Notes under the pieces: generated by a model
What the model saw: only the letters and a program-made list of their open reading frames with translations
Database searches by the model: none
Told to the model about the DNA's origin: nothing
Shown: positions 1 to 64,000 of the stretch, one piece after another
How the letters are laid out: every line of letters starts with the position of its first letter
How positions within the stretch are numbered: position 1 is the stretch's first letter
DNA from: Picochlorum sp. SENEW3
Lineage: Eukaryota
Direction of reading: 5' to 3'
DNA: 64,000 nt
Assembly: GCA_034226945.1 (NCBI GenBank)
Contig: CP120454.1
Coordinates: forward strand, 620,001-684,000
Translations under genes and position numbers: made by a program

Positions 1-398
1 CGAGTGACGGCAGTACGCTGGAGGTGGATGATTCTGGTGTGTATGTGGTCAATGAGAGAGATACCCTCGAGACAGACCAACCACCACAGGGCAGACGCTC
101 CCTCTCTCAACTAGCCAATCCGGGAGGGTTTACTGTTCAATTCCTGGCAGATTCTGGATCTAGTCGCTCAACCACAATCACCTCATGCTATATACCAGTA
201 AAAGACGAGAACAAGTGTACACCATCAATTGACAGAAGAGCATGCGTGTATGGACAGATTTATTACTATGACGGCGTCCTCAATGCCAAGTTCCTGACTC
301 TGGAGGAATGCTGTCAATATAAGGGCGATGATGAATACTCGCAGTGCATGCAAGTTTCCATCCGCTGCAACCAATGGTATTCTCAATGTAGTGACTAG
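1..398 (+). CDS. 3' part of an unknown Cys-rich protein (gene starts before the window or upstream of an intron)
   Basis: ORF 24..398 opens at a GTG near the window edge, has a Cys-rich C-terminus and stops at TAG 396-398; no family recognised. Confidence 0.4.
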   Translation, partial: SDGSTLEVDDSGVYVVNERDTLETDQPPQGRRSLSQLANPGGFTVQFLADSGSSRSTTITSCYIPVKDENKCTPSIDRRACVYGQIYYYDGVLNAKFLTLEECCQYKGDDEYSQCMQVSIRCNQWYSQCSD

Positions 399-707
399 CA
401 TGCCACTCTGTACATTGTACTACTAGTATCAGGTGGGCCCATATATGGGCCCATATGCATATGCATGTGAACAAGATTGAAAAATAGAACAATTAGAAAA
501 ATCTGCACAAGAGCATTAAAGCCTCTTGTCACTCTTTTTACCATTTTTAAAAGCAAATATTGTGAGTCAATATTGTGACATATACAAAGGATTTCATCCG
601 TATCGATAGTTTGATATACATTGAAAGCATTTGTATTCCATGCCATGCACGCTTGCTTCTCTTGACAGATCGCCATCACAGCACGCAGGTATAGACCCTT
701 TCATAAA

Positions 708-1328
708 ATGGATAGGAAATGGAGATTAAATAGACAAGCATTGAACTCGATTGAATCAATTGTCGATTTTGAAACTCGCTACATTGGGACATGGAACGAA
801 TCCTGTGAGCTTGCTACTCGCACAGATGTATACGCAGTATACACAGTTTTACATATAGAAAATAAACAATGGGAATTACAATGGAGTGATGCGTGTCGAG
901 GGTATTATTTTGTGACTCGAGAAGAGAGCCAGGAGGGGACCACCAACACTGTGGGAGGAAAGGCTGGTTGTGTCACGGTGCCCGAAGGGGATGAGGATGT
1001 CTCTGTTGTGGCGGATGAGGAGGATCATCATAAAGATACCAGAATGACTGTGTTGGAAAAGGTGAGTGAGGTTGGTGCGCGGCAGTTGGTGGTGCCAGTG
1101 AGTAGTTCCTTGTCCATGTTGACTCCTCGGTTGGTGCATCGAGTGTGTTCCTTGGGGCATGGGACAGCTCGACAGGTGATTCTGGGGCTTGTGGATTCGA
1201 ATGGTGTGGTGAGTCGGTGTTGCTTGTATGATTATATTCAGGCTCCGTTGGAGGCGAGTGGTGTCGAGGCTGAACTGGCTCCAGGTAGTACACAGCATGC
1301 TGCTGCTGTGCAGCAGCAGCAACCATGA
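708..1328 (+). CDS. Putative tRNA-splicing endonuclease subunit Sen15-like protein
   Basis: 206-aa ORF; C-terminal LVVPVS...QVILGLVDSNGVVSRCCLYDYIQAP resembles the Sen15 C-terminal pattern. Confidence 0.5.
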   Translation: MDRKWRLNRQALNSIESIVDFETRYIGTWNESCELATRTDVYAVYTVLHIENKQWELQWSDACRGYYFVTREESQEGTTNTVGGKAGCVTVPEGDEDVSVVADEEDHHKDTRMTVLEKVSEVGARQLVVPVSSSLSMLTPRLVHRVCSLGHGTARQVILGLVDSNGVVSRCCLYDYIQAPLEASGVEAELAPGSTQHAAAVQQQQP

Positions 1329-1557
1329 GGACCATGTGTACATCATCATCATCATGTTGCTAGTATGACCTGTCGCTAGGTAATCAAGTGTGTACGTTGA
1401 TCGAGTACAATCAATCAAATACTTGGTTACGCAGATGTGCACTATTGATTGATAATACAGATGTAGTCTCATACAGAGAAATCTCTTCGAAGAGAATTGA
1501 CCAGAATATACATGCATACATACTTCATCCATTTCTTCTTCAAATCAAATTGTAAAT

Positions 1558-2837
1558 ATGAAAAAGTGGACTGATAAATTGATAAAGAATTTGGGTGTGG
1601 AGGATGTGAGGAAAAAGGCGTCGTTTCAGGGGCGAGGTCACAAGTTGGGTGGGGCTGAAGACGACGTGTCATCCTCTTCTGAGCAACAGGTATGGTGATA
1701 TTCTTTCTTTCTTTCGTTATTTATATATAAAATTGGTCATGAATTCATGTGTAGAGCCGAGGTCAGGGAAAAGGACCGACCGACAATTCGGGGCACGTTC
1801 AACCACCTCGACAGCAGGGCGGTGCCCCTACTGTTGCATCGAGTCGACACCAGGCTCGGCCTTCCAGGACAGAGGAGCTGATTGATACGAGTATCTCTTC
1901 GATAGGGAATGTGGAATGTGAGTCTGCGATGCGGCATATTGTGGGGGAGGTGAAGGATCATGGAGCAGTATGTTTGAGAACTGTGTATACAATATTGAGC
2001 AACATCCTGGCAACGCCAGAGGATGAGAAGGTTCGAAAGCTACGGTTGCAGAATCCAAAGATTCAGTCATGTATTGTTGATGTGCATGGTGGGATGGAGC
2101 TGTTGCTGGGGTGTGGATTTGAGGTGGTGTTTGAGCCATCATCTAGTGATGCATCACCTCAAGAGGAGGATGCTGGCGAGCATGGGTTTTTGGTTCTTCC
2201 CAAAGATACGGAAGATTCTACCATGGATATACTCCGACGAGTCGTGAGAGCTATTGGCATTGTGCTTGGATTGCCACAGGGGGATCAACAATCATCATCA
2301 ATATCCTCGCGTCCGGCAAATAATAGCATGGATGCCAGTGAGATTCTTGTAGATAGAAATACAATCATAGAGTTACCCACGCCCGTGGATACACATGTTC
2401 CGGACTGGTTTTTCGAACAAAGTAGTGCAGAAATAAAACAAATATATAGAGAAAATCGAGAAAAGATGGAACAGAGCAAAGTGCTCATGACTAGAGCCAT
2501 GAGGGAAAAGCTGCACAGGAGGAATTCCTCAGCACGCCATCATTCTGCAGTCCTCAGGATACGCGTGCGAGCTCCAGAAGGTACCAAGATTGTTGGTGAT
2601 TTTGCGAGAGGGGAGCCAGTTCAAGCGCTCTTTGCCTGGGTATCTGATTGCTTGGTAGATCCCATGCTGGAATTTGATCTCATCATGCCAGATAGAAGCA
2701 AACTTGGTGATGCCAGGTTTGAACTCAAGACACTGACTCAACTTGGTCTCACAGAGTCACAGACACTGAATTTAGCATGGATGGGAGACTCTGTTCGTCT
2801 GATGAAAAACACACCTGCTTTTCGGGAGAATCTGTAA
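1558..2837 (+). CDS. PUB- and UBX-domain p97/CDC48 adaptor (plant PUX2-like)
   Basis: Exon 1558-1689 has SHP-box-like FQGRGHKLG; GT-AG intron 1690-1754; exon 2 is in frame with ORF 1911..2837 and carries PUB motif (ILSNILATPEDEKVRKLRLQNPKI) and UBX-like IRVRAPEG. Confidence 0.8.
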
Positions 2838-2853
2838 CCATCAGATAGTATTA

Positions 2854-3099
2854 TTACAAGGGATTTAGACTGTTCACCAGTCCTGTCGCCCAGACAGCGA
2901 TGCCAGTCACCACTGCCAACCATCCCAACCCACGCCGTCGTTGCTGTCTCACTTCTTCTATAGTGTCCTCTTCCTTTTTCTTCTTCTTGGACACAAAACC
3001 CTTTTTTTCAACAAGCTTTTCAAATGTTTGCTCATCCTGAATCTCCCGTAGCAGTTCCACACCTTCAAATGAAATAAAAACAACGATAAACGACAGGAT
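2854..3099 (-). pseudogene. 3' half of a transposon-interrupted host gene (small membrane protein, probably plastid-targeted)
   Basis: Encodes ILSFIVVFISFEGVELLRE...GLGWLAVVTGIAVWATGLVNSLNPL*; joins in frame with 9139-9438 once the element and one TSD copy are removed. Confidence 0.8.
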
Positions 3100-3102
3100 A
3101 AT

Positions 3103-3145
3103 CATCTGGGAAATCTGAAAATAAGAAATGGACGTCCGATGTAAT
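3103..3145 (+). repeat. Left terminal inverted repeat (43 bp)
   Basis: Exact reverse complement of 9096-9138. Confidence 0.95.
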
Positions 3146-3475
3146 CCAGTGTCCTTTGGACACACATTTCGTGTACGTGGACATGGACGTCTATCGTAGT
3201 ACCCTGTATGACATCTGTCCATCCACCGTCCGAAGGGGCCAAAGCGAGATAGAGGCATGTTTTTTCCATTCGTCGGACAGGTGACACAAACGGCAATGTC
3301 CATGTAGGGATAGGCGTCCACGAATCCAGGTACACCAAATGTAGCCGATTTGGACAGTGGAGTATATTTGGACTATAAATATTATTTTACAGATTACTTT
3401 TCTACATATTGTACAAGGTGACTTGCACCCCTGGGGCGAGCCACTGCGCTGGTATGGAGCAAGTTGGCCCCAAGT

Positions 3476-6400
3476 TCAGCGGACATACCTGTTGTGTATG
3501 AACCATTTCCTGTTGTTGCTGGGGTCTTTTTGCATGTAAATTGGCTCGAGTATATCTACAGCTCTGCATAGATCGGTGAAGACTTCTGTTTGGTTGTTAC
3601 CTTCAGAACTCTGTCTCACAGTCTTCTCCACTTTGAGATATGGCAGGCCAAGGACAGGATGTAAAGTAGCTTTCTTGACCTCTGTAAACCACCTGACGAA
3701 TGCAACCTCTGCATCCTGTCTCCCACTGGTAGATGGAGGCGTGATTCTCACAAAGCAGAGGATCTCAGCATACCATGGCTGGTGTCCATCGCCTTTCACA
3801 GTCACAAAGGATCCCATCGTATCACTGAGCCTATGTATTTTGGATTCGAGCATGCTCCGAGTGAAATTTTGTGGATCGTCTTGGTGCTGTTTGGCAAGGC
3901 GTAGAGTCTCAGGAAATGTGTGTATTCTCCCAAGCAACACTCTGGTGCTTGTTTCACAGCCAGGATACTGTATGAATGGTATGTGTGCTTTCTGAAATAT
4001 CTCAATCTGCAAATTTCATTTGTTGTATTTAATTCGACACTCTCATCATTATGTTGCAGTAAATTGCAAGGCACATACCTGAGTATCAGATGGGATTTGA
4101 AGGTTCCTAGAGGAAGATATTTTGGTCTGGTACAGGATGTTGATGCAGTAAATGAGTCTCTCCATATCAGGTAACCATGCTTGAAGTTTTCGATACGGGG
4201 CGAGATTTTGCAGGTCACCTATAGTACCATGTAGTATGCGCGAATTCGGAACCATCTGAATCCTGTTTGTGCTGAGAGCTCGAATCCTCTGCATTCCAAA
4301 ATGGTGATTGACCTTGGAAAAATGTGTAGAAACAGGCAACAACCAGGACAGCAATAAACCCACCGATGTTTCGTACGTCCGTTTATCATCTTCGTGACAC
4401 TGGATTAGTTCCGCTACCCTGGCCATTTGAGTTGCCTTTGCTAGGGTTTGCTGCATGAATTGGCCATTTCTGTTATTGGTCCACGCGCTTGCAGACTTGA
4501 GGTCTTTGTGTGTTCTCTCGTGATGGTGTGTATCACATACACTGGCACATGCAGATCGTTTGACTTCATCATGGAACTTATAGAGGGCAAACGTTTTCAA
4601 AGTATTGAGGTGCTGCGTGGAGGAAACTTGCTCGAATGCTTTTGCCAGCGCTTGCTTCAATTTCTCAATGGTGGCATGCATTTTTGCCAATGTGTCCTCA
4701 GTGTGATGCTTACACAGTATACGTGCTTCGAGTTCTAAATACACTGCACATTAGGAATAGTAATAATAGTTTGGTGCTTATGAGAATACAGAGAGTAACA
4801 CACACAGTACCTTGTAGCACATCCACTACCGGACGAAGAGCATCATCCACAAGGCAGGCAACAAGTGCCAAACGACACAAATTAGCTGCTTGCTCGCTTG
4901 ATACGGTGATATTTTTATCGGTGGGTAGCTCGAATTTGACAGAGGGCAGGCTATATTCCCTGAGTGGGGATGACTCGTCAATGCTGGCACTCATCTTACT
5001 GAGAAGGTTTGCCTGGTGCTTCCCAGACATCTCCATGCATGTCTTCAGTAGTGATGCTGATTTGAGATTGAAATTGCAAATATATGATCCTACTCCAGAA
5101 TGCAATGTATGGAGCGTGTCAGGTACCACAAGATCAAAGCAATTTGTGAGATGAAAACCAGCAAGGGGCAAGGAAGGAATTCTGCCCTTGGATGCGTCTC
5201 CTTGTCCCTGCATGGTACTCTTTTATTTTGTCAATGCTTTGATTTTTCTCTTTCTTCAGAAGTGATCTAGACAACATACCAGGTAGTAGGTCACGACAGA
5301 TTTGCCTTGCTTTCCAAATGTATCAGCCTCGGGTGTATACAAAAGAAGAGGGTCGTAGGAGAACTCTTTCAGCATCTCTTTCGCCTTTTCTGGGTCTTTA
5401 AATCTCCTAGATGCATCCAAACGTTTTTGAAAGAGGATCTCAGACCTTCTGGTGGGCATGGTATCGATAGACTTGCCCAAGCGCCTTCTACGAACAAGAT
5501 AAGCTGGATCAGGATATGAATCCATGTCGTTTGGACCAGCACTGATGCCGAAAATGGTCTGATATTCCAAGAGGTCTGCAGCATAAAATACTGGTATTGG
5601 AAAGTATGTTTTCGTTTCTCCTTTGGTATTGACTAATCGGACGCCAGTGTGACTGAGATTTTGAATGGTTCGAGTATTAGATATAACGACGTGTACATCA
5701 GCCATTTCTTCAAATTCTTCATGACCATGCCCTTTTTAGGCAGCAAATGCCCCTGTGGCTGTGGCTCAGGAATATGACCAATACATCTGTATGCATTTTG
5801 TGTGAACCTGTCCTCAATAGCTGCTGATGGAAAGAATAGATTCACTGGATACAGAGTCTTTGGGCCCTTCCTTGACAGGGTTTTATCGCTATAGAAAGCT
5901 ATGGGGAGAAGCCGCAACCAGGGTGTATTTCCTGAAGCTTATTCTGGATGTAATAATAAACTTCGTTAGAGACGGCAAAATCATGTGATATCATAGGAAT
6001 CGAACTCACCCAAGTGTCTAACATCCAGTCTCCCCATGCAACTTCACCATAGACTCTTGCTCCACTGCCTGGAATCGTTGCACTTTCTGGGCGCGTCTTG
6101 ATATCTTTAACTTTTAAAAGACATTCCTGAAGCAATGCTTTGGCGTCCGCGATGTGAAATATGACACAATCATTCCCACAGACAGTGAGTCCCAATGTCT
6201 GGACCATGTCCTCTCGTCCAGATTCGGTGCGTAAAAAGTCATTAAAGTCTTCAATACCTCTTCCAAAAGATAAATTTCCATCCAATATGTCCCAGGAAGC
6301 TTTAATTAAACTATCACCCACCTTTTTGGGCAGACGAGGTACAGCCTCAATCAGTGCTCTCTCAAACATGTTCAGGCGAGTCTTGCAGGCCAGAGAATCA

Positions 6401-6733
6401 TCGCATTCAGCAGATTCTTTCTGACAATCATAAATGTCATTGACCTCATCAGGATCACAGGGATCTTCATGGTAGCAATGATTATCATTGTCCTCATGTT
6501 CCCCCCTGTGCATGAACTGGACCCACACGGAGCTTTTTTCCCCCGTACAGTCTTCTTGCATCCCGATCCCGATTGTACATTCTTTTCCTCATAATTGTTG
6601 CTTGTTTGCTGGCTTGGACTATTCGATCTCGCAGTTCCTCATTCGATATGCCAGCACAACCTTTGTAGTGTTGTGTGCCAAGACTCTTAAACCACTTCCC
6701 ACAGTACTGGCATTGAATCCGTTCAGAATCCAT
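3476..6733 (-). CDS. Plavaka-like transposase (spliced, with apparent frameshifts near 5917 and 5660)
   Basis: Chain of minus-strand ORFs with N-terminal zinc-finger-like CQYCGKWFKSLGTQHYKGC and motifs RVYGEVAWGDW, LLPIAFYSDKT..LYPVNL, FPIPVFYAADLLE, PDTLHTLHSGV, CDTHHHERTH and C-terminal WYAEILCF..AFVRWF; several joins have GT-AG boundaries. Confidence 0.8.
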
Positions 6734-7116
6734 GATTTCAAATTATATATTGATGCAAATTTCATCTCGCTCACACAGGGCTACACCTGAGCCATTTCTA
6801 TCGCCCAAACGCTCCTGCATGAAGGTCCAATGTTCTCATTGTGTCACCGTCCGCTGGAGAGGTGCCTGGACCGAATGTTCTTCTTGGTGCCCATGTCGGA
6901 ACCGTTCAAAACATCGCGGAGCAGTATTCTGTGTTTCATTGAAATTTATCGTTATAAATTTCATCAATACTTTTTAATACTTGCGAAGAATCGCAAATCA
7001 GTGTCGAAAAGTCAACACTGTGGGCAAAGCAGCAGTTTTCTTCTCAACTGTCCTGTTCTTTGATCGCAACTCGGTACCTAGGTGTTCCTTCGTGTTCTGA
7101 ACCGAACACATCTATA

Positions 7117-8429
7117 ATGATAACCAGTTCATCAAAAAACGACCAAGGGACTGCGGTTCCGCAAGTTTCTCACCAAGAAACGAAAAAGCGCGGGCGTGGT
7201 CGCCCACCCGGGAGCAAGAACAAGAAACCTGCAGTGAGCAATCAACAGGATGCTCATATAAAGAGGGTGAATTATTTTGATGAAATCCTCAATATAAATG
7301 CAACGAATGAGACAGTGTTGCCTTCGAATGACCGCCTCCTTGTTCAACCGTACTACAAGGTGGACCAAAAAGGAAAACCATCAAGTGATTCGCAACAATC
7401 TAAACGCAGAGACAACGATTCGGACGAATCAGATCCTGATGAGAATGTCGAGTTATCTGATCCAACCAGCCAACCTCCAAGAGGGGATGGATACAGTGAT
7501 ATCTTGCATGAAGACTTTGCAAACCATGAAACAAGAGTACCTGGGGCACTCAATGGTACGAATGAAATTAAGAATATTCTTTTAAATATATCAGGGATAC
7601 TCAGTGAAATCAAGGAAGTCGTAGTTAATGGCAAAGCAAAAGGAAAGAGCAAAGTTCCGCTCAGAAAGGTATGCCATTGAATGTTTCTCTTCAACAGTAT
7701 TCTCGTAATGGCCGTTCAACTGGACTGCAGAATGAAGCAGATAATAAGACGATCAAGCAGGCAATCATGCATGTGGTACTGGGAGATAATGTAGATGGCA
7801 TTTACCCTTCAACTCGCATGAAGGAAAGCATTGCTAAGCTTCTTGAGGAGAAGACCACGCAACAGGAAATTCAAACTTTGTTACGCCAAAGAATACGACC
7901 TTTTCTGAGCAAAAGATGTGAAGAGGCATTTTTAAAGGTGTATGGCAGTCATGATGACTACAAGGATGGTATTTCTGTTTCGCCGGAAAGGGTTTGGCAG
8001 TCACTGAAGATACGAGGGAGGAGCTTCTCAAAGGTACTCTGCGTAGCAATGGTAATATATACTCAAACTCATGATCACGTTGTTTGCGTGCAGGTCTGGA
8101 TAAGGATAAGCCCCAGTACAGATTCCGCAATGACGATCCATTTGGGAACAGACTTTTCAGAAAATATCTGGTAGATCTGCAAGGTATCTATCTGGAGGCA
8201 TGTGGCCTGGGATTCAGTGATTTTCAATCTCTCGATTTTCAAGAAGAGAAAGCCGATTATCATATCAGAACAATGCCTCTGCCAATCCTGGCATACTGCA
8301 TGGCCAAGGTACGATGTATATTGAGATTGGTGACCATGTCATGTCAACACACAGGCGGTCTCTGCGTTTCAAATCGACAAGAGGGTTTCACCACGACGTG
8401 GCTCTTCTTCGGGAGTGCCCTCTGACTGA
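7117..8429 (+). CDS. Transposon accessory protein with AT-hook (spliced; exon structure uncertain)
   Basis: KKRGRGRPPGSKNK AT-hook in ORF 7060..7680; ORFs 7671..8174 and 8084..8425 can be linked by GT-AG introns (e.g. 7669-7730); lies inside the TIRs, divergent from the transposase. Confidence 0.6.
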
Positions 8430-8937
8430 TTTGAAGGAGAGCTGTCAAGAAGAACTTTGACAAGCTATGCCTGAGGCAATGGTGCAAAAGCACAATTGTT
8501 TCATCAGCAGAGTGTCTTGCTGTGGGATGTTTGCATGATATTTCAACACATAATTTTCGAGCATCATTAATGATACACGTGTGTGTTTGTGTAGTTTGAG
8601 GCCATACTTGTGGGGGAAGTTATCAATGATGCAGATTACAAGGCCATGCTCAAAAGCCTGAGGAATCTGCGGAGCAGGTATATCAGATTGCCACCAGAAG
8701 AACATCTTAGGTTCCCATTCCTCGACCACACCAGTGGTAATAGGTCGTGAGTGACAATGAGAATGTGTCGTGTTTGTAGGTCTCCTTCTTATTATCAGTG
8801 AGAGTCTACAGGTTTCCACATAATGTGGCCACATAATGCTACTCTGGTGTGCGTCATCACACCTCTCTGTGGATACCAGATGTATGTATGAGTACAGATA
8901 TTATATATTCAGTGTAAATGTACAGTAGTGTATCGAG

Positions 8938-8992
8938 GCGTCCATATAGCGTCCAAATAGCGTCTATATAGCGTCCAAATAACGTCCAAACA
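8938..8992 (+). repeat. Subterminal tandem repeat, 5 x 11 bp (GCGTCCAAATA consensus)
   Basis: gcgtccatata gcgtccaaata gcgtctatata gcgtccaaata acgtccaaaca; shares the CGTCC core with the TIR. Confidence 0.85.
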
Positions 8993-9095
8993 GTGCACAG
9001 GAACGCCAGTATCCGTGTATAAAAATAGTAGTACATTTGGACATCAACGTCAAATTCTTATATCTTAAATTAGTGTGTCGACAGAAGAATTGTGT

Positions 9096-9138
9096 ATTAC
9101 ATCGGACGTCCATTTCTTATTTTCAGATTTCCCAGATG
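9096..9138 (-). repeat. Right terminal inverted repeat (43 bp)
   Basis: Exact reverse complement of 3103-3145. Confidence 0.95.
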
Positions 9139-9438
9139 AATGGCCCCTGTGTACAAATTATCTATCGTCACAAGATCAGGAAACATCAGACGAGCCTCTG
9201 CATTGACATCAAATGTCCCAGGAAGAGGTGCTTCCTTCATCTGAGGTGGAAGCTGCTGTGGACGATCCAGCAGTCTTGGAAAGTCTGGAACCAAGGATGC
9301 CAGCGGCATGTATATAGAAGAGGGCACGCTTCTACAGATGAAGACCGCTGATGAGCCGCTTCGCATGCCATATAGTCTGCGCGACGATAGTTGTTGAGAA
9401 TTCGCAATGCTCTTCGAAGGGTGGAATAGAATTTTCAT
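9139..9438 (-). pseudogene. 5' half of the transposon-interrupted host gene
   Basis: ATG 9438, MKILFHPSKS...NLYTGAI, Ser/Arg-rich transit-peptide-like N-terminus; continues in frame at 3099. Confidence 0.75.
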
Positions 9439-9817
9439 GTCTCTTTCACTACTCAAATATGTCCTTGCGTTGGTTCTCAGTTATACAGCCATCCACACCC
9501 ATGATTTATTGGACACTTGTAGTAATATTGTTATTATTCAGGATGAAGAGATTTCATATCGTGACTATTTGTTGTTCAAAAACAAGGAGGAAACTCTCTG
9601 TAATATGATACTTTTAGTAGAATACATTTCACTCGTTTTGTTTTTGTACACAAGGCATCCAGATGTCGCATCCACCAGTAGTTGTGTTTTATACTTAATT
9701 TCGATACAAAAAACACCTCCATGCATGCATCTATTCATAGGGTATCTGCAGGACGCTGGAGTAGATTATTCGTATTATTGGTACAAGAAGAAAATGCCAT
9801 TGCAATTCTAGGACGAT

Positions 9818-11068
9818 ATGGCATTTTCTGGAGTAGGGAGTTCCCTGACGAGGGATTCTCCGACATTCTTTGAAATGCTGGCGGCAGAGCGGCTGATGAA
9901 TACGCTTCAGGATGCTATTTCGTATGGATTGTCAGTGTATGGGCAGAGGTCTGAAGTATGTCGTCGATTGCTGGAGAATGAGGACGATCTCTTCTTTCTT
10001 ATTCGAGTTATTCTGGAATCTCATGCGTTGAAAAGCTATAATGCATCATTTGCGGAGCACGTGTATGGTCTCCGCAGGGTGCCATATGGCAGAAAGGCTC
10101 CTCCTCAAGAGGAGCAAAAAACGACTGACAGGTGTGTGTTGCTGTTGACGAATCGACAGAAGCACTTGTCGGTTGTATTAATGACACTGGCTCCATTTTT
10201 GAGGGCAAAATTGATGAAAATGTATACAAACTATTCGTCTAATTCGACGGATCAGCATAGCAATAATAATAATCATGGGGCTACAGTGTGTTGGAAGGAT
10301 GTGTTGGATGCATTGTGGAAGAGACGACACAATCGTGATGATAGAAAGATACATTATTATAGAAACCTGATGGATACGATACAGATGTTTTCTCGTCAGC
10401 ATGCCAAACGTCTGTGTGTCAAGGCTGTTCCATGGCTGCATACATCTGCCCACATGGTGGATCTGTGCTATAAACTGCTCTACCTTCTTCAGAAGAGTCC
10501 GTATTATTCTCCGGCACATCACTTTATAGGTATACGAGTTGCTCAGCTATCGGCAGACGATGTTGCGAGGAGCAGGCACGAGAAGATGGTGCATCGACAG
10601 TCCATTCTTGACGGCATTCAAAAGAGCACTGCACCTCTGCCCTTCAAACTCCTTCGCATTGGGTCCCTTAAAATGAAGCATTACGTGAGCGATCATACTA
10701 CGACAGCATTGATTTTAGCAGTATTTGGATTCAAGGTATTAGAATGGTGGTACACCACCGCAGAAGAACAGGCACAGGGAGCATCCCTGTCTTCCCTTCC
10801 AGTCCCAGTCCCTCCTCCAGCCATACCTCCTATTGGAGGCATGTATGCTCTGCCGAAAGACTGTTCTCTGTGTGCTATATGTCAGGAGAAGAGAAAGAAC
10901 CCTACCATGGTGTCGCACACGGGCTATGTCTTCTGTTACCCATGTGTATTCAAGCATGTGAGTGAGCAAGGTGTGTGCCCAGTCACGGGGCTCGTGACTG
11001 ACATCTCGGATTTGAGGCGCCTTTATGACGGGATGGCGTCTTCTGGCAGCACACAGTCTTTTATTTAA
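9818..11068 (+). CDS. PEX12: Peroxin 12 (RING peroxin)
   Basis: N-terminal PTFFEMLAAERL, SFAEHVYGLRR, FGFKVLEWWY and C-terminal RING-like CAICQEKRKNPT..GYVFCYPC..CPVT. Confidence 0.92.
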   Translation: MAFSGVGSSLTRDSPTFFEMLAAERLMNTLQDAISYGLSVYGQRSEVCRRLLENEDDLFFLIRVILESHALKSYNASFAEHVYGLRRVPYGRKAPPQEEQKTTDRCVLLLTNRQKHLSVVLMTLAPFLRAKLMKMYTNYSSNSTDQHSNNNNHGATVCWKDVLDALWKRRHNRDDRKIHYYRNLMDTIQMFSRQHAKRLCVKAVPWLHTSAHMVDLCYKLLYLLQKSPYYSPAHHFIGIRVAQLSADDVARSRHEKMVHRQSILDGIQKSTAPLPFKLLRIGSLKMKHYVSDHTTTALILAVFGFKVLEWWYTTAEEQAQGASLSSLPVPVPPPAIPPIGGMYALPKDCSLCAICQEKRKNPTMVSHTGYVFCYPCVFKHVSEQGVCPVTGLVTDISDLRRLYDGMASSGSTQSFI

Positions 11069-11132
11069 TTATTAAATATTATTTTTGGTTGTATGTATCT
11101 ACGGATGAAGAGAATGCATTAGAAATTGACAC

Positions 11133-12348
11133 ATGGTGGACGCATTGGCAAGCGAGCAGCATGTGTATGGAGGAGCTACTCCTGGCACGATGACACAGTT
11201 CCGTCAGGCAGAGAAGGAGTATCAGAGAAGTGTGAAGGAGATATTTAAACAGAGGTGTGTGTGCGTGCGGTGGTGACAAGGACTGAGAGAGTCCCTCTTG
11301 TCTCTGAGTCAGGTTACTCTTCTGAATATGTTTCATCTTGATCATGTTGCCTTGCAGGCGCGATGGGAAGAAGCGATTCGACAAGGTTGTGGAGAAGAGA
11401 GTAGATTTGACTCATGTCGTAGATGTTGATAGGCTGGATAGCAGTGTTGGGTCTTCGTCCTCAACCACTACTCAGTGGGGGCATATTGAGCAACACAGTG
11501 CACGTGGGAGTATTTTGCCGGATAATGCACGGGTGTATTCATTCTCAAGACATCCAGGGTTTTATATTATTCGACGGGCTATACCGGAATCTCTTATTGG
11601 ACGGATGGCACGTGACTGTTTCACCAGCCTTGTTCAGCCTCCAGGAACCACCAACTTTAACAAATCTCATGGTGTGAAATTGGCTCATGTGTGGGAGGCT
11701 GCGCATGAAGATAATATGAATCTTGTAGAAACACAGGAGACAGACTGTATAACAGAATGGTCAAGAAATGGGACCGGTCCTTCTGCACAGCATTTCCTGG
11801 ACAATCTACGTTGGGCCTCTATTGGCCCAGTGTATGACTGGACATCACGTCGATATAGAGTTGATGATGCTTATATCCCGCTGCCAGACTATATGGTGGA
11901 ATTTTCAAAGAATATTGTGTCTGTTGTACATGCCCTTGATTGCCAGCAATCTTTTGCCTTTCATCCAAATGCTGCATTGATAAATTATTATAGAGAAGGA
12001 GATAAGCTGTGTGGTCATCGGGATGATGCCGAACGCGATCAGACGAAACCATTGGTCAGTTGTAGTCTTGGATGTCCTGCAATATTTCTGATGGGTGGAT
12101 GTGACAAGAGCATGTGCCCCACGCCAATTCTCTTGAGACATGGTGATGTAGCAGTGCTGAGCGGTCAGGCTCGCGTTGCGTATCATGGTGTGCCACGGAT
12201 ATTCCCAGAAATAAGAAAGCTTTCTGTGTCGCCAGAAATGGAGGAGCCATATCCACGAGATTGCCTTGTGGGACTAGAAGACCACCCTGACATCAAGGCA
12301 TATTTGGAAAATTGTCGCATCAACGTTTCCATACGGGAAGTTTCATAA
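11133..12348 (+). CDS. AlkB-family 2OG-Fe(II) dioxygenase (ALKBH1-like)
   Basis: LRWASIG..YDW, NYY..GHRDDAE, HGVPRI, RINVSIR motifs; first exon from ATG 11133 with a GT-AG intron ending at 11357. Confidence 0.88.
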
Positions 12349-12384
12349 AAGAAAACAAAGATGCAAATATATATATATATATAC

Positions 12385-13053
12385 TCATGGCGCTAAAGAA
12401 ATATCCTGGGTGAGTTCAGCATCATCATTCTTCTCTTCGCCATAGAGTCTCTTCATGGCTCTCTCTGCTGTGTTTGGAGGCTCTGTAGTCACCTCAGTCT
12501 TCTCATCCATCGAATCCAACAGCTTGTTTAATTTACCATATACATCTTCGAGTTTGGCTCGCAATTCGGGCATTCGAGCAGACGCATGAGCCAATTTGTC
12601 CTTCAGTGCCTCAGCATCCACCCCGTCAGACAGGGCAGCAGCATTTTCATGCGGGCGATCATCCTCCGAATCCTCTGTCGCAGTTGGAAGTTTCTCAAGA
12701 ATTTTCTTCTGGACAGTCTCTTGCACTGCCTGCTGCATATCTGCTCGGAGCTTTGCAATCCGCTCAGAGGCTACCCGAACCTTTTCCTCCAAAGCGTCAA
12801 CCTCAGGATCACACGGAGGAGGAGACAAGGGTGGCAGCTGAGGAGACCCAAAACCATCACCACCTATCCCTTCTTCTTCCTCTTCATTGTACCCTACAAA
12901 TTGCTTAATCTGGCGAAACACCTCCACCTGGACACCAATAAACCTCCAGTTAGAAACAGTGCACCTACAAGACAAGCACGCAACACAACCCACCGTAGAC
13001 GCTTCCATCTTTTCTATAGTCACTGGATCGTATTTATTTCCTTCCCTCTGCAA
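12385..13053 (-). CDS. Unknown coiled-coil protein (5' end uncertain)
   Basis: 222-aa ORF with long charged helical stretches; probable introns near the 5' end. Confidence 0.55.
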   Translation of the reverse strand: MQREGNKYDPVTIEKMEASTVGCVACLSCRCTVSNWRFIGVQVEVFRQIKQFVGYNEEEEEGIGGDGFGSPQLPPLSPPPCDPEVDALEEKVRVASERIAKLRADMQQAVQETVQKKILEKLPTATEDSEDDRPHENAAALSDGVDAEALKDKLAHASARMPELRAKLEDVYGKLNKLLDSMDEKTEVTTEPPNTAERAMKRLYGEEKNDDAELTQDISLAP

Positions 13054-13579
13054 TCAACACGTGCCGTGTGAAGGAATTCTCGAATCAACCGACGAGCAGT
13101 TACCTTGCAATTAAATCTCTTCCAGCACGCACCTCGATGTACTCTTGCATCGTATCATTTAATATTTGACCTAATGCAAGCATATCTTCCCTACTTTTTA
13201 GCTGTTGTCTGTCAAAGAGGGCAGCAGCTGACGACATGGTGGTTTTGTCGAAAGTGTTCAACAACCTCGAGCAAACGTGGCAATTCTGGGAGTCTTTCTA
13301 TACGTATATGAAATATTTTGAACTATTTTTGTAGACTTAATGGGGTGTTGATGCTATTTTCTACATCTATTGAATGCTTGCAAGTGAGGCCCTCATGACA
13401 AGTTTCCTCTTCTTGATCCAACACCCTCTGTTGGAGGCCAAGTAGCTATGTGGAAATCTGCTTCATATTACATGGAAGGTGTACAATATCGACGAAAGTT
13501 GTTGTTTCATTCAATGGTATCAGTTCTTATGTACGAAAGATTTCTCTTCTGCTGAGATACACTGGCCAGTGTATTGAAA

Positions 13580-15376
13580 TTACATGAATCCTGTTCCAAG
13601 TTTCAAGCCAGCAAGGTAGTCCGATAGCTTGTCATCTTCTCCGGATTTTTTTTCATCGTCTGCGTATCGTTCGAGTTCATCCGAGAGCGCCGTGGAATCT
13701 TCTTGACCAAAAAAGCCATAGCGTGAGGCATTGAACGTGGATGAACTGTGTTCCACCTTGGACGTGAGCCATTCTTCATCCACGACATTCTTCTTCACAT
13801 TGGTCTGCTGGTCTTCTGAAATGATTTGGTCGAGTAAAGCTTGCTCATGATCATCTTCTGCGATACTCGTACTCTTTGATGTTGGAGAGAGTGTTGACTG
13901 CTGTACGTTGACTGGCAGTGATGTTGATGATACATTTCCAATGGAACCGACGGGAGAGCTTGGGGAAGGAGCCGACAGATTACCAAAGGAATGGCTCCTT
14001 GTGCCACCAGCGAATGGCGGTGCTGTGGGCACACCATTGCCATTGGGCAAAGGTACTCGTTCACAGGCCAGCCTGTGTGATTCGGCGACAACGCGAACAT
14101 CTGACGCGCTCAATCCCCCGAGCAATCCTGCATTTACTGCCCCTTCAACGGAAATTCCTAATTGGGCAAGCGTTTTCCCAATATCCTGAAGGTTTTGCGT
14201 GGAATTCGCACTCCTCGGTATATGACCATTGGCAGGCATGCTTGCCTGCCCATTCTGATAGTACATGGATGGGGTTTGTTGCCTCATGGCATCGCCATAC
14301 ATTGGTTGCTGGTATTGGGGATTTCTCAATCCATTCTCAATCCCTTGATGTGAAGTGGCACCATTCAGATACTGCTGAGCATTAATTCTTGCAGCCAAAT
14401 CAGACGTATGGGAGCCACTGCGAGCCATTGCCAACAATTGGTCCTCGAGACTCATCCCTCCCGAGGTATTCTGATATGCAGGTTTTTGAGCATGCATGGC
14501 TAACATAGCCTCTCTTTGAATCTGACTCAGCCGCGCTTGGGCCTGTCCTGCTGCTGCTGCCGCAGCAATCCTCTCTTGTTGAAGTCGTACTGCCTCAGAC
14601 AGAGACCCTTGAGGACCAACTGGATACTGTGGCCTCTGCTCTCGGGCGTAATACGCATTGGCATAGTCTGGTACTGCGGTAGACATCCCATTTCCACTTG
14701 AATATGATGGCTGCTGCCTCTGTACCGTAGGCATTGCATAACCTGGATGAGCAGCAGTTCGCTGCTGCTGTTGTTGCTGAATGTACTGCTGCAACACCTG
14801 TAACTCATACACACTCAGTTGCTTTCCCTGAAGATAATCCTGTATGATCCTCTGCAGCACATCCGACCGCTTCCTCGCTTGTTGCTGTTGTTGCTGCTGC
14901 TGTTGTTGTAGTAAAATCTGCTGAGCTTCCCTCTGCTGCTGCTGTTGCAGCAGCATTGCCAATCTCACTTGATTGTCATTCTGCCCACCATTCATCTGTA
15001 CTCCCTGCTGCATGCCCCGACTCGTCTGGGCGACTCCAGAAATCGCTGAATTATTCGCTTTCGCGGCCCACTCTTGAAGCTGCGCGATCGTCTTCATCGC
15101 CGCCGCTTTCCTCTCTTCCTCCGTCATCTCACGCGGCATGGCTCTGTCCGCTGATCCATGCTCCTCGCCCTCAGAAAACAAACTCTGCGGCAACGCGACA
15201 GTCACCCCCTCATCTTCCTTTGAATTCTCTGCAGTATCATCTACAGAACCAAGTGTGCCATTCTTCTCAGCTAATTCATTCATTGTACCAATAGTTTTTG
15301 ATGTATCACTCTGTGCCTCATATGCACTGCCAACGGATGGAGCTGCTGACGATTCAACAACGTCATCCACAGACAT
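13580..15376 (-). CDS. Gln-rich, largely low-complexity protein of unknown function
   Basis: 598-aa uninterrupted ORF with polyQ tracts. Confidence 0.75.
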   Translation of the reverse strand: MSVDDVVESSAAPSVGSAYEAQSDTSKTIGTMNELAEKNGTLGSVDDTAENSKEDEGVTVALPQSLFSEGEEHGSADRAMPREMTEEERKAAAMKTIAQLQEWAAKANNSAISGVAQTSRGMQQGVQMNGGQNDNQVRLAMLLQQQQQREAQQILLQQQQQQQQQQARKRSDVLQRIIQDYLQGKQLSVYELQVLQQYIQQQQQQRTAAHPGYAMPTVQRQQPSYSSGNGMSTAVPDYANAYYAREQRPQYPVGPQGSLSEAVRLQQERIAAAAAAGQAQARLSQIQREAMLAMHAQKPAYQNTSGGMSLEDQLLAMARSGSHTSDLAARINAQQYLNGATSHQGIENGLRNPQYQQPMYGDAMRQQTPSMYYQNGQASMPANGHIPRSANSTQNLQDIGKTLAQLGISVEGAVNAGLLGGLSASDVRVVAESHRLACERVPLPNGNGVPTAPPFAGGTRSHSFGNLSAPSPSSPVGSIGNVSSTSLPVNVQQSTLSPTSKSTSIAEDDHEQALLDQIISEDQQTNVKKNVVDEEWLTSKVEHSSSTFNASRYGFFGQEDSTALSDELERYADDEKKSGEDDKLSDYLAGLKLGTGFM

Positions 15377-15662
15377 GGCAAAAACACTACTTCACAATAT
15401 AAATATATCCCTGAATTAAATACGTTTCTTTCGTTCGTCGCGTGGGTGACGTGCCCAGCCTTCAACCACACTCCGGGCCCAGAGAAAAACAGAAAACAAA
15501 ACAAATGCTGCTCTTCCCTTCACCTGATATACAGCCTTTTTAATGGGGTCAATCCAATCAAAACATAAATCCTATGAACACCCACGTATAAAATGTACCA
15601 TGAACTGCATGTACAGAGACACTGAATATCACCTGAGAAGGAAGAACCACACCCTGTTGCTT

Positions 15663-16090
15663 TTAGTTGCACACCGTGCTCCAAGGCGACCGGCGTGTCT
15701 CAGTCTGCCAGCAATCGTATTATATAGATAAATTCGGCATACCTTGATATATACCCACGGATACCTCGTAAGTATCCCACCCTCTCGTGTGCCTTGTACC
15801 AAACTGTCCAAAACTTTATCCACTTCGACAAAGTCGCCTGGCAGTCTTGCCTTCCCTGATCCGTCGTCGAATCCCCTCACAGTCACAAAATTAGTAAAAT
15901 TATTAGACGAGCATGCGTGTGTTTGCACGGTTGTCTGGATCATGATCTTCTGGCGTTGGACGAGCGCTCCGAGCAAACCAAAATTCCTAGATTAGGTATA
16001 TTAAATAATAAATACCCTATGTAGGGTATTTGTATGCATGCTTGAGCATCTTCCTGCTGTGTTATACCAGCGCTGCTGATGAGGACGCAT
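15663..16090 (-). CDS. Small unknown protein (about 100 aa, two introns), possibly mitochondrial
   Basis: Manual model MRPHQQRW-NFGLLGALVQRQK...TRYPWVYIK-TETRRSPWSTVCN* with GT-AG introns; head-to-head with the RsmE gene. Confidence 0.4.
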
Positions 16091-16183
16091 TATTTTAAAA
16101 AAAAAAGCATATATTTCTTTTTGATACATGTTTTGGTTTCACAGAGTACCATATTGGTTGCGTAGAGCATCATTACGATTGGC

Positions 16184-17209
16184 ATGGCCTTGACCTCCAG
16201 GGTGAACACCAAACCCAGTTGTGGTCGTGCCACAGGCCTTCCATGTACTCCAAATTCGGTACTGCATCCCTCTATACAAATATATAGGTGTATTGAGAGT
16301 GGTTTGAGGCAATGGCGATGCCATCCGGTGTGTCTTTCATCTGCTTCAAAGGCATATACTGATAGACAGAAAAGGCCACCTGTATTCCATCATCGCAACG
16401 ATTCGGCTGTCAAACTTGGACAGTGTAACATAGGAGACTATATTGCTCTGAATGAAGATGAATCGAAGCATGCGTGTGTGGTGTTACGGCTCAAGGATGG
16501 TGATGTGGTGGAACTTTATGATGGATATGGAACAGTTGTTTCAGGGAAATTGGCCCTCTCAGGTGGTAGACAAGATAATGAGGAAAGTTCTAAGAAAAAC
16601 AAATCTGCTAGATTGCGGCGTAAACGGAATGTTGGAGGGGCTGGTGTGCTCCTGGAAACAGAACCCAAGCACTATGAGCAGCCACATCCACAGTGGCTTG
16701 TGGCGGTCGCGTGTGGCTCGTTGAAAGGTGGTCGAGGAGACTGGATGATTGAAAAACTAGCAGAAATAGGAGCTGCGGGATTCATACCATTGCTGACTGA
16801 GAGGTCGCCCAAAATTGATACTGGTGGTACTAGTGGTAGAGAGGAACGATGGGAAAGGTTGTCCATCTCGGTCATGAAACAGTCACTGCAACCATACAAG
16901 ATGACTTTATACGATCCATGTTCAGTCCAAGAACTTGTGTCCGAGTATATCATAAACCAGGACAAGGCTGTGGCTTTTGTTGGTGTAGAGGATGCTCAAC
17001 CACTGCATCCATTCTGGGTCTCTTCCATGCAGCGAGAATTCGGCACAGGTCTCATTATCATTGGTCCTGAGGGTGATTTTACAGCAGAAGAAAGTCAGAT
17101 ATTAGAGGGCCACGGCACATACCCTGTAGGCCTGGGAAATAAAAGGCTCCGAACAGAAACTGCAGCCATTACCATGTTGGCATACATGACAGTAGCGCAA
17201 AGTCTATAA
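16184..17209 (+). CDS. rsmE: RsmE-family 16S rRNA m3U1498 methyltransferase (organellar)
   Basis: HACVVLRLKDGD, DWMIEKLAEIG, IIIGPEGDFT, LGNKRLRTETAA SPOUT motifs; N-terminal targeting extension. Confidence 0.9.
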   Translation: MALTSRVNTKPSCGRATGLPCTPNSVLHPSIQIYRCIESGLRQWRCHPVCLSSASKAYTDRQKRPPVFHHRNDSAVKLGQCNIGDYIALNEDESKHACVVLRLKDGDVVELYDGYGTVVSGKLALSGGRQDNEESSKKNKSARLRRKRNVGGAGVLLETEPKHYEQPHPQWLVAVACGSLKGGRGDWMIEKLAEIGAAGFIPLLTERSPKIDTGGTSGREERWERLSISVMKQSLQPYKMTLYDPCSVQELVSEYIINQDKAVAFVGVEDAQPLHPFWVSSMQREFGTGLIIIGPEGDFTAEESQILEGHGTYPVGLGNKRLRTETAAITMLAYMTVAQSL

Positions 17210-17265
17210 TAATTTAGTATTACTACTACCTTATAGTATTCATGTATGAAATTCGTAAATAAATA

Positions 17266-18312
17266 TTACTCAGAATTCGCCTGCTTTTTTCGCTTTTTCT
17301 TTGGTTTCTCCACCTGACAGCCAGGGCACTGTGATGCATCATGCTGATCATCATCATGTGTATCAAACGCCCCATCATGAGCAAGCATTCGCGTGGCAGA
17401 AACCATATCTATCTGATTACGAATATCTGCAGGGAGATTCTTCCGAAATCGCTCAAGATCCTCATTCTCACTCGGATGATCACTCAGCACAAGAACATCA
17501 GAGGGTGATGATCCATCCAAGCCTAGGAACTGAGCCAGCAACTTGTGTCGCTGTTCCGTCTTTTCTCTATATTTCTTTCTACTATCTTCATCCCCTTCGA
17601 TCCACCGACCTCCCCCAGGACATTCGCACGAGCAAATATCACACGCCTCATCCTCCCGACAAATCTCTAATTGTTGATCGACATCTGCAGCCATTAGTTC
17701 TCCATTATCTTTACACCGAGGACAATTTCGACACGGAGGAGCCATTTCTCTACACTGACATTTTCTAAACTGCATGAGAGTTCCATCTGGACCCAATTTT
17801 GTGTTCACCTTGCCATCCCTCACAGTATACGTGTGATTGCACCACGGACAGCTCTCCACCGGAATTGACACCGACTCTTTCTTTTCCACATCACCTCCTG
17901 GCAATGATTCTCGTGTCTTCTCTTGCATGGCGTGAACCTCAGCCGCTGCCTGCGCCTCCTTCCTCCTCTTCACCTCGCTTGCTAGAATATCAGACAATGA
18001 CGACAACACCTTCCTTTCCTCCCGCATCTCTTTCAGTCTCACTTGAAAATCACTTGCTTTTTTCACCTCGTCATGCCAAATAGCTAGAGATTCCGGCGTG
18101 CCGTCCCGCTTGTACGCAACCCTCTTGTCCACCTTGGACCGTTCAAGTTCCTTGGCCCTATCCCTCCCTTCTCGTAGCTGCTTCTCCAATTCCAACAGCT
18201 CTTTATACACTGAAACACTCCATTCTGCAAGTTTATCATCCTCAGTATCCCGAATGTTATCTGCATACTGAGCAGAAACCTCCTCACCAATCTTTTTCTG
18301 CGTCTTTACCAT
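17266..18312 (-). CDS. Unknown protein: coiled coil plus Cys-rich putative zinc-binding region and basic NLS-like tail
   Basis: 348-aa ORF; CPWCNH...CQC...CRNCPRC...CDICSCEC; C-terminal KPKKKRKK. Confidence 0.65.
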   Translation of the reverse strand: MVKTQKKIGEEVSAQYADNIRDTEDDKLAEWSVSVYKELLELEKQLREGRDRAKELERSKVDKRVAYKRDGTPESLAIWHDEVKKASDFQVRLKEMREERKVLSSLSDILASEVKRRKEAQAAAEVHAMQEKTRESLPGGDVEKKESVSIPVESCPWCNHTYTVRDGKVNTKLGPDGTLMQFRKCQCREMAPPCRNCPRCKDNGELMAADVDQQLEICREDEACDICSCECPGGGRWIEGDEDSRKKYREKTEQRHKLLAQFLGLDGSSPSDVLVLSDHPSENEDLERFRKNLPADIRNQIDMVSATRMLAHDGAFDTHDDDQHDASQCPGCQVEKPKKKRKKQANSE

Positions 18313-18977
18313 ATTTCAGCAGATGACACTCGATGACGCCTCAAATGGCATTTCCACGGTATTATTAGTCCATTTCAATCAAATTTGTGAAAGAATGCGA
18401 GAGTTTACGGCACGAAGTATACTCCATGAGTTTCTATTTTAATGCATCTGATTACGGAAGAGTGCCTTCCTTAAAAAGCATTTTGTGAACAGAATTTCCC
18501 GTCTCGAGGCAAGCCTTGCATTCTTTCTCTGATTGAAGGCATTGCTGTCCTCCTCTTCTCCTTGTTCCAGTTCGTCTTCGTCTCCGCGCGGAAGACCCAT
18601 CCACTATGATGTACAGGCTCCTAATCCACACAGATAGATATATCGACGTGTATAATTCATTTATTCTGACGAGAAGCGCCCAAATCCACCATCACAAATC
18701 CCACCACAACACTGGACAGACCATCCGGGCCTCCGAGATCTATCTCGGATTTGGACCCTCCAAAATCGGCCATTTTGAGATCTCCAAATGAGGCTACAGC
18801 CGGGAATGCCTCATTTCCGCCAAAGCCAAAATCGGCCCAAATGAGGGCCTCCCGGATAGCTATAGGGAGTTCAAATTTCGAATCAAAAAAATGCACTACC
18901 CCATGACCCAGGAGCCGTCATTCCCCAAAAAAATTAATCTTTTTTTGTGCGGACAACGGACTCATCTAGGGAGTAAA

Positions 18978-20243
18978 ATGGATAGAAAATATACCATTAT
19001 TGTATATATACTCGCGTTCCTGTGCATGACATGGCGAACCGCGCTGGCTTCGGCGTCTCATGGAGGAAATTGCGTGCGCGAACCAGAACATGACGACGAG
19101 GAGCATTCTGAGCTGCTCGGTGAGGAGGAACATGAAGACCATGAAGATCATGAAGATGAAGATGATAGTTACAACCTTGATTTGGCTATAGCCAGTGTTT
19201 TCGTTGTCTGGTTCGTTTCATTTCTCGGGGCCGGATTTCCCCTTCTGTTGGCGATCAAGAGGCATCCATGGGTGGTTATGGCGATTAAATTTGGATCATT
19301 TGCTGGGAGTGGGGTTATGTTGGCGACTGGGTTTGTGCATATGTTGTTTGCTGCGAATGAGAATCTGTCGAGCAATTGCCTGCCTGAGAGTTGGACGAGC
19401 CGATATGGTCCATGGGCGTACTTGTTTGCTGTTCTCACGATTATAATGATGCAAACGATTGATTATATCCTCTTTTTGTTCTTATATCCGGTGACTAGAG
19501 CGGATGGCACGGAGGAGAGGTTTTCTTTGGGTCAAGGGGAGGCTGCCCCTCTTCCTGGGGCTGGTTTGGAAGGAGCTGCGTTGGATGGTCGGTCAGATGG
19601 AGGTATGGTGAATGGATTGGTACCTTCTCAGTATAGAGATGATTCACTTGATGTGATGGAGAAGTCGGATAGTGATTCTGGGGCAGAGTGCAACAAGCAT
19701 GTGAGATGCAAGGATGATGATTGCAATTCCCGTGTGCTGCTGCATTCAACCATGCCAAAGGGGAAATTGCTGTCGAACATTATTGTATCAGAAGTATCAA
19801 TTTGTGTGCATTCGGTTATTATTGGGGTGACACTCGGAACAACATCATCCTCAGAATTCGTGGCATTGTTTGTAGCGATTATATTCCATCAGTTGTTGGA
19901 AGGTGTTGCTCTTGGGTCCACTGCATCAGACAGTGGACTGGGTTCCAAAATAGTGTTGATCTTTGCTGCTATATATAGTGTGACGACACCAATTGGAATC
20001 GCGATTGGAATCGGTGTGAGGCAGTCCTTGGATACAAGTAGCCCTGGTTTCTTGTACACAACTGGAGTTTTAGACTCTATCGCAGCAGGAGCTTTGATAT
20101 TCCTTGCGCTTGGAGATCATATGAATTCCATTCGTACGCAAGCCAAGTGGATGAGGCAGTCTAGTGTGTATATTCAACTTGCATGCTTTGGGTTCTTCTA
20201 TACCGGAGCTGCAATCTTGTTGGTGTTGGCAATTTGGGCTTGA
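18978..20243 (+). CDS. ZIP-family zinc/iron transporter (ZRT/IRT-like)
   Basis: Signal peptide, His/Glu-rich N-terminus, GVMLATGFVHML, CVHSVIIG, IFHQLLEGVALG, TTPIGIAIG. Confidence 0.93.
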   Translation: MDRKYTIIVYILAFLCMTWRTALASASHGGNCVREPEHDDEEHSELLGEEEHEDHEDHEDEDDSYNLDLAIASVFVVWFVSFLGAGFPLLLAIKRHPWVVMAIKFGSFAGSGVMLATGFVHMLFAANENLSSNCLPESWTSRYGPWAYLFAVLTIIMMQTIDYILFLFLYPVTRADGTEERFSLGQGEAAPLPGAGLEGAALDGRSDGGMVNGLVPSQYRDDSLDVMEKSDSDSGAECNKHVRCKDDDCNSRVLLHSTMPKGKLLSNIIVSEVSICVHSVIIGVTLGTTSSSEFVALFVAIIFHQLLEGVALGSTASDSGLGSKIVLIFAAIYSVTTPIGIAIGIGVRQSLDTSSPGFLYTTGVLDSIAAGALIFLALGDHMNSIRTQAKWMRQSSVYIQLACFGFFYTGAAILLVLAIWA

Positions 20244-20306
20244 GAGATTGATTGATTTGTATTCTTTTACCTTGTGTTTTGTTGCATGTTGTCGATGTAA
20301 AAATGA

Positions 20307-22786
20307 TTACGCCAAGAACGTTTGATATTCACTGAGACGCTGGTATGCTTGCTGGGAAATCCTATCAGGTATGGCTGCAGCAAAGGAAACGAGGATGTGC
20401 AGCAGATCCGGCTTTTCCAATTTCATCAGTGCTTCTCCTCCTGCTAGCAGAATAGACTGAATCATTCCCACCACGGCAGGGTGGGACCCTTTCAGATGGT
20501 GAACACATGCTTGTACTCGATACCGATCCGAGGGAATAAAGCCTAGTTCCCAGAGATGTTCTAGCACCTCATGATGGTTTCCAGATCTCCAGTTCTTTAT
20601 AATCTTGTAGATGATCTTCAACTGTTCAAACGCTTCCTTTTCTCTTCCAGAAAACTCATCTTTAGTGTATATTGCCTCCTCTGCAGCTTCTGCTCTAGAG
20701 CAGAGCTCCAAGACCGTGTCATCGCCAGCATATTCTGTGGATGTCATTTCAATCGCCTCTGCAATACGGTGATTGAGGATCCGGAGAGCATGTGCAGGCC
20801 TCTCAGCAACCATGTATAGTTCTACAGCTTCCTCAAATTGTGCTGCAGACGCGCATTCTTGGGCAACGGATTGAAGAACCTCTAAACGGTGCTGCCTGTC
20901 TGGGAAAAATACGGCAAGAGCGCCCCCTTCGGAAACTGCACCGCCAGACCCAAGCAAAACACCATAAGCATGGCTCTCCGTCAATAATTCTTTCAGTAGT
21001 CTACCTTTCACTTCCAGACTTCCTCCCATCACCAGAGACGCGATTATGTAGTATTCCAAGGCGAGGGAAACGTCTTGGTGGATCAGTGAGTATGCATACT
21101 GATGGACACTTGATGCAGACACACTCGTCTCTAAGCCATCCAGCACGCGATGATACCACATGCAGATTGCAAAATGAACTGAATCAATTCGAAACTCGTG
21201 AGTGGATTTGTTGGTTGCAAGATATTCAATTGCTTTGTCTGCTTGCAGACTCATCAACAAAACGGCTGCATACAAGAGTGGCTCTTGGCCTCCCTTTGAA
21301 TAATGAGCAGCAGAGTACTGGTTGATTTGAGACTGGAAATCAGCCAATGTATACAACTCCAGTCGTGAGGATCCAATAGATCCTATTCTTTTTGATCCAT
21401 CCACGCGTATGAGAGAGAGACGGAACCATGTATAATCCTCGATTGTGGGGAAGAAACTGTGGAAATCGCGGCTCAAACAGTCTGCACAGCGAGCACTGCC
21501 TGCTGCAAGAGCACAGACAGCAGCCATGTAACTCTGGCGAAGTTCCCCCTCCCCGTGAGAGGAGGCAAGCAATTTTTCAGATTCTGCAAGAGCCGTTGCG
21601 GCCATTTCTCCAGTCAATGGCTTGCAACCTCCATCAATCCATTCCTCAATCCATTCCCCAACTGAACTTGAGTAGTCATTTTTCACCTTCAATGCGATAA
21701 TATCTTTCGCTTCTTTGGTATATCCTGCCCGCAAACAGAAATAAATACGTGCCCATACTGTATCCACACCTCCTGGGCTATCGAAATCGAGAGGACCCCT
21801 ATTCTTTTCCTTCACCCTTAGATATGCCTCCACCAATCGTGATTTATCAGGGTGACCTCCAAGAGTTGCCACAGTTCGATGATGTTGAACCACACTTTGC
21901 ATATGGGCACAGAAATTATCTTCCAAATATGATTTCACTCCATCGATCATCAACATTTGCTTCTGAGAAACTGCAGAGGCAGGAATATCGGACACCCCGG
22001 CCAGCATTCTTTGACAAATAGTCCACAATCGCAAGAGAGTCGTTCCAGCACTATCCTTGCTACTCTGCGAACTGACCTTGCATGCTTCGGTAAACATAGA
22101 TACAGCATCAATCTTAGTACCATTTGCGATTGCAGCATTCAACGCCTTGACCACATCCGCATATTTTGCTGCTTTACCCCGAAGGACAAAGTTTGATGCG
22201 TCTCTCTTGGACAAGGCCGGCAGTGGAGCTCCAAATTGATCACCCGCATGAAACAGAGCCTTTTTCTGCTTTTGCCACGTTGAATCCAAATATGAATCAA
22301 TGTGCTTCTCGAATGATGAAATAGCATTCTCATGTGCCATCTGAATGGCAGCAGCTGAAACTGACTGGTGCACCTGCTGCACATAACTGTCCACATCAGC
22401 CCCACGTTGCTGCTGGACATCTTCACTCACAGGCATAATCTGAAAGTTTTGTAACGCCAAAGTATACTCCCGAGGGTTGAGGCCCTCTTGCGCCAGCAAT
22501 CGGCTCGCATCAAGGTATTTTGCTGTGGGGTCTCCCTGGGCAACACGACTTCTCAGGTGCTCGGAGAATTGCTCTATTTGATAAATATCTCGCTCCACCC
22601 GGGGGACATCAACATCCTATAGAGTATTAAATATCAGTCAACACGAGCAGATCCATAGAAAAAAAGCATGAGAGCAAGAGAACATCATTCCGTTCCCGCA
22701 ACGGATGGATGATTGACACGGACCTGTTTCACCAATTCTTCACTCCGAAGGAGCAAAGAATCCCAATCACTTGATTTACCATTCAT
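20307..22786 (-). CDS. NUP93: Nucleoporin Nup93/Nic96
   Basis: WARIYFCLRAG, TIEDYTWFRLS, DSVHFAI motifs; short first exon from ATG 22786 and one intron. Confidence 0.88.
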
Positions 22787-23090
22787 AGTAACCTACTATC
22801 GCCAACACTGAATCGATAAAACGCAGAGAACTAAATAACCGACTATTTTTCTGTTGTGCCACCGAATACGATTCTCATGGATACCGTTTGGTTGTCAAAT
22901 GACACGTTATTGGGGTAAAATATATGTTTAAATTGTAATGACCCGAGGGAGTAGGCAAATGCCTTTGGTTCGGATCCATCATGCATGGGCCTGCAGGCCA
23001 ATTGGCCAGCAACATTGTCATGTGTATCAGGGCTCAAGATATCCATGCCATGAATGAGACAGATGTTGTTTTACAACGGGGATAAAACGA

Positions 23091-25443
23091 TTAGGAAGAT
23101 ATTGGGTGCGATTTCGACAATGCGAGCGCTCTCACCTTGTCAGAGAGGGAGGAATCCACACATGATTCTTCGATTTTCAGTTCTTCAATCACCTGTTTGT
23201 GGAGGTCTTCGAGATGTGTTGCATCTTCCTCCTCCAAATATTCTTTCAATGACTGAATAGCCGGTGCTAATGATTTTCCAGGAAGGCTGACGCATGCTTT
23301 CATGTGAGTGAGAATAAGGAGTGGTACTGCTGCTGCCAAGAGGACTGGACCTGCATCTGCTCCCTCTACTTGGGCAGACAGTGTGTCTTTCTGCTGAGCT
23401 GCAAGGCTGGACTCGGTCTTTTTATCAAGCGGCTTTAATCTAATTCCGGATTCTTCTGCTGCCTCGAGAAGCTGCTTTTGGAAATCTTCCATCATAGTTT
23501 GATTGCTTCGCGTGGCACTGACAACATCTGACAGTGCTTTTGAAAGGGCACTTGGGCATTGTTGAATGATGGCATTTCGTTCAGCCTGCTCCAAATGCCT
23601 CTTCACGGAATTCTTTGCACTTATTTCTTCCTCATCGTGCTGTGACATGTCAGCCGAGAGGAAATGGAGCAATGCATCACTGCATGCAGATCCTAGAGTC
23701 TTTATCAGATGGCGCTCAGCAGATGTTCTCTGCACCTCATCCGTCTCAAAGAGCACCTCAACACCTTTGGAGAAGTTTTGAAGAGAACAAAATGTGGTCT
23801 GAAGAAGTGATGTCGCGTGTTCTTTCAGTTCACGGCGGCGAGAGGCTCCTGCTGTGAAAATTTCATTTGCAGCCTTGTCATAGGCAGCTGAGACAACTGG
23901 AAGCATCTTGGCAGCCAGTGCAGATAGGAATTCCTCATGATCTTCCATATCTGGATACATCCTACAAATTGATCCTATCACAAATGCTTTTGACTTGACC
24001 ACACTTGACGCCTCGTCCATCGTCTGCTGCTGCTGCTGTCGCTCAGCCCCTTTGGCCTTTTTCTTGCCCCGTCCTTTTCCCTTCTTCCCCTTACCCATAT
24101 CCCACGAGTCATCGTCCTCCTCAGTCTCCTCCACCGCACTCACCTTTTTGCCCTTTTTCTTTCCTGCCTTGGTAGATTTTCCAGATTCTGGTGGCACCTC
24201 CTTATTCACGGTGCTTGCAACATGTTCCTCTTTGGCACGTTTGGTTGCCTCTTGTCTCAAATTCTCGGAGATGTCCTCAATCATGCTATGAGATATAACA
24301 ATAGTATCGCAGAATATATCTGTATGAGAGAAGATTCCAGATGAGGATGAATCTTTCTGCGCGTGTTGCAAGAGCCCACTCGCATCCTCTGCAGAGAAAT
24401 CAATAGGTACGACATCCAACATATTGCAAAAGCCTTCCTCTTGCACGCGCTCCTCAACATCCGGAATCAGTGAATGAACGAGCTGGGGAGACACATACAC
24501 AGTATCAAGCAAAATTGTATCAGGGTCCATGCCTTTCATGTACGCATCGATTGTATCCGTAACACCATGCTTTTTGGCATACTCTTTGCTCACATAGTGA
24601 TTCTGAGAATAGAACGAACTTACAGCTTCCTGCTGCGCCTGCAAATGTGCATGAGGTATCCAGCTGCCAGAAACAATCTTTCCTTTTAAATTCTCCGCAG
24701 CAATCACCTCGTCAACCAAACCAGGAAAGAATGCTGCCGGGCCTTCCACACCAAAATCCTGTTTCAATACACTGATCTGCACTGGTTGCAGCGCTCCACG
24801 GAGCGCTCCACGAATCTGACATCTGACTCGGGTTATATACGCATCCGTATATAGCACAATACCATCCATTTTACCGTAGATTATAGTCCCTAAAGCCTTT
24901 GTCACCTCGCTAGTTAACATGTCCATTGACAGCCCATGAGACCTGGCAACATCACTCAATGGCAGGACCCCAGCAGACTGCAATTTTTCTTCAATCTCCT
25001 TTGCAAGATCTTTAAAGTATGACAGTGAAAAAATTTCACCCTGTGCCAAGGTAATACGAGAAGAATGCTCTTTCGCCAGCCTCTCAGCAGCTGCTTGGCA
25101 GTGCCCCAAATCCATCCCAAGCAATGCTGGAACATCCACCAAGGCAAGCCTTCCCCCATGTTCCTCCACAATATCACGCAGCTCGGTCACAAGCTTATCC
25201 TTGGTGACATACTCCCTTCCATTTGCTGTGTAAAGCAACTCATTACCGATAAATCCCAGTTCCTTGAGTTTGATTATCAGTTCAACTGTGTTTCTCTCTG
25301 ACAGTGAAATCTGCAAGCAAAGGAAACACATCGATGATGGTCAGCTGTGACATACTGCATTACAACAAATTAACACATACCGATACTTTTTTCTGCTGAA
25401 CAGCCTCCAGGCCACTCAGAAGATCGTCGAGTGAGAGATCCAT
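23091..25443 (-). CDS. UFL1: E3 UFM1-protein ligase 1
   Basis: LSERNTVELIIKL, LLYTANGREYVT, GGRLALVD motifs and central KGKKGK low-complexity region; first exon from ATG 25443. Confidence 0.9.
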
Positions 25444-25691
25444 GACTGGAATTTAGAAATACCAATTACAGCACCCACATCAGCACATACGCCACTATCT
25501 AGCTAGAAATACATATATATCAGATACAAATATACTACCCTGCAGGGTGTCTAATACAGACATCTTGAATCATTGCTGATTCATTTTTGATTGAAAATTC
25601 GATTTAAGAAACGCATCGTCATTCGAATTAGTTCGGGCATTCCTCATCAACGTGGTCATTACTAAAATGATACATATAAATTAATAATGGA

Positions 25692-26723
25692 ATGAAGACT
25701 CGGGGCAAGGGACAAGAGAATCTCTCAACGGCAGAGAGGGCTCTGCAGGAAAAGTTCAAGATAATCAAACAGAGAAGAGCTTTGCAAGTAGGTTTCTCTG
25801 TTCCTCTACACGAAAGACACCGTTATGTGTCTCAAATATATTAACTCAATGCTGCTGTTTATGACGCAACGCATCATAGATATCTTGTTTTGCTGTAGAT
25901 TGACAGAGAAAGGAGAGCCCAGGAACGTCGAGATGCTGACCGATTGGCCAATCCTTTAGACACAATACAAGATGCCGACGCCGCGCGGCAGGAGGCAATT
26001 AGAATTATACGAGCTCGTCGGTTGGCTGCAACACATCACGGCGGGGTGTCGAAACCAGATGGGCAGGGGGCTTTGAAAATAAAGACAAAGATCAAATTGA
26101 CAGTTGGGGGACAGCAGCAGTCCACAGAGGGTTCCAAGGCTAAAGCCGCGTCTGTTCAACGCGAGACAGTTTCACGTGGGGGTGAAGAGAAGAAAAAGGT
26201 GGAGAGGAAGAAGCCACACATTGTCAAGAGGAAGCATCACGTACCATCACAAGAGCAGCAGCAAGAGCAGGAGCAGCAGCAGCCCCTGCCTCCAACCCCT
26301 ACGTTATTCATCAGTAATCTACCAGACTATTATACATCAGACAACATATACGAGTATTTTACGATGGAGTATAATCTGCCGGTAACGGATGTTCGAATCT
26401 ACGAAGGGCATTGTTCGGGACTGGTGACATTTCCCTCTTTCCAAGATGCTCAAGCACTCTTGGACTTCCAGCAGAGCCAACCACTCGTCTTGGAGGATAG
26501 AAACATCATCGTATCATGGGCAAATGCCGAAGACTTGCAGCAACATTACGAGCTACCGGTGGATCCGAGAGCACGGAATCATAGAGCGGCGCATGTGGAA
26601 GAACGAGCGCAGCGTGTTGCCAGTCAGATGAGACAACATGACATTCACCAGCCAGAGATGGGTGATGATGCTGACGACGAAGCTCCCTCTGGAAGACACG
26701 TCGTCTCATATGATGATTTATAA
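25692..26723 (+). CDS. RRM protein with NELF-E-like architecture
   Basis: Exon 25692-25787, intron 25788-25898, exon 2 in frame with ORF 25944..26723; RRM (TLFISNLP...GLVTF), N-terminal LSTAERALQEKFKIIKQRRAL, C-terminal RHVVSYDDL. Confidence 0.7.
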
Positions 26724-26784
26724 GCACTTTTTCTGTTTGTATAGTACATGATTAGAATTGAAAAGAGAATTACAGGACGAGGTA

Positions 26785-27144
26785 TTATCGATGGGATGTT
26801 CCAAACTGGTCAAAAAAACCCTTTTCAATCCCAACAGCAGCCCCCTTCTCTTCAGTGCACGCCTTCTTCTGCATACACTGATCTTTCAACGCTCTACCAT
26901 ATTCATACCTCCTCTTTCGAGCATTCTCCTCGTGCTCTTCATACATGGAATCAATGCGCTGCCATGTTATACACCACTCCTCATCTTCTTCCTGCCTGGC
27001 TCTACTGGCATGGACTTCCTTCTGCCGTCTCTCGTATACTTGTCTCGCCAATCCATCCATATCAATACCAATTTGTCTTTGTTTTTCATTCAGTATCACA
27101 TTCAATCTTTGAGGATCATGCGGCGGAATGATCTTTTTACCCAT
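26785..27144 (-). CDS. Short RIB43A-like protein (119 aa)
   Basis: N-terminal ILNEKQRQIGIDMDGLARQVYER and C-terminal FFDQFGTSHR match the conserved ends of RIB43A/RIBC proteins. Confidence 0.65.
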   Translation of the reverse strand: MGKKIIPPHDPQRLNVILNEKQRQIGIDMDGLARQVYERRQKEVHASRARQEEDEEWCITWQRIDSMYEEHEENARKRRYEYGRALKDQCMQKKACTEEKGAAVGIEKGFFDQFGTSHR

Positions 27145-27558
27145 GTCTGAGCACACAATACCTTGTACGTGTGTGGCAACTGACACACGTCAAAAACCCC
27201 GTCTTGGAACCAGTATCAACCACACACTAGTACGTATCAAATTATACAATATCATCTGTGTACTGATGTATATTCCCTCGAGTAATTGAATTTCCCAAGG
27301 GTTTGATAAAATCGATGTATTGTGCTCCTTCCCATGCATATGCAGCATGAAGCACATCACATGCAAATGCATGTTGTCAAGCGAAGAGCACTCCTAGTTT
27401 TTTATTACAGACAATGTTATATATTTCAAATATATACCTGCTACTAATAGATAAACGTGTTTGAATCATTCCGTGTGCTATGTCGTCACCACAAGAGCAG
27501 TCGTATGAAACTGTGACGATACACATGAACTACCGGTAATCATGTTCTGAACAACATT

Positions 27559-28008
27559 ATGTACTTTTATCAAGCTAGAATCTGTTCTGGGCGCATTACA
27601 GGTGGGCTCCGTACAGCATGCGTCCAAGTCCCTCAACGCCCGAGACATAAGACAGAGCCTTGTTCAGCGTGCCTCTTCCGGCGACAGTGCTCACATCGGA
27701 TGGTCATGTCGCTCACTGCGGCAAAATGTACCCATGCAGTGTTGCGAAGAGCAATGGCGTCGAGTCTTGTGGTACTTGTCTGCCTCAACAACCTCTTTTG
27801 TTTTGTTGTGGCAGCAGAACCCACCGATGCAGGAGCACAGGCGTCGTCCCAAGACCACGTGAGCAGTGTCGTTAGATCTAAAAAGGCTCACATCACAAGT
27901 GACAAAGAGCCTGAGAAACGAGACATGGAGGAGCGAGAACTTCTCAAGAAGGAAAACCTTGAAAGAACACAGTCTCTTGTCCGAGACATGTGGCAATCTC
28001 TGGAATGA
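27559..28008 (+). CDS. Small hypothetical protein
   Basis: 149-aa ORF with a hydrophobic stretch then a charged tail; stop lies 18 bp from the convergent QCR10 stop, as in other gene pairs here. Confidence 0.3.
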   Translation: MYFYQARICSGRITGGLRTACVQVPQRPRHKTEPCSACLFRRQCSHRMVMSLTAAKCTHAVLRRAMASSLVVLVCLNNLFCFVVAAEPTDAGAQASSQDHVSSVVRSKKAHITSDKEPEKRDMEERELLKKENLERTQSLVRDMWQSLE

Positions 28009-28026
28009 TACTATGTTACATGTACA

Positions 28027-28330
28027 CTACGATTCTTGATCATCTCTTTCAGTATTGTCAAACAGGCTTTTAATGTAATCAAAAGGCTGTGTCATCCACA
28101 GGGCTGTCACAGCTGCAGTGGTACCCCAAAAGACACCAGACTGGACGTTGTTTGGAGTGATGAATTTCTTCAGTGTGCTCTGCATACAAACAAATGGTTA
28201 ATACTAATGGTATTGAACATGGTACATCATGGGTTCGAGCGACATCCAGGTGGGGTTCGAGAATGAACGATTTATGGATTCCCTTGAGAATATAACACAC
28301 ACGTACAGGGATGATGCCTGTCTGAGTCAT
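28027..28330 (-). CDS. QCR10: Cytochrome bc1 complex 6.7-kDa subunit (QCR10-like), 58 aa
   Basis: Exons 28307-28330 and 28027-28179 give MTQTGIIPSTLKKFITPNNVQSGVFWGTTAAVTALWMTQPFDYIKSLF..., matching the plant WG...A.W..QPF..IK pattern; not in the ORF track. Confidence 0.78.
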
Positions 28331-28661
28331 TTTGTCACGCAAAAGAAATAAATAAATCGAATGTAATGCAATATGAGGCAGATACGCGTGTAGATTGGAT
28401 AAGGGCCATCGTGGTCTTAGATGGTCATCTACAGTCTGCAGACTACTGGACTGGCCAATCTACAAGTTGGCCCAAACAGCATCAATATTACATGGATCTG
28501 CTTAGAAAGACGTGAATGATGTGCATCCGTTGAATCGAGACGCATAGAATCATGGGCAAACACTCTGTTATGCGTATCGTGGGCTCCCCCTCAGTCACCA
28601 AGCTTGGCCAGGAGGAGCATGAATACAATGTCAGTATACATTTCCAATGCGGCGATATGGT

Positions 28662-28677
28662 GGTGTTGAATAACACC
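28662..28677 (-). terminator. Histone 3' stem-loop (H2B)
   Basis: GGTGTT-ATTC-AACACC followed by ACCAT, 42 nt after the stop. Confidence 0.85.
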
Positions 28678-28719
28678 AGTTGATTGTTTTTAAGAGTACT
28701 ATGCTCATCAGCCATGCGC

Positions 28720-29144
28720 TTAGGCAGAGGTGAACTTGGTCACAGCCTTGGTTCCCTCAGACACGGCATGCTTTGCAAGCTCTCCTGGGAGGACCAAGCG
28801 CACAGCGGTCTGGATTTCGCGGGATGTCAAGGTTGGCTTCTTGTTGACACGAGACAACTGCATCAGATGTATATCATACACGTATGTCAGAGGACTGTTG
28901 GGTTGAGAATGTCATTTATGTGAAATCTTCCTTCACCTACCTGAGCAGCCTGGGAGGCAATCTTCTCGAACTGGTCAGCAATGAAAGAGTTCAAGATGGC
29001 CATGGCCTTGGAAGAGATTCCAGTGTCTGGGTGCACCTGCTTGAGCACCTTGAAGATGTAGAGCTTGTAGCTCTCCACTGACTTCTTGGCCTTCTTTCCG
29101 TCCTTCACGGTCTTTCCTGGTTTCTTAGCAGATGTTGGAGCCAT
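28720..29144 (-). CDS. H2B: Histone H2B (one 83-bp intron, 28858-28940)
   Basis: [23 protein letters not shown]...; exon 2 [45 protein letters not shown]. Confidence 0.96.
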
Positions 29145-29471
29145 TGTTGTTGATAGTAGTTGTGATTCACTGAGTGATTACAAAATTATTTGTTATGCGT
29201 AGACGTGGTTGCGTCCTCAAGTTTCCTAGAATGCCGAGAGCGGTCATGGAATGGAGGAACGCGTCAGCGCCCGGGATGACCATAGACCCAGATATGTCAC
29301 ATATCTGGTTGGACCCCACTCCCGGTCTCCGAGGCCTTGTTCGCATGCAATCGTCTCGAGGTCTGGTTACAAATTCGTTGCAACTCCCGGCCGTTGGATA
29401 CTATAAAACAAATAATCTCCAACACTTCTGTGTGTTTATCTATCAACTGCTACTCAAAACAACGCAACATC

Positions 29472-29846
29472 ATGTCTGGACGTGGAAAAGGAAAGTCTTC
29501 TGGCAAGAAGTCTATGACCAAGTCAGCCAAGGCTGGGCTTCAGTTCCCAGTTGGTCGTGTGGCCAGATACCTCAAGAAGGGACGCTATGCTGAGAGAATT
29601 GGAGCTGGTGCCCCAGTGTACCTTGCTGCCGTCCTCGAGTACTTGGCTGCTGAGGTTCTCGAGCTCGCAGGTAATGCTGCTCGTGACAACAAGAAGACCA
29701 GAATTGTGCCAAGGCACATTCAGCTTGCTGTCAGAAACGATGAGGAGTTGAGCAAGCTCTTGGCTGGTGTCACCATTGCCGAGGGAGGTGTGTTGCCGAA
29801 CATCCACGCCGTTCTTCTCCCAAAGAAGAGTGGAAAGAAGGAGTAA
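29472..29846 (+). CDS. H2A: Histone H2A
   Basis: [12 protein letters not shown]...[13 protein letters not shown]...IPRH-like canonical H2A sequence. Confidence 0.98.
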
Positions 29847-29890
29847 ATCCTGCTGCTGCTTGCATACAACAACAATTCAAACAATCAACT

Positions 29891-29906
29891 GGTGTTATTC
29901 AACACC
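29891..29906 (+). terminator. Histone 3' stem-loop (H2A)
   Basis: GGTGTT-ATTC-AACACC-ACCAT. Confidence 0.85.
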
Positions 29907-30126
29907 ACCATACTATGATGGAAATACTGTCATCTCTTAGAGATGATCTCTGCAATACTGTGGATGCTCACTTGGAGCAACACCACAAAAGAAAGGAAAA
30001 CATACCATACATACACTTCATGTACATCTGAATATTTTACAACAAGGTTTCTGCTATCATGACGAGTGAGTCATCCATTCATTCAGGTGTGTCAAAAAGC
30101 ACAAGTTTCCAAAAATAATACATGGT

Positions 30127-30142
30127 GGTGTTGAATAACACC
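30127..30142 (-). terminator. Histone 3' stem-loop (H3)
   Basis: GGTGTT-ATTC-AACACC-ACCAT on the minus strand. Confidence 0.85.
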
Positions 30143-30238
30143 AGTTTAAATGTAATTTGTCAAAGTCAGTAGTCTCTCTCTGGCATAATCAGCAGCAGAC
30201 TGTCAATCTCCACCTCCAGAAGAAAAGAAGAGAAAAGC

Positions 30239-30661
<423 letters not shown>

Positions 30662-30762
30662 TTAAGGTTGAAATAGTATTTGATACTGCCGAATCGGGAG
30701 ACGGGGCCGGTTTATATGGACAACGGAGACCTCAATGAAAATAGGCGCGATTGGGCGGATTC

Positions 30763-30856
30763 ATGTATCTGGGTATGAGGAAAATAAGTGCGCTCAGGGT
30801 ATCTGCCAATATTGCGGACCTACATCTGTTCACAATATCCTCATACCCGGATACAT
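30763..30856. promoter_or_regulatory. Inverted repeat pair in the divergent H3/H4 promoter
   Basis: ATGTATCTGGGTATGAGGA (30763-30781) and TCCTCATACCCGGATACAT (30838-30856), 18/19 complementary. Confidence 0.6.
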
Positions 30857-30936
30857 AAACTGGTTGACCCTGGACATCAGATGTCCTGTTTCAGGAGCAA
30901 TATTCAGTTGAGATGAGCTCCTCCAGTCAGTCATAA

Positions 30937-31305
<369 letters not shown>

Positions 31306-31363
31306 GCGTCTCCGAGGCTTGTCCGTGCGAGTGCATTCTGCTCGACTCAATATTTCAACTACT

Positions 31364-31380
31364 GGTGTTTATTCAACACC
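31364..31380 (+). terminator. Histone 3' stem-loop (H4; one extra T)
   Basis: GGTGTT-TATTC-AACACC-ACCAT. Confidence 0.8.
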
Positions 31381-31510
31381 ACCATATGTTTCCGGGAAAT
31401 TTGTCACCTAGGGAAATACCTGTCATATTTAGCATGGCATGCCCATGTTTGTACGCTTTGATGGATACGATCACCAGAATTCTTGGACAAGCCAGGTGTC
31501 CAAGGAGCAA

Positions 31511-31885
31511 CTAGTGCTTTGCACAATCTTCTTCCTGCTGCTGCTGCCCACTTGTCCGAACACAGTCTGGAGCAGGAGCTGTCCGAGGCAAATGGTTCCG
31601 ATCGTACAAGAGGGAATTCGCGACATATTCATCATCCTCGTGATTCTTCCTGTCGGCATACTCACTCCACCAGCTGCATCAGACATCGTTCCACGTGTCA
31701 CTGGCAGTGTCGGTGAGAACAACTCAAACGCCTTGACGTGTCACATACCGTTTCAGCGACTCCTCATACGCCTTCTTTTTATCTTCTACATTTCCATAAA
31801 TTGCTTTAAGAGCCTCTTGGCTGAGAGACTCGTCATGCTTGCTCCCTTGTTCCGATTCTTTGGACGGACACGGAATTGGAGTCAT
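31511..31885 (-). CDS. Small unknown protein (about 100 aa, one intron)
   Basis: Manual model MTPIPCPSKES...AYEESLKR-WWSEYADRKNHEDDEYVANSLLYDR...CAKH* with a GTATGT...GCAG intron. Confidence 0.4.
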
Positions 31886-32343
31886 GGTCAAGTTTCTCGG
31901 GTAGAGAACACTACGTATATATTTGCTTGAACTTTGTTTCAGTAATGAAATACTTGAGTATTTACAATGATTTTGTGCGGCTATTTGGGCATGTTCTAGT
32001 CCTGGTCACATAGAGGCTTTGAGGGGTCGAACGAGCCTTTGGACCGGTTCGCCTCATGATCACGGGGTGCAAATACATTGGCACGTTAATGTGTCAAAAC
32101 ACTTGGATATATATCCGTATCTGGATTCACTATTGTTTCTAGAGAGTCATTAGATGTGTTGGAGAGGGGATTTATCGAGTTCTTCAATTTCAAACTGCTT
32201 GCTATGCCGCGACACTACACTGCACGTACAACTGCAATTTGCGGGCCACTAATCGCGGCACCAGAGCCGCGGCATGTGTAAAGAGATATTATTTGCCACA
32301 AAAAACACGATCTCAGTGTTCAATTTTCCAGTATTTTTTCGAT

Positions 32344-34716
32344 ATGTCTGATATATCTGAGTCGATTCAACAAAGCCCCGAGGCTTCTGAGAAGAAGGCA
32401 AGAAGCGTATCTCTGGCCGTTTACTTGATAACAGTTGGCGGTATCGTGGTGATAGCACTCGGTCTTGGTCTTGGTCTTGGTTTAGGATTAAAAGATAATG
32501 ATAAAGATGCGAGTTTTGATGAGAATGCTGAGAGTCTTGCGTTCATGACGTCCGACGCGACGTTGCCAGCACGTCTTTGGTCTGGAAACGCTGGTGTGTT
32601 TGGTGGATATAGTCCTGCTGATATCCCCGGAGGTTTGTCAACCGAAACCATGCTATCCCTATATGGTAAAGATGCACTTGAGAGAGCAACAAGATGGGCC
32701 AAAGAGGGTAAAGCTTTGTGGTGTAGCACTGCAGCAGACCCTGATGCTGATCCTCCCCTGGCTGGTGTTTTTCCATTTGTATCACCGCCAACGCAAAGCA
32801 CCAATTGGCCGGGTGCGTGTCCTAATTCGAACGAAGCACAGGCGTTGTTTAATAAAGGCTTAGGTTGGAGGATGCTTTTTAACGACAATGAAGCGACTTG
32901 TGCGTTTCAAGCTGCGTCTAGAGTTGATCCAACATGCAGTATGGCTTTCTTAGGAGCGGCTCTGGCTATGGGTCCAAATGTGAATTATGCTTTCATTACT
33001 TCGGATAGAGTATATCGATTGATATTAGAATCTTTGAATGGCGGTCTTGCTGCTCTCAACAGCGGTACAAAGCAGTCGGCATTGGCTGAAGCAGTGTATG
33101 CTGCACTGAGTCAAAGGTACTGCGTTCCAACCAAAGAGGCCCTCGATGAAGCCCTGGCTCTACCTGTCAGGGACTCATTTGAAAGATATAACAACCAATC
33201 TGCGTCTTGCAATGTTGAGTACGCAAACACAGTGTCCGCATTGGCTGAGGAGATTCCACAGGATCCAAACATTGCAGCACTGGCTGCTGGGGCGCTTATG
33301 CAGTTGCCAGCATGGCAGTGGTGGAGTATTGGTTCCACGTACGCGGGAGACTTGGTGAACGTGTCCTCAGCAGCGGGCGAAAATAATTTGACGAGTATTG
33401 GGCTGGCTAGTGGATTAGTTGAAAGGAATGCTTCTATAGCAAATGCAATTCTCCAGAGAGGGCTTCAGGTCCAACCAAAGCATTTGGGCATTCTTCATTA
33501 CATGATTCATAACTTGGAAGCATCTCCTCAGCCAACATGGGCTTTATCCGTGGCAACTGATTTGTATGATGAAGGTGGGTCGACACAGGGTCACGCTGCG
33601 CACATGAAGACTCACATGGATATGAGGGTTGGGGATTATGAACAAGCAATTCTAGGGAATTGGGTGGCGCAAAATGACGATGCTTGGTGGAATTTGAACA
33701 GGACCGGCGGTGGCATCATGTCTGTTCTATACAAATATGTTCCTCATAATACTGCGTTCATTGCTGAAGCAGCACAGCACGGAGCAAACTGGAAGAATTT
33801 GGCAGCATCCCTGACATTTTTGGGTTATGCTGCTGGGAATCCAATGCTTGCCGATGAGTCGATGCAATCTCTTGGACAGTATTTAACAAGGCAATTCTTA
33901 CAACCGCTAAGGTTTGGAATGTATGAGCAAGTTCTAGCAGGTAGTGACTTGGTTGAAGGTGTTGGTGTGAATGCATCCATTAAAATCACGTTGCCTGATG
34001 GCACAACAGGGAAGTCTCCATGCGATGACTGCTGGAGTGGACTCACTCTTGCAAAATCTATTGCGCTTTCCCGACTTGGTAGACCCCAGGAAGCCAATAA
34101 CCAGCTTGCTCAGTTGATCCAGTACAGCTCCCCATATGGTTGTGGCAATGATATTGTTTCAAAGGCTGTCCCAGATGCCTGCAACCCTGAAAATATTGCC
34201 GCATCTCCAGTCAATAGTGCAATAGAGATCTCGCGCTACTGGAACAGTACCATTGTTGCATCAAGAAAGACTACAAATGATTTGAACTCCTCCAGTGCCT
34301 CTGGAACCCTTACAATCAACAATTTGAATCCGATTGCAATGATCTATATGCTTTTACCATCCGCAGAACTAAAAGGCGCAGAAGGAGATATTGATGAAGA
34401 GATAGTTCTTTTAAGATATGCCCTTGAAGCGCAAAGCCAGCTGCAATATGACGAACCCTCTCCATTCTTCTATCAGATTCAAGAGACACTTGCTGGAGCA
34501 CTCATGCAGCGAGGAGAGCCCCAGGATTTGGAAGAAGCCATCAATGCTCTTCGATCCGAATTGTTTGCATGGCCAAGGAGTAGCCTTGCAACACTTGGAC
34601 TTGCCCAGGCCCTGCAGCTGAGTAATACCACTGCAGAGAACTCTGCTGGCATTGAAATCATGCTTCAAGAGGCTCTCACAATGAATGACACAGTGTTGGA
34701 TACCTCTTGGCTCTAA
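32344..34716 (+). CDS. Membrane-anchored TPR-like protein of a family typical of bacteria and fungi
   Basis: Intronless, about 790 aa; N-terminal TM; motifs AQALFNKGL..F N..EA..AF..DP.C.MA..G.A.A.GPN.N, HLGILHYMIH..EAS, GHAAHM..H...RVGDY, YDEP. Confidence 0.75.
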   Translation: MSDISESIQQSPEASEKKARSVSLAVYLITVGGIVVIALGLGLGLGLGLKDNDKDASFDENAESLAFMTSDATLPARLWSGNAGVFGGYSPADIPGGLSTETMLSLYGKDALERATRWAKEGKALWCSTAADPDADPPLAGVFPFVSPPTQSTNWPGACPNSNEAQALFNKGLGWRMLFNDNEATCAFQAASRVDPTCSMAFLGAALAMGPNVNYAFITSDRVYRLILESLNGGLAALNSGTKQSALAEAVYAALSQRYCVPTKEALDEALALPVRDSFERYNNQSASCNVEYANTVSALAEEIPQDPNIAALAAGALMQLPAWQWWSIGSTYAGDLVNVSSAAGENNLTSIGLASGLVERNASIANAILQRGLQVQPKHLGILHYMIHNLEASPQPTWALSVATDLYDEGGSTQGHAAHMKTHMDMRVGDYEQAILGNWVAQNDDAWWNLNRTGGGIMSVLYKYVPHNTAFIAEAAQHGANWKNLAASLTFLGYAAGNPMLADESMQSLGQYLTRQFLQPLRFGMYEQVLAGSDLVEGVGVNASIKITLPDGTTGKSPCDDCWSGLTLAKSIALSRLGRPQEANNQLAQLIQYSSPYGCGNDIVSKAVPDACNPENIAASPVNSAIEISRYWNSTIVASRKTTNDLNSSSASGTLTINNLNPIAMIYMLLPSAELKGAEGDIDEEIVLLRYALEAQSQLQYDEPSPFFYQIQETLAGALMQRGEPQDLEEAINALRSELFAWPRSSLATLGLAQALQLSNTTAENSAGIEIMLQEALTMNDTVLDTSWL

Positions 34717-35512
34717 TAATATTCACTTTACATTGTCAGGCAAAAGATTGGTTTCCTTTCAAGATGCCTAAAGCACTTCCTGGCCATTGAACATCCAGAA
34801 GCTGATCTAAGAAAAGTAGGCAAAAAGACCAAGTGAAGCAAGCTCCTTTGTGGTCCACATCGAAAAAATGTCTCTGATAGTCTTAATCGTCCAGATCATA
34901 CAGTTTTTTCTCAAACATGTGAGTGTGAAAATTTTCAGGGCGAGTGTAAAAATTCATGAACCCAAGAGGAATCTATTTATTACAGCAGATGGCCAGTCCT
35001 GTTTACACGCTTCTTCATCTCACCACTGAAAACATGGTGATGCATGAGGCCAAGCTTGAGAGGCTTGGCTGACGAGGAGGGAAACAATAAAAGCATCTCC
35101 TTAAAGTCGAGGGCTTTCCGAAATATCGAACGCTGCCCATATGGGCAGTCCATTAATGGATACATAGTACTATTCCAAGATTGGCTGACATCACTGATCA
35201 TCAGATGTCACATCAGGCAATCATGTACAGCGTCAATTCGCACAAGGGAAGAAGAGCGCACTGCAACATTTGAGAAAACAGAAGAAATAAGCAATTTGAA
35301 AGCTTTCTGCCATAGTTTTGAGAGACGAATCCCTTTCACAAGTTGAAGCTTTCGAAAGAGCAAGACCCGCGCACCTTTTACTATTTGACGCATTCAGCTC
35401 CTACGAAGATCGATATATTGCGCAGTCAAAGAAATTTAAATTAATTCAAGTAAAGGACCATGTAAAACTCGCATGGCTGTTAGGAGTTTGCAACCAGCAA
35501 CACCATTAGACC

Positions 35513-36148
35513 ATGGAGGAAAAGTCATTGTATGAGATTCTAGGCGTTGATCAGGCAGCATCACAGCAAGAAATTAGGTCTGCGTTTCAGGCAAGAGCCT
35601 TTGAGCTTCATCCGGATTCACGAGATGGAAGGGATGACACTCCAGTAGATGCCAAGGAAGCTTTTCAAAAGGTTGTTGAGGCATATCATGTACTACGTGA
35701 TCCTGAAAGGAGAAAAAAGTACGATGTATCCCGTCGTCATACATCTCGGAAAACAATATGGGATGTCCATGTTGACGAAGATGAGGACATTGTCTGGAAA
35801 CACAAGAGGGAAACAGTTGATGAGTGGTTTGAGAAGGCATCACGTGGATTTCGCCAATATGCTCGAGATACTGAGAGGCTGCGACGAGAGAGAGATAAAG
35901 CAACATGGAAGTCGCATTATGAGGCCTGGATGGAGGAGAAAAAAGAAGCTGTTAAAGTCAAAGAGCGCTTTGAAAGATCGATCTATAAAAGCTCCATTGC
36001 ACGGGATATGAGGAGGTTGCAAACCATTAAAAAGTTTTGGCACTCACACCGAGGTATTTTATGGCAAGATGTTGTCATTGGAGGAGTACTGTTGACCTTG
36101 ACAGGAGGAGCCTTGTATGAAGGGATGGATCTTGTCAACAGCAGATGA
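35513..36148 (+). CDS. DnaJ-domain protein with C-terminal TM
   Basis: SLYEILGV...HPD...AYHVLRDPERRKKYD J-domain. Confidence 0.9.
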   Translation: MEEKSLYEILGVDQAASQQEIRSAFQARAFELHPDSRDGRDDTPVDAKEAFQKVVEAYHVLRDPERRKKYDVSRRHTSRKTIWDVHVDEDEDIVWKHKRETVDEWFEKASRGFRQYARDTERLRRERDKATWKSHYEAWMEEKKEAVKVKERFERSIYKSSIARDMRRLQTIKKFWHSHRGILWQDVVIGGVLLTLTGGALYEGMDLVNSR

Positions 36149-36181
36149 CAGCATCTTGAATGAATGAATGTATTGAATTGA

Positions 36182-37407
36182 TCAAGCTAGCGTCAGAATT
36201 TCATGCCCATCTTCTGTAATGAGAATTGTGTGTTCTTGCTGTGCACTCAATCCACCATCAGCAGTCACTGCTGTCCAATTATCTTTCCAGAACTTCTCCT
36301 TGGCAGATTTTTCACACAACATTGGCTCAATCGTGAATGTCATTCCAGGCTGCATGACACCTGGTTCATTATTTCTATAGTGCAGTATGTGAGGATATGC
36401 ATGGAAAACTGTTCCTACTCCATGTCCTACAAAGCTTCTGGATGACGTATACCCGTACGAATCTGCCACCTTTTGAATGGCTTTGCCAATCTCTGCGAAT
36501 CGCACTCCTGGTGCGCATAGATTGATCGCAGACATCAAAGCCTCTGTTGTAGCCGTGCATAGTCTTGAAGCACCTTCAGATACCTTTCCTACTTTAAACA
36601 TTCGCGACGTGTCTCCATGATAGCCCTGCAGAGTGCACATGATGACAATCAAACCCATTATTCTACCTGTGTGTGTTACGAAGGATGCAGATGATGAACG
36701 CACATTGAGATAGACAGTGACATCAATATTCACAATATCACCCTCTTGAAGCTTCCTAGAGTCCGGAATACCGTGACAAATACACTCATTCACTGAAGTA
36801 CACACCGATTTGGGGAAATTCCCATAGTTCAGAGGACTCGGATATGCGCCAGCATTGATACACGCCTCATGCACAGCCCTGTCAATCTCTTCGGTCGTGA
36901 CACCCGGCTTTACAAGACTACCTGCCAAGTTCAAAACCTCAGCTGCAAGCTTACATGACGCCCTCATCCTCTCAAGGTTTTCAGGCGTATGAACCTGAGG
37001 GTTTGGATCCCATGGAGGCATTTTCCCAGTATCAGCCCAGGATGGTTTGGGGATATGAGCAGGAACATCCCCAGGAGGAGATACAGTTCCAGGCTTCAAT
37101 GGAGCACGTCCATCGTCCTCACTGCACAAGATCAAAGCACAGGATACATGAGATTGCGAATGGAACACCGCCTTGGACCAGGCATACACACCAACCTTGC
37201 TGACTTTTTCATATTCAAAAGCTCCGACATGCCTCTGCGAGCCATAGCGCTCACATCTCGAGATGAACATTCAGATTTCAAGACATTTGAATATTGTCCA
37301 ACTCGTACAGGTGACAAACGACCAGAAGGACTCACAATTCTCCATGTCGAGACATGTCTAGAAATGCAACTCGTCCCATTCATTCTAGCAATAGTGCAAT
37401 ATCCCAT
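36182..37407 (-). CDS. Methionine aminopeptidase type 1, organellar (two introns; start approximate)
   Basis: YPSPLNYGNFPKSVCTSVNECICHGIPD, GYHGDTS, GHGVG, FTIEPM, SAQQEHT motifs. Confidence 0.92.
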
Positions 37408-37747
37408 GATGAATTTGGAAATAGTTGCCATCTGCGTGTGTTCAGCTGTGGAAATCAAAGGAATCCAAAGGGCAGGTTCATACAAAATAAGGAGTTTGAG
37501 GAAATCTGCTCCAATCGTGATCCATGATGCTGTTCCAATCCACTGATCGAAGCATATCTGAATGTTTAAAATCAATTTTATTGCAATAGAATACCACGTA
37601 GCTGATGATGAGTGCGAATTGCTGCTTGGTGGCACCCAGTTCGAGCAAGTGGTTTAACAGAGTTCAGAATAGCAGTCCAAGAGTGCGTAGCATTGTAGTA
37701 TACGGTCAATGAATGACTACTTTATAATGTAATTAACCATATGCGTG

Positions 37748-38236
37748 ATGCAGAATGTCTCTGGAACGACATGCGGAGGACTTCCACGAGGTTTCCTTCA
37801 ACACAGGACAAGGTCTGTCCATATGCTGAGGCGTAGTTCTAATGCCGACGATGCACCATCCTCGCCGACTGAAGAAGAGGATGACGATATTTTGATAGAG
37901 AAACAAATGCTGAAGAAGAGAAAGGGTAAAAGCGATGCTGCAAAGAAGCCTTATGATGTTGTGTCAGCAACCAGGGACTCTGTGTACGGAGATGGACAGC
38001 AATCAACAGTGCAGCAGTTTGAAACAAATGTGGTAGGATTTTTGGGCTTGTTGTTCGTGGTTATATTATTGGAAGGAATATTTTTGGGTGCATCTGGATT
38101 CTTGAGCGAGGAAGCCGACCAGTTTGCACAGGATGTTGTGTATCCTCTGTTTTCCCCAACATTGGGACTGTTCCTTGCTGGGTCAACTGCATATGGATTG
38201 TGGAAAACAAAAGAGCGTCCAGAAGAAAAAAAATAA
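37748..38236 (+). CDS. LPA2: Low PSII accumulation 2-like thylakoid protein
   Basis: C-terminal ILLEGIFLGASGFLSEEADQF...VYPLFSPTLGLFLAGSTAYGLWK matches the LPA2 two-TM region; transit-peptide-like N-terminus. Confidence 0.8.
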   Translation: MQNVSGTTCGGLPRGFLQHRTRSVHMLRRSSNADDAPSSPTEEEDDDILIEKQMLKKRKGKSDAAKKPYDVVSATRDSVYGDGQQSTVQQFETNVVGFLGLLFVVILLEGIFLGASGFLSEEADQFAQDVVYPLFSPTLGLFLAGSTAYGLWKTKERPEEKK

Positions 38237-38237
38237 A

Positions 38238-39860
38238 TCATGTATGTAACATGACGTCAGAAAATACAACATGCCTAGAAAGAGGATCGGCGTGTGTGCA
38301 ATAAACAGTAACAGGCTGCCCAATCATGGTGGGCATGTGAACTCTACATGTGACTTCCCTTCCTATATCATCAACGTATACTGCAGCAAGCCCATACTCT
38401 TGGCGAATCCAATTCAATAAAATACCGCTCCAAGGGTGATGTGGGTTTTGTTCTCGGTGTCGTTGAAAATAGACAGCCATCCAGTAGTCATCTACACTTC
38501 TCTCGAGTACAGCAATTCGCTTGCTTGTTTTCTGCACTTCATCTACCACTGTTTGCAACGATTCTGCGTCATACAGAGGACGATCACCTCGAAGGGCAGA
38601 TTTTATCTGCCAATGCGCCAGCATATCTCCATACCTTCGGATTGGGGAGGTTGCTTGAACATATCCTGGTAATCCCAGCCCTGTATGATGGATGGGGTGT
38701 GACACTCTTGTCAGGCTGCTGAGCATGAATTTGCGCATATAGTAGCTCCGACAAATACCTTCAGGAATCTGTTCGAGCTCTTCGTTCGATGGTCGCACCG
38801 GCATTTCCTGTCCTCTATAAGGAAGAGGCAGTGAAAGACTGGACCCCACTCGAGCAACAATATCCCCTGCAAGAATCATCATTTCTGACACCAGGCGTCT
38901 CGATGCTGACGCAATGTCATTGGAAACTCGTGCCAATGTTACTTCTTTCTCTTTTTTGTCTTCATTGTACGAGACGGAGAGAGATGATTCCGGGATATGC
39001 AGTGTCTGTGCCCCATCTTGTCCTCTCCTCCTCTCTCTCCTCTCTGCAGCCCTGTGCAGTACTGATACCATCGTATTATTGTCTTCTAATAAAATTCTAT
39101 CAACCATATCATATGTTAATCTCTTGTTTGACGACACATTTGATGGAAATACATCCATGGAATCCTCAATGATGGATCCATCCTCCCGAATACAACAGTG
39201 CATGGTCAATGCAGGTGACAATGCATCTTCTCGTAAACTACACACATCTGTACCAAATCGCCATGGAAACATTGGTATTTTACCATCCGGTAAATACACA
39301 GTCCGAGTACGCTGCCTCGCCTCTACAGCCAGGACATGGTCTGGCATATGCAACCAGCGTGTGGGATCAGCAATATGGACAAACACCTCAATCCCCCTCT
39401 CAGTTTCTCGTGCACTCAGCGCGTCATCTATTTCAACAGTTGATGCATCATCAATAGTTATAGTTTCCATATCAAGCAAGTTTATTCGATGATCCGTATC
39501 AATATCATGACGAGCCAATGCATCATCCACTCCAGGTCCACTGACATTGACATGCTGACCAAAATCCATAGAATGCAACCCCTTGGGAAACCCAACATCG
39601 TCACGCGTCGTATACACAGATTTCAATACGCCTGCGACATCATTTGGATGATACGACACACCATGCCCTTGGATAACATGGTCCACGCAGCGCCTTTCTT
39701 CAGCTGACAGGATGTCTCCATCCAAATACTTTTCCAGCACAGCAGACACATGGTCTCCATCTCCCCACTCACTGGCATTCACCATTGAGGAACAATAACG
39801 TATTCTTTTCTCGCATGCCTGTAGAATGGACGATGCTTGCCGTCTAGATACTCCAAACAT
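38238..39860 (-). CDS. Ribonuclease II/RNB-family exoribonuclease, organellar
   Basis: TIDDASTVEIDDALS, VHIADP, SEMMILAG, YVQATSPIRRYGD motifs. Confidence 0.92.
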   Translation of the reverse strand: MFGVSRRQASSILQACEKRIRYCSSMVNASEWGDGDHVSAVLEKYLDGDILSAEERRCVDHVIQGHGVSYHPNDVAGVLKSVYTTRDDVGFPKGLHSMDFGQHVNVSGPGVDDALARHDIDTDHRINLLDMETITIDDASTVEIDDALSARETERGIEVFVHIADPTRWLHMPDHVLAVEARQRTRTVYLPDGKIPMFPWRFGTDVCSLREDALSPALTMHCCIREDGSIIEDSMDVFPSNVSSNKRLTYDMVDRILLEDNNTMVSVLHRAAERRERRRGQDGAQTLHIPESSLSVSYNEDKKEKEVTLARVSNDIASASRRLVSEMMILAGDIVARVGSSLSLPLPYRGQEMPVRPSNEELEQIPEGICRSYYMRKFMLSSLTRVSHPIHHTGLGLPGYVQATSPIRRYGDMLAHWQIKSALRGDRPLYDAESLQTVVDEVQKTSKRIAVLERSVDDYWMAVYFQRHREQNPHHPWSGILLNWIRQEYGLAAVYVDDIGREVTCRVHMPTMIGQPVTVYCTHADPLSRHVVFSDVMLHT

Positions 39861-40595
39861 GAAGAAAAACGTCCTACCAACCAAGAAGTGTTGAGAGAAA
39901 ATATGTGTCGTCTCACCACCACCAACCCGGCCTCCTTTTTGTTGTTTTGTTGATTGAATTACGTGTAACACGTACAACGGTATCACATACGTTTTAAAAA
40001 TACCATCATGTTAATAAATATAAAAAATAAAGCAGGCCGTCTTCCTGTGAGCTATGGGATTGTAGCATAGTGGGCAGACGGTGCATGCGAATCCACCGAA
40101 AATCAAACACCGTCTCCAAATGGTGCTTTGGTGATCGCAACGAGAGATCTCTCGCGTCTAGAGGCATGTATGTCTCTCTCCCATACTCATCCAAGTATTC
40201 TTATACCTGGTAAGGAGTTCATGAGTACCATGGCTGGCCATCCATGCTGTTTAAACACACAGCATTTCCTGCTGGTTCTAGTCTCCTGCCCACAACCATT
40301 CGGCTTCCAATGTCGAACCACCACTCTCAATTAACCCTCCGAAGAGTTCCCAAAAAGCCACCCGAAGAAGAGTAAGTCAGAAGACGAATGCAGGACATGG
40401 CCCATTGCACCACATGGTGCCAAGCCAATTGGCCCTTGCAAGGGTCATGGCCAGGATCGTCCTGCCTGTAGGCAAGATTGCGCGTGGGCTTCTTCATGAG
40501 AACCCCTAGGATTCTGGGGAAATTGAACGACACTTCTGCATATTTATTACTGAACTTTTTTGTATATATCTCTGAATACGCAGTAAACTGGCAGG

Positions 40596-41543
40596 ATGAG
40601 GCCTGTAGTGGATTACGTGGCCCTGTTGGTAGTAGTAGCCGCGTTGGTATGTCTGCCAGGACGAGTACACGTACGCGCTGAAAAGACCCTGCGCATTATT
40701 GGAGGCAACCCTGCTGAAAAGAATGAATATTCGGATTATGTTTTGCTCAGTAAGACCAAAGATATATGCGGAGGGTCTCTGATTGCAAAGAACCTTGTCC
40801 TCACTGCTGCTCACTGTGTCTTTGACGAGAATTTGAATCTTCTCAATACGAGCGACTTCACTGCTGCCAAGGGTCCCAACCTTCGGCTGGATGACAATGG
40901 TCGTCCTGTTTTTGATCGACTCCAGTCGATTGGAGGAGGTGGCGGGCTAGTTGGGGTGAGTGGGGTGAAGAAACTGATTCCTCACCCAAAGTATGCCAAG
41001 AATGCAAAAGCAGGAAGCAATTTGGACGACATTGCCATCATCGTTTTAAATGAGACTCTTCCTGGACCACTTGTGACGTTGGCTGAGCCGGGTGCGTCTC
41101 GAAAGTTGCCAACTGGAACCACAATGAAGGTTATTGGCTTTGGATACAATAATAATTTCCCTCTGCAACCTGATGGCGAGAAGGAGTTTATACCATACTT
41201 TCCCAATCGGTTGTATGAAGTATCCATGTCACTTGGACAAGCCAAAAAGGCGCCATGCGATTTTGAGGGATTCAATAATAAAAAGCAGTTGTGCCTCATT
41301 GGGAATAAGACATCATTTCCTTTTCCAAATGAGGAGTTGGAGTTGGTGAAGACGGACGGTTTCAAGGGTTCGTGCAAAGGAGATTCTGGAGGTCCTTTGT
41401 ATTATGATGGAGTTCAGTATGGGGTGGTGTCGTTTGGAAGAGGTCTCTGTGCTGAATTCCAGGCAAATCCAATCATTTTCAGCAAGGTCTCTGCCAACCG
41501 CAAATACTTTATCGACCCAATCATCAAGGAATACTCCGTGTAG
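40596..41543 (+). CDS. Secreted chymotrypsin-fold (S1) serine protease
   Basis: Signal peptide, activation site R-IIGG, CGGSLI, LTAAHC, DIAI, GDSGGP catalytic triad motifs. Confidence 0.93.
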   Translation: MRPVVDYVALLVVVAALVCLPGRVHVRAEKTLRIIGGNPAEKNEYSDYVLLSKTKDICGGSLIAKNLVLTAAHCVFDENLNLLNTSDFTAAKGPNLRLDDNGRPVFDRLQSIGGGGGLVGVSGVKKLIPHPKYAKNAKAGSNLDDIAIIVLNETLPGPLVTLAEPGASRKLPTGTTMKVIGFGYNNNFPLQPDGEKEFIPYFPNRLYEVSMSLGQAKKAPCDFEGFNNKKQLCLIGNKTSFPFPNEELELVKTDGFKGSCKGDSGGPLYYDGVQYGVVSFGRGLCAEFQANPIIFSKVSANRKYFIDPIIKEYSV

Positions 41544-41918
41544 ATATATACACATAGATGTATCTATAGGATGGATGCATCTGTCGGTGTATGCCGTTAG
41601 ACGAGGAGTGTATTCACCTCCTTTGCATGATGTGGCTACACGTTCCACCCATACATTGCCACGATGTGTTCCATGGAACACACAAAGGGTTTTAGATGTC
41701 TTCTGTATACGTTCGTTCGTGATGATTGTCATGTCTTTATCTGTAACATCGCCGTGTAGATCAAAAAAAAAAAAAAAAAAGTGTAGGCATCATGGCATTC
41801 CCGAATATCTGTCCAGAACAACCCGCCCAGGAGTCACCACCATCCGGCTGTCGATCTATGTTAACGGATACCCGCCCTTTTGGCATTAAAAAATCATTTA
41901 GTTGTTAAAATTAGAACC

Positions 41919-42500
41919 ATGGTACGTTGCATACGATTATTTGCATCCTAGCCCATCTTTTGGGCAGCCGCCGACGCCTGCGACTCATTTCTTCTTTGCA
42001 AAGCTCTGTATCGGCTGCATGCCCATATATCGCATATATGAATAGCACATCCATATATGTATGTGAAAGAAAGGGTTGCGTGTCGGTTTGGTGTCGTGTT
42101 CGGGAGTATCAGAGAAGAATGAACTCGAATTCATCCGTCTAGCCTTTCAGCAACAGCAATCGCTGGATGAATGGAAACGAATTCTCTTCAGATTCTCTCT
42201 GAATAAATTAAAATTGTATATCAGCATATTTTTCAAGCCAATCGTGATGAATGATACACTGGACGTTTTGTGACATTGTATGCCTGTATGCAGCCAAAGA
42301 GAATTGAGGAAATCAAGGAGTTTCTCCTGACTGCCCGTCGCAAGGACGCCCGCTCTGTGAAGATTAAGAAGACTGGTGATGTCACCAAGTTCAAGGTCCG
42401 CTGCTCCAGATATTTGTACACTTTGTGCGTGAAAGACTCGGACAAGGCAGATAAATTGAAGCAGTCTCTTCCACCTGGATTGCACGTCATTGAGATTTAA
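41919..42500 (+). CDS. RPL38: 60S ribosomal protein L38 (ATG-only first exon, intron 41922-42293)
   Basis: [26 protein letters not shown]...[22 protein letters not shown] donor at 41919 and TGCAG acceptor at 42293. Confidence 0.9.
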
Positions 42501-42557
42501 GTCATATTTACATAGAGACCTTGTAACTTAATCATTATTCTATATCATGGCACGTGA

Positions 42558-43100
42558 TCATGTCTTGCTGACAAGAAGCTTTCCTATTGTGTCATCCAGT
42601 GCAGCCTTGTCTGCACCACTAAATGTGTTGACAATGCTGCCTGACGAATCAAAACCAATGAATGTTGGTACAGCTGAAACTGCATGATCTGCAACGATGT
42701 CTGTTGTTTCTGGTGCATCGATATCTATCTTGCAAAACAGAATTCCATCAGAATGCTCCTTTGCCAACTTTTGCAGAACAGGGGCAATCATGCGACAAGG
42801 AGGGCACCATGCCGCTGTGAAATTTAAAAGAATAGATTTGTTGCTGCTCGATGACTCTGCCTTGATATCATCCCATTGAGAGGGAGACTTGATCTCTTTA
42901 ATGTCAGAGAACATGGGAGATGAGTTTGAAATCAACCTCCTCGGGGTAGCCTGGCCGAGGGATGGAGACATGCTGTCCTTCACATCAGAATATATAGATG
43001 ATGAATTTGAGCTAGTTAGGGTGACCTGGCCAAGGGAGCCCCAGCTGGTTGATGCCAGGTGGGTACCCATCACCCGTACTGTCGCCGTATATCGCTGCAT
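42558..43100 (-). CDS. Thioredoxin with mitochondrial-type presequence (o-type-like), WCPPC active site
   Basis: NFTAAWCPPCRMIAP, KIDID, VSAVPTF. Confidence 0.9.
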   Translation of the reverse strand: MQRYTATVRVMGTHLASTSWGSLGQVTLTSSNSSSIYSDVKDSMSPSLGQATPRRLISNSSPMFSDIKEIKSPSQWDDIKAESSSSNKSILLNFTAAWCPPCRMIAPVLQKLAKEHSDGILFCKIDIDAPETTDIVADHAVSAVPTFIGFDSSGSIVNTFSGADKAALDDTIGKLLVSKT

Positions 43101-43368
43101 CTCTGTGTATATCTAGACTTCCTGCAATATTTTTATTTTCCTACAGACAATTGTCAATGTTTGGAGACGTACGAACAACAAGAACAAGAAGAAGATGAAA
43201 AAAAAGAGACAGGGTTTTTCTTTTATTCCTATTTACGAAATGCTCCATGGTTTTGCCTACAATTCATGTGACAATGGTTGTTTGTCATGATGGCTATAGT
43301 CACCATTAATAGAAATATATGTAGTACAGTGATGACTATATGGGTATCAAATAAAGAAGAGTTTAGGA

Positions 43369-44070
43369 ATGGATTTTGATTACTTGGGAATTGGAACGAA
43401 CTGTCAGTTTCAGGAATGTAAACAGTTGGATTTTCTTCCATTTCGTTGCTCAGGATGTAACAAAATATATTGTGGTGAGCATAGGCATGCAAAAGATCAT
43501 GCATGTTCGTCTCCTCCGACGGCGGCAGAGGAAAAGACTATAGTCATTTGTCCAGTCTGTGCTAGGGGAGTACGGGTTGCTGAGGGGTTGGAGGCGGATT
43601 ATGTGATTGATAGGCATATGCAGAGTGGGGAATGTGATCCTCAGAACTATAAGAGAGTTCATGGAAAGAGACGGTGTCCTGTCAAAGGATGCCGAGAGCG
43701 GTTGACAACAGTGAACTCGTACCAGTGCCCACACTGTGGGACTGAGACGTGTCTGAGGCATCGATATAAAGCATCTGATCATGCATGTACAGGAAGAAAG
43801 AGCTCTAGTCATCAGTCTTTTACAAGCTCATTTGTGTCAACGTGTAGGAATATGCTGTCCAGTAGCATAGGGCAGTCACACTCTGTAGGTTCAAGCAAGA
43901 ATAAAGCTGCACGGGGGCATGGTAGGCACGTGCGTGAGGCAGCGGCATGTCCTCATTGTGATGTTGTATGCAAGGATGCGGTTCAGTTGGTCGCTCATGT
44001 GGAAAAGTGGCACTCCAATGTGTCTGGGAGATGTCCTCCCCAGGAGGATACCGCATGTGTGGTGATGTAG
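43369..44070 (+). CDS. Tandem AN1 zinc-finger plus C2H2 protein (ZFAND2/SAP11-13-like)
   Basis: GTNCQFQECKQLDFLPFRC..C...YCGEHR...HAC; second AN1 finger; C-terminal CPHC...HVEKWH. Confidence 0.88.
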   Translation: MDFDYLGIGTNCQFQECKQLDFLPFRCSGCNKIYCGEHRHAKDHACSSPPTAAEEKTIVICPVCARGVRVAEGLEADYVIDRHMQSGECDPQNYKRVHGKRRCPVKGCRERLTTVNSYQCPHCGTETCLRHRYKASDHACTGRKSSSHQSFTSSFVSTCRNMLSSSIGQSHSVGSSKNKAARGHGRHVREAAACPHCDVVCKDAVQLVAHVEKWHSNVSGRCPPQEDTACVVM

Positions 44071-44152
44071 AACGTGATAGAAACGCGCATTGTGACTCGT
44101 ACTGATATAGTGTAAAATATATGTAATATATGTGAGTTTGAACTGTATTTGA

Positions 44153-46075
44153 ATGGCGTATTCGGGTAGTAGGGTCGCATGCCGGCGACATGTGGTTCCC
44201 AACCAGAGGAATTTGCAGTGGCGTTCGTATCATACACGGTGCATTTGTCGCTCAAATTGGCGTACAGATACTCAAGGTTCATTTGGACGCGAATATGAGC
44301 TTGAGAAGTTGCTCTGCGTGCTGCCTGAGAGAATCAGAAGTTCGATTTCTGAGAATCAAGTGGACTTGTCACAGGTGATTGAAATAGTCTTGGATTATGG
44401 AAGGCATCCACTCGTTCGGGTTCATCAAGATGCTAAGAAGGTTCAGAACAAAAGTATCCATGGCAACAGGGGAAGGGATATGAAACTGTCGTTGCAGCCT
44501 GTGACCAGGGAAGAATTGGACCATGTTGTAGGCCATTGCTCTGACTTTGCAGATGATAACAGAGCGGGGATTGACGGGACGCTGCATCGTATTAGTGCGA
44601 TTAGAAATAGATCTGGAGAGGTAGTGGGAATCACATGCCGTGTTGGAGAGGCTGTGAAAGGGTCTGCCGCCATGGTGAGGGATTTGGTTGTGGATGGACA
44701 TTCTGTACTGCTCCTGGGCAGGCCTGGTGTTGGTAAAACAACCGTTATTCGGGAAATTTCTAGAATGCTTGCTGATGAGTCTTTGAAAAGAGTTATGATT
44801 GTTGACACGTCGAATGAAATAGGAGGTGATGGAGATGTATGTCATCCAGGTATTGGCAATGCAAGGAGAATGCAGGTGCAGACACCGACAGATCAGCATC
44901 GAGTAATGATTGAGGCTGTCGAGAATCATATGCCTAACGTGATAGTTATTGATGAAATAGGGACGGAAGACGAGTCACTTGCAGCGAGAAGTATTTCCCA
45001 GAGGGGAGTGCAGTTGATTGCTACAGCCCATGGCAATTGCTTGGAAAATGTCATGAAGAATCCATCCTTGAGTGATCTTATCGGTGGTATTAGTTCTGTT
45101 ACTCTTGGAGATCAGGAGTCCAAGAGACGAGGAGTACAAAAATCGGTACTGGAGAGAACGGCGCCACCTACATTTGACGTGGTGATTGAGATGATACACA
45201 GGGACCAATGGATAATTCATACAAATGTTGCAGAGTCTGTGGATTCTATTTTACGGGGAGAAGAGCCTGAGACTCTGATTCGATCCATTGGAAGCGACAA
45301 AAAGATCCACACCTCTGCAGACGGGGCGTTAGAAGCAAGAGAAGAGCTCTTGGGGTCTCGGGGTATTTTGAACAGCACAAGGATTTTTGAGCAGCCTGAG
45401 GAGGATGAGGAGGCAGGTCCTGTTGCACACGAACCACGATTAGAAAAACAGAGGAAACAACAGATTCGAAAGAAGCAAGGACTACAAGTGTATATTGAAG
45501 GAGTCGAAAAAGAAGTCATAGACGAAATTAGTAAAGAACTGGAGAGGGAAACACGTCTCAACATCATTCAGTCATTGGATGATGCTGATGCCGTGTTGAC
45601 TAGCCGTGCTGCATTAAAATCGAACGAATGGTTAAAAGAAGTCGCTAAATGCTCGAAAATACCGCTCTTTTTGGTACGATCGGGAACCAAATCCTCCATA
45701 TCCAAAGGTTTGCAGAAAATCTTGAGCAATAAAGACATGTTACCAGGAAGGCTTGTTCCACACACTCAGCAAGTCTCATCACTGCAGTCAACCAAAGTGA
45801 ATGTTCGTCCAACCGGAGGCATCCTGGAATGCAAATCGGCGATCGATGAATTTGTCTTGCGGAAGCATGCTGCTGTCGAAATCGTTCCAAGAGATGCAGA
45901 GACAATGCAGAGAGTCACAGCCATGATAGAGGATCTATCCTTGGAGCATGAAATCCTACAGGTTGGCGATTCTGCATCCCTTAAGCGAGTTCGAGTGATG
46001 CCGAAAAATTTCAACCAATCATCAAGTGATACAAGACCTTACAATAGATCAGATAAGAGTATAGAGTTTTGGTAA
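44153..46075 (+). CDS. Ycf45-like P-loop ATPase (plastid-targeted)
   Basis: EIVLDYGR, DNRAGIDGTLHRISAIRNR, GRPGVGKTT, IVDTSNEIGGDGD, ENHMPNVIVIDEIG. Confidence 0.9.
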   Translation: MAYSGSRVACRRHVVPNQRNLQWRSYHTRCICRSNWRTDTQGSFGREYELEKLLCVLPERIRSSISENQVDLSQVIEIVLDYGRHPLVRVHQDAKKVQNKSIHGNRGRDMKLSLQPVTREELDHVVGHCSDFADDNRAGIDGTLHRISAIRNRSGEVVGITCRVGEAVKGSAAMVRDLVVDGHSVLLLGRPGVGKTTVIREISRMLADESLKRVMIVDTSNEIGGDGDVCHPGIGNARRMQVQTPTDQHRVMIEAVENHMPNVIVIDEIGTEDESLAARSISQRGVQLIATAHGNCLENVMKNPSLSDLIGGISSVTLGDQESKRRGVQKSVLERTAPPTFDVVIEMIHRDQWIIHTNVAESVDSILRGEEPETLIRSIGSDKKIHTSADGALEAREELLGSRGILNSTRIFEQPEEDEEAGPVAHEPRLEKQRKQQIRKKQGLQVYIEGVEKEVIDEISKELERETRLNIIQSLDDADAVLTSRAALKSNEWLKEVAKCSKIPLFLVRSGTKSSISKGLQKILSNKDMLPGRLVPHTQQVSSLQSTKVNVRPTGGILECKSAIDEFVLRKHAAVEIVPRDAETMQRVTAMIEDLSLEHEILQVGDSASLKRVRVMPKNFNQSSSDTRPYNRSDKSIEFW

Positions 46076-46080
46076 CATAT

Positions 46081-47007
46081 TTATTCATCCTCTCTTGTGT
46101 CCTTGACGACACCAACCTCTGCAGCCCTAACAGCTCTATCATGCAGCATATACCCCTTCTTAATGACAACTGCTACAGTACCAGGCTCTTTTGTAGCATC
46201 TGGTACCTCAAAAAGAGCATTGTGCATGTTGGGATCGAACGCTTCTCCAAGCGGATCATATCTCTTCACCCCTTCTTTTTCTAGAATCTTCATGAGAATC
46301 CCATCAGTCATTTCAACACCATCTTTCAAGCTATGAAGAAGGCTCATCGCACGATCAACTCCAATTTCTGCTTCATCTACATCTTTGAGTACACTCGAAG
46401 CAGCCCTCTCCAAATTATCCGCCACTTCTACCAAACTCTTCACAAGCCCTTGCGTCGCAAATTGACGGGCCTCCTCCAATTGCCTTGATGTCCTCTCACG
46501 CAAGTTCTCCATATCAGCCAATGTACGAACAAGCTTATCCTTCGCATCTTCCAAAGACTTTTCCTTCTCCTCCAGCTGAGTCTTGAATTCCTCAATCTGC
46601 GCCTGCATTTCTTCAGGGCTCTGTGGGGGAGCTGGAGCATCCTTTTCCTTCTCTGCCCCTTCCTGAGAGCCCTCCCCATTACTTTCTTTCTTCTCGTCCT
46701 TCTCCAAGACAGGGTTTATAAACGTAGATATAGAGCGCCCAGCTGCAAACCCTCGAGAACCCGAGCACTCCGACATTGCAACTTTGGAATATGGGTCCAC
46801 CTTCCATACAGAAGAAGAGTCCCTTCCTGCCGACGAGAATCGAGGGAACCCACCAGTTGGTTGAGTTGATACTCCAAATACTTCTAATCTACTTGTATGA
46901 TACGATGCATCGAGTTCTGAGAGACATGCTGAAGGGGAGGATGAAACAGAACGATGTCGTAGCAGCCTACTACACAAAGAACCCCGTTTCCTGGCGATTT
47001 GAAGCAT
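46081..47007 (-). CDS. GrpE nucleotide exchange factor, mitochondrial
   Basis: RTLADMENLRER, VADNLERA, FDPNMHNALF, KKGYMLHDRAVRAAEVGV. Confidence 0.93.
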   Translation of the reverse strand: MLQIARKRGSLCSRLLRHRSVSSSPSACLSELDASYHTSRLEVFGVSTQPTGGFPRFSSAGRDSSSVWKVDPYSKVAMSECSGSRGFAAGRSISTFINPVLEKDEKKESNGEGSQEGAEKEKDAPAPPQSPEEMQAQIEEFKTQLEEKEKSLEDAKDKLVRTLADMENLRERTSRQLEEARQFATQGLVKSLVEVADNLERAASSVLKDVDEAEIGVDRAMSLLHSLKDGVEMTDGILMKILEKEGVKRYDPLGEAFDPNMHNALFEVPDATKEPGTVAVVIKKGYMLHDRAVRAAEVGVVKDTREDE

Positions 47008-47276
47008 GGTGGTGTATCTGTGTATAGATCGTTACAATATCTATAGAATGCGGTACTATCTGCGGCACACACGCAGGTTTCTCTTCCAAGAAGCATCGAT
47101 ATTCCTTATTTGAGATGACAAAAGCGGCGATATTTCTCGTGCGTCGTGCACTAGATTCACCATCTTTGTCATTAAGTGAAGAACATTAGTCATTGTGCTC
47201 GACTATGTGCCCTATATTTGGTTGAATCTGCACGGAAAATTGCTATTCTAGATTGAATCATTTCTTTTCGCCCAGC

Positions 47277-50200
47277 ATGTATCTGTATAACTTGACTCTG
47301 CAACGCGCAGGGGCAATTACGGTATGTTTAATGATCTATAGTCATAAAGATCTATGGTGTTTGGGTAGGAGATGGCGTATCGTTCCTGGGGTCGCTAAAA
47401 GTTTGGATTGGAACAACGTGGCATGTAGTGACTCGGCGTTTCGTCAAATACTCATCCTGATTGTTTTGCTACCGTGCAGCATGCTATTTATGGCAATTTT
47501 TCAGCCCCAAAAGTGCAGGAAATCGTGGTCGCTCGTGGCGAAGTTTTGGAGCTGTTGAGACCAGATGACAATGGTCATGTTCAGACAGTGCATAGTACCC
47601 ATGTGTTTGGTATTATTCGTTCTCTTCAGGCATTCCGATTCCCAGGGTCTCATGAAGATTATATAATCGTGGGTTCTGATAGTGGCAGGATTGTTATCCT
47701 TAAATTTTCCGAGGAGAAGAATATGTTTCTGAAGATACACCAGGAGACATTTGGCAAATCTGGATGTCGCCGGATTGTGCCTGGAGAATACTTGGCTGTG
47801 GATCCTAAAGGTCGTGCATGTCTGATTGGTGCACTAGAGAAGCAGAAATTCGTGTATGTATTGAATAGAGATAGTGATGCACAGTTGACGATTTCGAGTC
47901 CTTTGGATGCCCACAAGTCATACCATATTGTATTTGACATTGTTGGGCTTGATATGGGATTCGATAATCCTCAATTTGCTGCGATTGAATTGGATTATGG
48001 AGAGGTAGATGTTGATTCCACTGGCGAAGCTGCTGCTGAGGCAACAAAGCAACTGGTCATTTATGAGCTTGATCTAGGATTGAACTCGGTGACACGAAAG
48101 TCAGCGGAAGATATTGATTCAGGTGCCAATAAATTAATTCCAGTACCTGGGTTGGCTGATGGAGGACCAGGGGGCGTGCTTGTGTGCTGCGAAAACTTTT
48201 TGCTGTATAGAAATGCAGACCATCCAGAGTTGAGGGCTGTCATACCCAGGAGAGCAGATCTTCCACTTGACAGGTCTGTACTGATCACAGCGTCAGCAAC
48301 GTTGAAGCAAAAGTCGAGATTCTTCACATTTATTCAGACTGAATATGGAGATTTATTTAGAGTGACAATGACGTATGATGGAAGTACCGTGACAGAGTTG
48401 AAGATGAAATATTTTGATACAATTCCTCCTGCAACATCGATATGCATTATGAGGAAAGGGTTCCTGTTTGCAGCATCTGAATTCGGGGATCATTATTTGT
48501 ATCAATTTGAAGCGCTTGGCGATGATGATGACGCTGTAGAAAGTAGCAGCCATAATGTCAAATTGGAAAATGGGGTGAGTGAAAATGGATTAAAAAGTCA
48601 GCCAATACGTTTTGAGCCTCGTTTCCCATTGCGAAATTTGGATCAGATTGATGCTATATCAAGTCTTGCACCAGTTATTGACATGAAAGTTGCCAATTTA
48701 CTGAAAGAGGAGACTCCACAGATTTATTGTGCATGTGGTAGGGGGACACGGTCTTCACTGCGTGTCTTGCGACCAGGACTGTCAGTCACAGAAGTTGCAA
48801 GCTCTGTCCTGAAAGCAAATGCGACAGCTGTGTTTACAATGAAGAAGAATCTTGATGACGAGTACGACTCATTTGTCGTGGTTTCTTTTGCAAACTCAAC
48901 GCTTGTGTTACAGGTTGGCCAAACTGTGGAACCTACAAGTGAGACTGGTTTTGATGAAGAGACACAGACGTTAGGAGCCCAGCACATGCATGATGGATCA
49001 TTATCTCAGATCACACCTACCGGAATCAGACATGTAAAGCAGTCTGGGCAAGTAACTGAGTGGAAAGCTCCAGAGCGGCGAAACGTCACCAAAGTTGCAA
49101 GCAATGAGAGACAGGTGGCCGTCGCTTTGGCAGGCGGAGAAGTTTTATACTTTGAAATGACGCCTCAGGGTAACCTTATTGAAACCGAGAGAAAAGAACT
49201 TGGGGGCGATGTGTCATCGCTGTCGCTGGGAGATATTCCTGAAGGCTCCCTAAGGAATAGGTATTTAGCTGTGGGCTCGTACGACAAGACTGTTCGAGTT
49301 CTTAGTCTCGATCCTGGAGATGGCATGAAATCTTTAAACATGCAAATGCTGCCAGACACCCCAGAGAGTCTATTATTACTGGACGAATCTGAGCATCATG
49401 CATCGCTTCATCTACAGATTGGGCTTGCAAACGGTCTTCTTCAGCGCACAGATGTTGACAGGGTCACTGGTGAAATGACTGATTCTCGAACCAGATTTTT
49501 GGGTGCGAAGCAGCCAACGTTGTGCAGAGTGCGAGTAGCCGGAAAGAAGAGCATGTTGGCGCTCTCGTCACGCCCCTGGATTGGATACAATGACCAAGGA
49601 AAGTACTCCATTGCTCCAATTTCGTACGAGCCCTTGCACCATGCAGCACCATTTTCAACAGAGCAGTGCCCAGAAGGCTTTGTTGCTGTCACAAACAATT
49701 CTCTTAGGATCATTTCTATCGATCGTTTAGGCCAATTTTTCAACGAGCTATCAGTCCCGTTGAAATACACTCCAAGGAAGCTCATCATCCACCCAGACCA
49801 CAGTACCCTTGTGACGATCGAAAGCGACACACAGATGAAAAACTATACCGCGACAGATGGAGACGGAGACTCCTCGATGGAAGTAGATGAAGAGTCAGAT
49901 AAAATGAATCAAATAGGGAGTTATCAAGCATCAAAAGGAGAATGGGCATCCTGCATCAGAATCGTGGATCCATCGAGCTTGACATCCCTGCATTCAGTAG
50001 AACTTGAAGAAAATGAAGCAGCAATTTCTGCAGCAATCGCAGAATTTGATAGTGCACCTGACAGAGGACGCCTTCTTTGTGTTGGAACCACCAAGGGGCT
50101 TTCCTTCAATCCACGCAAATCCAAGGGAAACTACATCAGAACCTATGCATTCTCAGATGAGGGAAAGAGCCTATCGTTGATCCACGTAACAGAAGTAGAT

Positions 50201-51007
50201 GCAATTCCTAGAGCTCTTGTACAATTCAAAGGTAAACTGCTGGCTGGAATCGGAGCAACTGTCAAACTTTTTGATGTCGGAAAGAAGAGACTTCTCAGGA
50301 AATGCGAGTACAAATCCCTCCCAACAGATGTGGCAACCCTCCACACCACGGGCTCTCGTATTTACATTGGCGATGCTTACGAGTCGGTTCACTTTATGAA
50401 GTACAAGAAAGCAGAGAACAAACTGTATATATTTGCAGACGACTCCATCCCTCGGCACATCACAGCCCTCTGTCCACTAGACTATGACACGGTTGCTGCT
50501 GCAGACAAATTTGGAAGCCTGACAGTTCTTCGATTACCGCCAGAGCTCTCTGCTGCTGTCGAAGAAGACCCAACAGCAGGTAAATATGCCGGAGATATCT
50601 CTACTGGGGCACCAAATAAGTTGCAAAGCATTGCAAACTTCCATGTTGGAGAAATCATCACATCGATTCAGAGAGCAACTCTGCAGGACCATGGCAAGGA
50701 AATCATGCTCTATACAACACTTAATGGAACCGTTGGTGCCGTGCACGCCTTCTCCAGCAGAGACTCCATAGACTTTTTCCAGCACTTGGAGATGCACATG
50801 AGACAGGAAGCTCCTCCATTACTGGGCAGAGATCATCTGGCATTCCGCTCCGCCTACATCCCAGTAAAGAGTGTTGTGGATGGAGACCTATGCAGCCAGT
50901 TTGGTAGACTCCCAATCACCACACAAAAGACGGTCGCAACGGAATTGGACAGAACACCAACTGAGGTCCTTAAAAAGATTGAAGATACCATGAATCTGAT
51001 TGTGTAA
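47277..51007 (+). CDS. SF3B3: Splicing factor 3B subunit 3 (SAP130/Rse1)
   Basis: First exon MYLYNLTLQRAGAIT, then HQETFGKSGCRRIVPGEYLAVDPKGRA...GRDHLAFRSAY..VDGDLC. Confidence 0.97.
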
Positions 51008-51069
51008 CTTCCGTGCTGCGATTAGTGGCGTAACCAAAGTATTCATTACCTATACAATTTTAGATAATA

Positions 51070-52199
51070 ATGACTGTCCCACAAGCACTGCAAAAGCTGT
51101 ATAGCGACTTTCAGGTCGGTGGTTGTTTCGATCAACGTTGAACCGCTGCGTTTTTCATTCGTATCGGCACTGTTTGACAATCATTTACCATGTACATGCA
51201 GAACTGTGTTTCTAAACAGGATGAGAGTGGATTTCAAGCTGCATTGAGTTCTCTCAAGGTACGAAACAATGGTCTTTTTCAGCGATTCTTGATTCCTGTC
51301 CCACGCGACTCCACATACGCCAGATTCTGATACACACACGTATATCATTTAAAATTATTCAATAATATTGATATTATGTCGCGCTATCCGTGCAGATTGA
51401 GTTGACCAAGCTGCCCTCTCTTCCACCTCGTTTGGAAGAGGGTCCAGGTGCCCAAGAGGAACGGCTTCTGGCACGTACGTGTATTTATTTATGTGCAATC
51501 TTCCTTCGATTGTCCATGGTGATTCATCTTTATGCATGTATATCGCAAGACGTCATCATATTGATAATATATCAAACACATGCAGGGGATGTGTATGAAA
51601 CTGCTGTGCTCTTCACAAGCAGTCTGGGAGACGATGCTGGTTTTGACCGTAATTTCGCACTGCTCAAGCCATACTACTTAGATATAAGAGATAGTATTCC
51701 AGCGTCAGAAAAAGAGCCGCTGCTATGGGGGTTGAGGTTGCTGATGCTCTTGGTACAAAACAGGATTGCAGAGTTCCATTCTACCCTGGAACTTTTGCCT
51801 CTGGATGTTGTGTCGGCTACAGAAGTATCATATGTTATGGAATTAGAAGGATGGATGATGCAGGGGTCGTATGCGAATATCGGATCCGCCAAATCCTCTG
51901 CTGTGTCTCCATATTATATTCCGCTGTTGGACCGCATTGTCACCACTGTTAGAAACGAAGTGGCAAGCTGCAGCCAGGCTGCCTATAAAAAGTTACGCAT
52001 AGAAGATGCTCAGAAGATTCTGGACATCCGGGCTGATGAAGTAGACGCATACTGCGCAGAGTATGGGTGGAAGAAGGAGAATGGGTACATTTTGCTGCAA
52101 CAGTCAATGCAGCAGGATGCCTTGCAGGGGCTCCCAGAAGCAGAACGCATTATTCACAATTGTATGCAATATGCGAAAGAATTAGAGCGAATAATATAA
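51070..52199 (+). CDS. RPN12: 26S proteasome lid subunit Rpn12 (three introns)
   Basis: LLWGLRLLMLLVQNRIAEFHSTLE, LEGWMMQGSY, YAKELERII; short 5' exons from ATG 51070. Confidence 0.9.
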
Positions 52200-52213
52200 C
52201 ACACATATTGTAA

Positions 52214-53479
52214 TTACTTCTTGCCACCATCACCCCATTCACTACTGTAACTCAAACTCTGATTCTCCAATTTTTTCGCATCCGCCAGCTTTCTCACAGC
52301 CTTCATAAAATCTTCATGAACTGCATAATCACGCTCATCACGGATCGCAAACATCCCAGCTTCGGTGCAAATATTTCTCAAATCTGCGCCGTTGAAATTA
52401 TCAGCAAGCTTGACAATCGCCTCATAATCAACATCCCCATGCTTGGACAATGCATTCGCATGAATCTTTAAAATCTCCATACGAGACTGTTCATTCGGCA
52501 ATGGAATTTCAATCTTACGATCCAATCGACCGGGGCGCATCAACGCAGGATCCAGTGTATCAGGCCTATTGGTAGCAGCCACAATCTTCACCTTGTCAAG
52601 CTGCTCAAACCCATCCAGCTGCGATAACAATTCCATCAGCGTACGTTGAACCTCTCTATCAGCAGATGTACCTTCACTAAACCTCTTCCCACCAATCGCA
52701 TCAATCTCATCCATGAAAATAATACACGGCTGATGCTCCCGTGCATAATTAAACATTTCTCTGATAACCCTGGCAGACTCTCCGATATACTTGTCCACAA
52801 TCCCAGACGCCACCACCTTGAGGAAATTCGCATCAATATTTGATGCAATCGCCTTGGCCAACAACGTCTTCCCCGTCCCCGGAGGCCCATACAACAACAC
52901 ACCCGTTGGAGGCTTGATACCAACCCGACCAAACAGCTCTGGATTCACAAGAGGAAGCTCCACAGCCTCCCGAAGCCCTCTAATTTGCTCACTAAGACCA
53001 CCAATATTCGAGTAATCTACATTCCCAGGATCCTCTTGCGTCATATTGAACACCACAGGATCAACCTCCCTCGGCAAAATCCTCATAATTGTCAGCGTTG
53101 TCACATCCAGAGCCACCCTCGTATTCGCCACCAATTTACTCTTATCAACCTGACTACGACAGCCAACCACATATCGAGGACCACTACTTGACTTGACAAT
53201 AAACCGCTCCTCATCCAGCTGTCGCAACACCTCTCCAATAATTTGACCAACACTCTGCAGGGCTTTCAAATCATCTTCCGTCTTCTCATAGTCCCTATCC
53301 ATCCTACGAATATCCTCCCGAAGAGCCTTCACCTTACTCTCATATTCTCTGTGCTTCAGTACCTTTTTCTTGTACTCGTCAATCGCAATCTGCTTGGGAT
53401 CAGGCTGTTGCTGATCATCATCATTCTCGTTCGTCGTCGCTGGAACAGGCACATCTTCCACAGCACCGTCTACATCCAT
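52214..53479 (-). CDS. RPT4: 26S proteasome ATPase Rpt4
   Basis: [50 protein letters not shown]. Confidence 0.97.
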
Positions 53480-53693
53480 GATTACTACTACTATGTTGTA
53501 ATTTTATTGATATTCGTTTTTATGATACATACATATGCAACGACAGCGGATACCAGTCTGTCGAATAGTTCTTTCTGTTTTAATCTTCTTTTTACAGAGA
53601 GATCTCTAGAGATCTTCTTCTCTCTCGAAGAAGAGGTCTTCAGCAACAAAGATTCTTTTATTTTGTTTCTTCTTCATTTTTTATTATTTTGAT

Positions 53694-54452
53694 ATGCAGC
53701 ATAGATGTATTCAACGACCCAATTGGGTCCTGTTTGGAGACTCCATCACCCAGAAAGGTTCCAGCCCCGGTGGGTGGGTGGCCAGACTACAGGATGCCTA
53801 TCAGCGGCGCATTGATGTCTTCAATAGAGGCTACTCTGGGTATAACACTCGATGGGCTCGAGCGATACTCCCTCACATGCGCAACGTGATGAAGGATGCG
53901 CAATTAGTGACTGTCTTTCTGGGTGCCAATGATGCTGCTCTGCCAGACTTGACATCAGCGGTGCAGCACGTGCCATTGAGCGAGTATAGAGACAACCTGA
54001 AAGGAATCATATCTGAGATTCAAGAACAGGGTGTGAAGCATATCATCATCATGACCCCGCCTCCTGTGAGCGAGCCTCATAGACTGACACATGCCTTGGC
54101 AACCTATGGGATTTCTCTAGAGTCTTCAGAGCGGACAAATGAGGTGACTCGGCAGTATGCAGACGTGTGTGTTCAGGTTGGTGCGGATCTGAGTATACCT
54201 GTTCTGAATTTGTGGGATATTTTTATGAAGGATGCGTCCTATGGCGATGTATTATTGAATGATGGGCTTCATTTGTCTGCCAAGGGAAATGAGCTTGTGT
54301 ATACCAGTTTGCAGGCACTGATTGATGCCAGCTTTCCTCATCTGAAGAGCGATGCGATGGAATTTGATGTTCCAGAATTTCGAAGTCTCCTCTCAATGGA
54401 TCAAGATCCGATGAGAGCGTTGGAATCATTCTTTACATCATCATCATCATAG
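53694..54452 (+). CDS. SGNH/GDSL esterase, IAH1-like
   Basis: LFGDSITQ, NRGYSGYNTRW, FLGANDA, DGLHLS. Confidence 0.92.
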   Translation: MQHRCIQRPNWVLFGDSITQKGSSPGGWVARLQDAYQRRIDVFNRGYSGYNTRWARAILPHMRNVMKDAQLVTVFLGANDAALPDLTSAVQHVPLSEYRDNLKGIISEIQEQGVKHIIIMTPPPVSEPHRLTHALATYGISLESSERTNEVTRQYADVCVQVGADLSIPVLNLWDIFMKDASYGDVLLNDGLHLSAKGNELVYTSLQALIDASFPHLKSDAMEFDVPEFRSLLSMDQDPMRALESFFTSSSS

Positions 54453-54920
54453 TGGCGTTTCTTTCTTCCCAATATTGGGATTTCCCATGAATGGGAGAGT
54501 TCCATTTTTGTCAATGGTGCAAAAGAGTTATTTGTTCTGATTCAGCTTCTTTCCACATGTATATAAATGTATTTTAATTGGGATCAATACTCGTCAAGAT
54601 AGCTCAGTATCGATCCATTCTCTGCCTCGGCGGTAGTAGTAATACGAGCAGTAGTAGTAGACCATTGGCGAGTGCCATTCGATCGAAACCTCCACGACGA
54701 TTTTTGACACACGAGCCGATTGGTGCGTGATACTGATATGTCTTTGGTTGATAAACCCTTGCTTTCAATGAGAATGGTGCCTGTCTGCGTTCTCAGACTG
54801 TACTACTACTAGTATCTGAGTGGTAGTACCACACAGATTGATGTGTTGATCTAGATTGGTTAGTATTGTTATGACATGTGTGTTGTCTTCGTATGTGGTG
54901 CAGACCTATCGATTCTCAAG

Positions 54921-56116
54921 ATGCCGTTTGTAACGAGTGTCATGTCGCTGCGGAATCTATGGAGGAGGAAGAGTGATTCTTCCTCGTCTCCAGTAGAATC
55001 AAAGCAGGCTGCTGCTGCTGCAACAGCAGATGGTGGACATGACAAGGTGGTCGAGTGTATTCTGCAGTCTCCTCTTCTTAGTATTTGTAATATTATGGAG
55101 AAGGATGTGAAAGAGAATGTGAGCAAGTATGTGGATATTGCGTCACATATGATTCAATCTATGGGTATGCCTGACAGGTTTGAAGACATGTCAGTCCCCG
55201 ATAGGTGCGTTGGATTGTGGCATGTTTGCATGCATGGTTACCAAATAAATACACGTGGATGTGTAGGAAACGAGTGTATCAGTATTATCTGCCCGTGTGT
55301 GTGTGGTGCGAGTCCCAGTTGATGGAACACAAGAAGAAGAACAAGTCTGGGCCTCTGGTTCTCGGAATCAGTGCGCCTCAGGGGTGTGGCAAGTCGACCT
55401 TGTGCGAACAATTAGAAAGTGTGTTTCAGTATCTCGGGTTGACGGCGGCGTCGGTGTCTATTGATGATTTTTATCATACGAGAAAGAATCAGGTGGCTGT
55501 GGCTGAGGAGCATGCAGGGAATAGGTTGCTGGAAATGAGGGGAAATGCCGGATCTCACGAAGTTGCATTAGGAACAAAGACATTACAGGCTTTGAAAAAT
55601 GCAACATCGCCAGAGTCGACTGTCGCGCTTCCCCGATATGACAAGTCCATGCATCAGGGCAAGGGAGACAGATCAGATGAGAGTACGTGGCCAGTGGTTC
55701 GAGGCCCTGTGGATGTCGTTCTATTCGAGGGATGGATGCTTGGGTTCTCTCACGTGAAGAATCCAGGAAAGGTTGATCCAGATTTAGATACTGTGAACTC
55801 GTTTTTGAAGGGGTATAAGAATGCATGGGACAGATTTGTTGATTCATGGTTGGTCATCAAGGTGGCAGACCCATCCTTTTCTCATCAATGGAGGCTTCAG
55901 GCGGAGATGAGGATGCGCGATGCTGGTCGCACAGCGATGACGGATGAAGAAGTGGCTGTATTCGTTGATCGATTCATGCCAGCCTACAAGTGCTACCTGC
56001 CTGGTTTGTATACGAAAGGACCAACAACAGCCTGCAAGGGGAAACTGCTCATTCTTCAGGTGGACGAAAATCGAGAACCTCTCGAACACCAGCCTGCTCC
56101 TCTTTCTATTCGATAA
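54921..56116 (+). CDS. GLYK: D-glycerate 3-kinase (start uncertain, intron about 55205-55266)
   Basis: RVYQYYLPV, GISAPQGCGKST, SIDDFY, RGNAGSH, PRYDKS, FEGWMLGF, WRLQAE. Confidence 0.9.
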
Positions 56117-56345
56117 TCAAGTATACACATGAATGAATGTAGTATTACATTGTACCAGTCATGGTTCTACATATAATACCACGTGGTGGTTTCAAACCAA
56201 TCGTCATGCAAATAACAACAAGATGAAAGATTGAAAAATAGTAACAAGAGTCGACAACAACACACAATCATGCCGACCATAGTATGTTCGTACAACGCCT
56301 TGCGCTGTAGCAGATCATCCACAACAACGACAACCATCATTTCAT

Positions 56346-56888
56346 TTACACTGAAAAGCTTGTTCCACATCCACACGAGGACGATGCATTTGGATTTGAA
56401 AATCTGAACCCACCACCAATCAGTTCATCCGAATAGTCGAGCTGTAATCCAAAAAGATAGAGAAGGCTCTTTGGATCGATTCGAATTTCCACATCACCCT
56501 CAGCCAAATCCATAATCACATCCCCATCCACTGGATCCTCCTTTGACGCAAAGTCCATGACATAGGACATACCAGAACAACCGCCACTCTTCACACCAAC
56601 TCTTAAAACGATTGGCTTCTCATTCTTCTCCTCTCCTAGTTTACATAAATGCTTCAGAGCTGCATCAGACAGTGATATTGGGTCTGCTGGGCCTTTGACT
56701 GTTTCCTTGGTCGCCGACACAACAACCAGCCGTTGTTGCTGATTGACTAGAGTTGGAGGAGTGGAAATAATTTTACCAATGCTAGTATACCCTCTAGGGT
56801 TTATCCGAGACTGTGTCTTTGGAACCAGTCTCATCGTCGTAGGTTGAGACAAGGTCGCTTGCTTCATCATATTCACTGGCATCGCCAT
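56346..56888 (-). CDS. Plastid A-type Fe-S cluster carrier (IscA/SufA)
   Basis: RVGVKSGGCSGMSY, DPKSLLYLFG, NPNASSSCGCGTSF; transit peptide. Confidence 0.92.
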   Translation of the reverse strand: MAMPVNMMKQATLSQPTTMRLVPKTQSRINPRGYTSIGKIISTPPTLVNQQQRLVVVSATKETVKGPADPISLSDAALKHLCKLGEEKNEKPIVLRVGVKSGGCSGMSYVMDFASKEDPVDGDVIMDLAEGDVEIRIDPKSLLYLFGLQLDYSDELIGGGFRFSNPNASSSCGCGTSFSV

Positions 56889-57852
56889 AGCAGTAGTATG
56901 GATATCTGTAAGAATATATATATATATACTTTTTAAAGTAGGTTTGATGCTACTAGCTATTGTCAGGTGGTGGATGGATTCTCCACCCATGTGAAGAAAT
57001 AAGGGTTTGTTTTAATACCTTTTCAAGGAATCTCGATGGGATGTTGGACTGCTGCCAACATATCCATCTATACGATTCACAAAGTACCGGTTTACAGTTG
57101 CAGTGAATCAAACATGTATATATGTCGTGACGATATGCACGACTTGGTTGTAGAGACGTGTCCTGCAATGCAATCCTTGTACACTGTGCTACCAAGACTC
57201 TCTTCTTCTTCTCCTTCTTGTGTTTCCCTTCTGTGTGCAAAGAAAGAAACACATTCTTAAGAGCAAAAAGATACAAGAGACGTGGCGATACAATATTTCA
57301 CTGTGGCAATCGTGGCAGCCTCAGTGCTTGTAGCAGGCACCTAGACACACTGTGCTGTGTGGAGAGGTTGGACATGCATATGGTGGTGCCTGCTACAGTC
57401 TTCTTCTTCTTCTTGTGTGGGGACTCAGCATAGCAATATATCTATATATCGCTGTACTTGTCTCCCAAAATACCATGGTGTGCACAGTATGATTGTTTGT
57501 CTGGCTGCTGACTCATCATCATTGTCAACATCATACTGCTGGGGCGTGTTTTTCCATCACTGGCGGTGATAGCATAAATAATAATCACGAGCCAGTGATG
57601 CTTGAAAACAAGTGCATCTCGAACACGCGAATTCTATGCATTCGCTCTAGTTGTGTTGGCAACACAAAGAGCTCATCTTCCCATCCATCTGTTGCATTGT
57701 TGCCTATCTATATCGCTGCCTATCCATCCGTCTATCATTATACTAGTCCTACTCCTATGAATTCATCATTGTCATCCGTACATGACTCCTATTCCTACTA
57801 CTCCTAAGAAGGAACAAAAAAAAAAAGCAAGATTCTCTTCCTCCTATTCTTC

Positions 57853-59064
57853 CTAAGCACAGTACAATGATTTTTCTATGGTTGGGGGAATTGGCTTGAT
57901 CTCAGTTCCCAACTCTTGTTCAATTCTGTACAAATTGAATCGATCTTCATATGTGATCAAATTAATGGCAAGACCCAAATGTCCAAAGCGACCAGATCGA
58001 CCAACTCTGTGCAAATATGTCTCTGAATTCTTCGGAAAGTCAAAGTTAATGACGACATTTACTGCTTGAATATCAATACCTCGTGTGAATAAATCAGAGC
58101 ACACGAGGTTTCTGCAGTTTCCATTACGGAAATCATGGAACACTCTATTCCTATGGGACTGCAACATTTTTGCATGAATGTAAAAGCACGAGTATCCAAG
58201 TTCTGTAATCTTCTTTGCCAGCAACTCCACTCTATGCACAGAGTTGCAGAAAATAATACTCTGATTAATGGACAGCTTGGAGAACAAGGTGTTCAAGCAA
58301 TGCACCTTTTGCCGTTCCTCCACAAATGCATAATACTGAGTGATACCCTTGAGGGTCAACTCCTCCATCAGATTGATAATATACGGTTTCTTCAAAAACT
58401 TTTCCTTGAATTGCTTCACAGTCACAGGGAATGTGGCCGAATACAAACAAATCTGCCTATTGTTTGGCAAAAAGGACAGGAGCTTTTCAATAACTGGTTG
58501 GAACTCAATTGACAAGAGCTTGTCTGCTTCATCCATCACAGCAATACTACACTGATTCAATTTACAAACCCCCTTCTCTGCCAAATCCAGTACACGCCCT
58601 GGGGTAGCCACGACAACGTGAACAGTCGCCCCCAACCTCACAATATCATCCCTTAGTGATGTCCCTCCCGTAGACACCATCACCTGGACTCCCATATGCT
58701 TTCCAAGCTCCTTACAAACCTGACTCGTCTGCAACGCCAACTCACGTGTTGGCACCAATATCAACGCCTGAATCACATTCTTGCTCATATCTACCTTTTC
58801 CAACACAGGAATACAGAATGCTGCCGTCTTTCCTGTACCATTCTTTGCCCTTGCCAAAATATCCCTTCCCGTCAACGCGATTGGAATAGACTCTTCTTGA
58901 ATAGGCGATGGATTTTCAAATCCTTTCTCATAAATACCCATCAAAAGCTCCCTCTTTAAAAAGTAATCTTCAAAACTATTCCCTTTTGTTGCAGTAACAT
59001 CTTCTGTCTTGTATCTAAGGTCCTTATCAGGAATACTCAGCTGCGATTTCCACTCCTCTCCCAT
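57853..59064 (-). CDS. DDX6: DEAD-box helicase Dhh1/DDX6
   Basis: [47 protein letters not shown]. Confidence 0.97.
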
Positions 59065-59937
59065 TGTAAAATAGAACTATTTCTGTCTTCGATCTAAATC
59101 TTGACTCGATCAGATGCCCGTTCGTGTGCCCTTCTCTCTAGACACTCTTCTTCTTCTTCTTCTTCTCAGTCTTCAGATGAAATCACGTCCAGTACCCGTG
59201 TTCTGCGACGCCAATACACCCCTCGCCTTTATCAAATCACAAGATATTGCTCTGCAATGAACATAGATGCCCGATCAACACACAAATCTCCATACACAGG
59301 CACCCTCTGAGAAAAACATTCGCCGTCGCCCGTTGATCGACCATCACCGTCACAGAAACACCCCACAAGAACCCACCCACCACCACCACAACTATCACAT
59401 ATGTAAAATAGTACTATTACCATACACATCACCCACAAGCACGCCCATGTCTGTCGGTGCTGGCGAATCCCAACGCGCGACATCCATCCCGGAAACAAAC
59501 CAATTCGTACCGTATCGCTGTGATCTTGTATTGCAAATTGCTTACTATAGTTGAATACCCAATTTCATAATAGGTTGAATACGCCAGTGTCTGTCGACGT
59601 TGGGATATCTCTCACATATGATATGGCGCATGGATTGGTCATGTGGTACCAATCGGTCAAAGAATGTATTTGATAGGAAGAGTAATACGGTTATGATGAA
59701 TGCCCATCAAACGGCCCATTCAATGGTAAATAAGATCTCTTCTTCTTTTTCCCTTTTTAAGAGAAGTGAAGAGAAGAGAGAGTCTGTTCCAGAGAGGCAA
59801 AAAGCATACTCCTATTGCATTGTTTTGTTCATCTATCTAACTAATAGAGATAAACCTACCTGTTGCATTACGAACAAGAACAAGGACATACGCCTCATAG
59901 CTAGGAGAAGAAGAACGCAAGTGGAAGAAGCAACACA

Positions 59938-60978
59938 ATGACAGCACGTGGAACTCTATGTTTTCAGCAGAATAGCCGGAGAATCGTCTCTCGTTCTCAT
60001 TATTGCCATACACATGGTGCTACTACCAGTGAGCGTTCAGTAGCACAGCAGGCGTATCGTCACAAGGCCTTGTCTCAGAACCACACGACAGCACGAAGAA
60101 GACTAGCACGCGACAGCATGCTGCGTCTCCCTCGGGCCACCTCGCGAGAGGAAGAGTCTGCTCTATACGATGATGGGTATGAAGAGGATGATGGCGCTGT
60201 GAAGAGCCAGCTGCAGACATTGATGTATCCAGATAAGAGCGAGCTGCCAAGTGACTTTGAAATGCCAATTTGGGATCATTTGGAGGAATTACGCGAGCGT
60301 GTGATGGCTGGGGCTTTGGCGGCTGGAATAGCAGTGTTGACATGTTTTGCGTTTAGTAAAGATTTAGTGGTGTTTCTGGAGGCTCCTGTGGCGGAGCAAG
60401 GGGTGAGATTTCTGCAGCTCTCTCCTGGAGAGTTTTTCTTCACGACACTCAAGGTTGGTGGGTATTCTGGTATTTTACTATCAGCCCCGACAGTTCTGTA
60501 TGAAATCATAGCATATATAGTTCCTGGATTGACAAAGAGTGAACGTCGTTTCCTGGCACCGGTGGTGTTTGGGTCGTCCATTCTATTCTACATTGGACTG
60601 GCATTTTCCTATGAAATTCTCACCCCAGCAGCATTGACCTTTTTCGTGTCGTACGCCGATGGCGCTGTTGAATCTTTATGGTCAATTGATCAATATTTCG
60701 AATTTGTATTGACACTCATGCTGAGCACAGGGCTGTCGTTTCAGATTCCAGTCATTCAAGTCATGTTGGGGCAGTTGGGCATTGTGTCCTCTCAAGCCAT
60801 GTTTAGCCAGTGGAGATTTGTGGTTGTGGGAGCGACCGTTATCGCAGCAGTATTAACGCCGTCGACAGACCCGTTCACGCAGACCTTGTTGGCAGCTCCT
60901 TTGATTGGACTCTACATGGGAGGTGCTGGTGTGGTCTCTCTTATTGAAAACTCCAGAGACAAGGATCAATATGCATAG
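59938..60978 (+). CDS. tatC: Thylakoid Tat translocase subunit TatC
   Basis: [37 protein letters not shown]; transit peptide. Confidence 0.95.
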
Positions 60979-61024
60979 AGTAAAAAATCAATATATATAT
61001 ATATTACATCATGTGAATGTATCA

Positions 61025-61150
61025 TCCTGACAATCTTTATATTCTACAAGGAAAAGTTCTCGGCGGCATACACAACACCTACAGCATTGATTAATTCAGA
61101 GAGAAAAAAAGAGCCAGCGTCATGGTTCCTTGCAAGAAAGTCAATCAGGA
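61025..61150 (-). promoter_or_regulatory. Candidate SECIS element in the SelK 3' UTR
   Basis: Minus strand TCCTGA..TTCTTGCAAGGA-ACC-ATGAC...CGAG-AACTTT-TCCTTGTAGAA..TCAGGA: helix I flanking an AUGA/GA core; apical part atypical. Confidence 0.45.
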
Positions 61151-61262
61151 CTACACTACCCTATATATCATATCACGCATGTATCGCCCTTCCTCTTCTT
61201 CTTCTTCTTCTTCTTCTTCTAAAAGAGAGAAGAGAGAAGAGAGAAGAGAAGAAAAAGAAGAG

Positions 61263-61610
61263 CTACCTTCCTCAGGCACCAGCAGCGCAATTGCCCCCAG
61301 CATCCTTCAGGTCAGAAAGCCCAGCAATACGAGGTCCTCTGGGCCTCTCACCTCCTAACTTCACACCCTTACTCCGCCGTTTATTTTCTTGTTTCTCTAT
61401 AACATGATTGGCAGCACTTGGGTCGATTATTGTCTTGAAGAAGAGAAGAATAAGGGCAATCAGATTCTTCACCGCTTGAATGCAGTATTCTATGGGGCCC
61501 TGAGATCGTTTCTCTACAATACCTCCTATATAAGATATGCTTTAGATAAATTTTGAGCTGAATGGATGAATGGTTGTGTGAAAACGCGTACCTCGTCGAA
61601 TGTAGACCAT
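61263..61610 (-). CDS. SELENOK: Selenoprotein K (UGA at 61272-61274 read as Sec)
   Basis: Exon 61592-61610, intron 61526-61591; MVYIRRGGIVEKRS...LILLFFKTIIDP...GGNCAAGA-TGA-GR-TAG matches SelK MVYI..G / LFFKT / C-terminal UGR. Confidence 0.88.
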
Positions 61611-62060
61611 GCCGTTCTGATCAACGACAGCAATAAAACTACGGACTGTTTCTCTTTTCCTAGTCGTCGATTTCACGACACTAGTATTGGATTTTTTTTA
61701 TGGAGAAATAGGTCGCTGTCGCCTTGGATGTATCGACTCCTAATTTCACAAGACACAACATGCCCATGTCCATGTCGTTGGGGAAGGGGGGATTGTCAAG
61801 TGTGTCTTCTTCTGTTGGCGATGCATGGCTCATGTTACAACACAGGTATACGGGTGACATGGTGTTGATGGATTTCATTTATCAATTCATGAGGATGGTT
61901 CTTCGTCATCTGTATTCGATTGAAGTAGATCATGTCCATCATGGACACTGATGGGGACGTCTAAGAATTCACCAAAGAGCCTGCATCATCATGGTAACAA
62001 ATAATAATAGCACAGGTGAATCTTCACGTCACGGCTGGACGTTAGATTCATATATATCAA

Positions 62061-63701
62061 TCAATCATGCACGTACATGTCTGCTATTGTGTTTGGTGTG
62101 TTCCTCCTCTTCTTCTTCTTTGCTGTTGTTGTGTTTGTACCTATGTCGCCAATGAGGAGGATGGCTTTGGCAGGGGTGGTGGGGTGCTCGGCCTGTTCCT
62201 GTTCCTTCTTTGTACCATCATCATATTCGATACTCATCCCGCTGTGGAGTGATAAAACATGCTCAAGATCTAAGAATGTTGGTGAGCCATCGTGGGAATC
62301 TGTTGATGAGAGCTGCTCTACTGATTTTTTGACAACAAAATCATTCGATTCGAGAGAGCCAAAGATGAGCTGGCTTAGTACATCTGCGACGATGGGATCG
62401 TGTCCTTTCTTTGAAGAAGAATCTGTTGGTGTAGCTTGGCTGGCGATGAGGATAGATGTGGCAGAGCCGAGCATGTACTGCCGAATGATGAGTTTGAGAG
62501 AAATTCCCATCCATAGGGCACTCAGTGCGAGGCGCTGTGGGATGCTAGGAAACGACTGTGGTTCCTTCCTGTCTTGCTCTGACGCTGTATATATTCCAGT
62601 GTTGTGGTGATTGATGGACTCGAGCACGGTGGATAGTCTCTCCCGAGTCACCTGTGGCGCTCGAGGTGGGACAGCTTTGAGCACCAGTCTATCGAGTATA
62701 GGCAGGGATGCCAAGAATCTGTCTACTGCGCTACTGCATGTCTGAACGATGGGTGCACATGTTGCTAAAGCACCGCAAGCCAAGGTGGCAGCGAATACTT
62801 TTGCATCGCGCGCGAGAGATGGCTTGTCATCCGATGGATCAAATGGAATGGATGGTCCAGCCCCACCCATCCCAAGCTCTGCCGCCAGATCTTGTACTTC
62901 TGGAGGCTCTGGTATACCGTCCTCATCATTGTCTTCGTCCTGTCCGAACGAAGAAGCGCTATTTTCTCCTTTTGGAGGTCGACGCCATGGTGACCCTCGT
63001 GATGCAATCATGGCAGCTCGTGCATGGGCTGCATCGCATGCCATTTTGAGGGCATCTCGCCGAGCAGATAATGATGCAGCAATCAGATATCGACGTCCTA
63101 TTTTCCATGCATTTTCCAGACCATGCTGTGTGAGAAAACATGCTTGGTATTCTACAGGAATCTGTCCCTTTTCCCCGTACTGGATAATCTTCATCGCGGG
63201 CAATGTGCTGACCATCATGTTGTCAGCATCATCTGTACCAGAAAAACAATATTGTTTGCTCTTTTTCTTCTTCTTCTTCTTCTTCTCCGTATTTCTGTCT
63301 CGCGCGACAAAAAGATATGATTTCGGAAAGCTTGAAATCATTTCCAAGGCGAAATACAATGGCACCGTCAGAAAATTTCCTCTCTTGATATCATCCGAGT
63401 CAGATGATGCAACACTGTGGCACGCCGTGAGTTTGAACGACTGGCCATCACGACGGGGCTTTACCGGACCACTGGGCGATGCAAATTCAAGTCGAATATC
63501 ATCTTTTTGACACTGGGATAAGATTGAGACAGAGTCTTTCTCAATACAAATCACCTTTTTATCCTTGACCTTGAGCATGGGCAGCCTGTGATGAGCACTG
63601 GAAGTAAATGTTCCCTTGGAAAGAACAGGGCCTTTCTCATGATCATCTCGCAGGACTGAACTGCCGGTGGAATTCCTGAAGCAATTTCGAGTCATAATCA
63701 T
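62061..63701 (-). CDS. Unknown protein
   Basis: 546-aa uninterrupted ORF; no family recognised. Confidence 0.6.
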   Translation of the reverse strand: MIMTRNCFRNSTGSSVLRDDHEKGPVLSKGTFTSSAHHRLPMLKVKDKKVICIEKDSVSILSQCQKDDIRLEFASPSGPVKPRRDGQSFKLTACHSVASSDSDDIKRGNFLTVPLYFALEMISSFPKSYLFVARDRNTEKKKKKKKKSKQYCFSGTDDADNMMVSTLPAMKIIQYGEKGQIPVEYQACFLTQHGLENAWKIGRRYLIAASLSARRDALKMACDAAHARAAMIASRGSPWRRPPKGENSASSFGQDEDNDEDGIPEPPEVQDLAAELGMGGAGPSIPFDPSDDKPSLARDAKVFAATLACGALATCAPIVQTCSSAVDRFLASLPILDRLVLKAVPPRAPQVTRERLSTVLESINHHNTGIYTASEQDRKEPQSFPSIPQRLALSALWMGISLKLIIRQYMLGSATSILIASQATPTDSSSKKGHDPIVADVLSQLIFGSLESNDFVVKKSVEQLSSTDSHDGSPTFLDLEHVLSLHSGMSIEYDDGTKKEQEQAEHPTTPAKAILLIGDIGTNTTTAKKKKRRNTPNTIADMYVHD

Positions 63702-64000
63702 CTTCCTGATGGATCAATCACACACAACATGCCCGCATACAAAGACATGGAAAGTAACGTACATGGAACTGTTCTGAGAGTCCCTGCTGAGTGGTATATA
63801 CGCTCCACCGACACATAGCAGTGGCAGTGGAACACGGTTCTCCGAACCGATATGCAATTGTAACCGAGAATAGTGCGCTTTGGGATCGCTATCTGACGCC
63901 ATATCAAAGGATCAAAACGAATATCGTTCCGACAACGTCAAATAACATGGATGTCACACATGCCTTGTCAGCAGAATCACCTATTGGGGATGTATGGCCT

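Follow-up and report, generated by a model that had tools for sequence, protein, structure and literature searches.

Positions 3100 to 9141 of a 64,000-nucleotide stretch of contig CP120454.1 of Picochlorum sp. SENEW3 (the window) raise the question whether this DNA holds a complete transposon, to which family it belongs and whether the copy can still move by itself. The original prediction, made from the letters alone, was that of a young, complete two-gene Plavaka/CACTA-like element in a green alga. In our reading, to which we give a probability of about 0.85, 3103-9138 (6,036 bp) is a copy of an autonomous-type Picochlorum Plavaka (CMC/CMCT group, PlavakaB-like ends) that is present in few copies; this copy reached the coding exon of a small host gene recently, by cut-and-paste transposition (Table 1). 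That the host is a green alga is borne out by the annotated SENEW3 proteins P0010 and P0017, whose sequences the window yields without a single difference. The databases list the products of the element's genes as hypothetical proteins and no more, in models that are split or cut short around frame breaks.

Table 1. Features of the element and of the surrounding host exon (window coordinates).
Feature	Position	Strand	Details
Downstream part of interrupted host exon	2857..3102	-	from in-silico element removal
Left TSD copy (AAT)	3100..3102	.	sequence; empty-site joint
Left terminal inverted repeat	3103..3148	+	starts 5'-CATCTGGG; contains palindrome GGACGTCC
Left subterminal region	3149..3475	.	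CGTC[CT]A / GTCCAAA motifs, mixed orientation
Plavaka-type DDE transposase gene	3476..6733	-	4 exons: 6733-5280, 5207-4811, 4743-4079, 4006-3476
Frame break 3 (transposase)	5658..5659	-	plus-strand T4; contigs T5 in 4/4 runs
Frame break 2 (transposase)	5912..5913	-	one base missing between, relative to contigs of X1, X2, X17; no homopolymer
Frame break 1 (transposase)	6501..6506	-	plus-strand C6 (gene G6); contigs 5, X1 and X2 (2/2 covering)
Region between the start codons of the divergent genes	6734..7116	.	383 bp; presumed bidirectional promoter
Accessory gene 2	7117..8750	+	exons 7117-7668, 7731-8033, 8094-8308, 8595-8750
Frame break (gene 2)	7984/7985	+	contigs with one extra G, 4/4 runs
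Subterminal tandem array	8938..8990	+	11 bp x 4.8, consensus GCGTCCAAATA
Right terminal inverted repeat	9093..9138	-	pairs with left arm
Right TSD copy (AAT)	9139..9141	.	sequence; empty-site joint
Upstream part of interrupted host exon	9139..9480	-	small conserved Picochlorum protein, about 210 aa

Boundaries, Age and Target Site

The termini of the element are CATCTGGG...CCCAGATG. The arms of the terminal inverted repeats (TIRs) are identical at 45 of 46 positions, the outermost 43 being perfect, as had been predicted. The 39-nt terminal pattern has two matches in the window, one per element end; its mean count in 100 dinucleotide-preserving shuffles was 0.00, and none of the shuffles had two matches.

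Contigs of public sequencing runs (X1, X2, X12 and X17) show the locus in both states. Those of X2 and X12 (2/4 runs) contain the empty-site joint 3099->9139, which skips 6,039 positions (6,036 + 3) and has 3 ambiguous letters, and an X17 contig ending at 3102 continues directly into the sequence of 9142-9157. Because the same locus is thus seen without the element and with a single AAT in three other runs, the boundaries and the 3-bp target-site duplication (TSD) claimed at the outset are proven, the TSD for the one left/right flank pair of the window copy; other copies gave single flanks only. Contigs of these copies, which have different flanks, stop precisely at the same end bases, at 3103 in X2 and X17 and at 9138 in X1 and X12. 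The contigs of X1 span both junctions of the inserted element with 0 differences over 1,022 flank bases, and their depth of 177-178 in the element versus 56.5-57.9 in the flank corresponds to about 3 copies.

The insertion at this locus is young, as predicted: the 43-bp TIRs are perfect and the site lacks the element in X2, X12 and X17, strains in which the flanks are >99% identical to those in the window. The first 23 nt of the TIR had 0 matches in metagenome contigs, and the metagenome relatives of the element (alignment A2) amounted to one 2.9-kb partial locus (L001) with 34% identity and without recognisable ends.

In-silico deletion of 3103-9141 restores one host open reading frame (ORF) of 195 amino acids, which aligns gap-free across the junction with all three homologues (P0029-P0031; 51-53% identity). 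Judged by this restored frame, the element is located inside a host coding exon. No Pfam family scored above cut-off with the host protein.

The Transposase

The exon model of the minus-strand gene was obtained by tblastn with P0012, P0004 and P0006; it yields the annotated SENEW3 protein P0010 exactly from 5705 onwards and a protein of ~1,015 amino acids once three frame breaks are read through. The sequence motifs of the Plavaka pattern on which the prediction had been built were all located on this strand: LLPIAFYSDKT (5911-5879), FPIPVFYAADLLE (5603-5559), PDTLHTLHSG (5126-5094) and THHHERTH (4534-4502). The catalytic residues are D (5887-5885), D (5576-5574) and E (4519-4517), and a CxxC...H...C finger is found at the N-terminus (6733-6656). 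The C-terminal ~250 amino acids resemble DUF6830, with a match to Plavaka/DUF6830 models at TM 0.58-0.63.

With a cut-off of 26.3 bits, the Pfam Plavaka profile PF18759 was passed by five of six family proteins (P0001, 56.5; P0012, 51.1; P0004, 49.9; P0006, 36.3; P0002, 30.8 bits), the near-identical full-length copies from three Picochlorum species scoring 49.9-56.5 bits; the match spans profile positions 66-238 of 325 only. The window's own single transposase exon, its frame broken, remained under the cut-off at 19 bits. Plavaka was the sole transposase family found in Pfam, both with 11 window ORFs (E 0.1) and with the six full-length proteins (E 0.01). In alignment A1 both D columns (FYSDKT, AADLLE) are invariant and the E of HERTH is present in every row aligned at its position (7 of 13); in alignment A3, 21 of the 27 rows with a letter there have the E, and four of the six exceptions (P0033, P0067, P0106, P0079) differ where the alignment sets the end of the row. 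A profile search of PDB sequences with A3 returned chance matches only (best E 0.36). By these sequence features the minus-strand gene is assigned as a DDE transposase of the Plavaka family.

The predicted spliced transposase stands as a four-exon model, but its frame is broken three times as assembled. Its introns are deduced from gene models and reading frames. The contigs of the runs, none of which is recorded as RNA (X12 is guessed to be RNA), showed no transposase transcript spliced in the sense direction, and the single splice observed within the gene runs on the opposite strand.

The Accessory Gene and the Subterminal Repeats

The divergent second gene of the prediction was located on the plus strand and modelled by tblastn with P0019, P0021 and P0017. 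Its product has 408 amino acids in intact copies, with an AT-hook-like motif, RGRGRPPGSK, encoded within 7183-7230. The annotated SENEW3 protein P0017 is reproduced exactly if the alternative donor 7968 is used. All three introns are seen as GT..AG joints in an X12 contig, which begins at 6865 or further upstream. Since gene 2 adjoins the transposase gene at all five annotated loci seen (three in SENEW3, one each in BPE23 and P. renovo), it is part of the element. The claim of a complete two-gene element therefore holds in that both genes are present, but neither is an intact ORF as assembled.

No Pfam family was found above cut-off for gene 2, AT_hook matching only at E about 2. Atlas feature matches (0.90, to unnamed clusters) and structural matches (TM <=0.29) are leads only, and the single-sequence AlphaFold model, with a pLDDT of 36, is unusable. 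The 383-bp spacer presumably serves as promoter of both genes.

Subterminal repeats, named with the prediction as a CACTA hallmark, were found as the 11-bp array, whose TRF scores of 78 and 88 are the highest in the window, and as CGTC[CT]A sites. Four of these sites lie in 3103-3475, and the two subterminal regions together have 10, where the frequency of the motif beyond the element would give 0.51; the motif was picked post hoc. Scans of the 64-kb window for tRNAs and Rfam families found nothing.

Assembly Errors or Decay

The assembled copy has single-base frame breaks at three sites in the transposase gene and at one in gene 2. At frame break 2 full-length homologues read ...HPGCELLPIAF. 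Counting five indel sites, all covering contigs have the frame-preserving length (4/4, 4/4, 3/3, 2/2 and 4/4 runs); X12 has no cover at breaks 1 and 2, and X17 none at break 1. Four of the five sites are homopolymer runs. The same lesions recur at other annotated loci in inconsistent combinations, and in unique host DNA ORFs extend unbroken to as many as 1,191 amino acids. We therefore favour, with some reserve, the interpretation that the four breaks are long-read consensus errors left uncorrected in a multi-copy region.

Real decay is the less probable explanation, yet one of weight. The element would be the same, but the window copy would be a decaying, non-autonomous pseudogene that moves only with proteins from another copy. 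The breaks are, after all, present in the assembled sequence, and they have shaped the public gene models: P0010 begins after break 3, and P0017 takes an alternative donor. Within the element, 11 substitutions separate the contigs of X1 from the window, from which it follows that the copies truly differ, and the first catalytic D is changed to N in the BPE23 copy P0006, so that dead copies do exist in the family. Contigs cannot rule out true indels in the window copy, because minority variants get dropped from them. Against decay speaks the young age of the insertion with its perfect TIRs and its empty site in nearly identical flanks. Moreover, the ratio of 5 indels to 11 substitutions is high for real mutation, the indels are mostly changes in homopolymer length, and other loci carry the same ones in combinations at odds with the substitution pattern. 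For SENEW3, PMC11092101 describes a nanopore assembly with short-read polishing; if the window comes from such an assembly, errors of this kind survive in multi-copy DNA. Probable residual indel errors are herewith flagged in the multi-copy part of the assembly.

Zinc Ligands

For CMCT transposases the available part of PMC12730594 lists CxxC and HxxxH ligands throughout, and they are reported as common to EnSpm, Mirage, Chapaev, Transib, Plavaka and RAG1. In our comparison, which rests solely on a MAFFT alignment (A3), C..C is found at the CxxC columns in 7 of 26 lettered rows, all seven being strong fungal-type Plavaka; the other 19, the three Picochlorum rows included, are without it, 17 of them having D as the first residue. 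Of 22 rows at the HxxxH columns, 6 show H..H, and Picochlorum shows F..K. A tree of 24 database relatives, built without curated PlavakaA/B references, places the CxxC/HxxxH-bearing sequences in one clade (100/99) separate from the Picochlorum group. As aligned, the Picochlorum lineage is without the zinc ligands that the fungal-type Plavaka retains.

Rather speculatively, the element might belong to a Plavaka lineage, still mobile, in which all four zinc ligands are gone, a conserved Asp stands in place of the first Cys, and which depends on a previously undescribed AT-hook-like helper. If this were true, and a copy intact and active, it would be a native, fully delimited cut-and-paste vector hitting exons in a 13-Mb biotechnology alga, and a natural experiment on whether transposition can do without the RAG1-type zinc module.

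Proposed Mechanism and Significance

We propose that the transposase would recognise the 43-bp TIRs together with subterminal repeats of the CGTCCA type via its N-terminal zinc finger, cut the element out and integrate it at a target cut staggered by 3 bp. Help would probably come from the AT-hook-like accessory protein, by analogy with TnpA in En/Spm, and both genes would be driven from the divergent spacer.

For a Plavaka family in Picochlorum the exact ends, the TSD, the set of genes and their intron layout are now given. The interrupted small gene is conserved and close strains are without the insertion, which shows that the element has moved recently in a genome that is very compact and poor in repeats. 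Modest, testable leads on the working of CMC/RAG1-like transposases come from the absent zinc ligands and from a helper gene of no known family, and an active copy could serve insertional mutagenesis in Picochlorum.

Comparison with Known Systems

With maize En/Spm (CACTA) the element shares DDE cut-and-paste, a 3-bp TSD, short subterminal repeats and two element-encoded proteins, one a presumed DNA-binding helper. It differs in that its two genes are divergent, whereas En/Spm is one alternatively spliced unit, in its ends and in having no Pfam match to CACTA transposase families. That it is an ordinary EnSpm/CACTA element is therefore very unlikely, even if the TSD, the repeats and the two genes are as in En/Spm and the transposases of Plavaka and EnSpm are recognisably alike (PMC12730594, in part): the ends are CATCT rather than CACTA/CAC (CAC...GTG), Plavaka is the only transposase match in Pfam at the limits used (E 0.1 and E 0.01), and the C-terminal domain matches Plavaka proteins. 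The notion that the inverted repeats are a chance or assembly artefact flanking two ordinary host genes, for which only the low copy number speaks, has practically no probability left and is refuted by the shuffle expectation of 0.00, the exact empty site in three other runs, the junctions spanned in X1 and the other copies ending at the same bases.

The termini and TSD fit those of PlavakaB. In the available part of PMC12730594 (Kojima 2025) PlavakaB of Agaricomycotina fungi has the ends 5'-CATCA..TGATG-3' and TSDs of 2-3 bp; here the ends are 5'-CATCT..AGATG-3', with four of five bases as in PlavakaB and the fifth different, and the TSD is AAT in one copy. The predicted ends were indeed not CACTA, but they are no oddity, since published PlavakaB begins with CATC. 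Also shared are, as far as that text goes, the PF18759 DDE transposase and a long C-terminal region in common with Plavaka/DUF6830 proteins. The Picochlorum element differs in its missing CxxC and HxxxH, its partial Pfam match and its green-algal host, and has, instead of the TET/JBP gene, an AT-hook-like accessory gene without family.

Plavaka has been reported in chlorophytes (PMC13519894), and for the trebouxiophyte Auxenochlorella there is a report of EnSpm-Plavaka elements that are potentially active (bioRxiv 10.1101/2025.02.07.637104). Plavaka is thus no longer confined to fungi and the novelty is lower than first thought: the element is a new, well-delimited member of a group with earlier records from green algae. 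As described in the available parts of these two accounts, a trebouxiophyte or chlorophyte host, a streamlined genome, potentially active families and polymorphic insertions are shared; the comparison is by description, without termini, TSD or gene content. Those parts make no link between Picochlorum and Plavaka, and the families may overlap. Nor was an account of the Picochlorum element found in listings of the Plavaka and Picochlorum transposon literature. The element proteins of SENEW3 and P. renovo are 96% identical, which raised the question of horizontal transfer.

The giant Plavaka of the red alga Bostrychia (bioRxiv 10.1101/2025.02.11.637652, as far as available) likewise combines a Plavaka-lineage transposase in Archaeplastida with accessory genes. 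That element has 17-19 kb, carries PAG1-3 (methylase/SET, ParB-like/oxygenase) and is massively amplified, whereas the Picochlorum element has 6 kb, one unrelated accessory gene and about three copies.

Termini and insertion site

The Plavaka-type element at 3103-9138 is real, exactly delimited and recently inserted, and carries a lineage-specific putative helper gene. It is 6,036 bp long and has AAT on both sides (3100-3102 and 9139-9141); at the left boundary ...GATAAT is followed by CATCTGGG..., and at the right boundary ...CCCAGATG is followed by AATGGCC.... The TIR arms (3103-3148 and 9093-9138) are identical at 45 of 46 positions, the outer 43 being perfect as originally predicted, and inside each lies the palindrome GGACGTCC. 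The window contains two matches to a 39-nt terminal pattern, one at each element end; in 100 dinucleotide-preserving shuffles the mean count was 0.00, and no shuffle reached two.

The boundaries were tested by comparing the contigs of four public sequencing runs (X1, X2, X12 and X17) with positions 2600-9600. A contig of X2, a DNA metagenome, runs from 3099 directly to 9139; it omits 6,039 bases (6,036 + 3), has three ambiguous letters at the joint, and shares over 99% identity with the window in its flanks. The identical joint is present in X12 (organism B), and in X17 (organism D) a contig extends up to 3102 and then continues with the sequence of 9142-9157. The filled site is found in X1 (organism A), where contigs covering 2600-3130 and 9110-9600 span both junctions and agree with the window at all 1,022 flank bases; there the depth of 177-178 over the element versus 56.5-57.9 over the flanks indicates about three copies. 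Contig loose ends with unrelated flanks begin exactly at 3103 (X2, X17) or 9138 (X1, X12), which shows that the termini are common to other copies. The predicted boundaries and 3-bp AAT target-site duplication (TSD) are confirmed by the empty-site contigs of X2, X12 and X17; the TSD is proven for the window copy only, other copies giving unpaired left or right flanks.

The element interrupts a host exon. In-silico removal of 3103-9141 yields a single 195-aa minus-strand ORF spanning the junction, and this restored ORF aligns ungapped at the junction (...NLYTGAI joined to ILSFIVVF...) with all three homologues, P0029-P0031, at 51-53% identity. These are small Picochlorum-type proteins in which no Pfam family scored above cut-off. 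Two proteins whose source is named as Picochlorum sp. SENEW3, P0010 (locus tag ..._00001243) and P0017 (..._00001244), are letter-for-letter identical to window-derived sequence. The G+C content of the window is 45%, and long ORFs, reaching 1,191 aa, lie close together on both strands; no tRNA genes or Rfam families were found at threshold across 1-64000.

The interrupted host protein shares only 51-53% identity with homologues from other Picochlorum-type sources, whereas the element proteins P0019 and P0021 (SENEW3 versus P. renovo) are 96% identical. The contrast may reflect a close relationship of the hosts, or else horizontal transfer of the element.

The transposase gene

Full-length homologues from P. 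renovo (P0012), from another SENEW3 locus (P0004) and from BPE23 (P0006) place the transposase gene by tblastn at 6733-3476 of the minus strand. Its three introns are predicted from gene models in three species and from the stop codons within them; the resulting exon model gives P0010 exactly from 5705 on. Sense-spliced transposase RNA was not seen in the contigs of X1, X2, X12 and X17. Of the spliced minus-strand transposase in the original prediction, the gene, the strand and, from the models, three GT..AG introns stand, whereas the frame as assembled is interrupted by three switches.

The 11 ORF pieces of the window gave one Pfam match to Plavaka, of 19 bits and under the cut-off of 26.3. 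Among six family proteins five exceed that cut-off (56.5, 51.1, 49.9, 36.3 and 30.8 bits), in agreement with the predicted Plavaka identity; P0010, an N-terminally truncated model, fails it. The profile is covered from position 66 to 238 of 325. In an exhaustive HMMER search, 64 proteins among 1.84 billion representatives reached E <=0.001 (21 with <=1e-10, 9 with <=1e-30); 22 of the 64 were scanned with Pfam, and 13 matched Plavaka, 12 of them above the cut-off. The named relatives comprise a second P. renovo family, Chlorella sp. A99 and Trebouxia sp. In protein alignment A1 neither catalytic D column varies, and the E is retained where rows align. Weak Pfam zinc-finger matches, together with the pattern in the alignment, point to an N-terminal CxxC...H...C finger, and in Atlas models the final ~250 residues are similar to the C-terminal region of Plavaka/DUF6830 proteins (TM 0.58-0.63).

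In P0006, from Picochlorum sp. BPE23, the first catalytic D is N, and S replaces F or Y at several positions; this copy looks inactivated. A second Plavaka-like family, ~40% identical, is present in Picochlorum-type data (P0035 from P. renovo, and P0033/P0038), with an N-terminal finger and a C-terminal domain as in the window transposase.

Within the minus-strand transposase gene, an X12 contig that retains sense introns 1 and 2 skips 81 nt at 3979-4059, with canonical GT..AG limits on the plus strand. The same junction recurs in an MMETSP transcript, within its ORF P0008; the other ORF of that transcript, P0013, runs into a retained intron 1 and ends there. The skip suggests splicing of an antisense transcript that covers the gene's 3' half, the alternative being a DNA deletion variant. 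In an X2 contig (depth 27) position 3876 is joined to 6329 with 2,452 bases omitted, which could, on a shorter side of 25 letters only, hint at an internally deleted derivative. At 6402-6518, one contig each in X1 and X2, at about one-copy depth (54-58), has 115 bases swapped for 12 others, which match neighbouring sequence in reverse complement; the swap reflects either rearrangement in a particular copy or a graph artefact.

Integrity of the window copy

None of the three frame switches in the transposase gene is explained by introns (tblastn), and gene 2 holds a fourth. At five single-base indels every covering contig disagrees with the window, although minority variants get dropped from contigs. 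Each coding indel, as read by the contigs, regains the frame of the homologues, and homopolymer runs lie at four of the five sites. Other annotated SENEW3 loci have identical lesions, in combinations out of step with their substitutions: the extra G is common to the locus of P0004, the missing base at 5912 to that of P0001 and the gene 2 lesion probably to that of P0018. Genuine differences between copies do exist, as the X1 contigs also depart from the window copy at 11 substituted positions; even so, the frame breaks are probably an assembly artefact. In unique host DNA long ORFs are intact, and a published SENEW3 assembly is described as built from nanopore reads with short-read polishing (PMC11092101); if the window comes from such an assembly, indel errors survive in repeats. 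The practical warning is that residual indel errors are probable in the assembly.

Features of the element and single-base differences between the window and the contigs
Feature	Position	Strand	Remarks
Transposase introns (predicted)	5279-5208, 4810-4744, 4078-4007	-	GT..AG
Catalytic residues D, D, E	5887-5885, 5576-5574, 4519-4517	-	A1 and 35-row alignments
Gene 2	7117-8750	+	divergent from transposase start, 383-bp spacer
Subterminal array	8938-8990		11 bp x 4.8, GCGTCCAAATA
Indel, intron	5242		contigs +T, 4/4 runs
Indel, transposase	5658		contigs +T, 4/4 runs
Indel, transposase	5912		contigs +T, 3/4 runs; X12 without cover
Indel, transposase	6501		contigs one C fewer, 2/4 runs; X12, X17 without cover
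Indel, gene 2	7984		contigs +G, 4/4 runs

Gene 2 and the subterminal repeats

The divergent second gene that had been predicted lies on the plus strand and is a direct neighbour of the transposase gene at each of the five annotated loci seen (three in SENEW3, one each in BPE23 and P. renovo). Its longer homologues, P0019 (408 aa) and P0021 (406 aa), fall into four exons on the window (tblastn), and all three introns appear as GT..AG joints in one X12 contig beginning at 6865; that X12 is RNA is a guess, but spliced contigs would have few other explanations. The gene 2 protein matched no known family in Pfam or Atlas, its fold model failed (pLDDT 36), and its RGRGRPPGSK motif resembles an AT hook, though the Pfam match is not significant (E about 2).

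Subterminal repeats, also anticipated, were found as the array and as an excess of array-related CGTC[CT]A sites, a motif picked after looking at the data, with 10 in 761 subterminal bases versus 0.51 expected at the density elsewhere in the window. The gene 2 protein may, by analogy with TnpA of En/Spm, be a DNA-binding helper acting at these repeats.

Comparison with known Plavaka systems

CxxC and HxxxH are listed as zinc ligands of the CMCT transposases (EnSpm, Mirage, Chapaev, Transib and Plavaka) (PMC12730594). In the 35-row alignment C..C is present in 7 of 26 lettered rows, all seven strong Plavaka matches, and in none of the other 19, Picochlorum, Chlorella and Trebouxia included, of which 17 have D at the first position; H..H is present in 6 of 22 rows, and Picochlorum has F..K. 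This result depends on the MAFFT alignment, in which the three Picochlorum rows are near-copies. The core tree retained 24 rows, 11 with <230 core residues being left out; the sequences with CxxC/HxxxH fall in a single clade (100/99), in which one nested row has lost the Cys pair, and the Picochlorum group is placed apart (98/97 with its nearest relatives). Because other CMCT lineages have the ligands, Picochlorum would have lost them, the tree itself being unrooted.

Plavaka candidates are reported from red algae, chlorophytes and streptophytes (PMC13519894), and EnSpm-Plavaka elements of Auxenochlorella are described as potentially active, with haplotype-polymorphic insertions (bioRxiv 10.1101/2025.02.07.637104). 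The SENEW3 genome paper gives DNA transposons as 0.35% only (PMC11092101). Among the papers listed in literature searches on Plavaka and on Picochlorum transposons none describes the element, Repbase, Dfam and preprint supplements lying outside this search. Of the proposed non-CACTA termini in a poorly described algal family, the termini hold, with CATCT ends, whereas Plavaka had already been reported from chlorophytes (PMC13519894).

The Picochlorum element offers two testable leads, the absence of the zinc ligands and the putative helper gene of no known family. Its transposase differs from published Plavaka in having no CxxC/HxxxH ligands. The giant red-algal Plavaka elements of Bostrychia are described with three accessory genes, other than Picochlorum gene 2 (bioRxiv 10.1101/2025.02.11.637652). 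PlavakaA is reported to have TGT..ACA termini and a 2-bp TSD, and PlavakaB 5'-CATCA..TGATG-3' termini and a TSD of 2 or 3 bp (PMC12730594); the Picochlorum element has CATCT..AGATG and 3 bp.

What the first reader, a model, noticed from the sequence alone, without database searches (positions are those of the whole stretch)
25692..26723. NELF-E-like protein in a green alga
Seen: the spliced first exon (absent from the ORF track) gives LSTAERALQEKFKIIKQRRAL, then DADAARQEAIRIIRA, a single RRM and terminal RHVVSYDDL. Knowledge (recalled sequence): animal NELF-E has LSEEEEALQKKFNKLKKKKKAL, then DTATATEQAKQLVKS, an RRM, and a C-terminal R..IVYSDD tail that binds the cap-binding complex. NELF is regarded as absent from land plants and yeast, and NELF-E as largely animal-associated. 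Inference: four collinear similarities suggest a divergent NELF-E orthologue, hinting at promoter-proximal pausing machinery in chlorophytes.
Basis: partly seen in the sequence, partly recalled or inferred. Interest (0 to 1): 0.72.

Follow-up and report, generated by a model that had tools for sequence, protein, structure and literature searches.

The report
Probable NELF-E subunit in green algae
This green-algal gene probably encodes a distant version of NELF-E, the part of the RNA-polymerase pausing factor NELF thought to exist only in animals, and the same genome holds the other three NELF parts, though the sequence link to NELF-E itself is weak.

Summary
The gene is real as described: two exons and a 111-nt GT-AG intron, spliced in 2 of 4 runs laid, giving 306 aa identical to Picochlorum 'hypothetical protein' WPT13417.1. 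It belongs to a conserved family (named members: Picochlorum, Auxenochlorella) with a basic N-terminal helix, a second helix, one RRM and a terminal RxxxxY tail. A profile of the N-terminus alone has NELF-E (8jj6_E) as best hit among 177,635 PDB sequences, but weakly (E 0.016; septin coils 0.12). The tail matches the NELF-E/ARS2 cap-binding-complex motif, which the alga's SERRATE also carries. The genome encodes NELF-A, -B and -C/D. Against: full-length profiles hit only generic RRMs, the Trp helix is missing, and SPT5 lacks the animal pausing motif. Verdict: about 70% a divergent NELF-E, completing a four-subunit algal NELF, against a 2024 preprint that places NELF-E in animals only; animal-style pausing is less certain. 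The scan's earlier notes held only diatom NELF-B findings, not this gene.

The parts
25692..25787 (+). exon 1 (residues 1-32), start codon and most of basic helix 1
25788..25898 (+). 111-nt phase-0 GT-AG intron with two in-frame stops
   Evidence: spliced joint in runs X3 and X7; same position in L007, absent in L008
25899..26723 (+). exon 2 (residues 33-306) and TAA
25722..25916 (+). helix 1, residues 11-38 (spans the intron): S12, A14, E15, L18, K21 invariant in 12 of 12; aligns with NELF-E residues 7-41; putative NELF-B-binding and DNA-contacting helix
   Evidence: function inferred from PMC11881899 and PMC4940160
25971..26021 (+). helix 2, residues 57-73 (AR..AI.II.ARR; R62, A65 invariant in 12 of 12); partner unknown
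26082..26099 (+). short conserved basic motif KTKIKL (residues 94-99) in the disordered linker
26301..26522 (+). single RRM, residues 167-240; RNP2 aromatic kept (F169), RNP1 degenerate in Picochlorum (S205, L207) but Y/F in more distant members
26694..26720 (+). C-terminal tail R298-x-x-V301-x-Y303-D-D-L: RxxxxY motif of the kind that binds the CBP20-CBP80 groove
   Evidence: motif definition
23094..25443 (-). UFL1 (E3 UFM1 ligase) gene, head to head, 248 bp between start codons; shared promoter region, probably no functional link
   Evidence: same arrangement in L007 and L008

Best explanation
The gene encodes a divergent NELF-E, the fourth subunit of a green-algal NELF complex whose A, B and C/D subunits lie elsewhere in the genome. 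Shown: gene structure, splicing, conserved modules and their order, presence of NELF-A/B/CD, CBP80, SERRATE, NCBP3 and SPT5 genes. Inferred from animal NELF-E: helix 1 docks in the NELF-B cradle and its Lys/Arg face touches DNA ahead of RNA polymerase II; the flexible linker lets the RRM reach nascent RNA; the RxxxxY tail plugs into the CBP20-CBP80 groove of the cap-binding complex and is later replaced by SERRATE's similar tail. It would thus couple the early elongating polymerase to the freshly capped RNA. Whether this gives an animal-style, kinase-released pause (about even odds if it is NELF-E) or a looser slowdown and cap/3'-end hand-over is open.
For: N-terminal profile of 12 homologues: best of 5 hits at E<=10 among 177,635 PDB sequences is NELF-E 8jj6_E (E 0.016, 18.6 bits, residues 7-41); 4 of the 5 invariant helix-1 positions (S, E, L, K) are identical in it. 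Of the three DNA-contacting lysines of human NELF-E (K23, K27, K34; PMC11881899), two align with K26 and R29, the third with E36 between R35 and R37 (read). Tail: R298/V301/Y303 are spaced as R362/I365/Y367 of the crystallised peptide; strict tail pattern in 27 of 28 family sequences against 0 of 127 other RRM hits (family picked partly by that tail). Module order equals NELF-E's (PMC6769589: leucine zipper plus RRM, no RD repeats in Drosophila). NELF-B E 3e-20, NELF-C/D E 2e-59, NELF-A_N E 5e-9 in the genome; NELF-A confirmed against PDB (E 7e-8); a 90%-identical relative of the NELF-B matches human NELF-B (E 1.5e-25; full-length fold match to 8jj6_A). Auxenochlorella also has both a family member and NELF-B. 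Single copy. SERRATE and NCBP3 are other genes.
Against: The only direct link to NELF-E is 34 residues of a charged helix at E 0.016; septin coiled coils follow at E 0.12-0.16, and full-length human NELF-E chains were not listed. Exon 1 alone hits nothing. Full-length queries give nucleolin, PUB1, PABP and other RRMs; NELF-E is not among the rows shown (top 60 of 96 and of 371 in the last two). The tail profile does not find the NELF-E peptide. No Trp helix upstream of the tail (W345 in human) and no residues matching Y372 or F380. None of the 20 representative-search hits looked up carries a NELF-E name. Chivu et al. found NELF-E only in animals with BLAST and HMM searches of EukProt, a collection that holds Picochlorum members of this family. 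SPT5 lacks the NGN helix motif GNLR(L/M)G(Y/K/F)W reported for NELF-bearing pausing species.
Confidence: 0.7

Rival explanations
1. An algal cap-binding-complex adaptor unrelated to NELF: an RRM protein that gained the short RxxxxY tail independently, as ARS2, NELF-E and PHAX share it, and whose basic N-terminal helix resembles NELF-E by composition only. It would sort capped RNAs (splicing, export or decay).
For: The motif occurs in several unrelated CBC binders; the alga's SERRATE ends in the same R..[LV].Y.DL form. RRM hits are generic. Septin coils score within 3 bits of NELF-E. One member is labelled polyadenylate-binding protein, another SRE2.
Against: Does not explain why family-invariant S, E, L, K coincide with NELF-E residues at the N-terminus, in the same order of modules, in genomes that hold NELF-A/B/CD. 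The labels are automatic; no paper joins SRE2 with Auxenochlorella.
Confidence: 0.22
2. A generic splicing or mRNA-binding single-RRM protein (PABP/nucleolin/TIA-like fragment) whose terminal motifs have nothing to do with CBC or NELF.
For: Best full-length sequence hits are nucleolin, PUB1, PABP; ESM Atlas returns unnamed RRM clusters at 0.80-0.85.
Against: Those hits come from summed scores over several RRMs; the R and Y of the tail are the best-kept residues of the family and the tail is absent from 127 of 127 generic RRM hits.
Confidence: 0.08

Closest known systems
Animal NELF-E (human P18615; PDB 8JJ6_E, 5OOB peptide)
   Same: Order of modules: basic N-terminal helix, disordered linker, one RRM, terminal RxxxxY; 11 identical columns in the 34-position helix match; genome holds the three partner subunits.
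   Different: No RD repeats (also absent in Drosophila), no W345 helix, no Y372/F380 extension, RRM no closer than other RRMs, extra conserved motifs (KTKIKL; helix 260-279 before the tail).
ARS2/SERRATE C-terminal CBC-binding peptide
   Same: RxxxxY followed by xDL; the alga's own SERRATE ends the same way.
   Different: No ARS2 or SERRATE domains; SERRATE is a separate gene on another contig.
Non-animal NELF-A/B/C homologues (Chlorella, Dictyostelium; UniRef NELF-B of Auxenochlorella)
   Same: Already reported or annotated in green algae (PMC4940160; a NELF-A domain in Chlamydomonas, PMC13089224).
   Different: No E subunit was reported with them in the passages read; Chivu et al. state strong evidence only in animals.

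Membership tests
NELF-E | N-terminal Lys-rich helix (residues 1-37) homologous to NELF-E alpha 1 | tested here: met
   Best PDB hit of the N-terminal profile, weak: E 0.016, next 0.12; helix 13-49 at pLDDT 84-95; 5-9 K/R against 1-5 D/E in 13 of 13 members that include it
NELF-E | Single RRM in the C-terminal half | tested here: met
NELF-E | RRM specifically closest to the NELF-E RRM | tested here: inconclusive
   Sequence profiles rank other RRMs first; RRM folds do not separate families
NELF-E | C-terminal RxxxxY motif (R362, Y367) for the CBP20-CBP80 groove | tested here: met
   R298, Y303; 27 of 28 family sequences, 0 of 127 others; shared with ARS2, so not specific
NELF-E | Trp helix (W345) for the CBP80 pocket (accessory affinity site) | tested here: not met
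   No Trp after W239; none of 28 has its last Trp at the matching distance
NELF-E | RD repeats | tested here: not met
   Absent; not family-wide, Drosophila lacks them
NELF-E | NELF-A, -B, -C/D in the same genome | tested here: met
NELF-E | Reciprocal best hit or monophyly with animal NELF-E | not testable with these tools
   No call returned a full animal NELF-E sequence or family model
NELF-E | Physical association with NELF-B and with CBC | not testable with these tools
   Needs co-IP or reconstitution
Animal-type pausing system | SPT5 NGN helix motif GNLR(L/M)G(Y/K/F)W | tested here: not met
   Picochlorum NGN reads GLRSVYFSKK at that place (position judged by eye)
Animal-type pausing system | NELF-A HDAg-like tentacle | tested here: inconclusive
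   NELF-A has a long basic extension after its core; single-sequence search of it found nothing in PDB
ARS2/SERRATE | ARS2 and SERRATE_N domains | tested here: not met
   No match in 26 of 26 members; the orthologue is L005

The most novel reading that the evidence does not exclude
Green algae keep a complete four-subunit NELF that pauses polymerase II near promoters through the same DNA-touching basic helix and hands the capped RNA from NELF-E to SERRATE. NELF-E then predates the animal-plant split and was lost with the rest of NELF in land plants and yeasts, rather than invented near the origin of animals; other protists counted as 'core NELF only' would hide equally diverged E subunits.
Probability: 0.35. 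Interest if true: 0.82.

Novelty: new variant of a known kind. Interest (0 to 1): 0.63.

Why it matters
The current account of how promoter-proximal pausing evolved (Chivu et al., bioRxiv 2023.02.19.529146) has an ancient NELF-B/CD core to which NELF-E was added in or just before animals, raising pause strength. A NELF-E in green algae would move the four-subunit complex back to the common ancestor of plants and animals and make subunit counts based on BLAST unsafe. It also gives a small, single-copy, haploid-genome-sized system (13.9 Mb) in which NELF function can be tested without HEXIM-type animal regulation, and a profile (helix 1 plus tail) with which to look for NELF-E in other protists.

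Tried and rejected
Complex prediction of a NELF-B relative (P0181, 90% identical to the genome's exon 1, with a 23-residue read-through of the intron) with residues 1-80 of P0001: no answer, score 0.00 in both runs, alignments not used, partner fold uncertain; no evidence either way. Fold searches of the full model list only generic RRMs; NELF-E's RRM is not among the rows shown, which excludes nothing. ESM Atlas: generic RRM clusters for the whole protein, no usable hit for residues 1-80. Tail-only profile against PDB: only ZC3H12 at E 0.5. Pfam has no model that hits helix 1, helix 2 or the tail. Genome searches for HEXIM, INTS3 and PHAX found nothing, but nothing rang in the controls, so absence is not shown. 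No listed run was on record as RNA; splicing rests on contigs of guessed RNA runs. One search was circular (query inside the alignment) and is not used. Dropped from the family before counting: of 21 proteins read, P0031 (67-aa piece), P0097 and P0118 (two RRMs, no tail). 15 of 28 family sequences lack helix 1; most begin downstream, probably gene calls that miss exon 1 (inferred, not checked on DNA). Rejected: that exon 1 is not part of the gene; that the protein is SERRATE or NCBP3; a functional link to UFL1 or the histone cluster (only local synteny). Supplements of Chivu et al. (Table 1, Figs S5-S7) and Chang et al. (Fig. S11) could not be read and may list non-animal NELF-E candidates.

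Full report
Observation. The coordinates are exact. Exon 1 runs 25692-25787, a 111-nt GT-AG intron with two in-frame stops runs 25788-25898, and exon 2 runs 25899-26723, giving 306 aa. Contigs from 2 of the 4 runs laid, from two studies, join 25787 to 25899; the other two runs, probably DNA, keep the intron. The product has no difference from WPT13417.1, 'hypothetical protein' of Picochlorum sp. SENEW3. The genome is 13.85 Mb in 14 contigs and the gene is single copy. A relative at 32% identity carries the whole protein in one frame, beside the same UFL1 neighbour.

The family. Word-seeded searches gave 3 and then 12 relatives; a profile search of 1.84 billion representatives gave 917 hits, of which 150 were listed. 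From these I took 18 single-RRM proteins that matched to the end of the profile; most of the rest are multi-RRM proteins. Named members are Picochlorum species and Auxenochlorella protothecoides; the others are unnamed metagenome or transcriptome proteins, so the range beyond trebouxiophytes is unknown. Conserved blocks, in order: helix 1 (S.AE.AL..K[FY]..I), helix 2 (AR..AI.II.ARR), KTKIKL, a basic patch, the RRM, a short helix, and the terminal R..V.YDDL. AlphaFold2 models helices 13-49 and 52-78, an RRM at 167-239 and a disordered linker. The strict tail pattern is in 27 of 28 family sequences and 0 of 127 other hits; the first count is partly circular, as the tail helped choose the family.

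Link to NELF-E. Full-length queries are swamped by the RRM and return nucleolin, PUB1, PABP and the like. A profile of the N-terminal 76-101 residues of 12 members, searched against 177,635 PDB sequences, returned five hits at E<=10; the best is chain E of the NELF-BCE structure 8JJ6 (E 0.016), followed by septin coils (0.12, 0.16). The score is weak, but the hit is the one protein named beforehand, and 4 of 5 positions invariant in the algal helix are identical in it. In human NELF-E this helix is the only part resolved on paused polymerase; K23, K27 and K34 contact downstream DNA and reversing their charge weakens pausing (PMC11881899, passages; 2023.08.09.552658, passages). Two of these align with K26 and R29; the third falls on E36 between two arginines. 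NELF-B cradles this N-terminal region (PMC4940160, passages). The tail has R, aliphatic and Y spaced as R362, I365, Y367 in the CBC-bound NELF-E peptide (PMC5670239, passages and section 11), but ARS2 and PHAX share the motif (2023.07.25.550453, passages), and Picochlorum SERRATE ends in the same way, so it argues for cap-complex binding, not for NELF-E. A tail-only profile did not find the NELF-E peptide. The Trp helix and the Y372/F380 extension are missing.

Partners. The genome encodes NELF-B (COBRA1, E 3e-20), NELF-C/D (TH1, E 2e-59) and NELF-A (NELF-A_N, E 5e-9; PDB 5l3x_A, E 7e-8). A 90%-identical relative of the NELF-B matches human NELF-B by sequence and along its full length by fold, including the C-terminal region (8jj6_A, E 8e-14, 635 columns). 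CBP80, SERRATE, NCBP3 and SPT5 are present as separate genes. The SPT5 NGN domain lacks the short helix motif reported as conserved in NELF-encoding species and needed for pausing in Drosophila extracts (PMC10482750, passages), which counts against an animal-style pause.

How it most likely works. Shown: a spliced, expressed, single-copy gene with four conserved modules, in a genome with the other three NELF subunits and CBC. Inferred: helix 1 anchors the protein on NELF-B and offers a basic face to DNA ahead of polymerase II; the RRM binds nascent RNA; the tail occupies the CBP20-CBP80 groove until SERRATE replaces it. I put orthology at about 0.70, an independent CBC adaptor at 0.22 and a generic RRM protein at 0.08. 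Given orthology, a true promoter-proximal pause is about even.

What is known. NELF-A and -C homologues in Chlorella and Dictyostelium are in print (PMC4940160; PMC3371697, passages); UniRef names an Auxenochlorella NELF-B; a Chlamydomonas study notes NELF-A domains (PMC13089224, passages). [quoted passage not shown] Seven literature searches showed no report of a non-animal NELF-E; the library lacks most subscription papers and the unread supplements may bear on this. PMC6769589 (passages) and PMC10557634 (passages) were read for context. The scan's earlier notes hold two diatom NELF-B findings and nothing on this gene.

Verdict. Real, well-conserved gene; probably a diverged NELF-E that completes a four-subunit NELF in trebouxiophyte green algae. 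The case rests on a weak but specific helix match, module order and genomic company, not on a decisive homology score or a binding result. Interest 0.63.

Noticed in passing
L004:1444-2607 (G000:C1): Picochlorum NELF-A has a long basic, partly helical extension after its core. Short stretches in it reminded me of the animal NELF-A tentacle (recalled, no call), which Chivu et al. restrict to animals and Capsaspora; a PDB search of the stretch found nothing.
   Followed up: partly
window 26785-27189 (-): 134-aa open frame with a RIB43A (flagellar microtubule ribbon) Pfam match, E 9e-9, tail to tail with the gene; a similar frame lies at L008 4829-5194. Odd if, as recalled, Picochlorum has no flagellate stage.
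   Followed up: partly
window 25687-25695 (+): An out-of-frame ATG 5 nt upstream gives a two-codon frame whose TGA overlaps the real start codon; L007 has the same arrangement, L008 has short upstream ATG frames of another form.
   Followed up: partly
window 25444-25691: 248-bp AT-rich head-to-head region shared with UFL1, kept in L007 and L008; a compact bidirectional promoter.
   Followed up: partly
window about 28700-30700: Cluster of core histone genes (H2B and H2A head to head, H3-like frame beyond) 2 kb downstream.
   Followed up: no
P0050 (EukProt transcriptome, taxon not shown): 236-aa single-RRM protein with a helix-2-like stretch and a variant tail, only 18% identical to P0001; may be a member from outside the green algae.
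   Followed up: no
window 32143-34713 (+) and 17269-18315 (-): Long open frames (857 and 349 aa) without a Pfam match at E 0.01.
   Followed up: no
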